Shown in pieces: positions 1-64,000 of a stretch of DNA of 64,000 nt. Below the pieces are notes generated by a model. The model made no database searches and was not told the origin of the DNA. It worked only from the letters and a program-made list of their open reading frames with translations. Each line of letters opens with the position of its first letter. Within the stretch, counting starts at the first letter, position 1. The position numbers and the translations under genes were made by a program. Origin of the DNA: an uncultured delta proteobacterium (GTDB lineage: Bacteria; Desulfobacterota; Binatia; Binatales; Binataceae); NCBI GenBank assembly GCA_963711565.1, contig CAVQEQ010000001.1, forward strand, positions 544,001 to 608,000, read 5' to 3'.

Positions 1-7
1 ATTCATC

Positions 8-946
8 ATGGCCAAGATTGCACTCGCTTGCACTATCCTTCCCGACAGCCCGCCGACGCGCCTGATCGAATGGTCGCGCGCGGCGGAGGAAGCGGGCTTT
101 TCGGGCGTCTTCATGACTGAGGCGAACAACGACTCGATTGCCTGCGCGCTCGCGCTCGGGCTTCACACCAGGCGAATCAAACTCGGCACCGCGATCACCA
201 ACATTTATCTGCGCCACCCTAATCTGCTCGCCAATGAAGCGGCGGCGGTGCAGGAATTCACCGGCGGACGATTCATCCTCGGTCTCGGCACGGGGCATCG
301 CGAGGGCAATTCCGCACTCGGAATCGACATGGGAGTGCCGCTGACGCGGATGCGCGAAACGGTGAAGACGCTGCGCGCCGCACTCGACGGCGGCAAAACG
401 GGCCCGCGCGTCAGCGCGAAGCTGCCGCTCTACCTGGCGGGCGTCTCGCGCCCGATGGTGAAGCTGGCCGGCGAAATCGGCGACGGCGTCATCTTCAACT
501 TCTTTCCGCCGGCGCGGGTCAAGGAAGCGCTTGGCGAGTTGGCCGAGGGCGCGAAGATCGCCGGCCGCGATGTCAAGCAGATCGAGCCGACACTATTCGC
601 GACCGCATTCATCTCCGACGACCTCGAAGCGGCGCGCCGCCCCGCGCGCAAGCTGCTGTCACGCTACGGCGCATTGAAATTCTACGGCAACATGATGGCG
701 CATTCGGGGTTCGAGCGCGAAATCTCCGCGATTCGCGGGGCGGGACGCGATGCCGACGCGGCTATCGCCGCGGTCAGCGACGAGCTGATCGATGCGACTT
801 TGCTGGTCGGCTCGGAGTCGCGCGTTCGCGATCGGCTGCAGGAGCTATGCGCGCCGGGAATCGGCACCGCGATCGTCTTTACGAATCCGGTCAACGAGGA
901 CCGCAACGCCGCCGTGCTGCGAACGATCCGCGCGCTCAAGCAGTAA
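8..946 (+). CDS. LLM-class flavin-dependent oxidoreductase (luciferase-like monooxygenase/F420-type)
   Basis: AEEAGFSGVFMTE, RIKLGTAI, GRFILGLGTGH and LYLAG..PMVKLAGEIGDG motifs typical of the LLM family. Confidence 0.85.
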   Translation: MAKIALACTILPDSPPTRLIEWSRAAEEAGFSGVFMTEANNDSIACALALGLHTRRIKLGTAITNIYLRHPNLLANEAAAVQEFTGGRFILGLGTGHREGNSALGIDMGVPLTRMRETVKTLRAALDGGKTGPRVSAKLPLYLAGVSRPMVKLAGEIGDGVIFNFFPPARVKEALGELAEGAKIAGRDVKQIEPTLFATAFISDDLEAARRPARKLLSRYGALKFYGNMMAHSGFEREISAIRGAGRDADAAIAAVSDELIDATLLVGSESRVRDRLQELCAPGIGTAIVFTNPVNEDRNAAVLRTIRALKQ

Positions 947-954
947 CGCACGCC

Positions 955-1725
955 TTACGGCACGTCGTCCTGATCGGCGGGGTTCTGATCGCTGGGGCTG
1001 CGGGCTAGCGCGACGCGATCGTAAAAGTGCCTGATGCGCTTGGCGTTGACGCCAAAGTCACCAATCCCGTCGCGCGATTTCGATCGCATCTCGATCAGGC
1101 TCGCGCCATCGGGCGTCGGCCGAATCTGGATCACGACATCGTCATGGAAATGGAACAGCCTGGAAGTGGCGACCGCCTCGAACGTATCCGTGGCCGGATC
1201 CTTGTAGGTAATCTTCCACGTCGGAATCGCCTGGGCGACCTCGATCACACGCGCGTAGGCGTCCGCCGGTGAAAGGCGTTCCTTGATCGGACCGATCGGG
1301 CCGTAGCCGGCCAACTGCCGGTCGGCATACTTCGCCTTGTTGTATTTCATGTCGCGATTCGGCTCATGCTGCAGTTGCTCGGCGTAAACGAACTCGGGCG
1401 AATCGTCGAAATCAGTCGTGATGTCGTTGATGGGCGGATACTTGGAGCCGCTCAGCACGATGATAATCATCGGCACCGCAATCAGCGCGCATATCACCGT
1501 GCCCACCACTGCCCGATTGCGCCCGGCTCGGAGCTGCGGCGTGCGCGTCAGAAAAATCGCGAGCAGACCGACCAATGAACCAATTATGCTCAGCAGGAAC
1601 CCCAGAGCGAAGAGCTGGAACCCCAAGAACGCCGGAACAAAATAGAAATGCGCGCCGATGACTCCCACCAGTATCATCGTGATCGCCAATAGCGCGTCAA
1701 AGAATGCGAGCCATGCAAAGGTCAT
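955..1725 (-). CDS. DUF1499-like membrane-anchored protein
   Basis: Three N-terminal TM segments, PPINDITTD, then ATSRLFHFHDDVVIQIR...EMRSKSRDGIGDFGVNAKRI. Confidence 0.8.
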   Translation of the reverse strand: MTFAWLAFFDALLAITMILVGVIGAHFYFVPAFLGFQLFALGFLLSIIGSLVGLLAIFLTRTPQLRAGRNRAVVGTVICALIAVPMIIIVLSGSKYPPINDITTDFDDSPEFVYAEQLQHEPNRDMKYNKAKYADRQLAGYGPIGPIKERLSPADAYARVIEVAQAIPTWKITYKDPATDTFEAVATSRLFHFHDDVVIQIRPTPDGASLIEMRSKSRDGIGDFGVNAKRIRHFYDRVALARSPSDQNPADQDDVP

Positions 1726-1752
1726 CCACTTTTCTCCCGTGAGAGATTCGCG

Positions 1753-2565
1753 TCAGCGGCCCGGCGCCTGATTCTTGATTCCGCGCACCACGAACTGCGG
1801 CAATACGAACAGAAACGATCCTCCCGCGACTGCGCGATCGATGTCGGTGAACCAACCCTCGACCTCGGCTGCCGCGATCTTGCCGGAGTCGCGAGCGTAC
1901 CGCGCGAAACTGGCCTTCAGCATCGGCATCGAGCGCCCGACGGTATCCGCGCCGGCGTGGATCTCGACATTCACGTCGTCAAGCCCAGCGGCGCGAAACA
2001 ACCGATAAAGCTGGCGTCCGATCTGCGGCTCCCTTATCGCAATCGCCTTCGACGCCGCGATGATTCGATCGCTGCGCTCACGCGCCGCAGCGCCGATATC
2101 GAGCGCGAGCATGTCCCAGTCGCTGTCAACCGCAACCGCAATCCCGCCCGGCGCCGTCACCCGCGCCATTTCCGCGACAGTATCGGCCGCGGAATCGACA
2201 TATTCAAGAACGTTTTTGCACCAGACGCGGTCGAACGAGGCGTCGGGAAAGGGCAGTGGCGGAAACGCGCTTTGTACGAACTCCGCTGCCAGCTTGGCCT
2301 CGCGCGCGCGTGCGCCGGATCGCTCGACGAATTCGGCGTTGATATCGACGCCAGTCACTTTGCCGCCTGGAGCCACGCGCCGAGCCAGCTCGAAGGTGGT
2401 GTGGCCGGGACCGGAGCCGACATCGAGCACACGCAGACCAGCTTTGAGCTCGAGCGGCCGCAGCAACGGCTCCATCGCGGGGTGATAGGCGAGGATTTTG
2501 TCGTATGCGCTGTGGCGATCCGGGTCGATATCGACCCAATGCTGCTTGTAGTAAGGCTCAGCCAT
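1753..2565 (-). CDS. Class I SAM-dependent methyltransferase (UbiE-like)
   Basis: VLDVGSGPG motif I, GVDIN, LPFPDASFD, RVTAPGG. Confidence 0.85.
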   Translation of the reverse strand: MAEPYYKQHWVDIDPDRHSAYDKILAYHPAMEPLLRPLELKAGLRVLDVGSGPGHTTFELARRVAPGGKVTGVDINAEFVERSGARAREAKLAAEFVQSAFPPLPFPDASFDRVWCKNVLEYVDSAADTVAEMARVTAPGGIAVAVDSDWDMLALDIGAAARERSDRIIAASKAIAIREPQIGRQLYRLFRAAGLDDVNVEIHAGADTVGRSMPMLKASFARYARDSGKIAAAEVEGWFTDIDRAVAGGSFLFVLPQFVVRGIKNQAPGR

Positions 2566-2578
2566 GACCGATGAGCGA

Positions 2579-3451
2579 TCAGACGAGACGGAGTTCCTTC
2601 ATCGCGATGCGCAACTTCTCAGCAGGCCCCGCGGTCATCGGCACCAGTGGCAGCCGCAACTCGTTGGCGCACTTGCCCATGAACGCGACCGCCTGCTTGA
2701 CAGGAATTGGATTGGTCTCGACGAACAGCGCGCGCATCATCGGCAGCAACCGGTAATGAATCTCGCGCGCCTTCGCGAAATCACCAGCTAGCGCGGCGGC
2801 CGCGAGATCGTGCACCTCGCGCGGGACTATGTTGCTGCACGTCGAGATGACGCCCTTCCCGCCGAGCGCCATTACGGGCAGCGTGAGCGCGTCGTCGCCC
2901 GACAGAATCGTTATCCGGTCGCCGCACATCTTGAGGATGTCGGACGACTGATCCATCGAGCCCGACGCCTCCTTGATGCCGACGATGTTCTTGATCTCGG
3001 CCAGCCGCGCAACGGTCTCGGGCAAGATGTTCGACGCGGTACGGCCCGGGATGTTGTACACGAACAGCGGGATATCCACGCTCGCCGCGATCGTCTTGTA
3101 GTGCCGGTAGATGCCGTCCTGAGTGGGCTTGTTGTAGTAGGGCGATAGCAGCAGCGCGCCGTCCGCGCCCATCTCGCGCGCCGCCGCGGTCAGCCGAATC
3201 GCCTCGGCGGTCGAATTCGATCCGGTGCCCGCGATGACCGGGACGCGTTTGCGCGTCTGCTCGATTGTGATCTTGATCACGCTGTCGTGCTCGGCGTGCG
3301 AGAGCGTGGCGGATTCACCGGTCGAGCCGCACGGGACCAGCCCGTCGATGCCACTCTGGATCTGCCATTCGATCAGATCGCGCAACGCCGGTGCGTCCAC
3401 CTCGCCGTCGCGAAACGGCGTTACGAGAGCAGTCAGTGCGCCATTGAACAT
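2579..3451 (-). CDS. dapA: 4-hydroxy-tetrahydrodipicolinate synthase
   Basis: GSTGES, PYYNKP, YNIPGRT, GIKEASG, ETNPIPVK. Confidence 0.97.
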   Translation of the reverse strand: MFNGALTALVTPFRDGEVDAPALRDLIEWQIQSGIDGLVPCGSTGESATLSHAEHDSVIKITIEQTRKRVPVIAGTGSNSTAEAIRLTAAAREMGADGALLLSPYYNKPTQDGIYRHYKTIAASVDIPLFVYNIPGRTASNILPETVARLAEIKNIVGIKEASGSMDQSSDILKMCGDRITILSGDDALTLPVMALGGKGVISTCSNIVPREVHDLAAAALAGDFAKAREIHYRLLPMMRALFVETNPIPVKQAVAFMGKCANELRLPLVPMTAGPAEKLRIAMKELRLV

Positions 3452-3473
3452 CGTTCGTAGCCTCCCGCGTCGC

Positions 3474-4382
3474 TCATTTCACCGGGACCATCTCATCGGC
3501 GCCGAGCTCGACCGCACCGCTGAAAACCTCGACGGCGTTGCCGGTCATGAAAACGTGATTTGCGTCGGGACCGTCGGCGCGCCATTCGATTTCAAGATTG
3601 CCGCCGCGCAGCTCGATCGTTGCAGTCCGCTCGGAATGATTCGTCAGCACAGCCCCGACCAGCGCCGCGCATGCGCCCGTGCCGCAAGCCCAGGTCTCGC
3701 CCGAGCCGCGCTCCCACACGCGCATCTTTAGATTGCGGCGCGAAGAAGCCAGGATGAACTCGGTGTTCACGCGGCGCGGAAAGAACGGATGATGCTCAAA
3801 CTCGCGGCCCAGCGCGGCAAAATCGCGATCTTGCAGCTTGAATACACCGTCATCAGCAACGAACACCACGCAATGCGGATTGCCCATCGAGACCGCCGTG
3901 ATCGATTCGCGCCGGCCTGCGACCTCAAGAGGATAGTCGGTGATTCGGCCGTCGGCATTGACCGGGATGTCACGGCCTTCGAGAATCGGCTCGCCCATAT
4001 CGACCGTCGCGCCCATTACTCGGCGCCCTTCCAATCGCAGCGCAACGGTCTTCAACCCGGCGTCGGTCTCGACGACCATTGGATTCGCGCGCACCAGGCC
4101 GCGCTCGAAGGCGAGCCGCGCCAAGCATCGGATTCCGTTGCCGCACATGTCGCCGCGGCTGCCGTCCGCGTTGTACATTTCCATCCGGATGTCGGCCCTG
4201 CTCGACGGCGCCAACATGATCAGACCGTCGCCGCCGACGCCGAAATGGCGATCGGAAAGTTTCACTGAGAGCGCGGACGGATCGGCGGGACGCGCGCGCA
4301 TCGCAACGATATAGATGTAATCGTTGCCGCATCCGTGCATCTTGGTGAATTCGAGCGTTGCCATCGCGCTGTGCGCTCTCAC
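3474..4382 (-). CDS. dapF: Diaminopimelate epimerase (alternative start ATG 4364)
   Basis: FTKMHGCGNDY, MCGNGIRC, MGNPH, ERGSGETWACGTGA. Confidence 0.97.
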   Translation of the reverse strand: MRAHSAMATLEFTKMHGCGNDYIYIVAMRARPADPSALSVKLSDRHFGVGGDGLIMLAPSSRADIRMEMYNADGSRGDMCGNGIRCLARLAFERGLVRANPMVVETDAGLKTVALRLEGRRVMGATVDMGEPILEGRDIPVNADGRITDYPLEVAGRRESITAVSMGNPHCVVFVADDGVFKLQDRDFAALGREFEHHPFFPRRVNTEFILASSRRNLKMRVWERGSGETWACGTGACAALVGAVLTNHSERTATIELRGGNLEIEWRADGPDANHVFMTGNAVEVFSGAVELGADEMVPVK

Positions 4383-5638
4383 GCCGTCTTGAGGTCAACG
4401 ATATGTTCGCCGTGAATCTGGTCCTCGAAGCTGTCGCGATCGCGAATCACGTGCGCGTCGGCGCCGTCGACCAGAATCTCGGGCGCGCGCGGACGGCTGT
4501 TGTAGTTCGACGACATCACGAAGCCGTACGCGCCGGCACTCATCACCGCGAGCAGGTCGCCCTCCGCGGGCTCCGCCATCTCACGCTCGCGCGCGAAGAA
4601 ATCGCCGCTCTCGCATACCGGTCCGACGATGTCCGCGGTCACGGTCTTGCCGGGTTTGCGGCGATCGACGGGAATGATCGAGTGATACGCCTCGTACAGC
4701 ACCGGACGAATCAAATCGTTCATCGCGCCATCGATCACGACGAAGCGCTTCACATCGGTTTCTTTATTGTAGAGGACCTTGGTCACCAGCACTCCCGCGT
4801 TGCCGACCATCACGCGTCCCGGCTCGGTGATTATCTTGAGCCCGAGACCCGCGATCGGCTTCAGCAGAGCGTGCGCGTATTCCGACGGCGGCGGCGGCTG
4901 TTCCTGATACGGGATTCCGAGACCGCCGCCGAGATCGAGATACTTCAGCGCGATCCCCGCGCTGCGCAGCCGACCCACAATCGCGGCAACCTTCTGTCCC
5001 GCTTCGGCAAACGGCGCCATCTCGGTTATCTGCGAGCCGATATGGGTGCTGAGGCCGACGATTTCGAGCTGCGCGAGCGCGCTGGCCTCGGCGTAATACT
5101 CGTCCACCTGCGAAAGCGGCACACCGAATTTGCTGTCGCGATGGCCGGTGGAGATGTGCGGATGCGTACCCGGATCGAGATCGGGATTCACCCGCAGACT
5201 GACGGGCGCGCGATGCTTCATCCGGCCCGCGACCTCGGCCACGCGATGCAGTTCGGGGCGTGACTCGACGTTGATCATCAGGATGCCGGCTTCGAGCGCT
5301 GCCAAGATCTCCTCATCAGTCTTGCCGACCCCGGAGAACACAATCTTGCGCGGGTCCGCGCCGATGCGCAGGCATCGCATCAACTCGCCGACCGACACGA
5401 TATCGAATCCCGCGCCCATCGAGGCGAACAACTTCAGGATGCTCAGATTCGACAGCGCCTTCATCGCGTAGCAGATCAAATGATCCGTGCCGGCGAAGGC
5501 CTCGTCGAAGACGCGGAAATGGCGCCGGAGCGTGCGCGCGCTATAAACGAAAAAAGGCGTGTTGATTCGCCGCGCCAGGTCGGCGATCGGCAGGTCCTCG
5601 GCATAAAGCTGATCGTTGCGGTATTCGAAGTAGTTCAT
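4379..5638 (-). CDS. lysA: Diaminopimelate decarboxylase
   Basis: Start trimmed to MNYFEY (ATG 5638); YAMKA PLP lysine, HIGSQ, EPGR, GPVCESGD, GAYG..MSSNYNSRPR. Confidence 0.96.
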   Translation of the reverse strand: MNYFEYRNDQLYAEDLPIADLARRINTPFFVYSARTLRRHFRVFDEAFAGTDHLICYAMKALSNLSILKLFASMGAGFDIVSVGELMRCLRIGADPRKIVFSGVGKTDEEILAALEAGILMINVESRPELHRVAEVAGRMKHRAPVSLRVNPDLDPGTHPHISTGHRDSKFGVPLSQVDEYYAEASALAQLEIVGLSTHIGSQITEMAPFAEAGQKVAAIVGRLRSAGIALKYLDLGGGLGIPYQEQPPPPSEYAHALLKPIAGLGLKIITEPGRVMVGNAGVLVTKVLYNKETDVKRFVVIDGAMNDLIRPVLYEAYHSIIPVDRRKPGKTVTADIVGPVCESGDFFAREREMAEPAEGDLLAVMSAGAYGFVMSSNYNSRPRAPEILVDGADAHVIRDRDSFEDQIHGEHIVDLKTA

Positions 5639-5727
5639 CGCGATGTTACGACAGGGCGAAGTTTCGTTTCTATCATAGCGCAACCCCGCGAATAAACTGA
5701 CGCTCCCAGTCAGGTTCGCGCCCAATC

Positions 5728-6234
5728 CTATTGAATGGGGACGGGGGTCGGCACTACGAAAGTATCGGGGTTCGGCGGTGCCGATGCATGCTTGCGCACG
5801 ATCCTCACATCGTTCGACGGCTCGCTGACGTAGCCGTCGGTGGTGCTCGAAGTCACCTGGTAATGATAGGTCTTGCCCATGATGGTCGCGCCGTCGATGA
5901 AGGTAAATGTATTCTGTACCTGGAAGCGCCCTTCGTCGTGCACTTCGACTTCGCCAATCTTCTCGACCGGGCCACCTTCCATCGTGCGCGAGATTGTGAA
6001 ACCGCCGAGGTCTTTCATCTTTTGACCGCCTGCGTAATTCACCGGCCGGTCCCAGGTCAGCCGAATTCCCTCCTTGGCATTGGCCGCCTCGAGCCCCATG
6101 ATTTGCTCGGGACGCGCCGCCTCCGGCGGTATCGGTGGCGACTTCACGCCGCATCCGAGGAGCACGATATTCAAGAGCGCGGCAATCATAAGCCCGAGCG
6201 TCAACCACTTCGCGCCGTTGGGTTTCCGATTCAT
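5728..6234 (-). CDS. Lipoprotein with FN3-like domain
   Basis: Lipobox LLGC followed by GVKSPPIPP; beta-rich LTW...YHYQV...SEPSN pattern; lies between argH and lysA. Confidence 0.7.
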   Translation of the reverse strand: MNRKPNGAKWLTLGLMIAALLNIVLLGCGVKSPPIPPEAARPEQIMGLEAANAKEGIRLTWDRPVNYAGGQKMKDLGGFTISRTMEGGPVEKIGEVEVHDEGRFQVQNTFTFIDGATIMGKTYHYQVTSSTTDGYVSEPSNDVRIVRKHASAPPNPDTFVVPTPVPIQ

Positions 6235-7613
6235 CGACCTCCGAGCTCCTTCAGGCGGCGCTTGACCGTGGCCGGCGCCGGACCGCCTTCGATCGTGCGC
6301 CGCGCGAGCGAATTCTCGGCGCGAAGAATCGCGATCGCGTCGGCGCCAAACGCGTTCGAATGCCGCCGCAACTCCGCGATGCTCAAGTCCTCAAGCGTCT
6401 TGCCCGCTTCGGCCGTTTCCCGAACTATCGCGCCGACGATCTCGTGCGCCTGGCGAAACGCAGTGCCGCGACTGACCAGGTATTCCGCGAGATCCGTCGC
6501 CAGCGCAAATCCTCCCGCCGCTGCGCGCATGCGCTTTAGATCAAACCGCAACATCGGCCAAAACTTTGCCAGAAGATCGAGCGCGGGTTTCAGTGCGTCG
6601 AGCGCGTCGAACACGCGTTCCTTGTCTTCCTGCAAGTCAGAGTTATAAGCGAGCGGCAGGCCCTTCAAAACAGTCAGCATCGCGACGAGATCGCCGAACA
6701 CGCGGCCAGTCTTGCCGCGAATCAGTTCCAGCAGGTCGGGATTCTTTTTCTGCGGCATCATCGAGCTACCGGTAGAAAACTCGTCGGGAATCGCCGCGAA
6801 CCCGAACTCCGCGCTCGTCCAGAGAATTATTTCCTCGCACATCCGCGACAGATGCACCTGCGTGAGCGCGGCCGCCGAAAGAAAATCCACCACGAAATCG
6901 CGATCCGACACCGCGTCCATGCTGTTGGCGGTGATCGCCTTGAACCCCAGCAGCCGCGCGACCATTCGGCGATCGAGGCGTAGCGTCGTTCCCGCCAATG
7001 CTCCCGCGCCGAGCGGCATGACAGCGGTGCGCGCCGCGGCCTGCTCGAAGCGTTCGCGGTCTCGGCCAAGCATCTCGACATAGGCAAGCAAGTGATGCGC
7101 GAGCGTGACGGGCTGCGCGCGTTGCAAGTGCGTGTAGCCGGGCATGATCGTCGCGACGTGGCGCCGCGCGAGCTTAGCAAGCGTCGCGCGGAGCCCCGCG
7201 ATCAGCGCAATCACGCCAGCGATCTCGTCGCGCAAGAAAAGCCGCATGTCGAGCGCGACCTGATCGTTGCGCGAACGGCCGGTGTGGAGCTTGCGCCCCG
7301 GCTCGCCGATCAGTGCGATCAGCCGTCGTTCGATCGCCAGGTGAATATCTTCGTCTGCGATATCGAATTTGAAGCGTCCATCCGCGATTTCACTTTCGAT
7401 CCGTTCGAGTCCGGCGACGATCGAGCGCGACTCGCCCGCCTTGAGTAACCCGACCTTCGCAAGCATCTGCGCATGCGCGATCGATCCGCGAATATCGTGC
7501 CGGAACAGCCGCCGGTCGAATGGCAACGACGCGGTAAAGGCTTCGACCTCAGGCAGGCGGCCGCGCGCAAATCTCCCGCGAATGAGATTTTTCTTGCTGG
7601 GACGTACTTTCAC
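6231..7613 (-). CDS. argH: Argininosuccinate lyase
   Basis: HTGRSRNDQ, MPGYTHLQRAQP, GSSMMPQKKNPD signature. Confidence 0.97.
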   Translation of the reverse strand: MKVRPSKKNLIRGRFARGRLPEVEAFTASLPFDRRLFRHDIRGSIAHAQMLAKVGLLKAGESRSIVAGLERIESEIADGRFKFDIADEDIHLAIERRLIALIGEPGRKLHTGRSRNDQVALDMRLFLRDEIAGVIALIAGLRATLAKLARRHVATIMPGYTHLQRAQPVTLAHHLLAYVEMLGRDRERFEQAAARTAVMPLGAGALAGTTLRLDRRMVARLLGFKAITANSMDAVSDRDFVVDFLSAAALTQVHLSRMCEEIILWTSAEFGFAAIPDEFSTGSSMMPQKKNPDLLELIRGKTGRVFGDLVAMLTVLKGLPLAYNSDLQEDKERVFDALDALKPALDLLAKFWPMLRFDLKRMRAAAGGFALATDLAEYLVSRGTAFRQAHEIVGAIVRETAEAGKTLEDLSIAELRRHSNAFGADAIAILRAENSLARRTIEGGPAPATVKRRLKELGGR

Positions 7614-7647
7614 GATGAAGCGAGCGAACTGGTTCGCGACGCGCGAA

Positions 7648-7824
7648 TCAATTGAGGGGCCGCAACTGGCAGGTGCATCCGCGCGCCGCGCAACTCATCG
7701 AACCGTCGGGATGCGTGATATGAACGTCCATCTTGTGATGGCAATGGTCGCAGTCTCCGGTCCGCGGACGGGGCACAAGTTTGGGCTGTGTGCGTACAGG
7801 CTTGAACTGGATGACCTTGCCCAA
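7648..7824 (-). CDS. 58-aa Cys/His-rich putative metal-binding microprotein (not in ORF track)
   Basis: Manual translation from TTG 7824 to TGA 7648: MGKVIQFKPVRTQPKLVPRPRTGDCDHCHHKMDVHITHPDGSMSCAARGCTCQLRPLN; nearly fills the argG-argH gap and starts 4 nt after the argG stop. Confidence 0.7.
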   Translation of the reverse strand: MGKVIQFKPVRTQPKLVPRPRTGDCDHCHHKMDVHITHPDGSMSCAARGCTCQLRPLN

Positions 7825-7828
7825 ATCG

Positions 7829-9046
7829 CTAACCCTTGGTGCTCGTACGCGCGAGCGCTCGAAGCCTCACGCCCGCAAGCCTGATGAATCCGTCGGCGTC
7901 GGCCTGGTTATATCCGCCCGCTTCCTCGAAGCTCGCGATCTTCGGATCGTACAGCGAGTTCGGCGATTTGCGGCCGGCGATCCACACGCCACCCTTGAAG
8001 AGCTTCAGCCGCGCCACGCCGTTCACGTTTTTCTGCGTATCGTCCACCAGCGCCTGCAGCGCCTCGCGCTCGGGCGCAAACCAATATCCGTAATACACCA
8101 TTTCGGCGTAGCGTGGGATAAGCGAGTCGCGCAGATGCATCACCTCGCGATCCAGAGTGAGCTGCTCGACCGCGCGATGCCCATGGAAGAGGATCGTCAC
8201 GCCGGGCGTCTCGTAAACCCCGCGCGATTTGATTCCAACGTAGCGGTTCTCGACGAGATCGACGCGCCCGATCCCGTGACGTCCCGCGATTTCGTTGGCG
8301 CGCTCGATGATTCCCGCGGGCGCGAGCCGCTCACCGTTGATCGCCACCGGATTGCCGCCAGCGTATTCGATTTCGACGTACTCCGGCTTGTTCGGCGCGT
8401 CCTCAGGCGACACGGTCATGCGGAACATGTCGTTGTAAGGCTCGCGCCACGGGTCCTCGAGGATGCCGCCCTCGTAGCTGACGTGGACCATGTTGCGATC
8501 CATCGAGTACGGCTTCTCGGCGGTCACGGTCAGGGGAATTTTCTTTTCGTTGGCGTAAGCGATCATGTCGGCGCGGCCCACGAACGGCCAATCGGCCCGC
8601 CGCCACGGCGCGATGATCTTCAGGTCCGGCGCGAGCCGCGCAAACGTCAACTCGAATCGCACCTGGTCGTTGCCCTTGCCGGTGCATCCGTGAGCGACGG
8701 CGTCGGCGCCTTCCTGGCGCGCAATCTCGACCAGTTTCTTTGCGATGACCGGCCGCGCGATCGACGTGCCGAGCAGGTAGTAGCCCTCGTACACGGCATT
8801 CGCGCGCAGCATCGGGAAGACGAAGTCGCGTGCGAATTCCTCTCGCAGATCGACGAGATAAAGTTTGCTCGCTCCGGTCTTGAGCGCCTTCTCTTCGAGG
8901 CCCTCGGTCTCGTCGCCCTGCCCGACGTCGGCGCAGTATGCGATCACCTCGCAGCCGAACCGATCTTTGATCCAGCGCAGCATCACCGACGTGTCGAGTC
9001 CGCCGGAATACGACAGCACCAGTTTTTTTATTTTCTCGGTCGCCAC
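7829..9046 (-). CDS. argG: Argininosuccinate synthase
   Basis: [40 protein letters not shown]. Confidence 0.97.
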
Positions 9047-9059
9047 GATTATTAGACCC

Positions 9060-10001
9060 TCACGCCTGCGACGGCGAAGTCCGCAAAATTTCAGGACGTA
9101 TCAGCCAGACCATCACCGCCTTCTGCGCATGCAGCCGGTTCTCGGCCTGATCGAGCACCACCGAGCGCGGGCCGTCGAGCACGTCGTCGGTGATTTCCTC
9201 GCCGCGATGCGCCGGCAGGCAGTGCATCACGATCGCGCCCTTGCGCGCGTGCTTCAAGAGCGCGTCGTTGACCTGGAAACCCTTGAAGTCGCGCCGGCGC
9301 TGCACCGCTTCCTTCTCACGTCCCATCAACGTCCACGTATCAGTGTAAACAACGTCCGCGTCCTTGACCGCCTCGGCAGGATCGTCGGTAAGTGTGCCGA
9401 TTTCCTCGTTGCGCAGCCGCTTCATGAACTCCTTCTCCGGCCCGTAGTCTTTCGGACAGGCGAGCCGCAGCTCAAAGCCCGCGAGCGCCGCCGCTTCGAT
9501 CCAGCTCTGCGCAAGGTTGAAGCCGTCGCCAACGAACGCGACGCGCACTTTGCTAAGATCGCGCCCGAAGCGCTCCTGCAACGTCATCAGATCGGCGAGC
9601 AACTGGCACGGATGCAGCAAATCGGTGAGCCCGTTAATGACCGGCACGGTCGCCTCGCGCGCCAGCTCGACCGCGGTCTCGTGCGAGAATGTGCGAATCA
9701 TGATCAAATCCACGGTTCGCGAGATGTTGCGCGCGACATCCTTCACGGACTCGCGCTCGCCGATACCGATATCATTAGGCGCGAGATAAATCGCGTGCCC
9801 GCCAAGCTGCGCCATGCCGGTCTCGAACGTGACCCGCGTCCGCAGCGACGGCTTCTGAAATACCATCGCGAGCGTCCGCCCGCGCAGGTACGGATGGTCG
9901 AGTCCGATCTTGAGCTCGGCCTTTAGCCGCGCGCCCAGCGCGAGCAGTCCGTTGAGTTCAGCCGGCGAAATCGAGCTGAGATCGAGAAAGTCGCGTTTCA
10001 T
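9060..10001 (-). CDS. argF: Ornithine carbamoyltransferase
   Basis: Start MKRDFL (ATG 10001 overlaps argD TGA); [25 protein letters not shown]. Confidence 0.95.
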
Positions 10002-11185
10002 TTCGGAATCGGCGTGCTCTTGAATGCATTCTCGATAATCGCGAGGCCCGCGTCCGCTTCCTCGCGCGTAAGATTCAACGGCGGCAACAGCCGCAGCACG
10101 TTGCCCGCGGTGCCGTTGACGAGCAGCCGATGCTTGAGACACTGCTCGACAATCGGCCGCGCGTCGTGCTTGAGCACCGCGCCGATGATCATCCCGAGTC
10201 CGCGAACCTCGACGATTCGGTCGCACGAGCGCGCGAATCTAGCGAGCCGCTCGAGGATGTAAGCGCCGACGCTCGACGCGTTCTCGAGCACCTCGTCCTG
10301 CTCGAGCGCGTCGATCACGGCACAAGCCGCAGCGCATGCGACCGGATTCCCTCCGAACGTGCTGCCATGGCTGCCGGGCGTGAAGCTCGACGCTATCTCG
10401 GCGCGCGCAATCATCGCGCCGATCGGAAGCCCTCCACCCAGCGCCTTCGCCAGCGTTACGATGTCCGGTTTGATGCCGACGTGCTCGAACGCGAAAAATT
10501 TCCCGGTGCGTCCCATCCCGGTCTGCACTTCATCCAGTATCAGCAGCATCTTGTTGCGATCGCACCAGTCGCGCACCCGCTTTAGGTAATCCGCGCGCGG
10601 CACGACGACGCCGCCTTCGCCCTGGATCGGTTCGACCATCACGCCGACGGTTTCATCGCGCCGTGCGTGATCGAGCGCCGCGATATCGTCGTACGGGATC
10701 ATTCTGAAGCCGGGCATCAGCGGCTGGAACCCCTGATGGTAGCGCTCCTGGCCGGTCGCGCTCACAGTCGCGAGCGTGCGTCCGTGAAACGACCCGAGCG
10801 TCGTCAAAATCTCAAAACGTCCGTTGCCCCATCGCCGCGCGAGCTTTATGGCAGCCTCGTTGGCTTCGGCGCCCGAGTTGCCCAGGAAAACTTTGCCGTC
10901 GCCGAAATGATTCGCCAGCTTCTCGACGAGTCGGGCGGTCGGTTCGGTATGAAACACGTTGGAAACGTGCGTGAGCTTCTCCGCCTGCTCCTTGATCGCC
11001 CGCACGACGCGAGGATTTCCGTGTCCGAGGCTGGTAACCGCGAGCCCGCAGAAAAAATCGAGATAGCGATTGCCGTCAGCGTCGTACAGATACGCGCCGT
11101 GCCCACGCGCGAACGCGATCGGCAGGCATCCGTACACATCGACCATGTTGCGATGCGTGAGTTCTATTATCTCGGCGTTGTTCAT
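9998..11185 (-). CDS. argD: Acetylornithine aminotransferase
   Basis: Start MNNAEI (ATG 11185 overlaps argB TGA); [34 protein letters not shown]. Confidence 0.95.
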
Positions 11186-12123
11186 CGAACTTTGCCGCCC
11201 TGCGCAATGCGAGCAGTGTCGCTCAACGCCGAGACCTTTGCGCTGCGCTGGACGACCTCGGTGCCGATTCCTGAGCGCGTGAAAATTTCGAGCAGCACCG
11301 CGTGCTTGTTGCGCCCGTCGATTATGTGCGTCTTCGCGACGCCCTTGGTCAGCGCCTCGATGCAGCATTCGACCTTCGGAATCATCCCTTCGTGAATGAC
11401 GCCGCGCGCGATCAGGCGCCGCGCTTCCGCCGCATCGAGTGTCGAGAGCAGCTTGCCGTCCTTGTCCTTCACGCCTTCAACGTCGCTCAGCAGTATCAAT
11501 TTTTCCGCCTTGAGCGCGGCCGCGATCTCGCCCGCCGCGGTATCGGCATTGATGTTGTACGTCTGGCCGTCGCGGCCAAATCCCGTCGGCGCGATCACCG
11601 GGATGAAATTGTTCACCTCAAGCGTGCGCAGCAATTCCGGATTGACGCGATCGACTTCGCCGACCAGCCCGATATCGACGCGCGAGCGCTTGCCGTTGTC
11701 GTCGGTCACGACCATACGCATCTTGCGCGATCTGATCAGGTCGCCGTCCTTGCCCGACAGCCCGACCGCGCGCCCGCCCGCCCGCGAGATCGTCGCGACG
11801 AGATCCTTGTTGATTCTCTGCAGCACCATCTCGGCCGCTTCCATCGTCGCCGGATCGGTCACACGCATCCCGCGTACGAAGCGCGACTTCAGCCCGAGCT
11901 TGCCGATCAGTTCCGTGATCTGCGGGCCGCCGCCGTGCACGATTATCGGGTTGATGCCGACCAGGTCGAGCAGCACGACCTCCCGCGCAAAACTTTCGCG
12001 CAGCTCCTCGGTTTGCATCGCGTGGCCGCCGTATTTGATGACGAACGTCTTGCCGCGAAAGCGCCGAATGTACGGCAGCGCTTCGATGAGCACGTCGGCT
12101 CGATTGTGGGTCGCCTCTTTCAC
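11182..12123 (-). CDS. argB: Acetylglutamate kinase
   Basis: [28 protein letters not shown]. Confidence 0.96.
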
Positions 12124-12235
12124 GCTCTAAAGAACCTCGCCAAAACCCGGAAAAGGAAATGAAAACAGTATTGCACGCGCGGCGCAATCCATCGCCTGCG
12201 TGGCAGTTAATACAAGTCTAACGGTTGCGCGGGAG

Positions 12236-13606
12236 CTACAGAATATAGCGCGAAAGATCCTCGTCTTTGACGATCTCGTCGAGGCGGCCGTGAACGTAGG
12301 CGGCGTCGATTGTCAGCTCTTTGTTCTGCAGCTCCGGCGCGTTGAATGACAGCTCTTCGAGCAGGCGCTCGAGCACCGTATGCAGCCGGCGCGCGCCGAT
12401 ATTTTCCGAGCGCGAGTTGACCTTGGCCGCGATCTCCGCCAGCGCCGCGACGCCGTCTTCGGTGAACCGCATTCGCACGCCCTCGGTCTCCATCAGCGCT
12501 ACGTATTGCCGCGTCAGCGCGTTCTCCGGCTCGGTCAGGATGCGGATGAAATCTTCGCGCGTGAGCGCCTTCAGCTCCACGCGAATCGGAAAGCGGCCCT
12601 GGAACTCGGGAATCAGATCCGACGGCTTCGACGTATGGAACGCGCCCGACGCGACAAACAAAATGTGATCGGTCTTCACCGCGCCATATTTCGTGTTGAC
12701 TGTCGAGCCCTCGACGATCGGCAGCAGGTCGCGCTGCACGCCTTCGCGCGACACGTCCGGCCCGTGCGTCTCGCGCCCCGCGATCTTGTCGATCTCATCG
12801 ATGAAAACTATCCCCGACTGTTCCGCGCGCGTGATCGCCTCGTGCGCGACCGCCTCCATATCCACCAGCCGCGCCGCTTCCTCCGCAGTCAGCAGCTCGA
12901 GCGCCTCGGGGATTTTCACTTTGCGCGTGCGCGTCTTCTTCGGCATGAGCTGATTCATCAGCTCCTTCATGTTGAGGCCCATCTCTTCCATGCCCTGCGG
13001 CGTGAAGACCTCGATATTCGGCGCGGCGTTCGCGCTGACTTCGAGCTCGACCTCGCGATCGTTGAGGTGGCCGCCGATGAGCAGCTTACGCAACTTCTCG
13101 CGCGTGTCTTTGTGCGAGTCGTTATCCACGACCTCTACATTCCCTTCGGGAGTGATCCCCGCAGGACGGCGAACTTTCGTCGGCGCCGGGAACAGCAAAT
13201 CGAGCAGGCGTTCTTCGGCATTTTCGCGCGCCTTCACCGCAACGCGCTCGCGCGCTTCGTCGCGCACCATCTTGACCGAGCACTCGGCCAGGTCGCGAAT
13301 CATCGACTCAACGTCGCGCCCGACGTAGCCGACCTCGGTGTAGCGGGATGCTTCTACCTTGACGAACGGCGCCTGCGCCAGCCGCGCCAGCCGCCGCGCG
13401 ATTTCCGTCTTGCCGACGCCGGTCGGCCCGATCATCAGGATGTTTTTGGGCGCGATTTCGTCGCGCAGGTCCGGCGCGACATTCTGCCGCCGCCATCGAT
13501 TGCGCAGCGCGATCGCAACAGCGCGCTTCGCGTCATGCTGCCCGACGATATATCGATCGAGCTCCGAGACGATCTCGCGCGGCGTCATCACCTGTGGAAC
13601 TGCCAT
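12236..13606 (-). CDS. hslU: ATP-dependent protease ATPase subunit HslU
   Basis: [40 protein letters not shown]-terminal DLSRYIL. Confidence 0.97.
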
Positions 13607-13627
13607 CGCTTGAAAACTTCCTGAAGA

Positions 13628-14200
13628 CTATAACTCTTCGAACACGAATTGGTCGTTGGTGTATACGCAGACTTCCGACGCGATCTTCATCGCACCTTCC
13701 GCAATCTGGCGCGCCGTCATCCCCGAGCCGTGACGAATCAGCGCACGCGCGGCCGACAGCGCGTAGTTGCCGCCCGATCCGATCGCCAGGATTCCGTCGT
13801 CAGGCTCGAGCACGTCGCCGACGCCCGAAATGAGCAGCGAGCTCTCCTTGTCCGCGACGACCAGCATCGCCTCGAGCCGCCGCAGGATTCGATCCGTGCG
13901 CCAGTCCTTGGCCAGCTCGACCGCCGCACGGCGCAGCACTCCGTTGTATTCCTGCAGCTTCAATTCGAACTTGTCGAACAGCGTCAGCGCGTCCGCGGTC
14001 GAGCCTGCAAATCCTGCTAGCACTCTGTCCTGATGCAGCCGGCGCACTTTCTTCGCCTTGCTCTTCATGATCGTCTGCCCGACGCTCACCTGCCCGTCAC
14101 CGGCGATCACGACGTGCCCCTCGTGGCGCACGCTCAGAATCGTCGTGTGGCGAAATTCGGCGCCCGGCTCGATACCCCTGTCAGACTCGTGGGAAGGCAC
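13628..14200 (-). CDS. hslV: ATP-dependent protease subunit HslV
   Basis: TTILSVR (N-terminal Thr nucleophile), [23 protein letters not shown]. Confidence 0.97.
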
Positions 14201-15107
14201 GTCGATAAACCTCTTTCAAATGATGCACACTGACATGAGTATAGCGCTGCGTCGTCGCCAGGCTCGCATGGCCGAGCATCTCCTGTATCGACCTCAAATC
14301 AGCCCCATTGCCAAGCATATGCGTTGCGAAAGAATGGCGCAGCCCATGCGGCGTAACGCCCACGGTGACGCCAGCCGCCTCGATTCTACGCTGCAGGATC
14401 ATCTCGACGCTGCGCGTGGTCAGCCGTCCGCCGCGAAGATTCGTGATTACGGGGCCGTTATGCTCCCACGCGATCGGCATTGCCGTCTTCCACCTCTTCA
14501 ACGCATCCAGGGCCGGCTCGCCGAGCGGCACGAGGCGATCCTTGTTGCCCTTGCCCGCGCGGATCATCACCATCCCGAGCTCTTCGTCGATATCCCGCCA
14601 GTCCAACCCGACCAGCTCGCCGACGCGCAGCCCCGACGAGTACAACGTCTCGAAGATCGCACGGTCGCGTATCGCGGCGGGCGTCGAGTCATCGAGCGTC
14701 GGCGAGAATTCGATCAGCTTGCGAACTTCGGCTTCCTGAAGGATCGACGGCAAGCCGCGCACATTCTTCGGCGATCGAATCGATCGCGCCGGGCTCGCCG
14801 CGCCGATCGTCGTCTCGCGATATCGGAAGAACGCCTTGATCGCACTAAGTCTGCGCTGGACGGTTGCGCGTTTTGCGGTCTTCATCAGTTCCTTCAGGTA
14901 GCTGCGGATATGATCCGCTGTGATGCTCGCGACGTCGATCTCATCGGCGCGTTTGCCGAGAATCGCCGCCCGCTCGAGCATGAAACTCCGGAAGCCGAGC
15001 AGGTCGCGCCGGTAGTTCGTCACCGTATTGTCCGCGGCGCGCGACGCCTTCCTCAGCGCCGCAGCAAACGCCTCCACCTCGGCCTCCATCATCTCGCGCG
15101 CATCCAT
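14181..15107 (-). CDS. xerC: Tyrosine recombinase XerC
   Basis: [50 protein letters not shown]; directly upstream of hslV; start trimmed to ATG 15107. Confidence 0.9.
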
Positions 15108-15219
15108 TTGAGCGGCTATGCTATCAGCGGCGATTCGGGCGAAAAAGCGTGCATTTCCGAGCCGGTCGCATTCTCGTCTCGCGGAGCACCATGCCGCACG
15201 AAGAACTCGCCTCGTCGCT

Positions 15220-15507
15220 ATGAACTGTTGGAATTGCGCGAACAAAATTGAAGTCGTCACCGGCGAACGCGTGGGTTTTCGCGACGAATGCCCCGGATGC
15301 GGCCGCGCGCTCCACTCATGCCGCAACTGCGGCTTTTACGATCCGGCATACAACAACAGTTGCCGCGAGCCGATGGCGGAGCGGGTAGTGGACAAGGAAC
15401 GATTCAACTTCTGCGAATATTACATCCCCGGCGACGCGGCCGTTAAGCCGCCGGTCAAAACGGGCGCGCAGGACAAGCTGGAGGCTCTCTTCAAGAAAAA
15501 ATCATGA
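15220..15507 (+). CDS. Small Cys-rich (zinc-ribbon-like) hypothetical protein
   Basis: MNCWNC...CPGC..LHSCRNCGFYD...CRE...NFCEYY; stop overlaps next ATG. Confidence 0.75.
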   Translation: MNCWNCANKIEVVTGERVGFRDECPGCGRALHSCRNCGFYDPAYNNSCREPMAERVVDKERFNFCEYYIPGDAAVKPPVKTGAQDKLEALFKKKS

Positions 15508-15929
15508 CACGCAAATTCCAGCTTTCTGACCGATGCGCCGAACTTCTCTTTGTCGCGGCGTTCGCTTCAATCGTCGCCACGGGATGCCATCCCGCGAACA
15601 GCGCGCGCGGCGTCGTCGATCGCTTCATCGATCAATATTATGTAGCGATCGATCTGAAGGCGGCCGAGCCCTTCTGCACCGGCCTAGCACTCGACAAGCT
15701 GCATCACGAACAGCAGCTAATCGGTAACCAGAAAATCGACGAGAACACCCGCAAGCCCGTCGTCCACTACAAGCTGACCGCCGAGCGCGACGCCACCGAC
15801 CATATCGAGTTCCTGTTCCGCGCGACCATCAACGTCCCCGAAGGCGGCACCTTTAATCGCAACTGGCTGATCACGGCGCGCAAAGAAGCCGACACCTGGA
15901 AAGTCTCGAACTTCGATGACTACGAATAG
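15504..15929 (+). CDS. Hypothetical lipoprotein
   Basis: Hydrophobic N-terminus ending VATGC; overlaps both neighbours; WKVSNF end reminiscent of an NTF2-like fold. Confidence 0.65.
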   Translation: MTRKFQLSDRCAELLFVAAFASIVATGCHPANSARGVVDRFIDQYYVAIDLKAAEPFCTGLALDKLHHEQQLIGNQKIDENTRKPVVHYKLTAERDATDHIEFLFRATINVPEGGTFNRNWLITARKEADTWKVSNFDDYE

Positions 15930-17346
15930 CGTCGCCGCGATCATCCTCGCCGCCGGCAAGGGCACTCGGATGCGCTCGCAGCGCGCCAAGGTCCTGCACC
16001 AGCTCGGCGGCGAGCCGATGATCGCGCGCGCGGTTCGCGCCGTCGCCGCGCTAAAGCCCCATCCTATCGTGATCGTCGTCGGTCACCAGGCGCGCGAAGT
16101 CGAAGCCGCCATTAATTTTCCGAACGCGCGATTCGCGCTCCAGGAGCCGCAGCGAGGCACCGGCGACGCCGCGCGATGCGCACTGAGCCAGCTTCCCGCG
16201 AACTTCACCGGCGACGTGCTAATCACCTACGGCGACATGCCTGCAATCAAGTCGTCAACGCTGCGCGCCTTCCTCGACGCACATCGAAACGGCGGCGCAA
16301 AGCTCTCGTTTATCAGTATCGTTCTCGACGATCCGGCCGCGTACGGCCGCGTGATTCGGGATGCGGACGGCAAGATCGAGAAAATCGTCGAGTTCCGCGA
16401 CGCGTCACCCGCCGAGCGCGCCATTAGGGAAATCAACACCGGTTGTTACATCGTCAATAGCGGCCTGCTTCGATCTGCGCTCGCGGAACTGAAACCGGGC
16501 AATGCCCAGGATGAGTACTACCTGACCGATATCGTTGCGATGGCGCGTGCGCGTCGCGAAGAAGTCGAAGCGTGGGTTGCCACCGACCCGGCGGAATTCG
16601 CCGGCATCAACTCGCGCGAGGAGCTGGCAAATATGGAAGCGGAAATTCGTGCAGCCGTTAACCGCAAGCTGATGGCGTCGGGCGTGACGCTCGTCGATCC
16701 CCCGACGGCCTACATTTCTGAACAAGCGGAAATCGCGCCCGACTGCGTTATCGGTCCCAACGTTCAGATTCTCGGCGCGTGCAAGCTCGGCGAGGGCGTG
16801 CGAATCGACGGCACCGCATGGCTCAGCAACGTGACGATTGGCCCGCGATGCCATCTGAAGCTGGGAGTGCGCGCCGAAGATTGCGTTATCGGCGAGGATT
16901 CCGAAATCGGCCCGTTCGCCAACCTGCGCACCGGCACCGAACTCGCCGGCCACAACCGCATCGGCAATTTCGTCGAGACCAAAAAAGCGCGCCTCGGCCG
17001 CGGCACCAAGGCCAGCCACCTGAGCTATCTCGGCGACGCCACGATAGGCGCCGACACCAACATCGGCTGCGGCGTTATCACCGTGAACTACGACGGCTAC
17101 GACAAGCACCAAACGGAAATCGGCGACCGCTGCATGGTGGGATGCGACACGCAACTGGTCGCGCCGGTAAAGGTCGGCAGCGACGTGTACGTCGCGTCCG
17201 GCACGACGATCATCCGCGAAGTGCCCGACGGCGCGCTCGTGATGTCGCATCACCCGCAGCGCGAAAAATCCGGCTGGATGGCCGGCTGGCGCAAGCGCCA
17301 CAACGACAGCCCCGACGGCAGCTTGCGGCGCAAGAAGAATCACTAG
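15916..17346 (+). CDS. glmU: Bifunctional UDP-GlcNAc pyrophosphorylase/GlcN-1-P acetyltransferase
   Basis: LAAGKGTRMRS, YGDMP, EYYLTD, hexapeptide repeats, HLSYLGD, NYDG. Confidence 0.96.
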   Translation: MTTNSVAAIILAAGKGTRMRSQRAKVLHQLGGEPMIARAVRAVAALKPHPIVIVVGHQAREVEAAINFPNARFALQEPQRGTGDAARCALSQLPANFTGDVLITYGDMPAIKSSTLRAFLDAHRNGGAKLSFISIVLDDPAAYGRVIRDADGKIEKIVEFRDASPAERAIREINTGCYIVNSGLLRSALAELKPGNAQDEYYLTDIVAMARARREEVEAWVATDPAEFAGINSREELANMEAEIRAAVNRKLMASGVTLVDPPTAYISEQAEIAPDCVIGPNVQILGACKLGEGVRIDGTAWLSNVTIGPRCHLKLGVRAEDCVIGEDSEIGPFANLRTGTELAGHNRIGNFVETKKARLGRGTKASHLSYLGDATIGADTNIGCGVITVNYDGYDKHQTEIGDRCMVGCDTQLVAPVKVGSDVYVASGTTIIREVPDGALVMSHHPQREKSGWMAGWRKRHNDSPDGSLRRKKNH

Positions 17347-17434
17347 CGACCGGACGCGTCGCTTGAACTCGCTCATCCGAGCGAGAATAATCATCGGAAC
17401 GAGGTGACGGTCGAGGCGATAGAAAATATAGAAC

Positions 17435-17580
17435 GAGAGTAGCGCCAGGACTCATGTTCATCGCATGAGTTGACGAGGTGGAAGCAGTATCGAAAGATTC
17501 GGCGGATGGCTTCCCGGCTCCACAGTCGATAGAGGCGAGCAAACCGCGCGGGTGACCGCGCGACAAAACGCGCCTCGAGT
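17435..17580 (+). ncRNA. glmS ribozyme (GlcN6P-activated self-cleaving riboswitch)
   Basis: AGCGCCAG at 17441, P1 GACTCATG/CATGAGTT, GACGAGG, TATCGAAAGATTCGGCGGATG, GGAAGC/GCTTCC pairing, P4 with AAAC-CGCGCG-GGTGAC-CGCGCG-ACAAA; about 130 nt upstream of glmS. Confidence 0.93.
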
Positions 17581-17709
17581 GGCAGAGCATCGCGGCTCTG
17601 ACGTGATTTTCTAAACTCTCCTGCACAAATCATTTCTCTATCGTTTTCGCTCTGTCTGCGAGTTCGGATAACTCTGCAAACTTCCCTGCGGGGAAAGGAG
17701 CGAACGTGC

Positions 17710-19542
17710 ATGTGCGGAATAATCGGATATGTCGGACCGAGCGAGGCCTACCCAATCCTGCTCGAAGGACTCGGCCGTCTGGAGTATCGCGGGTACGACT
17801 CAGCCGGCGTCGCAACAATCGTCGATAGCGGCAAGCTCGAAATTCGCCGCGCCAAGGGCAAGCTCGAAAACCTGCGCCACCTGCTGGCGGAGGCGCCGCT
17901 GCAAGGCCATATCGGAATCGGGCACACGCGATGGGCCACGCACGGCCGCCCGTCCGAAGAAAATGCGCATCCGCACAAAGCCGGCCCGGTCGCCGTGATT
18001 CACAACGGCATCGTCGAGAATTTCGTCGATCTGCGCGCCGAACTGCTCGCTCGCGGCCACAAGCTCCGCTCCGAAACCGATACCGAGCTGATTTCGCATC
18101 TGATCGAGGAGAAGCTCAAAACCGGTCTCGGCCTGACCGAGGCTGTGCGCGAGGCCGTCCTGCGAATCCGCGGTTCGTTCTCGATCGTCGTGCTCTCGGA
18201 AACCGAGCCCGGCAAGCTGGTCGCCGCCAAGACCGCGACGCCGATGGTGTTGGGGCTCGGCGACGGCGAAAACTTCATCGCGTCGGATATTCCAGCGATT
18301 CTCGAACACACGCGACGCTCGATGGTCCTCGAGGACGGCGAGCTGGCCGAGGTCACCGCCAACGCAATCCGGCTGATGAAGTTCGACGGCACCGCGGTCA
18401 CTCGCGCGCCGCGTCAAGTGGAATGGGATGCGGTCGCCGCGACCAAGGCCGGCTTTCGGCATTACCTGCGCAAGGAAATCAGCGACCAGCCGCAGGCATG
18501 GATCGACACGATGGCCGGACGCGCCGATGGCGGTTCGTCCGTCGTGCGCTTCGACGGCGAGCTGCTGCCGGCGGGCGGCCCCGCGTCGATTGGGCGAATC
18601 GTGATGCTGGCGGCGGGCGCGTCATGGATTACCGCGCAAGTCGCCAAGTTCATGATCGAAGATCTCGCGGGGATTCCGGTCGAGGTCGATTACTCGTCCG
18701 AGTTCCGCTACCGGCGGCCTCCGATCGACGAGCGCACCATGATCATCGCCGTGTCGCAGTCGGGCGAGACGGCCGACACCATTGCAGCGATGGAAGAAGG
18801 GCGCGCGCGCGGGGCGCATCTGCTGGCAATCACCAACACCGTGGACTCGTCGATAGCGCGCAAGGCCGACGCGCAGCTGTACACGCGATGCGGTCCCGAG
18901 ACGAGTGTCACGACAACCAAATGCTTTCTCACGCAGCTCGAGGCTTACTACCTGTTCGCGATTCATCTGGCGGCGCGGATGGGACGGTTGTCCGACGCCG
19001 ACGCGGACAAGCTGCTGCAGCCGGCGTTCGCGATTCCCGGACAAATCAAAACTATCTTCGAGAGCGAGCCGAATATTCAGGCGATCGCGCGCAAGTACGC
19101 GCAAGCGCGAGACTTCTTGTTCCTTGGACGCGGCATCAACTATCCAATCGCGCTCGAAGGTGCGCTCAAGCTGAAGGAAATTTCCTACATCCACGCCGAG
19201 GGTTACTCGGCGGGCGAAATGAAGCACGGTCCGATCGCGCTTATCGACGAGAAGATGCCGGTGGTGGTTATAATTCCCAACGACGACCTGTTCGAGAAGT
19301 CGATGTCGAATCTCAAGGAGGTCGAATCGCGCAACGGCCGGATTATCGCAGTGACCAATCATGCGACCGCGGAGCTGAAGAGCGTCGCCGCGGAAATTAT
19401 CGAAGTGCCCGAGACCAATCGCATGCTCACTCCGGTGCTGATGACGGTGCCGCTGCAGTTGCTCGCGTATCACATAGCTTCGGAACGCGGGACCGACGTC
19501 GATCAGCCGCGCAATCTCGCTAAGTCGGTGACGGTCGAATAG
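17710..19542 (+). CDS. glmS: Glutamine--fructose-6-phosphate aminotransferase
   Basis: MCGIIG, GHTRWATHG, SQSGETADT, EMKHGPIAL, C-terminal DQPRNLAKSVTVE. Confidence 0.98.
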   Translation: MCGIIGYVGPSEAYPILLEGLGRLEYRGYDSAGVATIVDSGKLEIRRAKGKLENLRHLLAEAPLQGHIGIGHTRWATHGRPSEENAHPHKAGPVAVIHNGIVENFVDLRAELLARGHKLRSETDTELISHLIEEKLKTGLGLTEAVREAVLRIRGSFSIVVLSETEPGKLVAAKTATPMVLGLGDGENFIASDIPAILEHTRRSMVLEDGELAEVTANAIRLMKFDGTAVTRAPRQVEWDAVAATKAGFRHYLRKEISDQPQAWIDTMAGRADGGSSVVRFDGELLPAGGPASIGRIVMLAAGASWITAQVAKFMIEDLAGIPVEVDYSSEFRYRRPPIDERTMIIAVSQSGETADTIAAMEEGRARGAHLLAITNTVDSSIARKADAQLYTRCGPETSVTTTKCFLTQLEAYYLFAIHLAARMGRLSDADADKLLQPAFAIPGQIKTIFESEPNIQAIARKYAQARDFLFLGRGINYPIALEGALKLKEISYIHAEGYSAGEMKHGPIALIDEKMPVVVIIPNDDLFEKSMSNLKEVESRNGRIIAVTNHATAELKSVAAEIIEVPETNRMLTPVLMTVPLQLLAYHIASERGTDVDQPRNLAKSVTVE

Positions 19543-19562
19543 TGTAGGTCCAGGTTAATGCG

Positions 19563-20180
19563 ATGGAGGAAACCCGGACTGGTCTATCTGGCACTTCTAG
19601 TAGCGTTCCTTCCAAGACGCCCCGGCAGCTGCAGGCGATCCTCGACCTGCTCGGCATCGACGACGAGGCTGATGCTGTCAAAGGCGACAAGCCGGAAAGG
19701 ATCCTGAGCCTTCTGTATCGCTTCCTGGACATATTGGACGCAAAGACTTCCTATTTACTGAGCTTCAACTCGATCATTGTGGCCGCACAGGTATTCGTGG
19801 CGGGGGCAACGTTTCAGCCGATAGGCGGCGCTTCCAAGAGAGCACCTGCGTGGATGGAGATCGCGCTGTTTTTGTTTGTGCTAGTACCTTTGTTTGGCAC
19901 GATGGAGGGGATGAATGTCTTTCGAGTCGAGTTCCGCTTCCTGAATTGGCAGCAGCCCAGTGCGCTGCGAAAGGATCGCCGTGAAATGGAACCGGCCATG
20001 TGGAAGGAGTTCTGCAGGCTGGCCGATATCTGTGACCAGCGCTACCTTGCCAACACTCGCGTCTGGTATGTCACTTTGATTTCGGCGATCTTGCTCGGCT
20101 TATCGGTGTTTTCGGTGGCTGCCTTGATCGTGTTGGACAGGTGGACTGAACTATGGCCGATTCTAAGCTCGATAAAGTAA
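19563..20180 (+). CDS. Three-TM membrane protein resembling Pycsar-type TM effector (PycTM/DUF5706-like)
   Basis: LDAKTSYLLSFNSII helix, TM, polar loop, LADICDQR then final TM; family call is pattern-level only. Confidence 0.5.
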   Translation: MEETRTGLSGTSSSVPSKTPRQLQAILDLLGIDDEADAVKGDKPERILSLLYRFLDILDAKTSYLLSFNSIIVAAQVFVAGATFQPIGGASKRAPAWMEIALFLFVLVPLFGTMEGMNVFRVEFRFLNWQQPSALRKDRREMEPAMWKEFCRLADICDQRYLANTRVWYVTLISAILLGLSVFSVAALIVLDRWTELWPILSSIK

Positions 20181-20638
20181 CTGCGGTAAGTTTCGATAAG
20201 CTATCCAGACGGGACCGCGAGCTTCTGCAGAAGGCGCGCTCGATGGTGCAGCGTGCCTACGCTCCGTACTCGCGCTTCGGCGTTGGCGCCGCGGTGCGCA
20301 CGACCTCGGGAGCGATTTATTCCGGCGCTAACATGGAAAACGCGGCTTACGCTGTGACACTCTGCGCCGAAACGTCAGCGTTGCAGCAAAGCCTCGCCGC
20401 AGGAGACTTCAAGATAGAGTCGATCGCAGTGATCGGTGGTCCACTGGATGGCACCGGCGGGCGAGAAATCGTCACGCCATGCGGAAGATGTCGCCAGTTG
20501 ATCTTCGAGGCATCTCAGCTATCGGGAAAGGACGTCAGCGTGCTCTCGTCCAACGCGGACATGAGTAAAATCCTCCTGCTGCCAATCTCCGCGTTGCTTC
20601 CACACGGTTTCGGTCCAAAGAATCTCGCCAAGACTTGA
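20153..20638 (+). CDS. cdd: Cytidine deaminase (homotetrameric type)
   Basis: AYAPYSRFGVGAA, GANMENAAY..TLCAE, PCGRCRQ, LLPHGFGP. Confidence 0.9.
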   Translation: MADSKLDKVTAVSFDKLSRRDRELLQKARSMVQRAYAPYSRFGVGAAVRTTSGAIYSGANMENAAYAVTLCAETSALQQSLAAGDFKIESIAVIGGPLDGTGGREIVTPCGRCRQLIFEASQLSGKDVSVLSSNADMSKILLLPISALLPHGFGPKNLAKT

Positions 20639-20668
20639 GCGCGTCCGGACTCTTCTCGCCACTCTTCC

Positions 20669-22801
20669 TTAAGATCGACGAACATCTCCTGGCGCGTCGG
20701 CAAGGCAATTCAATATGAATTGATATTCCATTGCGGTCTCGCGCAGCCTCTGGAAGCGGCCGGACTTTCCGCCGTGGCCGGCTTCCATGTTGACCTTGAA
20801 CAGCAGTGGATTGCTGTCGGTCTTCGTCGCGCGGAGCTTTGCTACCCACTTGGCCGCCTCCCAATAGGGGACTTGCGAGTCCCATAGGCCACTCGTTACG
20901 AGCATCGCAGCGTAGGACCTCGGTTTTACGTTGTCGTAAGGTGAGTAGGACTTCATGTACTTGTAATACAGTTCATTTTTAGGATTGCCCCATTCGTCGA
21001 ATTCGTTGGTCGTCAGTGGAATCGACTCATCCAGCATTGTCGTTACTATGTCGACGAATGGCACGTTAGCTATGATGCCGCGATAGGTCTGTGGCGCGAG
21101 GTTCGCGATTGCGCCCATCAGCAAGCCGCCGGCGCTCGCGCCTTGCACGAAAACCTTGTCTCGTGCGGCGTACTTAATCCGTACAAGATACCTGGTCACC
21201 GCTATGAAGTCGGTGAAGGTGTGTTTCTTGGTAAGTAGCTTGCCGCCTGTGTACCATGCCCGACCCATTTCCTGGCCGCCGCGAACGTGAGCGATCGCTA
21301 CAACGAATCCACGATCCATCAGGCTGACCCAATTGTGCTGAAAGGCCGGGTCAGAGCATATGCCATACGAGCCATAGGCATACTGATAGAGAGGCGCATT
21401 GCCGTCCAGCTTCGTTCCTATCCGGTATGCTACGGAGACGGGAATCAAGGCGCCGTCGCTTGCGGTGGCGCGTAGATACTCAGTCTTGTAGTTGGCGGAC
21501 TCAAATCCTCCGAGGACAGGTTCAGTCTTCAGAATCACCTTCTCGTCGGAGGCCATGTCGTACTCGTAGGTTGTTCTTGGGGTTGTCAGCGAGGTGTAGA
21601 CATACCGGACTTTAGTCGATTCGATTCCCGGAGTCCGCATTAATTCCATCACGTAGGAAGGCTCCGATGAGCCGATCATGAAGTCCTTCCTGCCGTCCCA
21701 GGATTTCACACGCAACTTCATCAGGCCGCCAGAGCGCTCGTTCACCGCGACATAACTCTTGAACACCTCATAGGTCTGGATAAACGCGTCGGCGCTCGCC
21801 GGGATAACATTCTTCCATGTTGTCTTATCGGCGACCCTGGCGACTGGTGTACGAACGAGGCGGAAATTCTCCGCCTGCCAGTTGGTGCGCACGATGAAAT
21901 CGCTTCCAAGATGATCCACCTGATACTCATGATTAGGTTCGCGTGGAATTGCGGTCTTGAAAAGAAGTTTCGGGTTTCCGGCATCGACGTAGCGCCATTC
22001 GCTTTGCGTCGTGCTTCTAAGCGCGATGAACAAGTACTTCTCGGACTTGCTTCTGATCAGACCTATATAGAAGCTATGATCACGCTCCTCGTATAAGAGA
22101 GGATCTTTCGCAAGTCGGGAGCCGAGCTCGTGCTTGCGCACCCTGACTCCGAGCAAGGTGACGGGATCCTTCTCGACGTATAGCAGAGTCTTGTTGTCAT
22201 TCGCCCAAACCAGATTGGGCTGAATGTTATCGACGGTGTCCGCAAGCATCGCGCCAGTGTCGAGATTTTTCACCTTAAGCGTGTACTGGCGGCGGCCTAC
22301 AGTGTCTTCCGCGTATGCGAGCAGACGCCCATTCGGGCTGACCGACCATGCTCCTATCTGAAAGAAAGCCTTACCCGCCGCTAACGCATTGCCGTCGAGC
22401 ATAACGTGCTCGGGCGCGCTCATCGTGCGGCGGCGTCGCGCGTAGATTGGATACTCGCGCCCACTCTCATAGCGCACGTAGTACCACCACCTGCGGCGTA
22501 GGACAGGCACGGAGGCGTCGTCCTGCTTGATGCGCCCGACGAGTTCCCCGTATAGCTCATCCTGAAGCGTACGCGAGGCCGCTAGCATCGAGTCAGTGTA
22601 GGTGTTCTCCGCGTTGAGATAGGCCAGTACTTCCTTCGCCTTACGAGTGTCGTCGCGTAACCAGTAGTAGTCATCTTTGCGCGAGCCATTGGGCGAAGGC
22701 ACCTGATGCGGCTTCCTGGCTGCAATCGGTGGCGATAGGACGGTAGCTCGAGGGGCGACCGCAGGTCGCGCGACGGTATGCGGCATGGCCTCCTTTTTCA
22801 T
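20669..22801 (-). CDS. ptrB: Oligopeptidase B (S9A prolyl oligopeptidase family)
   Basis: DDYYWLRD, YGSYG, GASAGG nucleophile, DSQVPYWE, AGHGG; start trimmed to ATG 22801 (or 22786). Confidence 0.9.
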   Translation of the reverse strand: MKKEAMPHTVARPAVAPRATVLSPPIAARKPHQVPSPNGSRKDDYYWLRDDTRKAKEVLAYLNAENTYTDSMLAASRTLQDELYGELVGRIKQDDASVPVLRRRWWYYVRYESGREYPIYARRRRTMSAPEHVMLDGNALAAGKAFFQIGAWSVSPNGRLLAYAEDTVGRRQYTLKVKNLDTGAMLADTVDNIQPNLVWANDNKTLLYVEKDPVTLLGVRVRKHELGSRLAKDPLLYEERDHSFYIGLIRSKSEKYLFIALRSTTQSEWRYVDAGNPKLLFKTAIPREPNHEYQVDHLGSDFIVRTNWQAENFRLVRTPVARVADKTTWKNVIPASADAFIQTYEVFKSYVAVNERSGGLMKLRVKSWDGRKDFMIGSSEPSYVMELMRTPGIESTKVRYVYTSLTTPRTTYEYDMASDEKVILKTEPVLGGFESANYKTEYLRATASDGALIPVSVAYRIGTKLDGNAPLYQYAYGSYGICSDPAFQHNWVSLMDRGFVVAIAHVRGGQEMGRAWYTGGKLLTKKHTFTDFIAVTRYLVRIKYAARDKVFVQGASAGGLLMGAIANLAPQTYRGIIANVPFVDIVTTMLDESIPLTTNEFDEWGNPKNELYYKYMKSYSPYDNVKPRSYAAMLVTSGLWDSQVPYWEAAKWVAKLRATKTDSNPLLFKVNMEAGHGGKSGRFQRLRETAMEYQFILNCLADAPGDVRRS

Positions 22802-23412
22802 TGCTGACCCAGCATTCGCATTCCAAACAACAGGCGCTGGGCTCCGGTGGCAACCTCGAGCGCGGCCATCGCATAGCAGAGGATCGGGCCTAGCGGCCGA
22901 GTGATCGCGGTCGTTTCCAAGAGTCCCAGTACCATAAAGAAGATTATGGCTTCGGTGCGTTCGAGGATTCCGGGAGGGTACTCGATCAATTTTGCGCTGG
23001 GACCTTCGAGCGCCGCTCCTACCGCCAAGAATATCGTGATATTCACGTACCAGGTTGCTACCAGAATTAGCGCGGGGAAATAGAGGGCGGGGTCGCGCCA
23101 TGCGATGCCGACTATTACGCAGGCCTCGACGACGCGATCGGCCGACAGATCGAGCACGCCGCCAAGCGGGCTGGCCGCGGCGCATTCGCGCGCGATGGTG
23201 CCGTCGAGGGCGTCACAGGCGGCACTGATTGCGAGGGACGCGATAGCCCACGTCACGTGCTCGCGCGCGAACGCGATGCCGGAAGCGATGCCGGCGAGCG
23301 CGGCGAGAGTCGTCGCGACGTTGGCGCTGATGCCGAGGCGAAAGAGCGCGCGGGCGCATCGCGATTGCGCGCGCTTGATGTCGGGGTTCGCACCTAGGAT
23401 CGTATCGAGCAT
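22798..23412 (-). CDS. CDP-alcohol phosphatidyltransferase family protein
   Basis: DALDGTIAR...GGVLDLSADR signature; multiple TM segments. Confidence 0.88.
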   Translation of the reverse strand: MLDTILGANPDIKRAQSRCARALFRLGISANVATTLAALAGIASGIAFAREHVTWAIASLAISAACDALDGTIARECAAASPLGGVLDLSADRVVEACVIVGIAWRDPALYFPALILVATWYVNITIFLAVGAALEGPSAKLIEYPPGILERTEAIIFFMVLGLLETTAITRPLGPILCYAMAALEVATGAQRLLFGMRMLGQQ

Positions 23413-23474
23413 CGGATAGCCTTAATCGTGCGGCTGGCGCGCGGATTGCCAGCCGAGTTAACGTTCCAGACAGG

Positions 23475-24296
23475 ATGCGTGTTGGCAAGGGCATGATTGC
23501 AATGGGTAATCGAGGATGGATGGTCGCGGCGCTCGCGATAGTGCTGACTGTCGCGTGCGCGCGGTTCGCGTTCTCAGAGAATACCCTCAGCTTTCCGCCG
23601 ACCAATTTTGCGATACTGAATCCCGATACCCGCGCCGCGATCGGGCAAAGCCATTATCGCCTCGAAAGTACTCCCGACGGCGCCATGTTGCGCGGCGACA
23701 ATGGATACTTTGACGGTCAGATCGATATCGAGACGGCGCAGATCCGGTTGGGAGCAGGCGGCGGGCAGCCGCGGCTGACCGAATTCGACCACACCTTCTA
23801 CAACGCCGACAGGTCGCTTCTGATACGAGCTCATCTGGATGTGCAAATGGGCGCCGCAACTTGTATCGACAACACCGGTGGGCAGAACAGCGACCGTTCC
23901 GAGGTGCTCAGAATCCCGGACGACACCTGGGCGGGCGCGAGCATCGTGATTCCGATCCGCGATTTTTTGCGGGCGGGCGACAAGGGCGTGAGCCGTCCCC
24001 TGCACGTCTTCAGCTGCACGCCGGGCCCAAAGATTTACGCGATCAGCGTGAATATCGACCCGGGAAATGCGGTGTGGACGGCTTACGGGGCGGAGGCAAG
24101 ACGAGTCGAAGTGCATCCGGATTTTGGAGTGTTCAACTTCGTCGTCGCAGCCTTCGTGCCGAAGCTGCATGCGTGGTTCGATCCGAACGACGGGTGGGCG
24201 TTCGTCGGCGACGAGGCCGGCCGCTACTACAAGGGCCCGCCTATCATGCTCGTAAAGACACGCGACGGGCAGGACGGCGCGCGCCGATCGAAATAG
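23475..24296 (+). CDS. Hypothetical exported protein
   Basis: Signal-peptide-like N-terminus; beta-rich body; start uncertain. Confidence 0.6.
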   Translation: MRVGKGMIAMGNRGWMVAALAIVLTVACARFAFSENTLSFPPTNFAILNPDTRAAIGQSHYRLESTPDGAMLRGDNGYFDGQIDIETAQIRLGAGGGQPRLTEFDHTFYNADRSLLIRAHLDVQMGAATCIDNTGGQNSDRSEVLRIPDDTWAGASIVIPIRDFLRAGDKGVSRPLHVFSCTPGPKIYAISVNIDPGNAVWTAYGAEARRVEVHPDFGVFNFVVAAFVPKLHAWFDPNDGWAFVGDEAGRYYKGPPIMLVKTRDGQDGARRSK

Positions 24297-24320
24297 CGGA
24301 ATCGCATTCCTGAACCGTAT

Positions 24321-24536
24321 CTAAAAGTGGACGATGCCCTCGCCCTCGACATGGCGCGCGGTCTTCGAGGCTTTGGGCTTTCGATATTGAAACGAGATCT
24401 TGCACCGCGGGCAGATGCCTTCGGGCTGCTGGCCGCCGCGACGGACGAGTTTGATGTAACGCACGGTTCCGTCGTCGCACAGATGACCCGCGACGGGGAA
24501 GTCGTAAACGGTGCGGACCGTGATTTTCTCGCTCAT
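24321..24536 (-). CDS. Small hypothetical protein with HxC...CPRC possible metal site
   Basis: MSEKITVRTVYDFPVAGHLCDDG...ICPRCKISF; start trimmed to ATG 24536. Confidence 0.5.
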   Translation of the reverse strand: MSEKITVRTVYDFPVAGHLCDDGTVRYIKLVRRGGQQPEGICPRCKISFQYRKPKASKTARHVEGEGIVHF

Positions 24537-24703
24537 TATTCCGTGGCGCTCCTCGAGTAGTAGTCTCGCATGCTTATAGTTACGCGCGACGATTTTTTTC
24601 GTTTCATTCCACGATTGCGCAGACCGAGAACGAACTCGGATTAAACACCATAATGAAATTGCGGCCTCGATCAATCCTTTTGACGATCAATCTCAAAAAA
24701 ACT

Positions 24704-27483
24704 TTATCGTCTGCGGCGCTGGGCGCGCACCTCGAACGTGACGATCTCGAACGGCTTGAGTTCGAGCGTGATTGAGCCGTCGCGCGAGCGCTTGAGGCCG
24801 GCGCGCTTCACCGAGCGTCCGGCGAGATCGACAATGCGCGCGCTGCCGCTGGCGGCGAAGGCGAAACGGGCACCCTCCGGCGTCGGCGACGCGCTGTACG
24901 CGCGTACTTTGTAGGAGCCCGCGCGCGCGAGCGGTCGGGCCGTCGAAAAAATCACCTGCGAATTGTTGCAGCTCAGCAACGAGACGGCGGAGGCGCTATC
25001 GTCGCGACGGCCGACAAAAACTCGCGGCGGCGACGTGTACGTCTCGACCCGTTGGATCAGTCCGCCGTCGAGATAGCTGCCGCGAAAGGTTGCGACCGCG
25101 AATTCGAAGCGATGCGCGCCCGGTTCCTGGGCGTCGGGAGTCGTGAGCTCGGGCCCGGCCCCGCCGCGGCGCGTCGCGAGATCGGAACGCGACAGCCACC
25201 CGACGCATCGGAGCAGAGTCAGGAGAATCGTCGAGCCCGCGGATTCGGGCCGCGCCTCGACCTCGAGGATGCCGCGGCTGACGAGCGCGGCCGAGAAGTC
25301 GGCGCCTTCGACGGCGGTGAATGTCCGATGAGGCACGGTGGGATAGATGTCTTCGGTGCCGCGCGGCTCGGACGGCGCGAGCGCGCGGCGGATTACGCCG
25401 AAGCTGGTGTCGTGTACGGAGTCGGCGGCGGCGATTGGCGTCCGCAATGCGGCGCGCAGGCGATGGTCGCGCGATCGATTGCTGACGTCGGCGATAAAAT
25501 CGACGCGGTCGAGGCCCTCGTAGAGCGTCGCGGTGAGGACGACGTCGAGTTGCTTCAGTTGCGGCGAGCGCGCGGTTCGATCCGCCGTGAGCGCCGCCGG
25601 CACGTCGAACGTCATCGAGAGTTCGAGTCGCTTGCGCACAGGACCGTCGTCGATGACGCTCGCGGAAATCGACGCGGGATTCGCGATTGCTGCGCCGTCG
25701 CCGACGGGATCGTAGTTGTACTCGTCGCCGCGATCGCCGTCGTCTTCGAAATACAACTCCAGCGCCGCGTTGCGCGAGAGATCGCGAATCTCGAGGCCTC
25801 GCGGCGTCGGCGTCAGCCGGAAGAACTCGTTCTCAATCGACGCGACCGGCTCGGGATTCGGAGGGGCGGCGGCGGAATCGTCGCGAACGAGCCGATAGAA
25901 GCTGAATCCCGCTTGCGTGAGATCGTCGGCGACGAAATTGACGGTGCATCGCGCGGCGCTGGTCGCATGGATGCGCATCGTACCCGAATCGGGAACACGA
26001 GTGCGAATCGCGTCCTTGAATTCTTCGAGATTCAGATCGCTGAACGCGGCCCGGCTCACGAAAAGGTTCACCTGCGGGCGGCCGTCAGGCGCGGCGGCAA
26101 TCTCGAAGCGATTGACCGTGCGGCCGAATACGCTCGGCTGGCTCAAGCCGCCGACTATCGATTTGAACTCGGCCGCCGGCATGTCGGAATCGAGCGCGCG
26201 CTGCTCGCGGGCGGCGTCGAGCGCGACAGGAATGCGTCGGCCGTCGGAAGTCTCGACAGCATAGCGCGCGGCCGGATCGGCGATTTCGGCCTCGCCGCTT
26301 ACGAGTGCGCATCGCGCGAACGACGGGTTGAACACCGCGATTTCGGACGCGTCGATGTTGCGGGAATTGAGGCATGCGGCGGCAGCGCGGCGCACGGCCG
26401 TCTCGGTCAGCATCGCCGCCTGATCGAATCGATAGCGCATGTCGATATGCACCTGGTTGACCGAGCATCCGCAAATCGAATCATGAGGATGGTTCTGAAT
26501 TTCGGTGCGCCACGCCATGTCGAGAAATGCGTCGAGGCCGCGCCGCGCCCGAATGTGTTGGCGAGCGCGGCGAGCGGATCGGCGTAACGCTCGAGCGCGC
26601 GGCAATTCTCGAAGTCGCGCTGCTTGATCCACGTGCGCGCGGAAGTGACGCCGGGCAGCAGATGCGAGCGCAGGGGAGAGCGTAGTTCGCCGAGATGACG
26701 CGGCGTGCCGTCGAGCGGAAGATCGGCGAGGCGGCGGACGTAGTTCTCGAGCGAGCCGATCTCGAAGGTCATCGCGGAGATCTCGCGCGCCTCGTTGATT
26801 CGCGCGGAGAGGCGCGCGTCGGGCTCGGCGTGGTCGGTGCCGGTCATCACGAGGATTGGCGTGCCGGCGGCGAAATCGCGCTCGCGGCTCGCGATCCGTT
26901 CGGCACGCGCGACGAAGCTGTCGACCGATTCGAGCGGCAGATTCGCGCCGTTCGAGTAGCCGTTGGGCATATAGACCGTCAGCACCGAACTGCCGTCGAG
27001 CGCCTCCCAGGTGAAGCGATTGCGATTGACGTCCGCGCCGACGCCGCGCCAAAGCACCGCGGTCGTGAATCCAAAGCCGGCAAGAATCTGCGGCATCTGC
27101 GCGATGTGCCCAAACTGATCAGGCAGGTAGCCGACGTCGAGCGGACGGCCGAAGCGGTGCGCGATAGCCATGCCAATTTCGAGATTGCGAATGAGCGACT
27201 CGCCGCTGACCAGGAAACTGTCGGCGAGCACGTACCACGGCCCGACCTGGATTTTGCCGGCGCGAATCAGGCTGCGCAGCCGCGCCTCTGCGCGCGGGCG
27301 CATCTCCAGATAATCGTCGAGCACGATGGTCTGTCCATCGAAGTGAAACGACGGGATCGTGCCTCGCTCGACCAGCGGGATCATGCGATCGGCCATCGTG
27401 ACCAGCCGCGCGCGCATCTGCTGAAACGGCTGATACCATTCGCGATCCCAATGCGTATGAACGACGAAATACAGTTGATCCAT
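24704..27483 (-). pseudogene. GH38 alpha-mannosidase/mannosylglycerate hydrolase-like gene, split by a 1-nt frameshift near 26538
   Basis: N-part VVHTHWDREWY, DGQT, GPWYVLAD, YLPDQFGH, GTDH; C-part in another frame AWRTEIQNHPHDSICGCS, DRGDEYNY, LTLLRCVGWLSR. Confidence 0.85.
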
Positions 27484-27494
27484 AAATTTGCTGC

Positions 27495-27941
27495 TCAGGC
27501 GGGTCGCCGTGGAACGAGAATTTTGCGGCGCAGGATCATTATTTCTTCGCGGCGCTGATTGAGGCCGCGCGTCTCGACGTAGATAACGCCGCGATCGGTC
27601 TTCGATTTCGACGCGGTGGTTTCGAGCACCGTCGTCTCCGAATACAGCGTGTCGCCGGCGAACGTCGGGCCGGTGTGACGCACCGATTCGTACTCGAGGT
27701 TCGCGATCGCGTTCTCGCTCACGTCCTTCACGCTCATGCCCACGACTGTCGCCATCACCAGCAGCCCATTGACCAGCGGCCGGCCATGCTGCGTCGTCGC
27801 GGCGTACGCGGCGTCGAAGTGAAGCGGGTTGGTGTTCATCGTCATCAGCGTGAACCAGGTGTTGTCGAACTCCGTGATAGTGCGGCCCGGCCAATGCTTG
27901 AAAGTCTGGCCGGTGATGAAGTCCTCGAAGTAACGATTCAT
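27495..27941 (-). CDS. MaoC-family (hot-dog fold) dehydratase
   Basis: YFEDF..GQ, GRTITE, NPLHFD, PTFAGDTL. Confidence 0.88.
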   Translation of the reverse strand: MNRYFEDFITGQTFKHWPGRTITEFDNTWFTLMTMNTNPLHFDAAYAATTQHGRPLVNGLLVMATVVGMSVKDVSENAIANLEYESVRHTGPTFAGDTLYSETTVLETTASKSKTDRGVIYVETRGLNQRREEIMILRRKILVPRRPA

Positions 27942-28016
27942 GGAGTGCGACGCCTTGTCGGGAATTATACGACAGACGCGCCGGTTGCAATTGATTGTGC
28001 TAGCTTCGTCGAGTCG

Positions 28017-29504
28017 ATGGCGCAGCTTACGAAATTACTCGTCGCAAATCGCGGCGAGATTGCGCTTCGGATCATCCGCAGCGCGCGCCTCTTCGGCCTC
28101 AAAACTGTCGCGGTCTATTCGGCGGCGGACGCGAAAAGCGCACACGTCGGCGCGGCTGACGAGGCGACAGCGATCGGACCTGCCGAGGCCGCCAAGAGCT
28201 ACCTCGACATCGCGGCAATAATCGCAGCCGCAAAGAAGTCGCGTGCCGACGCGATTCACCCCGGCTACGGATTTCTCTCCGAGCGTCCCGAATTCGCGCA
28301 AGCCGCGGCCGATGCGCAGATCGTGTTCGTCGGACCGCGGCCGGAAGTCATGGCGGCGCTCGGCGACAAGGTCGCGGCGCGGCGAATCGCGGTCGCGGCG
28401 GGAGTCCCGGTCGTGCCGGGAATCGAGATTGCGGAAATCCCCGCGGCGCGCGAGTTTGCGGCAGTCGCCGGATATCCGATCCTGATCAAGGCTGCCGCGG
28501 GAGGAGGCGGACGCGGAATGCGCGTCGTCGCCGAAGCGGCGCAGCTCGAGAGCGCTCTGGAAGCGGCTGCGCGCGAAGCGGCCGCGGCATTCGGTGACGG
28601 GCGGATTTTTGTCGAAAAATATCTGGCGCATCCGCGGCATATCGAAATACAAATTCTCGGCGACGAGCACGGCAATATAGTCGCGCTCGGCGAGCGCGAT
28701 TGCTCGATCCAGCGGCGGCATCAGAAGATTATCGAGGAATCGCCCGCGCCGGGACTTTCGAGCGCAATGCGCGCGACGATAATCGAGGCGGCGCTGAAAC
28801 TCGCGAGCGCGGCTCATTACACCAACGCCGGCACGGTGGAGTTTCTGGTCGAGGACGACAACTTCTACTTCCTCGAGGTCAACGCGCGCCTGCAAGTCGA
28901 ACATCCGGTGACCGAGATGCGGTTTGGATGCGACCTGGTATGCGAGCAGTTGCGGATCGCGTCGGGCGGCAAGGTATCGGAGCCGGCGGCTCCGAGCGGT
29001 GCGGCGATCGAATGCCGAATCAACGCCGAGGATCCCGAGCATGATTTCCGTCCCGCGACGGGAACCGTGCTTCATCTGAATGTTCCCGGCGGCCCAGGCG
29101 TCCGCTTCGATTCGCACATGACGCGCGGCGCCGAAGTGACGCCATGGTACGACGGTCTGCTCGGCAAGCTCGTCTGTTACGGCGCGAATCGCGAGGAGGC
29201 GCGCGGACGGCTCGTCAATGCGCTCAGCGAATTCGCGCTGCTGGGAGTGACGAACAACGCGGCGTACCTGCGCGACATTATTGCGAGCGAGCAATTTCGC
29301 GACGCGAAACTCTCGACGCACTTCATCGACGAATTCTTTTCGCAATGGAAGATCAGTGCCGCCGAGATAGATGCCGCGATTGTCGCGGCCGCGATCACCG
29401 CCGGAGATCGGCAACCTGAAGGCGTTGCGTCAGGAGCCGGCGCCGGGCGTCGTTCGCCATGGGACGGTCTGAACAACTTCGAGCTGTGGGGATCGCGGCG
29501 ATGA
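28017..29504 (+). CDS. Biotin carboxylase subunit of an acyl-CoA carboxylase
   Basis: KLLVANRGEIA, HPGYGFLSE, KAAAGGGGRG, RDCSIQRRHQK, EVNARLQVEH; start ATG 28017. Confidence 0.92.
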   Translation: MAQLTKLLVANRGEIALRIIRSARLFGLKTVAVYSAADAKSAHVGAADEATAIGPAEAAKSYLDIAAIIAAAKKSRADAIHPGYGFLSERPEFAQAAADAQIVFVGPRPEVMAALGDKVAARRIAVAAGVPVVPGIEIAEIPAAREFAAVAGYPILIKAAAGGGGRGMRVVAEAAQLESALEAAAREAAAAFGDGRIFVEKYLAHPRHIEIQILGDEHGNIVALGERDCSIQRRHQKIIEESPAPGLSSAMRATIIEAALKLASAAHYTNAGTVEFLVEDDNFYFLEVNARLQVEHPVTEMRFGCDLVCEQLRIASGGKVSEPAAPSGAAIECRINAEDPEHDFRPATGTVLHLNVPGGPGVRFDSHMTRGAEVTPWYDGLLGKLVCYGANREEARGRLVNALSEFALLGVTNNAAYLRDIIASEQFRDAKLSTHFIDEFFSQWKISAAEIDAAIVAAAITAGDRQPEGVASGAGAGRRSPWDGLNNFELWGSRR

Positions 29505-30031
29505 AGCTAACGCGCGAGGGTGATTCGCACGAGATCGACGCCGAGGTGATCTCGCGCGACAGCAGCACAATACGCGTCCGTATCGGAGGCCGCGAAGTCA
29601 TCGCGGAGTTCTCTCCGAATGCCGACGGTGGCGGGATTCTTGCCCTCGGCGGCCAGCGCTACCAGATCTTTGGCGCACGGCGAAAGGAATCGATCTTCGT
29701 CTCAGTCGGCCCGGCGTCCTTCGAGTTCAGGCCCGCGGAAGCGGCTGCTCGACGCCGCGCACGGGGGCTCGCGGCGGCCGAAATCACTGCGCCGATGCCG
29801 GGAAAGGTGCTCAAAGTGCTCGTCCGCGACGGCGACCTAGTCGAAGCGGGACAGGCGCTCGTCGTGATCGAAGCGATGAAAATGGAAACGACGCTCGCCG
29901 CCGAGAGCGCGGCACTCGTGAAACATGTTCGCGTCGAGGAGGGGCAGACCGTCGATCACGGCGCGGTGCTGATCGAGCTTAGCCCTCCGCCGGCTTCATC
30001 AGGTCGCGAATCTGGGCCTCTAGAGTCGTGA
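29501..30031 (+). CDS. Biotin carboxyl carrier protein subunit
   Basis: APMPGKV and EAMKME biotinylation motif; ATGA overlap with upstream gene. Confidence 0.9.
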   Translation: MKLTREGDSHEIDAEVISRDSSTIRVRIGGREVIAEFSPNADGGGILALGGQRYQIFGARRKESIFVSVGPASFEFRPAEAAARRRARGLAAAEITAPMPGKVLKVLVRDGDLVEAGQALVVIEAMKMETTLAAESAALVKHVRVEEGQTVDHGAVLIELSPPPASSGRESGPLES

Positions 30032-30218
30032 TCCAATCCTCGAAGTCGCCGTCGCGCTCGACCACAATCTCGAGCTTGCCGTTTTTCAAAATCGAAACTC
30101 GCCCCGGATGCTCGGTGCGCAGCGGAATCTCAACCGCCTCGCGCGAGATTCCCATCGGATCGATCACCGCGAAGATCCTCTCGATTTCTTTCAGTGTGAC
30201 GGCATTGAGCATGTGCAT
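29979..30218 (-). CDS. Small hypothetical protein
   Basis: Globular-looking 79-aa ORF with host-like codon usage, divergent from the cold-shock gene. Confidence 0.6.
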   Translation of the reverse strand: MHMLNAVTLKEIERIFAVIDPMGISREAVEIPLRTEHPGRVSILKNGKLEIVVERDGDFEDWITTLEAQIRDLMKPAEG

Positions 30219-30299
30219 GCCTCGCGCGAGTACGTCTTTACTTAAATTGTCAGCGTCGTAAGCTCAAGGCGCGCACAATTTTGTTCGGGGGAGGATCGC

Positions 30300-30503
30300 G
30301 TGTTCGGAACAATCAAGAAGGTAGTCAAGGACAAGGGCTTCGGCTTCATCATCGCGGACGACGGCGGCGACGAAGTTTTCTTCCATCGCTCGGCGCTGTC
30401 GCCCAAGGTCTATTTCGACGACCTGCGCGAGGGCAACGAAGTTCAGTTCGACGTGCGCTCGGGTGAGAAGGGCCGCCAGGCATTCAACCTGCGCCTGCGA
30501 TAA
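30300..30503 (+). CDS. Cold-shock domain protein
   Basis: GTIK..KGFGFI, VFFHRSA, EGNEVQF; GGGGAGG SD before GTG. Confidence 0.9.
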   Translation: MFGTIKKVVKDKGFGFIIADDGGDEVFFHRSALSPKVYFDDLREGNEVQFDVRSGEKGRQAFNLRLR

Positions 30504-30504
30504 C

Positions 30505-32028
30505 TCATCGCGTGAGCGCAAACCAGCTCTTCATCATGCCTGCGACGAACGGCGTTAGCCGCGTGCGCGTGTAGAGTCCGGCGGCGCGGCGAATCGCGTC
30601 GGCCTGCGTCGGGTATGGATGTATCACGTCGCCGAGACTGCCCAGGCCCACGCCGGCTTTGATCGCGGTCGTGAGCTCCGAGATGATCTCGCCGGCGTGA
30701 CTCGCCACTATCGTCGCACCAATGATCCGATCGCTGCCCTCCTTCACCAGCACTTTCACGAAGCCGTCGGTTTCTCCGTCGAGCACGGCGCGATCGACCT
30801 CCTTCAGTTCCTGCGTGTAGGTCGCGACCGCGATTCCGCGCTCCTTCGCCTCGGCTTCGTAGAGTCCGACGTGCGCAATTTCGGGATCCGTGTAAGTACA
30901 CCATGGAATAGTCAGTTGGCTCGCGCGCTGGCGGCCGAAGAATAGTGCGTTGCGGATGATGATGCGCGCGTGCGCGTCGGCCACGTGAGTAAACTTGTAT
31001 GGCGATGCGACGTCGCCGCCCGCGTACACCAGCGGATTTGTCGTACGCAGGTGGTCATCGACCTTCACGCCGTTCTGCTTGTCGTATTCGATCATCGCGG
31101 CTTCGAGATTCAGTCCCTCGACCGCCGGGACTCGCCCAACCCCGATCAAAATCGCGTCGGTAGAGATCTCGCGGCGGACACCGTCGCGTTCGGTCGCGAG
31201 TATTCTTTCGCCACCGCGCATCTCGACGCTGGAAATTTTGCATCCCGTCATGATCTCCACGCCGTCGCGGACGATCGCGCGCTCGACCCGCTCGGCGGCG
31301 TCGCGATCTTCGCGAATCAAAATTTGCGGCGCGACTTCCAGCAACGTGACCTGCGCGCCGAAGCGCGCGAAGGTTTGCGCGAGCTCGCACCCGATCGGTC
31401 CCGCGCCAATCACGGCGATTCGCCGCGGCAATTCGGTCAGCGAAAAGACCGTCTCGTTGGTCAGGTAGCCGGCCTCGGCAAGGCCCGGAATCGGGATCGA
31501 TGCGGCGCGCGCTCCGGTTGTGACCGCCGCCTTCTTGAATTTGAGCCGCTTGCCGTCAACCTCGACGCAATCGGGCGCGACAAAATGTCCGTCGCCGATA
31601 AACACGTTGACGCCCAAGCCGCGGAATCGGTTGGCCGAGTCGGTTGGGCTGAGCTCGGCGCGCAGCTTGCGCATCCGCTCCATCACGGCCGGAAAATTTA
31701 CGTGCACTCCCGGCGGGACTTCGATGCCGAAGCGCGCCGCGTCGCGTACCGCCGCGGCCGCGCGCGCCGATCGGATCAGCGCCTTCGACGGCACGCATCC
31801 GAAATTCAGGCAATCTCCGCCCATCAGGTCGCGCTCGACCAGCGCGACCTTCGCACCGAGGATTGCCGCGCCCGCGGCCGTCACCAGGCCCGCCGTGCCG
31901 GCGCCTATCACCACCATGTTGTAGCGGTCGGCTGGCGCGGGGTTGACCCATCCACTGGGATGCAGGTTTTCCGTCAGCGCGAGGTTGTATGCGTCGAGCG
32001 GCTCATGCTTCAGCGCGTGCGATCCCAT
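30505..32028 (-). CDS. Pyridine nucleotide-disulfide oxidoreductase (mercuric-reductase-like family)
   Basis: GAGTAG, GGDCLNFGCVPSK, GAGPIGCE, HPYPT; no C-terminal Cys-Cys. Confidence 0.88.
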   Translation of the reverse strand: MGSHALKHEPLDAYNLALTENLHPSGWVNPAPADRYNMVVIGAGTAGLVTAAGAAILGAKVALVERDLMGGDCLNFGCVPSKALIRSARAAAAVRDAARFGIEVPPGVHVNFPAVMERMRKLRAELSPTDSANRFRGLGVNVFIGDGHFVAPDCVEVDGKRLKFKKAAVTTGARAASIPIPGLAEAGYLTNETVFSLTELPRRIAVIGAGPIGCELAQTFARFGAQVTLLEVAPQILIREDRDAAERVERAIVRDGVEIMTGCKISSVEMRGGERILATERDGVRREISTDAILIGVGRVPAVEGLNLEAAMIEYDKQNGVKVDDHLRTTNPLVYAGGDVASPYKFTHVADAHARIIIRNALFFGRQRASQLTIPWCTYTDPEIAHVGLYEAEAKERGIAVATYTQELKEVDRAVLDGETDGFVKVLVKEGSDRIIGATIVASHAGEIISELTTAIKAGVGLGSLGDVIHPYPTQADAIRRAAGLYTRTRLTPFVAGMMKSWFALTR

Positions 32029-32040
32029 CGAATTGTGTCC

Positions 32041-32778
32041 TTATGTCTTTTCGCGGATCGCCCGCGCGCCGATTCGCGTTGCGTACACTGCCACCGCGAT
32101 GGTCGCGATGAATCCGACTGCCGTGAGCACCCATCCTGCCGGCGTGCGCTTGGCGCTGCCACCGGCCGCGCGCGCGAGGTCTCCGCTGATCGAGCCGATA
32201 TAGACGTAGAGGATGGTGCCGGGAATCATTCCCGCCCACGACGCGAAAAAGTAGTCGCGCAGCATCACGCGCGTCAGCCCGTACGCGTAGTTGAGCAGGT
32301 TGAATGGAAAGACCGGCGACAGGCGCGTCAGGATGACGATTTTCCATCCTTCCTTGCCGACGGCTTCGTCGATCGCCTTGAACTTCGCGTTGCCTTCGAG
32401 CTTTGCACTCACCCAATCGCGCGCAAGGTAGCGGCCGACGAGAAATGCCGCCGTCGCGCCGAGCGTCGATGCGATCGAAACGTAGATCGATCCGCGCACG
32501 ACACCGAAAATCACGCCCGCGCCAATCGTAAGGATCGAGCCGGGAAGGAACGCGACGCACGCCGCGATGTACATTGCGATGAACGTGATCGGAGCCAGCG
32601 CGCCCAATCCACGAATCCAGTCGAGCGCATTGGTCAACCACGGTCCCGCGCCGACGCGATGCGCACCATACAGTACCGCGATGCCCGCGATGACGATCAG
32701 TAGAATTTTTGGGCGGAAGAAAACGGAAACGCGGCTGGCGGCGGTGGTCATCTTCGGTGTTCCGGTGATGGCGAGCAT
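32041..32778 (-). CDS. TVP38/TMEM64 (DedA-like) membrane protein
   Basis: PGSILTIGAG, STLGATAAFLVGR, RLSPVFPFNLLNY, GMIPGT. Confidence 0.88.
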   Translation of the reverse strand: MLAITGTPKMTTAASRVSVFFRPKILLIVIAGIAVLYGAHRVGAGPWLTNALDWIRGLGALAPITFIAMYIAACVAFLPGSILTIGAGVIFGVVRGSIYVSIASTLGATAAFLVGRYLARDWVSAKLEGNAKFKAIDEAVGKEGWKIVILTRLSPVFPFNLLNYAYGLTRVMLRDYFFASWAGMIPGTILYVYIGSISGDLARAAGGSAKRTPAGWVLTAVGFIATIAVAVYATRIGARAIREKT

Positions 32779-32831
32779 CGCCGACGCGGACTGCTTATAA
32801 TGCCATCGAGGATTGTGTAATCCTAATCCGC

Positions 32832-33329
32832 ATGTCGGTCCACGATCACGAAAAGCGCGCGCCCGTGAATCTCAAGGTCGGCGTCATCACCGCTAGCGAT
32901 TCGCGCACGCCCGAGACCGACGAAAGCGGCAAGCTCATCCGCAGTTTGCTGGAAGCGGCCGGTCACCGCGTTGACTACTACGAAATCCTGCCGGACGACG
33001 GCGAGAAAATTTCCGCCGCGCTGGTCAACAACCTCGAGAACCTCGACGCGATCATCCTAAATGGCGGCACTGGCATTACAGCGCGCGACGGCACCACCGA
33101 AGTCGTGAAGTCGTTGCTCGACAAGGAGCTCGAAGGCTTCGGCGAATTGTTCCGCATGCTTTCGTTTCAGGAAATAGGTGCGGCCGCCATGATGAGCCGT
33201 GCGATTGCCGGCGTGCGTCACAGCAAATTCGTCGCCGCGCTGCCCGGTTCGCCCGACGCATGCCGGCTCGCGATGGAAAAGCTGCTGCTCCCCCAGCTCG
33301 GCCACATCACCTACCTGCTGAGCAAATGA
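32832..33329 (+). CDS. moaB: Molybdenum cofactor biosynthesis protein MoaB/Mog
   Basis: ITASDSR..DESG, GGTGITARDGT, MMSRAIAG, LPGSP. Confidence 0.88.
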   Translation: MSVHDHEKRAPVNLKVGVITASDSRTPETDESGKLIRSLLEAAGHRVDYYEILPDDGEKISAALVNNLENLDAIILNGGTGITARDGTTEVVKSLLDKELEGFGELFRMLSFQEIGAAAMMSRAIAGVRHSKFVAALPGSPDACRLAMEKLLLPQLGHITYLLSK

Positions 33330-34027
33330 ACAAGTTCAAGATCAAACTGTTCGCGACGCTGCGCGAGCGGGCGCATGCGGCCGAGCTGACGCGCGAGTTT
33401 CCCGACGGCGCTACCGTCGCCGACATCTGGCGGCAGATGGTCCTCGAATTCCCCGAGCTCGGGGGCCATCACGATTCGGTCGGCTTCGCCGTCAACCAGG
33501 AATATGTCGAAGGCAACTTCAAGCCGCGGATGGGCGACGAGGTCGCATTCATTCCGCCGGTGAGCGGCGGCGCCGGGACGCCGGTATACGTCGGCAAAAT
33601 TACAATCGGCCGCAATCCGATCAACGTCGCCGCGCTGGAACGCGAAGTTGCCGACCCCGCCGCTGGCGCAATCGTATCCTTCACCGGCACGACTCGCCGC
33701 GACAACGCGGGCCGGCGCGTGCTTCGTCTCGAGTACGAAGCCTACGAGCCGATGGCGCTATCCGAGATGCGCAAGCTCGCTGTCGAGGCGGGCGCGCGAT
33801 GGAAAATCACACGCATCGCGATCGCACATCGCGTCGGCGTCGTCGAGATTGGCGAAACTTCGGTCGCGATCGCAGTCTCGGCACCCCATCGCGCCGAGGC
33901 CTTCGAGGCGTGCCGCTTCGCAATCGATCGTCTCAAGGAAATCGTCCCGATCTGGAAGAAGGAACATTTCGAAGGCGGCGAAGTCTGGATCGGCTGCCAA
34001 ACGTCCCATCCCTCGCCGCTCACATGA
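33326..34027 (+). CDS. Fused molybdopterin synthase MoaD-MoaE
   Basis: MoaD part KLFA...AVNQEY...FIPPVSGG, continuing into MoaE part GAIVSFTG, LEYEAY, HRVG, PIWKKE. Confidence 0.9.
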   Translation: MNKFKIKLFATLRERAHAAELTREFPDGATVADIWRQMVLEFPELGGHHDSVGFAVNQEYVEGNFKPRMGDEVAFIPPVSGGAGTPVYVGKITIGRNPINVAALEREVADPAAGAIVSFTGTTRRDNAGRRVLRLEYEAYEPMALSEMRKLAVEAGARWKITRIAIAHRVGVVEIGETSVAIAVSAPHRAEAFEACRFAIDRLKEIVPIWKKEHFEGGEVWIGCQTSHPSPLT

Positions 34028-34299
34028 GCGCCTCAGTGGCACTCAGCATGAAGGTCGGCGACAAGATACGAATCGTCAAGCTCCCCAAGGGCCTCGTTGA
34101 TGACGAACAGCTCCAAACTAAGTCTCTGTTTGAACTCTGTCTCGGCCGAGTTTTCCTAATCCGGGAGATCGTTCCAGTGGTTGAGACCGGCGGTGAGTTG
34201 CTGGAACTTCACGTCGGCAAAGTTCTCGGTGAGGCCGCATTTGCACACAGCATCTGGATAGAGTCAGAACTGGTCGAACTCGTCAGACGTTCCCGCTGA
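34024..34299 (+). CDS. Small hypothetical protein
   Basis: ATGA overlap with moaDE; MKVGDKIRIV...HSIWIESELVE (SH3-like look); alternative start 34048. Confidence 0.6.
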   Translation: MSASVALSMKVGDKIRIVKLPKGLVDDEQLQTKSLFELCLGRVFLIREIVPVVETGGELLELHVGKVLGEAAFAHSIWIESELVELVRRSR

Positions 34300-34322
34300 G
34301 CAGATACCGCCGGACCCCATTA

Positions 34323-34352
34323 TTGACCGCACGGACAGTTACCAGTTACCTT
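34323..34352 (+). promoter_or_regulatory. Possible sigma70 promoter giving a leaderless ispH transcript
   Basis: TTGACC, 18-nt spacer, TACCTT, then ATG 6 nt later; no SD visible. Confidence 0.35.
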
Positions 34353-34358
34353 GATTAG

Positions 34359-35300
34359 ATGGCGTTGCGCGAAACATCTGTCGAGAAGATCATCCTGGCC
34401 GAGCCGCGCGGCTTCTGCGCCGGCGTCGATCGTGCGGTCGAGGCCGTACGCAGTGCGTTGCGGTCATACGGCCGCCCGCTCTATGTGCGTCATCAGATCG
34501 TGCACAACCGCTTCGTCCTCGAGGCGCTCGAACGCGAAGGCGCGATTTTTGTCGAGAACCTCGACGAGGTGCCCACCGGACAGCGCGTCATCTTCAGCGC
34601 CCACGGCGTCGCGCCCAGCGAATGGGACCGCGCCAGGGATCGCGCGCTGCGCGTCATCGACGCCACCTGTCCGCTCGTCACCAAGGTCCATCTCGAGGTC
34701 AAGAAATTCGACAACGAGGACCGCACCGTGATCCTGGTCGGTCACGCCGGCCACGAGGAAGTGAAGGGCACCCTCGGCGTCGCGCCCGGCAAGGTGCTGC
34801 TGGTCGGCAGCGTCGACGAGGCACGCACCGTCGCAGTCCAGAATCCCGATCGCATCGCGGCCGTCACGCAGACCACGCTCAGCGTCAACGACACGCGCGA
34901 GATCATGGAGACGCTCAAGGAGCGTTTCCCCACGATGCAGGCGCCAAAGACCGACGACATCTGCTACGCGACCCAGAACCGCCAGAACGCAGTCAAGGAA
35001 CTTGTGCAGGTCAGCGATGCGGTGCTGGTCGTGGGCTCGAAGCAAAGCTCGAATGCGAACCGGCTGGTCGAGGTGGCGCGGATGCGCGGCGCGCGCGCGT
35101 TCCTGGTCGATTCGATCGCCGACGTAGAGCCCGAGATGCTCGAAGGTGTGCGCGCGCTCGGCCTGACCGCGAGCGCGTCGTCGCCGGAATGGCTGGTCGA
35201 GGAAATCATCGGCGCTTTCGCCCGCTCCGGCGCCGAGGTCGAGCTGCTAAGCGTCGCCAAGGAGCGCGTGCATTTCCCGTTGCCCCTGCCCGCGGACTGA
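34359..35300 (+). CDS. ispH: 4-hydroxy-3-methylbut-2-enyl diphosphate reductase
   Basis: PRGFCAGV, IVHN, SAHG, DATCPLV, GHEEV, ICYATQNRQ, SSNA. Confidence 0.96.
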   Translation: MALRETSVEKIILAEPRGFCAGVDRAVEAVRSALRSYGRPLYVRHQIVHNRFVLEALEREGAIFVENLDEVPTGQRVIFSAHGVAPSEWDRARDRALRVIDATCPLVTKVHLEVKKFDNEDRTVILVGHAGHEEVKGTLGVAPGKVLLVGSVDEARTVAVQNPDRIAAVTQTTLSVNDTREIMETLKERFPTMQAPKTDDICYATQNRQNAVKELVQVSDAVLVVGSKQSSNANRLVEVARMRGARAFLVDSIADVEPEMLEGVRALGLTASASSPEWLVEEIIGAFARSGAEVELLSVAKERVHFPLPLPAD

Positions 35301-35441
35301 TCTGCCTCCATTCCCTGCAAGGAAAAGCTTTGCACACAAATGATACGAGATGAGGCTCGCCGCTGCAGGCAGCCAGTCTGCGCCACGGCGCCGCCGCTTG
35401 CTTTCCCGCTGCTGTCGCCATCGCGATCGGCGTCGAGCGGG

Positions 35442-36290
35442 CTAGGGGACGGCGCGCGGGAGAGCGCGGCGTTGAGGTGGGCGAGGGGTGTGGCTTTGGA
35501 TCTGGCGGTGGGCTTCTTCTCCGGAGCAGAGCTCGGCGACAGGGCGCATTTCGCGTGAAATCCAGGAGGACTCGGGCGGGAGGCTTGCGGCGCGCATCTG
35601 CTCGTGGGCCTGATCAACGTTGTCCACGAAATGCAGGTGGTCGGCGCGGGGGAGGACCACCATTTGCTTGGGCCGAGGAGTGCGGCTGTAAAGGTCGTGC
35701 ATGCCAGCGATGGGAGTAAGGACGTCGTCCTCGGCAACGATGTAGAGGGTGGCCGGCGGGCGTGGCCAGTCGAAACTGAGGGTGGCGGGGATCATTCCCG
35801 GCTTGGGATTGGACGCTCCGCCGGGGGCGAGCGCGACCACAGCCCGGATGCGCGTATCGGTTTCGGGTAAGGCCAAGGCGGTCCAGCCGCCGGCGCTGTG
35901 GCCGACGATCGCGATGCGATCGGGATCGGACCGGGCGGTGCAGGAAGTCGCGCCGGCGAGCATGTAGTCAAGCAGGAAGCGGGCATCGGGAACGCGGTTG
36001 GCGATGAAGCCTTGGACACTGTCGGCGATCTCCGGGGCGACGACTTCGGAATGATCGAGGGCCGCGACCAGGTAGCCCTGACTCGCGAGGTGCATGGTGA
36101 GGTAGGTGGCGGAGCGACGGTTGCCGCGGCTGTGGTGAGAGTAAAGGACGAGCGGCCACGTGCCGGGCTCGTCGGGGCACCAGATATCGCAGGGGAAGAG
36201 ACGGTCGCGGGCCGGGTCGCGGGCTTCGAAGGTGTGGGTGCAGACGGCGAACGGGCCGGAGGCGGAGGGTGCGGAGGCAGGGCTATTCAT
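35442..36290 (-). CDS. Alpha/beta hydrolase (chlorophyllase/PAF-AH-like); probable 1-nt frameshift near the 3' end (about 35487)
   Basis: PLVLYSH, LASQGYLVAALDH, GHSAGG, D..T and HLHF; the natural ending LAHLNAAL lies in another frame after a C4 run. Confidence 0.8.
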   Translation of the reverse strand: MNSPASAPSASGPFAVCTHTFEARDPARDRLFPCDIWCPDEPGTWPLVLYSHHSRGNRRSATYLTMHLASQGYLVAALDHSEVVAPEIADSVQGFIANRVPDARFLLDYMLAGATSCTARSDPDRIAIVGHSAGGWTALALPETDTRIRAVVALAPGGASNPKPGMIPATLSFDWPRPPATLYIVAEDDVLTPIAGMHDLYSRTPRPKQMVVLPRADHLHFVDNVDQAHEQMRAASLPPESSWISREMRPVAELCSGEEAHRQIQSHTPRPPQRRALPRAVP

Positions 36291-36370
36291 CTGGAATTTC
36301 CATTTTGGCTCCCGGTTGCGAAGATTTTATCACACGCCCCAACTTCTGATCCTCAACGGCTCCCAAAGCA

Positions 36371-36407
36371 CAAGAAAAGGTGCTCCGGGCGATTTGCCGG
36401 AGCACCT
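36371..36407 (-). terminator. Rho-independent terminator after the ice-binding protein gene
   Basis: On minus strand AGGTGCTCCGG-caaatcgc-CCGGAGCACCT followed by TTTCTT. Confidence 0.75.
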
Positions 36408-36487
36408 CAAGTTCGAGTTGTTCGAGTGACTCTTCAAGCGGAGCCCTGGAACCCCGCTTGATAGCGCGCCTTGTTACGAGTTCATCA

Positions 36488-39070
36488 TCACTGGCATCCC
36501 GGCAATGCCGCGCCACTACCGCCTGCCGTGACGGCCCCGTTTATCGCCAACGCTCTGCCATTCAGCGTTGCCCCGCTGTTCACCGTGATTGAGATTGAAG
36601 CCAATATGTTTCCTTGCATCACGGCGGTGGTGTCGATCGTCGCCGAACTACCAACCTGCCAGAAAATATTGGATGCCTGAGCGCCGTTGGCCAGGACTAC
36701 CTGCAGGCCCGGCGTGACGTTGAGCGTCGTTCCGATCTGGAAGATCCAAACCGCGTTGGTGTCTCCCTGCGCGTCAAGGGTCAGGTTGCCCGATGATATG
36801 GCCATCGAGGTCGAAGGGGCAGTGTAAACACCCGGTGGCAGAGTTAAGCCGCCTATGTTTCCCGTCTCGGTCGCTCCGGGCGACAGGGCGAACAGAGCAT
36901 TGTAGGCGGTGAGCAGGTCAGCTTGAGCGGTCATCGCGGCGGTATTGTCAATGTTTGTGGTCCCGTTCACGGTTGCCGGCGGAAAGCCCGTTACCGACGT
37001 GCCTGGATACAAACCGAGATTTCCATTCACCACTATGGCGCCGGGAGCCGTAACCGTAGTGGCGGCGAGAATCGCGTAACTGGAAGCCGATCCGAGATCG
37101 ACAGGCGACTGACCCGTAGTGGCCGATCCGGTGGTGAAGCTCCATGAAGTTGTAGGCAGCGCATTGCCGGCGAGATCCATGGCTCCAGCAATCGTGGCAG
37201 TGAAGGTCGTGCTTGCGGCCAAAGTACTCGTCGGAGTGAAGGTCACTATTTCGTCGGATACATCATAGGAGACTTTCCCGACTACGACCGTTGCCCCAGG
37301 CCCCGTGACAGTGAAGGTCGTGGGGTTGAGCGTCGAGGAGTCCATAGCTTCGTCGAAGGTTGCGTTGACCGACGCGTCGATACCCACGCCGGCAGCATAA
37401 TTCGCCGGGTTCGTAGAAGTAACTGTCGGGGGAGTGCTGTCCGGGCCGAGTCCGGTAGTGAAGGTCCAGACATAGTTGCTTGCCAGTGCGTTAGCCGACA
37501 GGTCCGTGACCCCGGTCGTGATAGTCGCGGTGTAGATGGTGCTGGCTGCGAGGACGCTGCTCGGCGTGAACGTCGCAGTGTTGCCAATCGTGCTGTAGGT
37601 CACAGTGCCCACGACAGGCGTTACTCCCGGTCCCATCAGGGTAAACGTCGTTCCGTTGAGGGTCGTCGAGTCCATCCCCTTGTCGAAGGTAGCGACGATT
37701 TTCTGATTGGTGCCGACGCCGGTCGCGCTGCTGGCAGGATTGGTCGCGCTTACGAGAGGCGGAGTCGTGTCCGGGCCCGCGCCGGTCGTGAAGGTCCATA
37801 CGTAGTTACTCGCCAGCGGCAAAAGTCCCGCGCTCTCAGCCGCCGTTGTGATCGTGGCGGTGAACGATTCGCCGGCCGGATAGGAGCCGGTTACCGCAAA
37901 GATTGCGGTGTTGTTGGTCGGATCGTAGGTGACGGTTCCGGGGATGGGCGTTTCCGACGGCCCTGTCACCGTGAAGGTCCCTGGCGCGAGGATCGTCACG
38001 GAATCCATCGGCTCACTGAAAGTGGCCGTGATTTCCTGTGTCGTTCCCATTCCCTGTCCACCACAGCCCACGATTGCAGGGGCCGACGAAATCACTGCCG
38101 GAGCGATCGCAGTGGGAGTCGCAGTAGGAGTTGCGGTTGCCGTCGCGGTAGCAGTAGCCGTGGCGGTGGCTGTGGCTGTGGCCGTTGGAGTATCAGTCGC
38201 CGTCACGGTCGGAGTATCGGTGGCAGTGGCGGTCGCCGTGTCTGTCGCAGTCACGGTTGGAGTGTCAGTCGGAGTCGCGGTCGCCGTGGCAGTTGAGGTG
38301 ACGGTGGCCGTGGACGTTGCGGTATTGGTCGCAGTCGCGGTTGCAGTGGCAGTAGCCGTCGAGGTTGCTGTGGCCGTAGGCGTTTCAGTCGCGGTTGCTG
38401 TCGGTGTGGCAGTTGAGCTCGCAGTTGCGGTTACTGTCGGTGTGGCGGTCGTGGTCGCCGTGGCTGTGGTCGTGGCAGTGGGGGTCGCCGTCGCGGTGGC
38501 CGTCGTAGTCGCGGTTGAGGTCGCGGTGGATGTGGCCGTCGCGGTTGAGGTCGCCGTGGCGGTGGGGGCCTGTGTGGCAGTTGCCGTCGGCGTCGCGGTT
38601 GGCGGAATAGTGGCCGGGCCAGTGGTGAAATTCGATACGAAGCCCTTCCTCAGCTTTTTGCCGTTGGTGGCCCGAATCGCTCCGACGAACTTGATCCTGT
38701 ACCTTGTGTTGAATGCAAGAGCTCCTTGCGGGGTAAAAGTCACGCTATTGCCGCTGCACGTGATGCTGCTCGCCACGATACGAACCCGCTTGAGCGCATC
38801 GAGCCGGAATGTATCTGCGTTAATATTCTTGCAGCGAATCGGCATGCTGAAGTTCACGGTGATAGTGGTATCGACGGACACATCGATGGCGTTGTCGACT
38901 GGATTCGTAGACATTACCTCGGGCCGCGGATTCGAAGCTGCGGCCGCCGATCCGGCCATTCCCACGATTACTAGAAACGCCGCTACTGAGATTCTACTGA
39001 CTATATATTTGAGCATCATCGTGCCCTTTTTCGTTGAAGACATGGCATTCATTTCCTTGTTTATTTGCAT
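36488..39070 (-). CDS. Exported ice-binding family protein (DUF3494-like) with four Ig-like (Big_5-type) domains and Thr/Ala-rich linker
   Basis: Signal peptide; repeats ending WTFTTG; C-terminal VDLGSASSYAILA...LPPGVY...LTLDAQGDTNAVWIFQIG...NIFWQVGSSA...LNGRALA; true start may be a downstream Met. Confidence 0.88.
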   Translation of the reverse strand: MQINKEMNAMSSTKKGTMMLKYIVSRISVAAFLVIVGMAGSAAAASNPRPEVMSTNPVDNAIDVSVDTTITVNFSMPIRCKNINADTFRLDALKRVRIVASSITCSGNSVTFTPQGALAFNTRYRIKFVGAIRATNGKKLRKGFVSNFTTGPATIPPTATPTATATQAPTATATSTATATSTATSTATTTATATATPTATTTATATTTATPTVTATASSTATPTATATETPTATATSTATATATATATNTATSTATVTSTATATATPTDTPTVTATDTATATATDTPTVTATDTPTATATATATATATATATATPTATPTAIAPAVISSAPAIVGCGGQGMGTTQEITATFSEPMDSVTILAPGTFTVTGPSETPIPGTVTYDPTNNTAIFAVTGSYPAGESFTATITTAAESAGLLPLASNYVWTFTTGAGPDTTPPLVSATNPASSATGVGTNQKIVATFDKGMDSTTLNGTTFTLMGPGVTPVVGTVTYSTIGNTATFTPSSVLAASTIYTATITTGVTDLSANALASNYVWTFTTGLGPDSTPPTVTSTNPANYAAGVGIDASVNATFDEAMDSSTLNPTTFTVTGPGATVVVGKVSYDVSDEIVTFTPTSTLAASTTFTATIAGAMDLAGNALPTTSWSFTTGSATTGQSPVDLGSASSYAILAATTVTAPGAIVVNGNLGLYPGTSVTGFPPATVNGTTNIDNTAAMTAQADLLTAYNALFALSPGATETGNIGGLTLPPGVYTAPSTSMAISSGNLTLDAQGDTNAVWIFQIGTTLNVTPGLQVVLANGAQASNIFWQVGSSATIDTTAVMQGNILASISITVNSGATLNGRALAINGAVTAGGSGAALPGCQ
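38100..38615 (-). repeat. Low-complexity Thr-Ala/Thr-Pro coding repeat (TATATATPT)n
   Basis: About 170 codons of alternating Thr with Ala/Pro/Ser/Val, with synonymous codon variation. Confidence 0.9.
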
Positions 39071-39109
39071 CCGATGAAGCTCGAAGTATTTCGCGGCATT
39101 GCGTATTGA

Positions 39110-39385
39110 CTATTCGGCATAAGCGGTCACGCCGTATCGATAAAATATTTGCGCAGGCTTGCGTGTAACTTGTTCGAGAGACGCGGCCTTTTCAGTTGTC
39201 GTCGAGGCCGACAAAAGACTGCGAATGCCGGCGTATCCGGCTGCGCCCGCGACAATCGCAACCATCAGCATCAGGCCGCACACCGTCACCAGGTATCTTT
39301 CGAGCTGCAAATCAGGACGTGGACTTCGAATTAACGCACGCTGTTGGCACTCTGCTCGAATGCCGCCCCTGCCTCGCATCTTCAC
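39110..39385 (-). CDS. Small single-TM hypothetical protein
   Basis: One hydrophobic helix YLVTVCGLMLMVAIVAGAAGYAG; co-oriented just upstream of the ice-binding gene. Confidence 0.35.
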   Translation of the reverse strand: MKMRGRGGIRAECQQRALIRSPRPDLQLERYLVTVCGLMLMVAIVAGAAGYAGIRSLLSASTTTEKAASLEQVTRKPAQIFYRYGVTAYAE

Positions 39386-39801
39386 TTGCTTCTGATTCCC
39401 CTTTTGACGAAACGTCGCGGCTCAGAAGAAAACTCCTAAGCTCGCGAGTCCGCCAGTTACGGTAAACGCAAGTTTCGTACCTCTGACGAGTTCGGCGGCT
39501 TCGGTTATTTGGGTAACCGTGAGCAAGGCGAGGGTACTAGTCGGAAGCTCCGAATCGCTTTTGAAAGCTAACCGCAGGAGATAGTCAGTCGAACCGATAG
39601 TACCGAAAGAGATGGCAAGGTATTGCCACCCAAGAACCGCGATGACAAAAAAGTGGCTATTTGAATCGGTGCCGCGCGGCTCAAATACCAAAGCCGGCGC
39701 CCGCAAACGCTCGGCGTGCGAGATCGTTTACGGGGATTATCTTTGCTTCATAGTCGGAGCGCCGCGCAGACCCTCTTCGCGCAGCCGCTCGAGTGACTAT
39801 T

Positions 39802-40197
39802 CTATTTTGAAGGCGCGGAAGTGAGTACGGTGGCAGGTTTCACGATTGCGTAACTCGCGACCCCGGCCAGCACGAGGCCGACGCCCGCGAGTCCGAACGA
39901 CTGCCACAGCGGTAGCCATTCGTGGAGCAACAGTATCGCGGCGTACAGGATGCATACTCCGCCGGATAGCATCACTGCTATTACAGTTAGAGTAGCTATT
40001 GCACTAGCTAGTCGAGTCTCCAGCGCCGCACTCATGCTGGTCTCCAGCATGTGGGCCTCGGACTGCAGGATACGCGTTACGTCGTTGACCGCCCTGCCGA
40101 CCAGCGTCGGCCAATCCTGTAGAGTCATCGGCGCGCCGTTAGCCATCTGCGATTGTTTTTCTGTCATAGGATCAACCGTGCGAGTTGCAAGGTTCAA
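39802..40197 (-). CDS. Two-TM protein, phage-holin-like/YqjE-type stress membrane protein
   Basis: Amphipathic LVGRAVNDVTRILQSEAHML then two TM helices with LPLWQS turn; ATGA-coupled. Confidence 0.6.
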   Translation of the reverse strand: MNLATRTVDPMTEKQSQMANGAPMTLQDWPTLVGRAVNDVTRILQSEAHMLETSMSAALETRLASAIATLTVIAVMLSGGVCILYAAILLLHEWLPLWQSFGLAGVGLVLAGVASYAIVKPATVLTSAPSK

Positions 40198-40487
40198 CGC
40201 TCGTCGCTTGAACCATGCCTTGCGATTGCGACGCCGAGCAATGCCGCGATTACAATCGGGCCCGCGCCGCGGCTGTTGACGATCGAGCCGAACACAAAAC
40301 CCACTGCTCCGGCTATCAGCGAGGCGCCAACCGAATGACTCTCGATCACGTGGTCGGGACGCATCTCGCCTTCAGCCTGTTCGACTTTCTCATTGACGTC
40401 CGCCAAAGTATCGCGCAGGTTGCGGCGGGCGTCGTCGCGCTCAATCTGGATCGCTGAAATCTGTTCTTCCGTTGTCATGGTGTCCAT
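40194..40487 (-). CDS. DUF3618-like coiled-coil protein with C-terminal membrane anchor
   Basis: IERDDARRNLRDTLADV, then AGAVGFVFG. Confidence 0.55.
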   Translation of the reverse strand: MDTMTTEEQISAIQIERDDARRNLRDTLADVNEKVEQAEGEMRPDHVIESHSVGASLIAGAVGFVFGSIVNSRGAGPIVIAALLGVAIARHGSSDER

Positions 40488-40782
40488 TGCGTTCGCTTCG
40501 GCCGCGAGCTTTCCAGCGGTCTGATCTTTGGTTGTCGTGATTGCCGGTGACCAGGTCCACGATGAAACTGGTCGCCGCGCCGCGCAGCGCGATTCGACCT
40601 ACTATGGTCAGGAGCGCCAGCCCGATGCGGCTGTTGGCGCCACCGCCGAGGACGAATCCGACGCCGCCCGCGATAGCCAGCGCCGTCAGCGGTTCTTCCT
40701 TTATGTATTCGCCGATATCCCGCTCGCGCCGCCGCTGCCTCTCATCCGCTGCCGACACGCCGGCCGCTGCCGAATTATTCAC
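40441..40782 (-). CDS. ElaB/YqjD/DUF883-like tail-anchored protein
   Basis: YIKEEPLTALAIAGGVGFVLG motif. Confidence 0.6.
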   Translation of the reverse strand: MNNSAAAGVSAADERQRRRERDIGEYIKEEPLTALAIAGGVGFVLGGGANSRIGLALLTIVGRIALRGAATSFIVDLVTGNHDNQRSDRWKARGRSERNGHHDNGRTDFSDPD

Positions 40783-40796
40783 TGCCCTGCCCCGGC

Positions 40797-41036
40797 TCAG
40801 GAAACGCGCCTAACGATTTGCGCGGCGACGTAGCCCACCGCAAACGCGGCTGCGATTGCGAACCACGGTTCACGGCGCACGAGCTCTCGCAGGTCGAAGT
40901 CCGCTCCGCGATCCTTGACGTATTGCTGCGCCGCATCGTAGCCGTCCTTAACTGCCTGGCTGGCTTTGTCCGCCGCCTGACGGCCCTGATCCATTGCGCT
41001 GCGGACGGTAGAATTTGCGGTATCTTCCATTGTCAT
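40797..41036 (-). CDS. ElaB/YqjD/DUF883-like protein
   Basis: Helical N-terminus, LVRREPWFAIAAAFAVGYVAA C-terminal anchor. Confidence 0.7.
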   Translation of the reverse strand: MTMEDTANSTVRSAMDQGRQAADKASQAVKDGYDAAQQYVKDRGADFDLRELVRREPWFAIAAAFAVGYVAAQIVRRVS

Positions 41037-41276
41037 CTCGGTTACCTCTGAGTTCGCGGGTCGCTAAGTACGTTTCTTGGTTTATCGAATTGAACGGTTC
41101 AACGCGCGGAAAATTTGGCGGGCACCGAGGGAGGGGGGAGTCTCCCGGATGCCCGCCGTTTCACCCATCCCCTCGCGGCGAACGCCGCTCGGTTGCTGGA
41201 AGAATGATCGCTTGAGGGCCGGTTGATTTGATTCTTATGGATCTCAATCGAGGTCTCATTTGCCGCTACTCGCTGA

Positions 41277-41474
41277 CTACGTCAACGCCGGTATCTTGAA
41301 TCCGGGTATCGCTCCGATCAGCCCGAACGTCTGCAATACCCAAATCAACACCACCACGAACACCACGATATTGAGTAAACTTTTGATCGCACCAGCCATC
41401 GGGATGTAGGTATTGATTAGCCACATCACCAACCCTATTACGACCAGAATCAGTACTATATTGACTAGTGGCAT
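41277..41474 (-). CDS. Small two-TM membrane protein (Thivi_2564-like)
   Basis: LVVIGLVMWLINTYIPMAGAIKSLLNIVV; AAGGAG SD. Confidence 0.8.
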   Translation of the reverse strand: MPLVNIVLILVVIGLVMWLINTYIPMAGAIKSLLNIVVFVVVLIWVLQTFGLIGAIPGFKIPALT

Positions 41475-41495
41475 ATGCCCACTCCTTGCTATCCG

Positions 41496-41645
41496 TCAGA
41501 GACCGCCGCGACCGACCAGCAGCCAGACCACTACTATCACCAGTAACAGTGGGACCAGGCCTCCAGCCGCGCCATAGTTGCTGTAGCCGTAGTAGCCGCC
41601 GCCGCCGCCGAACAACAAAATCAATACAATGATTAGTAGTAACAT
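41496..41645 (-). CDS. 49-aa DUF3309-like membrane microprotein (not in ORF track)
   Basis: MLLLIIVLILLFGGGGGYYGYSNYGAAGGLVPLLLVIVVVWLLVGRGGL; AAAGGAG SD. Confidence 0.8.
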   Translation of the reverse strand: MLLLIIVLILLFGGGGGYYGYSNYGAAGGLVPLLLVIVVVWLLVGRGGL

Positions 41646-41683
41646 GACATTCTCCTTTATCTATTTCTTGATCGCGCCAACAC

Positions 41684-41839
41684 TCAGACGTGCAGGCCAC
41701 CGTTGACTAGCCAGACAACCAGTATGACCATCAGCACCAGCATCAACAGGCCGCCCGGATCTCTGGCGCCATGATGGTAGGTCCGGTAACCGCCACCGCC
41801 GCCGAATAGAAGCAGCAGGATAATAAGAATCAACAGCAT
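41684..41839 (-). CDS. 51-aa DUF3309-like membrane microprotein (not in ORF track)
   Basis: MLLILIILLLLFGGGGGYRTYHHGARDPGGLLMLVLMVILVVWLVNGGLHV; GGGAGG SD. Confidence 0.8.
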   Translation of the reverse strand: MLLILIILLLLFGGGGGYRTYHHGARDPGGLLMLVLMVILVVWLVNGGLHV

Positions 41840-41873
41840 CGTTTTTGCCTCCCTGAACTCGACCGGCCGCCTG

Positions 41874-42275
41874 CTAATGCCACTTCAGTTGATCGTCCAC
41901 GCCGGTGACGCCCTGTGCGGCCGCCGCGATTTCACCGGCATGCTTTGCGGCCTGGGCAGACTTAACCACCCCGCTCAACAGGATCTTGCCGTGATCGCAA
42001 TCGACGGCGACGATGTAACCGTCGGCGACACCGTCATGGGCCAGCGCGCTCTTGACTTCGGTAATCAGCAGATCGTCATTCGCGCGCTCAGCCGGGGAGT
42101 TGTAATGATGCTGCGCCTGCACCTTTACACTGTCGTTCTCGTGGGACACGGAGTTCGCGGAGTCGGCAGTGGCCGGGTCGGCGCGCACGTTGGAAGCCAT
42201 CAATCCGCCGCCAACCAATAGCGCGATCGCCAATGCCGGCACGGCTGTTATTTTTCGATTACGCATATTTCGCAT
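41874..42275 (-). CDS. Exported BON-domain protein (OsmY-like)
   Basis: Signal peptide; DDLLITEVKSAL...IVAVDCDHGKILLSGVV...AQGVTGVDDQL. Confidence 0.85.
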   Translation of the reverse strand: MRNMRNRKITAVPALAIALLVGGGLMASNVRADPATADSANSVSHENDSVKVQAQHHYNSPAERANDDLLITEVKSALAHDGVADGYIVAVDCDHGKILLSGVVKSAQAAKHAGEIAAAAQGVTGVDDQLKWH

Positions 42276-42300
42276 CGTGGAATTCTCTAAAGGTCGCGAA

Positions 42301-42588
42301 TCAGTTGCTTGGCGTCACGGTCGTGGATTCGCTGTGATTGGAACTCGAGCTATCGACGGTCCCGCCCGTGCTCGACTCGCTCGAATCGCGCGACTTGTCG
42401 ATCGACGTGCTGCTGGTCGTAGTTGGCGGAATCACCTGCACCGGCGGCGCCACTACTACCTGAGCCGGCGCCGCGGCGGGCACATAGGTGGTGGAATCGA
42501 CTTCCTTGGTGGTACTGCCGCATCCGGCGACGCAGGCTAAGGCCGCAATACCTACCACACTGATAGCAATTCGTTGGATTGAGTTCAT
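42301..42588 (-). CDS. Small Ser/Thr-rich lipoprotein
   Basis: Lipobox VAGC; disordered S/T-rich tail; GAGGAGG SD. Confidence 0.7.
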   Translation of the reverse strand: MNSIQRIAISVVGIAALACVAGCGSTTKEVDSTTYVPAAAPAQVVVAPPVQVIPPTTTSSTSIDKSRDSSESSTGGTVDSSSSNHSESTTVTPSN

Positions 42589-42668
42589 TTCTTTAGTCCT
42601 CCTCGGACTTTGGGTTCCAGGTCGGTTGAGTAATGGCGCGATATGCTCTGGCCGTATCGCGCCGACAA

Positions 42669-43658
42669 TTATTTCTTCGCTTCCCGCACTCCGCCCTCGT
42701 GCCCGCCGCCCTCATGGCTAGCACTCGACTGCTTTTGCCGTTCAGGCTGCTGACGCGACGAATGCTGCTCGTGACTCGCCGGCTGATGCTCGGCCCGCTG
42801 CTGTTCCGGACGCGCCTGTTTCTGATGCGAGGCCGCTTGCTCACGATGCGACACTTGCTGCTCGTTGCGCGCGGTCTTCTGCGCCTTCTGAGTAGTCGCC
42901 TTCTCGTTGCGAGTAGCCTGCTGGCGATCGCTCTTCTGCGTCTGCGCTTCGCGTGACGCTTCCTGCTTGCTGCTCGCCTCGTTGCGCTGATTGGTAACCG
43001 CCTTCTCGTTGACTGCCGCCTTCTCGTTCACCTGCTTCTGCTGATTGGAAGCCTGCACCTGGCGGGTCTGCACGCTACCTTCGTTCTCGGTCCGCATCAC
43101 GGCCCGTGAATCGTTTGGCTCCGTGTGATTTGCCCAGTTGCTATGCTGACTGAGCCAGTTGGGATGATTGGCGGAAACCCAGCTTGGATTCTGGTTGTAC
43201 CACCATTCGCCATAGTGCCAGTTGTGTTGCGCGTCGTAGGCGCCGTCCTGGCTGAGCCACTGCGGATCCCACGATACCCAGTTCGGATGATTGGCGTAGA
43301 AAAAATCCGGATCATTCTGATGCCACCAGTAGGCATTCTGCCAGGTGCCATTGCTCTCGTAGTCGCCGTCCTGGTTGAGCCACAGCGCGTCCATCACGGC
43401 CCATTCCGGATGATTCTGGTAGAACCACATGATGTCGTGCTGATGCCACCATCGTGCGCCGCGCCAGGTGTGACTATTGTCGTATGCGCCCCAGCCGGCT
43501 TCTCCGGGTCCGCCGTAGTAGCCCGGGCCGTCATAGCCGGGCCCCGGCCCTGGACCGTATTGCGCGAACGACGGCGCTGCCATCCCGAGCGCCATCAGAG
43601 CGCCTGACAAGGCAATCGTCTTCTTAAGTCTATTTTTCAATTTTATTTTCACGAGCAA
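42669..43658 (-). CDS. Exported protein with three 41-aa Trp/Asn/His-rich repeats and a Gln/Lys/Glu-rich disordered tail
   Basis: Signal peptide ending SFAQ; repeats GxYxxxxxWxxxxWWxxxxxx[WF]xxxNHPxW. Confidence 0.75.
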   Translation of the reverse strand: MLVKIKLKNRLKKTIALSGALMALGMAAPSFAQYGPGPGPGYDGPGYYGGPGEAGWGAYDNSHTWRGARWWHQHDIMWFYQNHPEWAVMDALWLNQDGDYESNGTWQNAYWWHQNDPDFFYANHPNWVSWDPQWLSQDGAYDAQHNWHYGEWWYNQNPSWVSANHPNWLSQHSNWANHTEPNDSRAVMRTENEGSVQTRQVQASNQQKQVNEKAAVNEKAVTNQRNEASSKQEASREAQTQKSDRQQATRNEKATTQKAQKTARNEQQVSHREQAASHQKQARPEQQRAEHQPASHEQHSSRQQPERQKQSSASHEGGGHEGGVREAKK

Positions 43659-43912
43659 TCATTTCCGTAAGACTCGGTCGTCTCGCGCGGACCTCATTCA
43701 AGCCTTGGAGCTGCCGATTTAACGATGGTCTAGCGAAACGTGGTCGAAGGCGTGCGGAAAGACCACTGTCGAACTGGATCAAGGCCGGACTCGAATCCTA
43801 TATCGATTCCGACTGATATGACTATAAGTCTAGTATTCTCGAATAGCCAATCCAGTAACGTAAATGCGGTACTTGAGAGCACCAAATGATACATACTTGG
43901 CGCCTTTGTACT

Positions 43913-45787
43913 TCATGTACTTTCGCGCTCGAGACCGAGCCGATCTGTCTCGCCGGTCGCCGTCCCGCTGTCAATCAATGGGCGGCCGTTTCTGCTCTGC
44001 GACGACAGCGAAACCGAACGCTTGAGAACGCACAGCCGTACCGCGTGACGCACCTCGCCTCTGCTGGCGCAGATTTCCGTGGCTCCGGCATTCAGCAGCT
44101 CCTCGCGCTCCACCAACGCGGACGGGCCGCCGCCGACTATAGTCAAGTGCGGCGATGCCGCCATCAGCGCGCTCACCAGTTCGATCGCGGCCGGCATGCA
44201 TTCCGTCGTGGTGCACGAGAGAAAGACCATGTCGGGTGCGTATTGGTTCACGAACGCGCAGATTTCCTCCTGCGACTTGTCCATCCCGAAAAAGTTCGCC
44301 GCGATCCCCGTCCGCCGCAGGAGTTCAAGCAGCATGATCAGCCCCAGGCTGTGACTCTCGCCCGGAGGCACGATACCCACGATACGCAGTCGGCCTCTCA
44401 ATCTCGGTTTGTTGAAGCGATCGCCGAGTTCCTTTACCAGCGCCGCGGTCGTCGCGAAAACGAGGCTCTGATTATCTTCACTGATATGATTTTCGAACCG
44501 CTCTTCGCCGGCCAGGATCACCGCCGGCACCAGCACCTCGTCGAAGGTCGGCTCGAGGCCGTGCTTGTCGCAATAGCTGATTGCGAGATTCCGCGCGCTC
44601 GACTGATCGAGCTCGAGCAGGCTGCGATAGTAGTCGTGATAATCCTCGCGCGCACTGTCGTCTCCGAACAGCACCGCAAAGAAGCCCAGCGCCGGAATAT
44701 AGTCGCCGGCGACCTTGAGGCAAGCGGTCAAAGAGGTGGCGATCAGCAATCCCGGCAGACCCCACAGCCATCCCCAGAACATCGCGGAAAACAACAGCCC
44801 GAGGGGCGACAAGCCAATTCCGCGACCGATCAGGAAAGGCTCGATCAAGTAGCCCACAATCTGATCGAGAAGCACGAACGCGGCGAAAACCTCGACCGAT
44901 TTGCTCCATCCGGGGAATACCGCGAAGGCCACGAACATCGGCAACAATGCCGCAAACGGAACGCCGACATACGGCACGAAACGAAACAACGCCGCCAGCG
45001 CTCCCCACAGAATCGGGTTCGGCAACCCGATCGCCCATATAGTCAGTCCAATAGCTACTCCGTATCCGAGATTAGTCAAAGCGAATAGCAACAGGTAATG
45101 GCCCACCGCTTCGCCCGCGGCGCCGATCGCCTCGGCCGAAAGCGTGACCCGCCCGCGTGCCCCAAGCCGCACCAGCCGATCGCGCAAGTCGGCCCGGCCA
45201 TACAGCAGAAAGAACATCAGCACTATGACCAACAGCGCTTCAAACAGCCCCGACAGTATCGGCATCACCGGCTTGACGGCCTGCGCCAGGTACGACGGCG
45301 CCGCCGCCGGAGCCTCAATCACCCGCGCCGCTTTCGCCGGCTTGGGTTGTGGCGTTACGTCGTTGATCTGCTGCTCAACGTCCTTGATCCCGTACTGCAC
45401 CCGCTTCATCCACTCGGGCGTGCTGCCCTCCAGCGCGGTCAGTTTCGTCGCGATATTGTCGGTGTATCCGGTAACTTGAACTGCGACCGAGGTAAGCTCG
45501 ACCGTTACGAAATAGCCAATCCCCACGACAATCGTAACCGCCACAACCACCACCAGCGCCGCGCTGACAAAGCTTCCAACAAAACGCTCGAGCCGGCTGG
45601 CGATGGGACTGAAGATGACGGCCAGCAGCGCCGCCATCGTCAATGGCATCAAAATGTCTTTCGCGAAATAAAGAACCGCCGTCGCGAGGATTACCGCGAC
45701 AATCGGCCCCGCGGCACTCCCGCCCTCGAGCTCTTCATTGCGCTCGTGCTCGACACTGAGCGGAGCCGTCGTCGCGAGTTTTTCCAC
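43913..45787 (-). CDS. AI-2E (PerM) family transporter with C-terminal B12-binding-like domain
   Basis: LRDRL, GLPNPILWG..FVPYVG, IEPFLIG..GLSP, WGWLWG.PG; C-terminal DEVLVPA cap and PGESHSLG..APDMVFLS. Confidence 0.85.
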   Translation of the reverse strand: MEKLATTAPLSVEHERNEELEGGSAAGPIVAVILATAVLYFAKDILMPLTMAALLAVIFSPIASRLERFVGSFVSAALVVVVAVTIVVGIGYFVTVELTSVAVQVTGYTDNIATKLTALEGSTPEWMKRVQYGIKDVEQQINDVTPQPKPAKAARVIEAPAAAPSYLAQAVKPVMPILSGLFEALLVIVLMFFLLYGRADLRDRLVRLGARGRVTLSAEAIGAAGEAVGHYLLLFALTNLGYGVAIGLTIWAIGLPNPILWGALAALFRFVPYVGVPFAALLPMFVAFAVFPGWSKSVEVFAAFVLLDQIVGYLIEPFLIGRGIGLSPLGLLFSAMFWGWLWGLPGLLIATSLTACLKVAGDYIPALGFFAVLFGDDSAREDYHDYYRSLLELDQSSARNLAISYCDKHGLEPTFDEVLVPAVILAGEERFENHISEDNQSLVFATTAALVKELGDRFNKPRLRGRLRIVGIVPPGESHSLGLIMLLELLRRTGIAANFFGMDKSQEEICAFVNQYAPDMVFLSCTTTECMPAAIELVSALMAASPHLTIVGGGPSALVEREELLNAGATEICASRGEVRHAVRLCVLKRSVSLSSQSRNGRPLIDSGTATGETDRLGLEREST

Positions 45788-45800
45788 GGCGGGTCTCAGG

Positions 45801-46025
45801 TCAGCGTCTCTGATACAGACCGCCCGCCATCAGAACCAGCCCCACGATCAGCGCCGACCCACCGAGTATGGGCGGTATCGCGTGCGAGGTTTCCTCATTT
45901 GCTTGAATCTTCAAATCGCCCAGCGTGGCGACGTTCTTCGTCTGATTGGTCGTGAATTCCGGCACCGCCAGCGCGAGCGCCCCAAGCAACGCGACAATCG
46001 CGCCAATCATTAGTAAAGGTTTCAT
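45801..46025 (-). CDS. Small two-TM membrane protein (DUF3185-like)
   Basis: TM - TTNQTKNVATLGDLKIQANEE loop - IPPILGG TM. Confidence 0.7.
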   Translation of the reverse strand: MKPLLMIGAIVALLGALALAVPEFTTNQTKNVATLGDLKIQANEETSHAIPPILGGSALIVGLVLMAGGLYQRR

Positions 46026-46277
46026 TTTTTTCTACCTTGTCGGGAGATTCGAGCGGAACACTTCATGCAGATCCCGACAACTTGAAACTACAATTGGTAT
46101 TTCAGAATGTCAAAATTTATGGTCCAGTTAACATAAATGAAGTGCTGAAGAGAACATATTAACTGGATATAGCCGATTACTCACTTACTATACTCGACGA
46201 TTACCCAGCGGCGATGGGAGACGTTGCCAAACCTCGATCTTGCCGCTTCAGCGATAGTGGGCAACCATATTTCCGCA

Positions 46278-47153
46278 ATGCCCACGCGCGATCATCGCTT
46301 CACCGTCTCGTCGCGATCCGAACTGCTGCCATATCTGCTTACCTTGCCGCTCGGACTCTCGCGCAAACAGGCAAAGGATCTTCTGCGCTTCCGCGCGGTC
46401 ACCGTGACTCGCGTCCATGCTGTCAGGCACGACACGCAATTGGAGTCGGGCGACGTTGTGACTATCGCGGCGGGCAAGCAGGTCCCGGCCGCGTCGCTCG
46501 AGCGTCACGGCTTGAAGATTGTCTATCTCGACGATCACATCGTCGTCATCGACAAGCGCGCGGGTCTCCTGTCGATGGGCTCGGAGGGCGAGAAGGAACG
46601 CACCGCCCATCGGATTCTCAACGATCATCTGAAAGCGCTCACCAGCTCGCCGTCGCAGCAGGTCTTCATCGTGCATCGCCTCGATCGCGAGACCTCCGGC
46701 CTGATGATCTTCGCAAGGAGCCGCGCCATCCAGGCGACTCTTCAGGAGAACTGGAAGCGCATCACCAAGAAATACCTCGCCATCGTCGAAGGCGTACCCG
46801 CGAACACCGAAGGGACGCTCCGCGACAACCTGGTCGAGAGCAAGTCGCTCAGGATGCATCGCGTCGATCGCGGCGGCGAGTTGGCGATCACGCACTACCG
46901 CGTCCTGCGAAAGGGTCGGGACAAATCCCTGCTCGAGCTGACGCTCGAAACCGGCCGCAAGAACCAGATTCGCGTGCAGCTCGCCGGCCTGGGACACCCT
47001 GTCGTCGGCGACCGCAAGTACGGCGCTGAAACTGATCCAGCGCGCCGCCTCGCACTCCATTCATGCGAGCTAACCTTTAACCATCCCGTGTCCGCCGCCC
47101 CAATGAACTTCCACAGCCGAATGCCCACCCGCCTTATAGAGACCCTCGCATAA
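46278..47153 (+). CDS. RluA-family pseudouridine synthase
   Basis: IVHRLDRETSG catalytic Asp, ETGRKNQIRV, GHPVVGDRKYG, LALH. Confidence 0.92.
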   Translation: MPTRDHRFTVSSRSELLPYLLTLPLGLSRKQAKDLLRFRAVTVTRVHAVRHDTQLESGDVVTIAAGKQVPAASLERHGLKIVYLDDHIVVIDKRAGLLSMGSEGEKERTAHRILNDHLKALTSSPSQQVFIVHRLDRETSGLMIFARSRAIQATLQENWKRITKKYLAIVEGVPANTEGTLRDNLVESKSLRMHRVDRGGELAITHYRVLRKGRDKSLLELTLETGRKNQIRVQLAGLGHPVVGDRKYGAETDPARRLALHSCELTFNHPVSAAPMNFHSRMPTRLIETLA

Positions 47154-47165
47154 CTCCGCGATTGT

Positions 47166-47200
47166 CCCCCTTCCCTCGAGGGAAGGGGTTAGCGGTTAGG
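47166..47200 (+). repeat. REP-like palindrome family A, copy 1
   Basis: CCCCTTCCC-TCGA-GGGAAGGGG-TTAGCGGTTAGG; related copies at 49628, 49694, 49920, 53875, 53977. Confidence 0.75.
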
Positions 47201-47269
47201 TTGACCGCGATGCTCGACCCGCGCGGGCGGGATTGAGATTCAGCCTGCCGCAGGTTCAGTATAGAAATC

Positions 47270-48157
47270 ATGGCGGCAACGTCGCTGGAACAGTTCCTCG
47301 AAAAGTACCGCGACACAATTGATCGCCTGCATTCCCTTAGCAACGCCGCTGCGTGGCGCGTCTCACGAACGTCTTTCGCCGCCGCGTTGTGGCGCAGCTT
47401 CGATCGCCGCTTCGGTGCCGATTCGAACGCCGTCACGCGCGCGGAAGCCGTGCGCTTTCTCGACTCTCTGCATGCCGCCGATCTCGCGCTCGCCATCGGA
47501 TGCCGCGACGGCGACGCCAGTGCCTGGCGTCATCTCGTCTCGACCTATCGCGCGCCCATCGACGCGTTCGCACGGGCCGTCCTCGGCAACTCCTCGCGCG
47601 CGAGCGAGATCGCCGATTCGTTGTGGGCCGACCTCTACGGTTTGCGCTCATCCGACGGCGCGCGCCGCTCTCCCCTCGAGCATTACGGCGGCCGTAGCTC
47701 GCTGACGTCGTGGCTCCGCGTCGTCGTCACCCGGCTCGAAGCCGATCGATGGCGTGCGACGCGCCGCATGGAACCGCTGGACGAGGAGCGCGACGGCGGT
47801 TCCGGCTTGCTCGCCGACGGGACCGATTCGCCCGACCCCGATCGCGCACGGTTACTTGGCGCCCTCGAACGATCTCTCGCCGAAGCTTTGAACGCGCTGT
47901 CGCCGGACAACCGTCTGCGCCTCTCATATTATTATGTGCAGAATCTGACGCTCGCCCAGACCGCCGCTCTGCTCGGCGAGCATGAGTCGAGTGCGTCGCG
48001 CAATCTCGCCCGCGCCCGCACGGCGATTCGCGAGTGTGTCACCCGCACGCTGCGCCGCGAGTATCGCTTCAGTGACGATCAAATCAGCCAATGCTTCGAG
48101 TATGCGACCGGCGATTGGCCGTTCGACCTCGGCCGCATGCTCGCACTGGGAAAATGA
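47270..48157 (+). CDS. ECF-type sigma-70 factor with N-terminal extension
   Basis: ADLALAIGCRDGDASAW, YGGRSSLTSWLRVV (region 2); LSYYYVQNLTLAQTAALLG..ESSASRNLARAR (region 4 HTH). Confidence 0.82.
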   Translation: MAATSLEQFLEKYRDTIDRLHSLSNAAAWRVSRTSFAAALWRSFDRRFGADSNAVTRAEAVRFLDSLHAADLALAIGCRDGDASAWRHLVSTYRAPIDAFARAVLGNSSRASEIADSLWADLYGLRSSDGARRSPLEHYGGRSSLTSWLRVVVTRLEADRWRATRRMEPLDEERDGGSGLLADGTDSPDPDRARLLGALERSLAEALNALSPDNRLRLSYYYVQNLTLAQTAALLGEHESSASRNLARARTAIRECVTRTLRREYRFSDDQISQCFEYATGDWPFDLGRMLALGK

Positions 48158-49545
48158 TGCCCGACGACAAGACCCCGCACAGCCGCCTTGACGCGATGAT
48201 TCGCAGGAGTCTCGCATCCGGCCTCGACACCTCGGGCGCACAATGCCCCGACGCCGACCTGCTCGCAGCGTTCGCCGAAAACACGCTCGCCCCCGACGAG
48301 CGCACGAAATGGAATTCGCACATCGCCGGATGCGCGATATGCCAGCGCCAGCTTGCGGCGCTCGCCCGAGCCGGTGCGCTCGGCGCTACGCGTTCATCTG
48401 CTCCCCAAGTCGAAACCGTTGACGCCGAAGAGGCACGCCAGGAAGCCGGCGGTTTCTGGCCCGCAATTCGCAGCTTCGTACGATTCATGATCGGTCCGTT
48501 CCCGCTCTCGGTCGCCCTTCACGTCGCGCTGCTGCTCGTTCTGATCATCACCATCCACGAGCAGCGCGGGCGCGAGTTGATCATGGTGAACCTCGAAGCG
48601 GGCGGCGGCGGCGGTGGCGGCAACGAGATGCAGGATCTCGACATGCCCGAAGTGCCGATGCCCGACACGGCGCCGCAGCAGATGGAGCAGCCGACCGCAG
48701 TGGATACCTCGCAAGCCGTGGGCCTCGCCAGTGACTACGTCCGCGCAGCCGGCGGCGGCGGTATCGGCATCGGTCGCGGCGGCGGCATGGGCTCGGGCTA
48801 CGGCCACGGCATCGGCTCGGGCTTCGGCGGGTTCATCGGCGAGTTGCGCCGCAAAGGACTCGACGTGGTGCTGGTGATCGACGGCACCGGCTCGATGCGC
48901 CTGATCATCGACAACGTCAAAGCCAAGATGCAGCAGCTGACGCAGTCGATTCACCGGCTCGTGCCGATCGCCCGCATCGGAATAATCGTGTTCGGCGGCA
49001 AGGGTGAGAAGATGGATATCCAGCCGCTGACGCTATCGCCGCAGAAGCTGAGCACCTTCCTGGAAGGCATCCAGGCAAAGGGCGGCGGCGAATGGGAAGA
49101 GGACACGCTCGGCGCGGTCCAGACCGGGATCGACAAGATGGACTGGAAGCCATACGCCAAGAAGGTGGTGGTGCTGGTCGGCGACTCTCCCCCGCGCACG
49201 GAGGACTTTGCGCCGCTGCTCGCGCTGATCCGGCAGTTCAAAGCCAACAACGGGACGTTCAACACGGTGGACGTCGCGGCGGAGGAGCACGAGCGGTTCG
49301 AGCGCGAATTCTGGCTGAAGGTGCATCGAGAGGAGCCGCCGAAGATCTCGGCGTTGCCAGCGTTCTATCGACAGACTCAAGCCGCGTACAAAGTGCTCGC
49401 CACCGCTGGCGGCGGCTCGATGAAGTCGTTGAGCAAGGACGCGCACATCAACCAGCAGGTGCTAATCCTCGCCTTCGGCGACCAATGGCAATCGCAAGTC
49501 GCCGCCTTCGCCCGCGGCCTGAACAACACCAGCTCAGGTCCGTAG
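48154..49545 (+). CDS. Zinc anti-sigma (zf-HC2) - TM - Gly-rich linker - VWA domain protein
   Basis: CPDADLL...HIAGCAIC; TM SVALHVALLLVLII; DVVLVIDGTGSM MIDAS, GGGEWEE, VLVGDSPP; ATGA overlap with the sigma gene. Confidence 0.82.
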   Translation: MMPDDKTPHSRLDAMIRRSLASGLDTSGAQCPDADLLAAFAENTLAPDERTKWNSHIAGCAICQRQLAALARAGALGATRSSAPQVETVDAEEARQEAGGFWPAIRSFVRFMIGPFPLSVALHVALLLVLIITIHEQRGRELIMVNLEAGGGGGGGNEMQDLDMPEVPMPDTAPQQMEQPTAVDTSQAVGLASDYVRAAGGGGIGIGRGGGMGSGYGHGIGSGFGGFIGELRRKGLDVVLVIDGTGSMRLIIDNVKAKMQQLTQSIHRLVPIARIGIIVFGGKGEKMDIQPLTLSPQKLSTFLEGIQAKGGGEWEEDTLGAVQTGIDKMDWKPYAKKVVVLVGDSPPRTEDFAPLLALIRQFKANNGTFNTVDVAAEEHERFEREFWLKVHREEPPKISALPAFYRQTQAAYKVLATAGGGSMKSLSKDAHINQQVLILAFGDQWQSQVAAFARGLNNTSSGP

Positions 49546-49627
49546 CAACTGTCGGGCGCTTCTGTTTCCTCCTTCCATCGTGGAATGTCGACTGAGGGGT
49601 AGGACACAGCGCGGCAGAATCGCTGTT

Positions 49628-49731
49628 CCCCCTTTCCATCTGGAAAGGGGGCGAGGGGGATAGGACAGCCCGCACCGCATCGCTCTATTGCTTCCCCTTC
49701 CCCATTCCTGGGGAAGGGGCTAGGGGTTAGG
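49628..49731 (+). repeat. REP-like palindrome family A, copies 2 and 3
   Basis: CCCCTTTCCA-TC-TGGAAAGGGG..GGGGATAGG and CCCCTTCCCCA-TTCC-TGGGGAAGGGG-CTAGGGGTTAGG. Confidence 0.75.
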
Positions 49732-49740
49732 GCTCTGCCA

Positions 49741-49770
49741 GAAGTGGCACTGGCTTCAGCCAGTGATTCT
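49741..49770. repeat. REP-like palindrome family B, copy 1
   Basis: GAAGTGGCACTGGCTTCAGCCAGTGATTCT; second copy at 56209-56238 with a compensatory base-pair change. Confidence 0.75.
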
Positions 49771-49801
49771 CTGCTTCGGCCGAAATCCTGTCCGCACACA
49801 G

Positions 49802-50185
49802 CGATGACTTCGTCACACAGACCGACGGTTCAGGACGAGGTAGCGCTACAACGGAGCGCAATGCTAGCACAATCAGGAATCACTGGATGCAGGGGTCACC
49901 CCTGCCTCTTAATCTTGCTCCCCTTCCCGCGAGGACCGAAAAAAGGGGCCGGGGGTTAGGTTCTTGATGAGCGTGCAAACAAACGGTCAGCGACGATTCA
50001 CGGTGCTCGAGCTGCCGTTGTTGGAGATGCCGACCAGCTCGTCGGCGCAGTCATAGCCGTAGTTAAAGGCCGCTTGGGACGCTGGCGTCATGGTGCTAAT
50101 CGCGCTCGCGACAACCGCCCTCGCCGGCCCGGCCCTCGCCTACAAGGCAATAGTAATGGACCAGCCCCAGGCCGACCCAGCCGCC
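49802..50185 (+). pseudogene. Internally deleted duplicate of 52887-53807 (upstream region plus both ends of the membrane-protein gene)
   Basis: Near-identical blocks 49802-49905/52887-52997, 49970-50017/53013-53060 and 50089-50185/53711-53807. Confidence 0.88.
50008..50091 (-). pseudogene. Isolated Rhs/YD-repeat fragment
   Basis: Minus-strand translation MTPASQAAFNYGYDCADELVGISNNGSS fits the YD pattern xxYxYDxxxxLxxI. Confidence 0.6.
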
Positions 50186-50190
50186 GTCTT

Positions 50191-50577
50191 CTAACCCGGG
50201 CTCCTCTGATGCCAGCGATGATACACACTATAAGCCGCTCCTACGCAGATCAGTACGACAGGGGTGAGTGTCGAGAAAAGCACGAAGCCCAGGCGAGTCT
50301 CCAGGTCCGGAATCCACGACGTCAAAAGTTCAGAACATGAGAGGATGACGAGCGCTAACGCAATGGACATCGCAGTAACAAACGCTCCCCACTCATCCGG
50401 AAAATAAGAACGAAAGAAGGTGGGCAGAGCCGCAGAAAGTATGAGACCTGCCGTGTACTCCGCCTCGATGAGTCCCGTCAAAGTCGAAACCGTTAAGCCT
50501 ATCAACAGGCCCACAAGGCCGAGATAGAACTCGAGCCAAAGCGGAAAACGCCCCTTATGGTTCAGTTTGCGACTCAA
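50191..50577 (-). CDS. Putative immunity protein, four TM helices
   Basis: Overlaps the stop of the toxin-like ORF; TTG start downstream of AAGGAG; strongly hydrophobic; atypical codon usage. Confidence 0.6.
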   Translation of the reverse strand: MSRKLNHKGRFPLWLEFYLGLVGLLIGLTVSTLTGLIEAEYTAGLILSAALPTFFRSYFPDEWGAFVTAMSIALALVILSCSELLTSWIPDLETRLGFVLFSTLTPVVLICVGAAYSVYHRWHQRSPG

Positions 50578-51502
50578 TGCACTCAAACTCCTTGGCCTGC
50601 GCCGCAATTTGACATTTGGCCAAAACGCTGACTGACGCAGTAGCAGTCATTGTCGCAACGCGGCCGCCGCATACGAGAAGGTCAGCTCCGTCTGTGAAAT
50701 ACGCGCCGATTCCGCATGCAAGCTCTGCAGCTCCTCCTAGCAAACCCACTTTCGCTTCTGCGTTCTTCGAGCAATCTGCCATGTCAACTATGTATTGCTG
50801 CTGGCAAGATAATTTGGGCTGTTCCTTCTGCAGCGGACGCGCATTGGGGCAGGGAGCAGGATCTCCGCAGAATTGCGGCTCGCCTGAAGACTCCATCGTT
50901 GGAATCTCACCGTCGGTGATACCCAAAATAACTGGATACAGCGGGTGGCGGCCGTGGAGCAACTGACGTGGAGTCGGAGGAGCGCTGTCGCCGCCGCCAA
51001 AAATCGCATCAAAGATGTCGAACAGACCAAACGCGGCAGTCACGATGATTCCTGGGATCGCCCCGGCGGCCCAAGCCGCAGCAAAGATCTTCGGCTCCAG
51101 CACTGCCAATATTCCGGTCAGTGCGAGATTAGAGGCACTCGAAGCGGCTGCAGCTATTCCGGCATCCCCCACGGCAGTTGGGACACCGCCGCTGCCCGAT
51201 GGCCGCGCGATCGCATTGCCCGCAGGGCCGCTGTTGCTGCCGCTGGTACTGGTGGCGCTGGTCTCGGACAACGAGCGGACCAGTTGCGGACTATAGAACT
51301 GTCCGCCGCCTGAATAGTAGTACGTCCCCGGATCGGTATATTCCTTCTCCATGCCTTGGTACAGGAACGGCCAATCGTTCGCCGTGCCGCTCACCGTCGG
51401 CGTTCCTGACGGATCGTAGGTGTACGTTGTCGCCGGCGGCGAGTCCACATTCGCGGCGTTCACCAGACCGAGCGTTGACCCGTCCGCGTCGAGCAGCGGC
51501 AC
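50555..51502 (-). CDS. Orphan Rhs-core module with non-canonical core end and Cys-rich C-terminal toxin-like domain
   Basis: LLDADGSTLGLV...YTYDPSG...PFLYQGME..D.GTYYY...FYSPQLVRSLSE matches the Rhs-associated core; then PRQLLHGRHPLY and a variable tip. Confidence 0.75.
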   Translation of the reverse strand: MPLLDADGSTLGLVNAANVDSPPATTYTYDPSGTPTVSGTANDWPFLYQGMEKEYTDPGTYYYSGGGQFYSPQLVRSLSETSATSTSGSNSGPAGNAIARPSGSGGVPTAVGDAGIAAAASSASNLALTGILAVLEPKIFAAAWAAGAIPGIIVTAAFGLFDIFDAIFGGGDSAPPTPRQLLHGRHPLYPVILGITDGEIPTMESSGEPQFCGDPAPCPNARPLQKEQPKLSCQQQYIVDMADCSKNAEAKVGLLGGAAELACGIGAYFTDGADLLVCGGRVATMTATASVSVLAKCQIAAQAKEFECIESQTEP

Positions 51503-51505
51503 CGT

Positions 51506-51754
51506 TTACGGTTTTGGAGGTGGATCACTCTTAAGTTCATCCGGCACGATGTCTGGGTACATTCGGTACAGGTCATTCGAAAAATTTATCGTATCGACCA
51601 AACATTGGCCGATTAGGCCTAGATACTTATGCCTTTCCTCTGCCGATATGTTGCCTCGCGCAACGTTGTTACTCATATAATCCGAGATCGAGCCAAGGCT
51701 GGCACGGACTCCTGCCAAAAGCGAATCAATTCTTAGTGCAAAATCTCGTTTCAT
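51506..51754 (-). CDS. Putative small helical immunity protein
   Basis: 82 aa, directly downstream of the toxin-like tip; GAGG SD; ends LYRMYPDIVPDEL; AT-richer than the host. Confidence 0.65.
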   Translation of the reverse strand: MKRDFALRIDSLLAGVRASLGSISDYMSNNVARGNISAEERHKYLGLIGQCLVDTINFSNDLYRMYPDIVPDELKSDPPPKP

Positions 51755-51817
51755 TTCGACCTGTTCCTCGTTTCACGAATTGCAAACATCTCATCACGAT
51801 CGGGTCATAGGCTCAAC

Positions 51818-52415
51818 TCAGAAGCCAGCAGCGAAGCCCAATGCTCTAGCTAAGCTCGGCAGTAAAGGTATGACGACCCACCAAGGCGATATCTTCGGTA
51901 CTTGAAAATTAGAAGAGCTGTCCGGAACTGTATTGTGGTTCCGTGGGAAATAGGGCCTCCATTCTGGATAATCACCCGTCCCCATACATTGATTGTAGCA
52001 CCTATAGAACCACATTGACTGATCGGGCGCTTTGTCTCTATTTATTCCCCGCTCCAGCGCCAAATCTGTGCATCGTGCCTGGCACCATTGTGCGTTTCCG
52101 GGACCGTCGCTGGTATTGTCGACAATTTGTTGGAGGGGTGCTGGATTGCACGGCGTCGATGGAGCCGTAGGTTCAGATTCGGTCGATGCCGAGGAGCTTT
52201 CGGTTGGGGTTTCGCTAGGCCGAATCTGCAAAATCTGGTCGTACAGCGGGTGGCGGCCATGGATCATCTGGCGCGGGATCTCCAGGCTACTGCCGCCGCC
52301 TCCGAATAAGTCGTCGAAAAGCTCATACAGACCAAACGTGGCTGCCGCTAAAGCAACATATTCAACAATCGTAGTGAGAGTCGTAGAATCGATATTGGTT
52401 GACTCGCTATTAGAG
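51818..52415 (-). pseudogene. 5'-truncated second toxin-like module
   Basis: FGLYELFDDLFGGGG..IPRQMIHGRHPLY..IL.I...ETPTESS matches the 50555-51502 ORF; different tip with CQARC...CYNQC; 5' end abuts the DUF2071 remnant. Confidence 0.7.
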
Positions 52416-52877
52416 CGCCGGATGCGTGCGCATAGAGCCTGGACCAACTGCCGCTCAGCTGCCACTCATACTCGGCTGTCTTGGCCGCGCCGTTCATGTC
52501 GATGCGATGCTTCATGGGCAGGCAGACATAGTTCTCTCCATACGCAAATCGAGCGATCCGTGCGACTGCTCGTTTGGGAACAATCTCGGCAATAAAAACC
52601 ACACCTCTGCGATCCTCACATCATGTTCTTTGCGGCGAACGTAGAATCGCAGGTTCACCTCATCAAAATCGGTATGAAAGGGAATAGGAACATATCCAAA
52701 GAGCTTTGTGCGGCAGAACCGGAAGCCCACCAGGCTGACGTATGTCCTTCCCTCAAATGAGTCCAGCACGGTCCCCGCCGGAACATGGGCGTCCAGGAGT
52801 TTCGCATCAACCTCGTGATTCAACATCACCAAGTCTAGCCACTCGGCGGAAAGGAAGACGCGTTTTCGCTGGCCCAT
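52415..52877 (-). pseudogene. DUF2071 (YqjF-like) gene remnant, frameshifted near 52620 and 3'-truncated
   Basis: FLSAEWLDLVMLN, YVSLVGFRF, FDEVNLRFYVR, then in another frame RGVVFIAEIVPK...YGENY; stops matching the family at about 52415. Confidence 0.78.
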
Positions 52878-53015
52878 TTGTTCGACCGATGACTTCATCA
52901 CACAGACCGACGGGTCAGGGTGATCGCACGAGGTAGCGCGACAACGGAGCGCGATGCTAGCACAATCAGGAATAACTGGGTGCAGGGGTCATCCTGCCGC
53001 GTTGAAGTGGTAAGC

Positions 53016-53831
53016 GTGCAAACAAACGGTCAGCGACGATTCACGGTGGTCGAGCTGCCGGTATTTCCAATCGTAATGGAATCGTTGCTGATGCCGTTCC
53101 GCTATCTGCCCGAGCTGGCGAAATTCGGCTGGATTCCCTTCGCCGCGATTCTGGCGATCGATCTCATCTGCTATGCCCTCCTGCGCGAGGACGTTTCCAG
53201 GAGCGTGACCAGCAGTCTGATGACGCTCGCGCATTTCGTTCTGTTCACGCCGTTCTCCGTGGCATGGACGAAGCTCGCCGTCAGAGGCCCTCAAGCAGTC
53301 TCGAAGCATCCGCAGTTCTTCTACTCGCGCACGCAATGGTTTTATCTGCTGGCAGGCGCAGCGATGATGGTGGCGCTCCTGGTTCTCGTCGGCATTCCGT
53401 TCGTCGTCGTTCGTTACGGACAGCGAAACTTTGAGAGCCAGATCACACTGCTCGGAGAAACCGGTATGATGCTGGGAATCGGCCTTTACGTTATCGGATA
53501 CGTCCGCCTGGCTTTTGTCTTCCCCGCGATTGCGATCGGCAGGTACGCCGGCATCCGGGCTGCCTGGAGGCAAACGGCAGGAAATATCGAGCGCCTCGCG
53601 GCAATTATCGTGCTCACGCTCCTTCCCTACTGGATCGTCCGCCAGGCGTTCTCATGGTACATGGGCTATCACCCGCCCGGCGTCATCGAGGCGTTCCGCG
53701 GATGCATCGACATGCTGCTAATCGCGCTCGCGACGACCGCCCTCGCCGGCCCAGCCCTCGCCTACAAGTCGATAGTAATGGACCAGCCCCAGGCCGACCC
53801 CGCCGCCCAATCAATCACCGCCGCCCGCTAG
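53016..53831 (+). CDS. Hypothetical multi-TM membrane protein
   Basis: About six TM segments; RLAFVFPAIAIG..AWRQTAGN motif; GTG start 53016 supported by the duplicate copy. Confidence 0.75.
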   Translation: MQTNGQRRFTVVELPVFPIVMESLLMPFRYLPELAKFGWIPFAAILAIDLICYALLREDVSRSVTSSLMTLAHFVLFTPFSVAWTKLAVRGPQAVSKHPQFFYSRTQWFYLLAGAAMMVALLVLVGIPFVVVRYGQRNFESQITLLGETGMMLGIGLYVIGYVRLAFVFPAIAIGRYAGIRAAWRQTAGNIERLAAIIVLTLLPYWIVRQAFSWYMGYHPPGVIEAFRGCIDMLLIALATTALAGPALAYKSIVMDQPQADPAAQSITAAR

Positions 53832-53874
53832 CGCCCTAGAGGAGACCTCTGCATAACTGCGCCGCGTATCTTCT

Positions 53875-54011
53875 CCTCTCCCAGGATGGGAGAGGATCGA
53901 AGGTGAGGGTCCTTATACAGCGCGCGATTTTTTTCGCGCGCGATTCAAGATTCTGCCTCTTATCTTTCATCCGGTTCCCCTCTCCTGAAGGGAGAGGTGT
54001 TAGGGGTGAGG
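53875..54011 (+). repeat. REP-like palindrome family A, copies 5 and 6, between convergent genes
   Basis: CCTCTCCCA-GGA-TGGGAGAGG..GGTGAGGG and CCTCTCC-TGAAG-GGAGAGG..AGGGGTGAGG. Confidence 0.72.
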
Positions 54012-54047
54012 TTCCGCCCACGATTCTCAAAAACCGCCCACTACCCG

Positions 54048-56144
54048 TCACCCGCCATTCCATCCGCGGTCCCGCAATGCCTCGAGCGCGATTGCAAGAT
54101 TATTTTGTGTCTTCTTCCAGTCACTCGGTAACTTGTCTTTGGTCAATACGGTCAGCGCCTGATGATAGTTATCGACCGCCGCTTCCAGGTATTTGACTCC
54201 CGGCCCACGCATGCCGAGTCCTGACAAGGCGTCCCCAAGATCGCTCTTGGCTCGTGCCCATAGGATTGGATCGCGGTCGGGTCTGAAGACTTCGAGCGCC
54301 TCGTTGTAATTCTGAATCGCCTGCTCGAAGCACCAGGATTCATTGGTGCTCTCTCCCATCTCGTCCAACGCATTGCCGAGCCCGGCTTTCAACGTCGCCC
54401 ACGCGATCTGATCGCGCTCACGCGATTGCTCTTCGAGACTGGCCCGAAACGCCTTTACGGCTGCCTCCGGATAACGCGGGTTGGGCTGGACATCGTTCAA
54501 ACTCAGCAGTTCGTTGCCAAGGACGGCCTGCATAGCCGCCCAGCGATTCCGATCCCACTCGCGCGGAAATCCATCCAGTGTTTGCCTGCTGATCGCCACC
54601 GACTCCTTGAGATCTTCGACGTCCGAGCGAGCCTGGCCGCGTAACTCGAGAGCCTCTGCGAGTTGCGCTTGAGCGTCTGCCCAGAGCATCGGATCCGACT
54701 GCTTCGTGTAAACTTTTAGCGCCTCTCTGAAGGCCTCGATCGCATTATCGTAACCACCTGCGTTATCCTCGCGATCCGCCAGCCCGCAAAGCACAGATCC
54801 CAGCTGTGTCTGAGCCGCCGCCCAGCTCATCGGGTAGAACTTAACGTCGAAGCCTTTCACTGCGGCGCGACTATAGTCCGCCGCTTGATGCAGGCTCTCA
54901 GTTCCTGCTTCATGATTTGCAATTTGCTGGAACGTGCGTCCGAGCTGCAGTTGAACCGTCGCCGAATCGAGCGAATCGGAACGCCCCTGGTACACCCCCA
55001 ACGCATCCTTGTATGCGGCCACCGCCTCCTGCAAAGGCCCCACTTGAGCATTGAGAGCTGCGATTTGATTCAGCGCCGCGCCCAGGTTGAGCTGCGCCAT
55101 CGCCCACTCCAGCGGATTACGTTCTCGCGTCCAATCTTCCTGCGCTCGCCGAATGTAAGTGACCGCGCTATTCAACGAATCTTCCGACTTGAGTTCGACT
55201 CCCGAGATTCTGCTCGCAATACCGATCGCGAGATTCACGCGGGCGCGTGCGTCGGCCGTCCACGCACCGCTCTTTCGGGGATCGTCGGCGAGCGCGCGAA
55301 TCTCGCGAATTGTAGGTTCGAGCGCATCGCCAAATTTGAACATCCACTGGTGCATCGAGTCCGCGCTTTGCGTTGCTACGATCAGGCCGATCACCTTGCA
55401 TAGGTCGTCCGGCGGCAACTCCGGCAGCTTGAAGTCCGATGGAAGATACACTCCGCCAAATTGCGCATCGGATCCGAATTTCGTCTCGTAAAGCGGCCCA
55501 ACCGCTGGCGGCGATGCGCCGCCCACCCCGCCCCAGATCAATGCCTCCACCCGCACGTTCGTCACCGAGTTGAGCGCATCGAGATGCGCGAGACCCTGCG
55601 GACGGCCCGAAACCGCAATCGTGGAATTCAAAATGACCGGCGTGATGTGCAACCTCGGATCGATATTCGACAGCGCGTCGCGCAGGCGTGCTTCAAGCTG
55701 CTGGCCTTTGTCGCCTTCGAGATGCGCGATCGCAAAGACGACGCGGATGCGCCACTTTTCAACGTCTGGGTACGGAGCCGACGCCTCCGCGATGTCCGCC
55801 GGCGCTTCGCGCAGCACGTTCGGACCCCGCAGATAGATCGAGGTTTGCTGCAGGATCAGCAACGGCAGGCAAACAATCGCCGCGATACCGGCGCCTCGCC
55901 GCACCGCCTTATAGCGCAGCTTGACCCGCCCGATCTGGACGCGCGCCTTATGCCAAAACGTAAGGCCGCACACGATCGCGGCAACCGATCCCGGAATCGC
56001 AGTTACGATCACCAGGTCGACCACCACCCGCGACCGCGGCCAGACGGCCACAACAACCAGCACGATCACGCCGGCAACCGCAAGTGAATCAGCAAGATTC
56101 ACCCCCGGAAACCGCTCAAAAAAATCCCGCCGCAGACTCCTCAT
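54048..56144 (-). CDS. Membrane-anchored tetratricopeptide-repeat protein
   Basis: N-terminal TM helices; about eight ~46-aa repeats of type PxxWAxxQxNLGxAL...AVxxYxxAL. Confidence 0.82.
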   Translation of the reverse strand: MRSLRRDFFERFPGVNLADSLAVAGVIVLVVVAVWPRSRVVVDLVIVTAIPGSVAAIVCGLTFWHKARVQIGRVKLRYKAVRRGAGIAAIVCLPLLILQQTSIYLRGPNVLREAPADIAEASAPYPDVEKWRIRVVFAIAHLEGDKGQQLEARLRDALSNIDPRLHITPVILNSTIAVSGRPQGLAHLDALNSVTNVRVEALIWGGVGGASPPAVGPLYETKFGSDAQFGGVYLPSDFKLPELPPDDLCKVIGLIVATQSADSMHQWMFKFGDALEPTIREIRALADDPRKSGAWTADARARVNLAIGIASRISGVELKSEDSLNSAVTYIRRAQEDWTRERNPLEWAMAQLNLGAALNQIAALNAQVGPLQEAVAAYKDALGVYQGRSDSLDSATVQLQLGRTFQQIANHEAGTESLHQAADYSRAAVKGFDVKFYPMSWAAAQTQLGSVLCGLADREDNAGGYDNAIEAFREALKVYTKQSDPMLWADAQAQLAEALELRGQARSDVEDLKESVAISRQTLDGFPREWDRNRWAAMQAVLGNELLSLNDVQPNPRYPEAAVKAFRASLEEQSRERDQIAWATLKAGLGNALDEMGESTNESWCFEQAIQNYNEALEVFRPDRDPILWARAKSDLGDALSGLGMRGPGVKYLEAAVDNYHQALTVLTKDKLPSDWKKTQNNLAIALEALRDRGWNGG

Positions 56145-56208
56145 TGTGCCTTAACGCCGGTGATATTAGCGCAATCGCCACGCCTAGCCACATCTCCAGC
56201 CCTTGCTT

Positions 56209-56318
56209 GAAGTGGCACCGGCTTCAGCCGGTGATTCTTTCGCAGCATCAGGGCAGGAAACAAAAAGTCACTGAGTGCAGAGCCTGTCCTGAGCGAAGCC
56301 GAAGGAGGTCACCCCTGC
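56209..56318. repeat. Composite repeat: family B palindrome plus interrupted GCAGGGGTCACCCCTGC hairpin
   Basis: GAAGTGGCACCGGCTTCAGCCGGTGATTCT, then GCAG[AGCCTGTCCTGAGCGAAGCCGAAGG]AGGTCACCCCTGC; compare 49741-49905. Confidence 0.7.
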
Positions 56319-56679
56319 GTGACAATCGTTGTCATCCCTCTATGCCATAATAGCGACATGTCTGGTCTCCCATTCCCACCAACACACCTACCCCAGCGGC
56401 ATCTGCCTCCCGCCAATATGCGCTCACCATTCGCAGCAACTTTACTCTTTGTGATCCTCAGATCCGCGCTTTCTCCCAATGGGTTTCTTTCCTCACCAGT
56501 CGCCTGCACGGAAGAAAACGAAGAGAAAGAACAAATCACTTTTATTCTCAGTTCAGAACATTGTTTGTTTCTATCTCGGCACCTCGGAAAACAAAATCGC
56601 AAGAAAATCGCACCTCCTCCGATCTTAGTTTCAGGGAGACGCCGGGGCTTTCCGCCGCCTTGGCGCGAAGGAGGATGCG

Positions 56680-57867
56680 ATGATTCCGATCCTGGTTGTC
56701 TGCCTCGCCGTGTCCGGTTCGATCGTGATCGTAGCCTTCGCATGGACCAGGATTCGCGGCCTTCCTATCGCCCCCTCGATGCCACCCGGTCTGCGCAACG
56801 CGGCCCGCTTTGCCGGCGGCCCGTTTTCGATTTCGATCGCGATCCACCTCGCGATCCTGCTCACGCTCATCGTCACCGTGCATGAGAGCCGCGCGCGCGA
56901 CCTGCTGATCGTCACATGGGAGCCGGGTTCCCTTCGTTCGGTCGAAGAGGCTGAGCCACACGAGATTCCCGACGTGCCGATGCCGGAGTTCAACACCAGG
57001 ATACCCGACGACTCGCCCCAGCCCGTGGACGTAAACAAGGTGCTCGGCGCCAACTCCAGCGCAATCGCCGGAACCTCGTCCCTCAATGGAATCGATATCG
57101 GCCGCGACCTCGTCTCTTACTTGAATCTCCACCCAGGACCCGGCGGCGACGGTGGCGCGAGCTTTCCATGGTTCATCGACGAGCTGCGCCACAAGGGTCT
57201 CGACATCGTGCTGGTGATCGACGGCACCAAGTCGATGGACTTCGTGATGGCTGACGTGAAGGCGCGGATGACGCGGCTCGCGATACGAGTTCGCCAGCTC
57301 GTGCCGATCGCGCGCGTCGGCGTCGTCGTGTTCGGTGGCAAGGGCGAGCCCCTCGACATTCAGCCGCTGACTCTCTCGACCGTAAAACTGCAAACGTTCC
57401 TCGGCTCGATTCAGGCCAAGGGTGGCGGCGAGTGGCAGGAGAACACGCTCGGCGCGGTGCAGGCCGCCGTAAACAAGATGGATTGGAAGCCATACGCGCG
57501 CAAGGTGATCGTGTTGATCGGCGACTCCCCGCCCGAGCAGGAAGACTTCGCCCCTCTGCTCGCGCTGCTCCACGATTTCAGGCGCAACAACGGCACGCTG
57601 AGCGGCGTCGACGTCCAGGCTGAAGAGCATGAGCGCTACGAGCGAGCGTTCTGGATGAAGGTGCATGGCGTCGAGCCGACGCTGGCCGAAATCGGGCCGC
57701 TGCCCGAATTCGCCAGACAGGCCCAGGCCGCCTACAAGGTGCTGGCGGCCGCGGGCGGCGGCTCGGTCCGTAGCCTGAGCCACGACGCCGAGGTCAATCA
57801 GCAGGTGATGATCCTGGTATTCGGTGATAAGTGGCAGGACGAGGTCAGCCGGTTCGCGTCGAGGTAA
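56680..57867 (+). CDS. Membrane-anchored VWA domain protein, paralogue of 48154-49545 without the zinc anti-sigma domain
   Basis: GPFSISIAIHLAILL TM, DIVLVIDGTKSM, GGGEWQE, DWKPYARKV, LIGDSPP; AAGGAGG SD. Confidence 0.85.
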   Translation: MIPILVVCLAVSGSIVIVAFAWTRIRGLPIAPSMPPGLRNAARFAGGPFSISIAIHLAILLTLIVTVHESRARDLLIVTWEPGSLRSVEEAEPHEIPDVPMPEFNTRIPDDSPQPVDVNKVLGANSSAIAGTSSLNGIDIGRDLVSYLNLHPGPGGDGGASFPWFIDELRHKGLDIVLVIDGTKSMDFVMADVKARMTRLAIRVRQLVPIARVGVVVFGGKGEPLDIQPLTLSTVKLQTFLGSIQAKGGGEWQENTLGAVQAAVNKMDWKPYARKVIVLIGDSPPEQEDFAPLLALLHDFRRNNGTLSGVDVQAEEHERYERAFWMKVHGVEPTLAEIGPLPEFARQAQAAYKVLAAAGGGSVRSLSHDAEVNQQVMILVFGDKWQDEVSRFASR

Positions 57868-58073
57868 CGGTGGCGCCTTGTGGCAAACAAATGACACAGC
57901 GATGCGATTCTGACGGCTCGCGACGCTCGCACGTCCAGCTCGTCTCGACGCTAACAACTCGATTCAGACCGATGATGCGTGCGACTGACCGCCGCAGCCG
58001 GTCGTTGGTCGAGTGGGGCATTGTTCGCCGACCGCTGAGTTATCGTGGCACGCAACTTGGTTTAATCAATCGC

Positions 58074-58454
58074 GTGAGCATCGAAACCACGAACGTTCCG
58101 GCGATCGACATGCACGCGATTACCCAGATCGCGGAAATCGATGGGGCGGGTGACCAATTCGTAGCCGAGATCATCAAGGTCTTTCTCGCCGACTTGGGCG
58201 AACGCGTGCGCGCAATCGGACTGCAAATGAGACAGAACGATCTCGTCGGAATTGCGGCGACGGCACATGCTATCAAGGGCGGCTGTGGTCATTTTGGCGC
58301 GTCGCACCTGGTTGAGCTATCTCAAGAACTTGAAGACCGGACGAAGCGCGACCCAACCGGCGACCTTCAGCCCGCGATCGATTCGATGGTCGCGGAAACG
58401 GAACGAGTCCGCGCCGCGCTGGAAGCTTATCAATCGGAACGTGAGCCGCGATGA
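58074..58454 (+). CDS. Stand-alone Hpt (histidine phosphotransfer) protein
   Basis: AHAIKGGCGHFGA Hpt motif; start uncertain (GTG 58074 or ATG 58110). Confidence 0.82.
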   Translation: MSIETTNVPAIDMHAITQIAEIDGAGDQFVAEIIKVFLADLGERVRAIGLQMRQNDLVGIAATAHAIKGGCGHFGASHLVELSQELEDRTKRDPTGDLQPAIDSMVAETERVRAALEAYQSEREPR

Positions 58455-58473
58455 GCGGCGCATCTGCGACCGA

Positions 58474-59055
58474 TCAGGCGGGCACGGCTTGCGGGGGCGT
58501 AGGTCCGCCGCTACTGCCGACGCTCAGCGCGAGCATCACCTCAGTCCATCCATCGAAGATCATATCGATGCCGATGAAGAGTCCGATGACCCACAGGCCT
58601 GAAACCGGCCACGAATCCATGATGCAGAATCCGAGGATCAGCGAAATTACGCCGTTCAGTATCAGCCATCCCCGGTGATGTATTGGAGTTGAGAAGGCTA
58701 CGATGATTCTGAAGGTGCCCGCGACGATCAGCAGCATCGCAATCATGAAGGTAAGCGTCACTGCCGCTAGCCCCGGATGCGAGACCATCAGAAGTCCTGT
58801 TACCGCGTACAGCAGCCCGCCCGCGAGATTGATGAAGAAGCCGCCCCACGCGCGTCGCGCAAAGCCGTGAACCACTTCAAAGATACCGGCGAAGATCAAT
58901 ATCCAGCCGAGCAGCATCACGGAAACCATCGTCATGATCTCGGCGCTGCCGATCGCGATGGTGCCGAAGATGATCAGCGCCACTCCCATGAACAGAAACC
59001 AGCCACGATGTGCCCTTACCTCTTCGATTCCTAACACCGGCCCAAGTAAAGCCAT
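58474..59055 (-). CDS. HdeD/DUF308 family membrane protein
   Basis: GWFLFMG, WGGFF, WPVSGLWVIGLFIGIDMIFDGW; AAGGAG SD before ATG 59055. Confidence 0.88.
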   Translation of the reverse strand: MALLGPVLGIEEVRAHRGWFLFMGVALIIFGTIAIGSAEIMTMVSVMLLGWILIFAGIFEVVHGFARRAWGGFFINLAGGLLYAVTGLLMVSHPGLAAVTLTFMIAMLLIVAGTFRIIVAFSTPIHHRGWLILNGVISLILGFCIMDSWPVSGLWVIGLFIGIDMIFDGWTEVMLALSVGSSGGPTPPQAVPA

Positions 59056-59099
59056 ACTGGTCTCTCCTTGATTACCTTGTTTGAGTGACAGTCTGCGGG

Positions 59100-59540
59100 T
59101 CAGCTCGTGGGTGGCTGTGCAGGCTGAACTGCGGGCGCCGACTCGCCGGTGAAGTGGACTGCGATGCCGGCGCATTCGAAGTACCCGCCTTCAGTATAAG
59201 GTTCGAAAGCGCCGTAATCGTCATCCTCGACGAACCATACCGTAGTGTTCACGATCGCATCGACCTGGTCGCCATACTTCCGATACGCGGCCGCTCTAAG
59301 TCCGTCGCCATGAACAACAGCGCCGCCGGTTGAATTTGGTCGGTTGAAGCAGTAGCCCTCCGCACGTCCGAGCGCTGTAAATTGCGGATGACCTTTGACG
59401 GCGGGGCCGTGAACGACCTGGATCTTCTTGATCGCGGCGCTGATGGCGTCCTGTTGCTGTTGGAGATGGTCCACATCCTGATCAACAGCGGAACATCCCG
59501 CGAGCGCGACGATCGCAACAAGGAGAAGCACGAGTCGCAT
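59100..59540 (-). CDS. Hypothetical lipoprotein
   Basis: Lipobox LAGC; LGRAEGYC...ECAGIAVHF pattern reminiscent of an RcsF/YbjQ-like fold. Confidence 0.65.
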   Translation of the reverse strand: MRLVLLLVAIVALAGCSAVDQDVDHLQQQQDAISAAIKKIQVVHGPAVKGHPQFTALGRAEGYCFNRPNSTGGAVVHGDGLRAAAYRKYGDQVDAIVNTTVWFVEDDDYGAFEPYTEGGYFECAGIAVHFTGESAPAVQPAQPPTS

Positions 59541-59625
59541 TGGAATCCCCTCCGGCCGATTGGCGTAGCCAACCCGCGCGCGCAGCGCAACAATACATAT
59601 TCCGCGCGCGATTCGAGCAGTCGTG

Positions 59626-59871
59626 CTAGCCCTGCTGCTTCCTGCGCTCAGCCCAACGCTTCTTCATCGCAATTGACAGCCGCTTTCTGCCCGCCGGCGT
59701 CAGACCGCCGCGCTTGCGCTTCTTCGTGGTGGACCCTTTAGGCCTGCCGACTCTCTTCTTCTTGCCACCACCTGACAAGGCCTTACCCGCCGATCCCATC
59801 AGAGCAGTGATCGCTCGGCCAAGCCTGTCCCTTTCCTTCGCCAAGTCTGCAACTAATTTTTCCAGGTCCAA
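59626..59871 (-). CDS. Small basic protein: coiled-coil, GRP (AT-hook-like) linker and KKRWA helix; putative nucleic-acid-binding
   Basis: TTG start after AAGGAG; LAKERDRLGRAITAL...VGRPKGS...LTPAGRKRLSIAMKKRWAERRK. Confidence 0.72.
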   Translation of the reverse strand: MDLEKLVADLAKERDRLGRAITALMGSAGKALSGGGKKKRVGRPKGSTTKKRKRGGLTPAGRKRLSIAMKKRWAERRKQQG

Positions 59872-60095
59872 GGTTTGCTCCTTTGGCGCGCATGCTCTAT
59901 GCAGCGCCTTCATTAGCGGCTCGTTGTGATTTGCGTCCTATAGATAGGTGTGCACGCTTGTTCGGGTCAGCGCAATACCTAGCCTTCCGCCGATTCGATG
60001 CAGCAGTGCGGAAATTTCAGGACTTTCCGTGCGCTCCGGCACATATCCACAGGCGACGATTTAACGGGTAGCGAACAACTTCGATTGCGAATAGA

Positions 60096-61913
60096 GTGAG
60101 GCGACGTTTGCCGGAAGGTTTCGTGAACGAAGCGCATCGCACTAGATTTCTCGTCGAGCTGATCAAACCCTCGCATTACGACGACGACGGCTACTTAATA
60201 CAGTGGTGGCGCGGATTTGTGCCGTCGAGCTCGCTGTCGAACCTGTACGGCCTCGCGCTTGACGCGCAGACGCGCCGCATCCTCGGCGAGAGCGTCGATC
60301 TCGATATCGAGGCGCACGACGAGACTAACAAGCGAGTGCCGGTGCGTTCGATAATTCGGCGGTTCAAGCGCAACGCGAACCGCGGCATTGTGCTGCTGGT
60401 TGGTGTACAAACCAACCAGTTCGCGCGCGCAGTCGATATCGCGCGCGAGCTACGCACCGCCGGCATCCAGGTTGCGATCGGCGGGTTTCATGTCAGCGGA
60501 TGCCTCGCGATGCTGCCGGAGATGCCGCCCGAGATGAAGGACGCGCTCGCGCTCGGCATCACGCTGTTCGCCGGCGAAGCCGAGCATCGGCTCGACGAGT
60601 TGCTGCTCGCCGCGTTCGAGAATCGCATGCCGCCGGTTTACAACTTCATGGCCGATTTGCCCGCGATGGACGGCGAGCCGCTGCCGTTCCTGCCGATGAA
60701 ATACGTCAAGCGCTACGCCGGCGCACTCGGATGCTTCGACGCGGGGCGCGGATGCCCGTTCAGTTGCAGCTTCTGCACGATCATAAACGTGCAGGGCCGC
60801 AAGTCACGTCATCGCAGCGCCGACGATATCGAGCAGTTGATTCGCGCGCACGCGGCGCAAGGCGTGCGCAGCTTTTTCATCACCGACGACAACTTCGCGC
60901 GCAACCGGAATTGGGAACCGATCCTCGACCGCATCATCGAACTCAAGCGCCGCGACCGGCTCAAGATCAACATCATCATGCAGGTCGATACCATGTGCCA
61001 CAAAATCCCGCACTTCGTTGAGAAGTCGGTGCGCGCAGGGTGCAAGAAAGTTTTCATCGGGCTCGAGAACATCAATCCCGACAGCCTCAAGGGCGCGTCG
61101 AAAGGTCAGAACCGCATCACCGAGTATCGCAAGATGCTGCAGGCGTGGAAGCGCGCGAAGGTGCTGACCTATGCCGGTTATATCCTGGGTTTCCCGTCCG
61201 ACACGCCCGCGAGTATCGAGCGCGACATCGCGATCATCCAGCGCGAACTCCCCATCGACATCATGGAGTTCTTCATGCTCACGCCGCTGCCCGGCTCGAA
61301 GGATCACCAGGACATGTACCTGCGCGGCGAGCGGATGGAAGCCGACACCAACAAGTACGATGCCGAACATGCGACTGCCGACCATCCGCGCATGAGTGCC
61401 GCCGAATGGCAGGACATCTACCAGCGGGCGTGGCACCTGTACTATTCGCCGTCGCACATCGAGACGCTAATCAAGCGGGCGGTCGCCAGCGGGATGCGCT
61501 CGCGGCGGATGACTTCGATGATTTTCTATTTCTACGGAAGTCACGCTTTCGAGCGGGTACATCCGCTGCAAGGCGGGATCATTCGCCGCAAGCCGCGTAC
61601 GCAGCGCCGTCCGGGATTTCCGCGCGAGAACTTGCTCAGCTTTTTCGCGAGGCGCACCCACGAGACGCTAACGACTTACGTTCCTGGGCTGTTGTACTTC
61701 AGGCGGCTGGAACGTTTGCGAAAGAAGATCGAGAACGATCCCGCGTCGAAACACTATATGGATGTAGCGCTCAGTCCCGTCGTCGATGGCGAGTTCGACG
61801 GCGACCTCGAACTCTACCAGGCATCGGACTCCGCTGTACGCGCCGCCGACCAGGCCCGCTCACGCGCCGACGAGATGCGGAAGATCGAGCTTCGCCGCGC
61901 GGCAGCCGGCTGA
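60096..61913 (+). CDS. B12-binding-domain radical SAM protein
   Basis: N-terminal LVGVQTNQ..IGGFH..GEAE domain; GRGCPFSCSFC, TDDNF, IGLE, TPLPGS; alternative start GTG 60123. Confidence 0.88.
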   Translation: MRRRLPEGFVNEAHRTRFLVELIKPSHYDDDGYLIQWWRGFVPSSSLSNLYGLALDAQTRRILGESVDLDIEAHDETNKRVPVRSIIRRFKRNANRGIVLLVGVQTNQFARAVDIARELRTAGIQVAIGGFHVSGCLAMLPEMPPEMKDALALGITLFAGEAEHRLDELLLAAFENRMPPVYNFMADLPAMDGEPLPFLPMKYVKRYAGALGCFDAGRGCPFSCSFCTIINVQGRKSRHRSADDIEQLIRAHAAQGVRSFFITDDNFARNRNWEPILDRIIELKRRDRLKINIIMQVDTMCHKIPHFVEKSVRAGCKKVFIGLENINPDSLKGASKGQNRITEYRKMLQAWKRAKVLTYAGYILGFPSDTPASIERDIAIIQRELPIDIMEFFMLTPLPGSKDHQDMYLRGERMEADTNKYDAEHATADHPRMSAAEWQDIYQRAWHLYYSPSHIETLIKRAVASGMRSRRMTSMIFYFYGSHAFERVHPLQGGIIRRKPRTQRRPGFPRENLLSFFARRTHETLTTYVPGLLYFRRLERLRKKIENDPASKHYMDVALSPVVDGEFDGDLELYQASDSAVRAADQARSRADEMRKIELRRAAAG

Positions 61914-61914
61914 T

Positions 61915-62571
61915 CTATTTCGCGGCCTGTTGCTGGTACAGCTCGGGCAAGTCTTTCTGAAACTGTTCCAGTTTCGGCAAATCGTTGTAGACGATGTAAG
62001 GTTGATCCGGATGCAGCTCCAAGTAGTTCTGATGATAGTCTTCGGCCGGGTAGAAGCCCGTGAATGGAACCACCTTGGTAACGATCGGCCCCGAGAATGC
62101 GTGCTGCTGATAGAGTTGCGTGATGTAGTCATCGGCCATCTTTTTCTGAGCGTCGTTCTCATAGAAGATCGATGAGCGATACTGAGTCCCCGAATCCGGT
62201 CCCTGTCGATTCAGTTCGGTCGGATCGTGAGCGACGAAGAAAAACACCTTCAACAGATCGTCGTACGTAACCTTCGACGGATCGTAGGTAACCCGGACTG
62301 ACTCCGCATGCCCCGTCGTTCCCGTGCTGACGATCTCATAATGGGCGGTATTCGCCGCTCCGCCCGCGTATCCTGAAACAACCTTGGTCACGCCCTTAAC
62401 ATGCTTGAAGACAGCATCGACACCCCAGAAACATCCACCCGAAAAAACCGCGCTAGCGCTATCGTTGCCCGCGGCCTGCGCCGTAACGTTAACGGTCTTC
62501 ACGCCGAATAACACTCCCACGGTAAGCAAGAGCGCCATGATCAACTTCGTTCGCGACTTCATATTCATCAT
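61915..62571 (-). CDS. msrA: Peptide methionine sulfoxide reductase MsrA with signal peptide
   Basis: GGCFWG, SGYAGG, GHAESV, RQGPDSGTQYRS, AEDYHQNY. Confidence 0.93.
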   Translation of the reverse strand: MMNMKSRTKLIMALLLTVGVLFGVKTVNVTAQAAGNDSASAVFSGGCFWGVDAVFKHVKGVTKVVSGYAGGAANTAHYEIVSTGTTGHAESVRVTYDPSKVTYDDLLKVFFFVAHDPTELNRQGPDSGTQYRSSIFYENDAQKKMADDYITQLYQQHAFSGPIVTKVVPFTGFYPAEDYHQNYLELHPDQPYIVYNDLPKLEQFQKDLPELYQQQAAK

Positions 62572-62656
62572 ATTAGCAACGCGCAACGGTCGCGTCTGGT
62601 TCCCGCAGCCGGTTTGAATTTGACCGTCGGCATTAAACTCTGAGCAATATCCCCTG

Positions 62657-63376
62657 ATGCGATTCGCGCCGATACTTCTTTCTCTCGTCACGCTCGTCTC
62701 GACCGGGTTAGGCGGGACAGCCGCAATCCGCCTCCGCGACCGGCTTCATCTACTGCTCGGGTTCAGTTCCGGCGCGGTATTGGCGGTGGCGCTGTTCGAC
62801 ATACTGCCCGAAGTGTTCGCGTTCGACCATGGCGCATCCTATATGCCGATCACTGCGCTGGGATTCCTGGCGTTCTTCGGACTCGAACGCTACACCGCGA
62901 TGCATCGCGCCCGCGAACATCCCCATTCGGTGGGCGCCCATGAGCCGGAGCTTGGCGCGATGTCCGCGGCCGGCCTGGCCTTTCACAGTTTTTTGGACGG
63001 AGTCGCAATCGGCGTCGGCTTTCAGACCAGCGTCGCAATCGGGCTACTCATAGCGTTCGGCATAATCGCGCACGACTTTAGCGACGGGCTGAACACGGTG
63101 ACGGTCGTTCTCGCCCATGGAAATTCGCCACGACGCGCCGTTATCTGGCTGATAATCGACATGCTCACGCCTGTTCTTGGCGCGGCTTCGACGCTGATGT
63201 TCGATCTGCGGGGACTGCTGCCTTTCCTGCTCGCGTTCTTCGCCGGGTCTTTTCTTTATATTGGTGCCTCGGACCTGCTGCCGGAAGCGCGGGAGCACGA
63301 TTCTCCGCTGGTCGCCGTCGCCACCTTCATGGGGATGCTGGCGATTTTTCTGATCACCCGCCTGCTGCGGGGATAG
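62657..63376 (+). CDS. ZIP family metal transporter
   Basis: GAVLAVALFDILPE, His-containing loop, HSFLDG, HDFSDG, LYIGASDLLPE. Confidence 0.88.
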   Translation: MRFAPILLSLVTLVSTGLGGTAAIRLRDRLHLLLGFSSGAVLAVALFDILPEVFAFDHGASYMPITALGFLAFFGLERYTAMHRAREHPHSVGAHEPELGAMSAAGLAFHSFLDGVAIGVGFQTSVAIGLLIAFGIIAHDFSDGLNTVTVVLAHGNSPRRAVIWLIIDMLTPVLGAASTLMFDLRGLLPFLLAFFAGSFLYIGASDLLPEAREHDSPLVAVATFMGMLAIFLITRLLRG

Positions 63377-63444
63377 TTGCGAGATCCTTTTGGCGGGCTG
63401 CCCAAGGTTGGCGAAGGCCCCTGTACATATATATTGTCGCGACT

Positions 63445-64000
63445 ATGGAAAAGAGACCGGCGCGGCTGCTCGCTTTGTTTCAGCTCATTGCGTGCATCGC
63501 GATCTTTGGATGCGGGCATAAAGAGGCGGCTGCGCCCGAGTCGATCCCCGTTACGGTGCAGGCCGTCGCGATGGCGAGTGGTGCTGCCGGCGGAGCCTAC
63601 TCGGCAAATATTATTGCCGATACGCAGGTTGATGTTGCGTTCAAGGTCAACGGCTATGTGCAGTCGATCCTCCAGGTAAAGGGTGCGGACGGCAAGCTGC
63701 GCAATGTGCAGGCGGGCGATGCGGTGACGGCGGGCGCGGTGCTCGCGGTCGTGAAGGATGACACCTACCGCAACAGCCTGGTGAAAGCTCAAGCCGATTT
63801 ACAGAACTCGCGCGCGACATTCAGCAAGGCGAAGGCGGACTTCACCCGCTACACGCATCTGCTGGAGCAGCACGTCGTGTCGCAGGCCGACTATGACGCC
63901 GCCAAGCAGCAATACGAATCCGCGCAGGCGTCGGTCGGCGCATCGCAGGCCGCGGTGCAGCAGGCACAAGTCGATCTCGACGACTGCAAACTCAAATCGC
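63445..64000 (+). CDS. Efflux RND transporter periplasmic adaptor subunit (runs off the window)
   Basis: Manual translation: lipobox IFGC, VDVAFKVNGYV, GDAVTAGAVLA, coiled-coil AKADFTRYTHLL..VSQADYDAA. Confidence 0.85.
   Translation, partial: MEKRPARLLALFQLIACIAIFGCGHKEAAAPESIPVTVQAVAMASGAAGGAYSANIIADTQVDVAFKVNGYVQSILQVKGADGKLRNVQAGDAVTAGAVLAVVKDDTYRNSLVKAQADLQNSRATFSKAKADFTRYTHLLEQHVVSQADYDAAKQQYESAQASVGASQAAVQQAQVDLDDCKLKS

Follow-up and report, generated by a model that had tools for sequence, protein, structure and literature searches.

Orphan tip cassettes from a lineage of Rhs proteins that lacks the DPxG aspartyl protease

The DPxG-x18-DPxG protease has been described as common to all Rhs proteins (PMC2935791), self-cleavage as essential for the toxicity of Rhs1 and Tse5 (PMC8636562, PMC10684867), and the route by which cargo leaves the Rhs shell as still open (PMC8636562). 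A locus in an uncultured bacterium of the Binataceae raises the question of how an Rhs protein might deliver its tip with that protease gone. A sequence-only reading of the window, by which we mean the whole 64,000-nucleotide stretch analyzed, had proposed a new polymorphic toxin family there, with a conserved module for processing, translocation, or tip exchange.

All elements of the two tandem cassettes in that proposal, each a tip with a small gene, could be located. They lie on the minus strand and run from cassette 2 (52465-51818) through an 82-aa gene (51754-51506) and cassette 1 (51502-50555) to a membrane gene (50607-50191). Cassette 1 opens with a truncated Rhs core (51266..51502; VPLLD..YTYDPSG..FLYQG.E..FYSPQLVRSLSE) that, as had been read, ends in FYSPQLVRSLSE with neither DPxG nor NLYxY; missing as well are the catalytic Arg, the two Asp, and the latter half of the C-terminal plug. 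Behind the core follow a linker rich in Gly, Ser, Pro, Ala, and Thr (51158..51265), the hydrophobic helices of the pre-toxin region (51032..51157), and the conserved module (50885..51031; FGLFDIFDAIFGGG-PPTPRQLLHGRHPLYPVILG-PTMESS). Cassette 2 begins with its helix and conserved module (52190..52414), and the pattern FGLxxxFDxxFGGG..PRQxxHGRHPLY..PTxxS..PC..PLQ is indeed present in both. The hydrophobic helix said to be shared was found in cassette 1, with hydrophobicity peaks of 1.59 and 1.86, but not in cassette 2, where nothing exceeds 1.4 in the module region. The tips are unrelated and Cys-patterned, as claimed. Tip 1 (50555..50836), of about 90 aa, is a six-Cys hydrophobic stretch that an Atlas model aligns to helical hairpins, and it is predicted to be a membrane-active hairpin of this kind; tip 2 (51818..52138), of 104 aa, has two CxxxC motifs and a hydrophobic C-terminal segment.

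The small genes downstream differ from each other and are richer in AT than their surroundings, again in agreement with the reading (60–66% GC in the flanks, falling to 54% for the membrane gene and 46% for the gene of 82 aa). Putative immunity gene 1 (50191..50607) has at least three membrane helices and a likely start at TTG 50577, preceded by AAGGAG; putative immunity gene 2 (51506..51754) encodes the 82-aa protein, which is soluble and has 49 homologues. None of the four array proteins matched a Pfam family (E 0.5) or anything in NCBIfam better than E 0.13, and searches of Pfam, NCBIfam, and PHROGs found no named toxin domain in the two tips. The core of cassette 2 is missing here, the cassette having been cut at about 52414, where the 5' part of a DUF2071 gene (52415..52901, minus strand) is broken at the start of the array; intact versions are known in P0086 and P0173. 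On the other side, a plus-strand segment (49802..50185) duplicates 52887-53807 with an internal deletion, and the scars of direct repeats (D1, D2, D3, and D6; 91–94% identity) bracket the array. The host genome, which is 95% complete, contains 12 canonical TIGR03696 cores and one further core remnant (C1:1022105), and no full-length parent gene was found in it. The array thus described is two orphan, parent-less spare tip cassettes, each with a small downstream gene; it is a remnant, and the family to which it belongs is real and reproducible across genomes.

Searching with the module alone gave 149 representatives at 50% identity, 2 of them unrelated noise, and a search for longer proteins gave 18 relatives, several of 1,288–1,328 aa. 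As the sequence-only reading had foreseen, the module is tied to YD-repeat proteins with variable tips and tip-specific downstream genes. Full-length members have 1,280–1,430 aa and consist of a signal-peptide-like leader, DUF6531, a YD shell of 1,009–1,073 aa, and a truncated core that ends at YSPQLVRSLSE; past the core come a Gly/Ser linker (median 79% GSPTA across the family), hydrophobic helices, the motif FxxLFGG-PxIPRxxHxRHPLYxxILG-PxExS, and then the variable tip. Eight full-length database proteins have hydrophobic N-terminal leaders, the six that were scanned all carry DUF6531 and RHS repeats, and Foldseek paired the AlphaFold model of P0008 with the shells of Rhs proteins and teneurins (E about 1e-29 to 1e-20). 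The lineage is a subfamily of Rhs with the YD beta-shell and DUF6531 lid in place, and of the proposed new toxin family it is the DPxG-less subfamily that stands; a new scaffold it is not. Its DUF6531 lid, YD shell (about 1,010–1,070 aa), first core half, variable tips with downstream partners, orphan arrays, tip displacement, and shared toxin domains are those of canonical Rhs (Rhs1, RhsA, and Tse5; Sec-exported Rhs and WapA). The open-access literature yielded no description of the lineage or of any DPxG-less bacterial Rhs; subscription papers and supplements could hold one.

A profile built from 60 module sequences matched 53 of 165 host-family genomes, spread over 12 of 30 genera, the named relatives being Ca. 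Binatus and Binataceae. Elsewhere in the phylum it touched 7 of 396 genomes, all marginally (E 0.001–0.01), and only one of these (L155), which has no Rhs core, passed a rescan. Sequencing runs containing the stretch are mostly from soil. Two loci carry other taxonomic labels: L052, labeled Acidobacteriota, is 100% identical to L051 over 3,886 nt, and L062, labeled Acidiferrales, is syntenic with the window; both are probably mis-binned. Frames of 1,279 aa or longer numbered at least 5 in the 165 genomes, with up to 3 candidates scored per genome and one frame lacking its 5' end, and their small number implies that most carriers have nothing beyond orphans or broken copies.

Loss of the aspartyl site marks the lineage throughout. 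Among the sequences with both core and module, counted as distinct sequences and not as independent samples, DPxG is absent in 139 of 141 and kept in 2; canonical cores without the module (26) were tallied separately, and 45 sequences ending before the module were set aside. The catalytic Arg is kept in 1 of 111 DPxG-less cores and the first Asp in none of the 111, compared with 21 of 25 canonical cores for each residue, and a Glu adjoins the lost first Asp in 64% of sequences. TIGR03696 matched none of the full-length DPxG-less members (0 of 8) and both canonical relatives (2 of 2). The missing TIGR03696 match, the loss of Arg and Asp, and the 139 of 141 sequences without DPxG together identify a derived variant, not a canonical member, and the full-length homologues without DPxG uphold the earlier claim of an Rhs lineage devoid of the site. 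In further contrast to canonical Rhs, about 30 aa of the C-terminal plug are missing, and a linker-plus-helix segment of 87 aa is added.

To place the loss, we used an unrooted tree of 53 sequences computed from 230 residues of the upstream shell. The 33 DPxG-less sequences form one side of a branch with support 99/96, which keeps an SH-aLRT of 92 after removal of the trait columns (the last 30 residues) and of one long row. As the tree is unrooted, we took the loss as the derived state because the canonical motif is near-universal according to PMC2935791. The nearest branches are DPxG-bearing Rhs of the same family (L121, L188, L104, and L108), which, unlike the lineage, keep the Arg and both Asp. 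Leaving out the anchors, we obtained a dN/dS of 0.20 for the core and 0.42–0.59 for the region around the motif, and the core of the lineage is under purifying selection. Loss of DPxG could instead mark dead Rhs genes, kept for the immunity genes of their arrays, as the prevalence of carriers with only orphans or broken copies and the remnant in the window might suggest. The DPxG-less set has a single origin and is spread over 12 genera, intact full-length frames retain leaders and an upstream partner gene, and tip turnover continues beside the low dN/dS of the core; against these observations, we regard decay as very improbable and the least likely of the explanations weighed here.

The module, as far as profiles can tell, represents an unnamed pre-toxin region. 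None of the families PT-TG, PT-VENN, and PT-HINT was found among 60 module sequences (Pfam, E 0.05); glycine-zipper models weakly touched at most 3 of the 60. The module profile showed no similarity to PDB sequences, and the best hit in the ESM Atlas (0.84) was to unrelated families. Like PT-TG (WapA PreT) and PT-VENN (CdiA), the segment lies between carrier and tip, at the place where tips are swapped, and could have a part in entry or processing; unlike them, it follows a protease-dead core and has a different motif. Its helices reach a hydrophobicity of 1.6 or more in 78 of 116 members and of 2.0 or more in only 18 of 116. Two helices are predicted in the P0008 model, with a pLDDT of about 40 at the motif, and in a full-shell AlphaFold model with both plugs the pLDDT is below 50 for nearly the whole extension.

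The two halves of the module differ in their distribution. Two of the canonical-site relatives, L121 and L188, have both DPxG motifs and carry helix-FxGGG-PxIPRxxxH after the cleavage site, so the front half is probably an older pre-toxin region that predates the loss. The back half, HPLYxxILG..PxExS, is missing from these two and was found only where the protease is gone. We considered whether HPLY..PxExS is the displaced canonical NLYxY..DPxG half and rejected this at the sequence level, with an hhalign probability of 0.2% and DPxG retained before the front module in L121 and L188.

The same distribution bears on a different possibility, that the shell stays closed around the tip and the protein processes itself in cis, with the His/Tyr and Glu/Ser of HxxY..PxExS performing, for example, an N-to-O acyl shift at the Ser in place of the aspartyl site. 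Conservation in the main clade is high (His 98%, Tyr 100%, Glu 78%, and Ser 90%), DPxG-bearing L121 and L188 lack the HPLY..PxExS half, the length past the motif is that of a canonical tip, and a bacterial teneurin-like protein is reported to be cut before a conserved Ser, at a site upstream of its shell (PMC13018210). Yet the Ser falls to 36 of 56 and the Glu to 23 of 58 in divergent subclades, no folded active site is predicted, nothing resembles the second half of the canonical plug or a PDB sequence, and space would have to be found inside the shell for the linker and helices as well. We consider cis processing unlikely.

Beyond any role in processing, the motif appears to be where tips are exchanged. 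The 17-nt identity between the cassettes was confirmed at 50937..50953, where it covers the GRHPLY codons and marks the main tip-exchange point, and at 52242..52258 in cassette 2; no repeat above 13 nt arose in 300 shuffles. The identity lies in coding sequence: under genome codon usage, a choice of the same G-R-H-P-L codons in both cassettes has a P value of about 0.011, and copies across the family share these codons more often than that usage predicts. The helix of cassette 2 is joined to the exact tip of cassette 1 at HGRHPLY in P0024, a single contig that could be an assembly chimera, and the core and helix of cassette 1 carry three different tips (P0001, P0174/P0175, and P0182). Tip 2 occurs behind four other helix modules. 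To map the crossovers, we scored the end of identity relative to the motif Tyr in 40 pairs with the same helix and different tips: 23 ended at -2 to +8, 6 at +9 to +16, 4 near PLQ, and 7 later, making PLQ(K/R) a second crossover point. One soil run, compared at 90% likeness, contains contigs, possibly from related organisms, that leave the window sequence at the repeat edges, 50937 and 52240, and another contig, which may likewise come from a related organism, skips the whole array. Orphan arrays are also present in relatives, and in some of them other cassettes occupy the chromosomal site of the array. The chimeras (P0024, P0174, P0182, and P0231) and the crossover map support the view that tips swap mainly at the HPLY motif, tip exchange being among the roles that the sequence-only reading had proposed for the module; compared with canonical Rhs, the tip boundary and main crossover have moved to HPLY/PLQ.

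What is exchanged is diverse. The 202 tails fall into 80 BLAST families, and named toxin-type domains, several below the curated cut-off, were detected in 20 of the 141 proteins scanned (phospholipase A2 in 7, DPBB in 3, 3D in 3, DUF4329 in 2, Ntox44 in 2, eCIS core in 2, and Ntox37 in 1). Many other tips are Cys-bracketed hydrophobic stretches like tip 1. A downstream gene was picked automatically for 92 of 100 cassettes, some picks being wrong, and in 31 of 91 pairs of related tips the genes behind them were also related (permutation mean 0.9, maximum 6; 2,000 permutations). Hydrophobic segments occur in 63 of the 92 downstream genes, and multi-pass membrane genes accompany Cys-rich tips more often than the others (27 of 43 vs. 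15 of 49, P = 0.003). Unlike this family-wide pairing, co-occurrence of the window's own two tip/gene pairs was not found; in 18 other genomes, the 82-aa gene has homologues that stand elsewhere than behind tip 2 and may be orphan immunity genes. The lineage is very probably a polymorphic toxin–immunity system.

The proteins might alternatively be no weapons at all, serving at the surface or anchored in the membrane for identity or adhesion, in parallel with teneurins; the downstream gene would then encode their cognate receptor. Such a role would fit the loss of cleavage, which parallels teneurins, the 121 of 141 proteins without a named toxin domain, and helices that could anchor in the producer's membrane. 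It sits badly with tips that include phospholipase A2, lytic transglycosylase (DPBB, 3D), Ntox44, Ntox37, and DUF4329 domains, with tip-specific partners, with orphan arrays described as typical of polymorphic toxins (PMC2935791), and with the few helices that attain a hydrophobicity of 2.0, and we judge it very unlikely.

Sequence just before the tips is relevant to how they might be released. Of 202 tails, 58 have the pattern P[LV][QLAG][KR] immediately ahead of the tip (mean 3.8 and maximum 11 in shuffles). Together with the precedent of CdiA (PMC9424206), this would suit a protein whose cargo is enclosed until an outside protease, from the producer or the target cell, recognizes the motif or PLQ(K/R), as VENN is recognized in CdiA, the helices becoming an entry domain only after the cut. 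However, no conserved protease gene was seen beside the full-length genes, and an enclosed site would be shielded, making this route distinctly doubtful, more so than cis processing. Rce1-like proteases were considered as dedicated processors and dismissed, as they follow only 4 of 83 scanned downstream genes; they look like tip-specific immunity. A further pattern before the tips, hydrophobic-x-x-[VA]Q, occurred in 21 of 202 tails against a shuffle maximum of 20, and a looser version in 37 against 40, and we make no claim for it.

For export, the leaders of full-length members look, by eye, like signal peptides, and linkage to T6SS-type PAAR/VgrG was not found. In the five genomes searched, the T6SS sheath gene was found in none and GspD in all. 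A small gene with one YD hairpin and usually IPT/TIG stands just upstream at six loci with an intact 5' end, although at one of them (L109) the large gene breaks off before the core; this N-terminal part on a separate gene distinguishes the lineage from canonical Rhs elsewhere and is common to the canonical relatives in this family, which it also precedes. Together, these features suggest export by Sec and a type II system.

As far as sequences go, the proteins combine a signal peptide, a YD shell, the loss of Arg, Asp, and half the plug, a linker, helices, the motif, polymorphic tips, and paired genes. Our preferred reading, to which we give an even chance, is that the window holds spare tip modules with likely immunity partners, from a likely Sec-exported Rhs lineage without self-cleavage, whose tips are exchanged mainly at the HPLY motif, remain uncut on a flexible tether and leave through the half-deleted plug. 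The protein would be exported via Sec and probably type II secretion with its small YD/IPT-TIG partner; some or all of the linker and helices would project from the shell, in the manner of the uncleaved C terminus of teneurins; the helices would insert into the membrane of a rival and place the tip there; and most tips would act in the envelope while attached. Any tip with a target in the cytoplasm would have to be freed by a protease acting in trans, at the motif or beyond it, and orphan arrays would supply immunity and new tips through homologous recombination.

Size gives one argument for the tether. The uncut extension has a median of 24.4 kDa (n = 118) vs. 15.6 kDa for canonical tips (n = 26). 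With a conversion factor of 1.21 Å3/Da, this amounts to about 29,500 Å3. The cavities of Rhs1 and Tse5 are given as about 28,000 Å3 (PMC8636562) and 32,000 Å3 (PMC10684867). As the extension is about as large as these cavities, half the plug is gone, and a flexible linker comes next, a partly external tether is favored. Against it, the length after HxxY (median 129 aa, 5–95% range 85–147) equals that of a canonical enclosed tip and fits enclosure equally well, tips of some canonical relatives reach 21.5 kDa, some tips are of cytoplasmic type (Ntox37-like, or with HEAT-repeat partners) and need entry, and neither model places the extension confidently. Also speaking against the preferred reading are the Glu beside the lost first Asp, the requirement for cleavage in Rhs1 and Tse5, the 82-aa homologues found away from tip 2, the small number of long frames, and the higher dN/dS around the motif.

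Metazoan teneurins are the closest comparison for such an arrangement. They too have a YD shell without the cleavage motif, and their uncleaved C terminus threads out of the shell (PMC13018210), an exit that is observed in teneurins and conjectured for the lineage. Unlike teneurins, the lineage is devoid of NHL, FN-plug, EGF, and N-terminal membrane domains, its proteins of about 1,300 aa having shown nothing but DUF6531 and RHS repeats; its tips are polymorphic with partner genes, and its loss is independent, inside a bacterial clade. It is therefore only tentatively, at slightly less than an even chance, that we suggest that bacterial Rhs made the teneurin transition independently, deleting half the plug to give an open, cleavage-free shell from which tethered helices and the HPLY module plant dozens of mostly unknown envelope toxins on neighboring cells, or else that HxxY..ExS is a new self-cleaving chemistry. 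The planted toxins could, with the same reservation, include many disulfide-stapled hairpins.

TIGR03696, the standard model for mining Rhs toxins, misses the cores of this lineage, which adds about 80 families of tips and their candidate immunity genes. The lineage diversifies without the protease and has close relatives in which DPxG and one half of the module are retained, and it thereby offers a natural experiment on the purpose of cleavage and of the plug. It may also mirror, in bacteria, the step from which uncleaved teneurins arose.

The array of DPxG-less Rhs cassettes in the window is flanked by genes for an ECF sigma factor and a protein that fuses a zinc-finger anti-sigma part to vWA, together with those for a TPR protein and another, similar vWA protein (window 47270-49545 and 54048-57867), and in relatives the site marked by these ECF sigma, vWA and TPR genes holds different cassettes. 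Short repeated palindromic elements at 49620-49960 and 53850-54020 recruit many contigs from elsewhere and are REP-like. Besides this array, the host genome carries another remnant of the DPxG-less core (contig C1, 1021826-1022966), with a 125-nt direct repeat, 99% identical, on both sides and followed by a gene showing 42-49% identity to the partners of DUF4329-type tips. Duplicated host sequence brackets both core remnants of the genome, and this suggests a common capture route.

The same genome also contains canonical Rhs, both as arrays of orphan modules and as a single full-length protein that has a leader peptide (C1:813800-833900, C4:790000-793400 and C1:1204594-1208184). Immediately 5' of canonical and DPxG-less Rhs genes alike, we found in the host family a small gene encoding one YD hairpin and an IPT/TIG domain, with matches in 21 of the 165 genomes (G000:C1:1208213-1208866 in the window's own genome; L040:13316-13816, L041:13758-14336 and L033:1768-2472 in relatives). 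It looks like a split-off N-terminal part of Rhs, in which GE(E/Q)F appears to take the place of the N-terminal DP site.

Homologues of the 82-aa gene, the putative immunity gene of cassette 2, stand alone in 18 genomes (L206-L225), several of them directly 3' of a short conserved remnant that we take to resemble the end of an IS1-like transposase. The membrane gene that follows cassette 1 has an N-terminus, RKLNHKGRFPLW (window 50540-50577, minus strand), that overlaps the end of tip 1 and is similar to the RQLRHGRHPLY motif (BLAST E 0.05), probably by chance. Among relatives, several unrelated tips, Pro-rich or helical, are followed by Rce1-like (CAAX/Abi) membrane proteases (L007:362-1192, L031:9735-10580, L035:9929-10693 and L174:716-1651), and other tips by genes with ClpX-type zinc fingers, HEAT repeats, FHA or JAB domains. 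The genes after Ntox44-like tips (L028, L072 and L171) do not encode soluble partners but proteins with a hydrophobic leader or with membrane helices, which would be unexpected if Ntox44 acts as an RNase in the cytoplasm.
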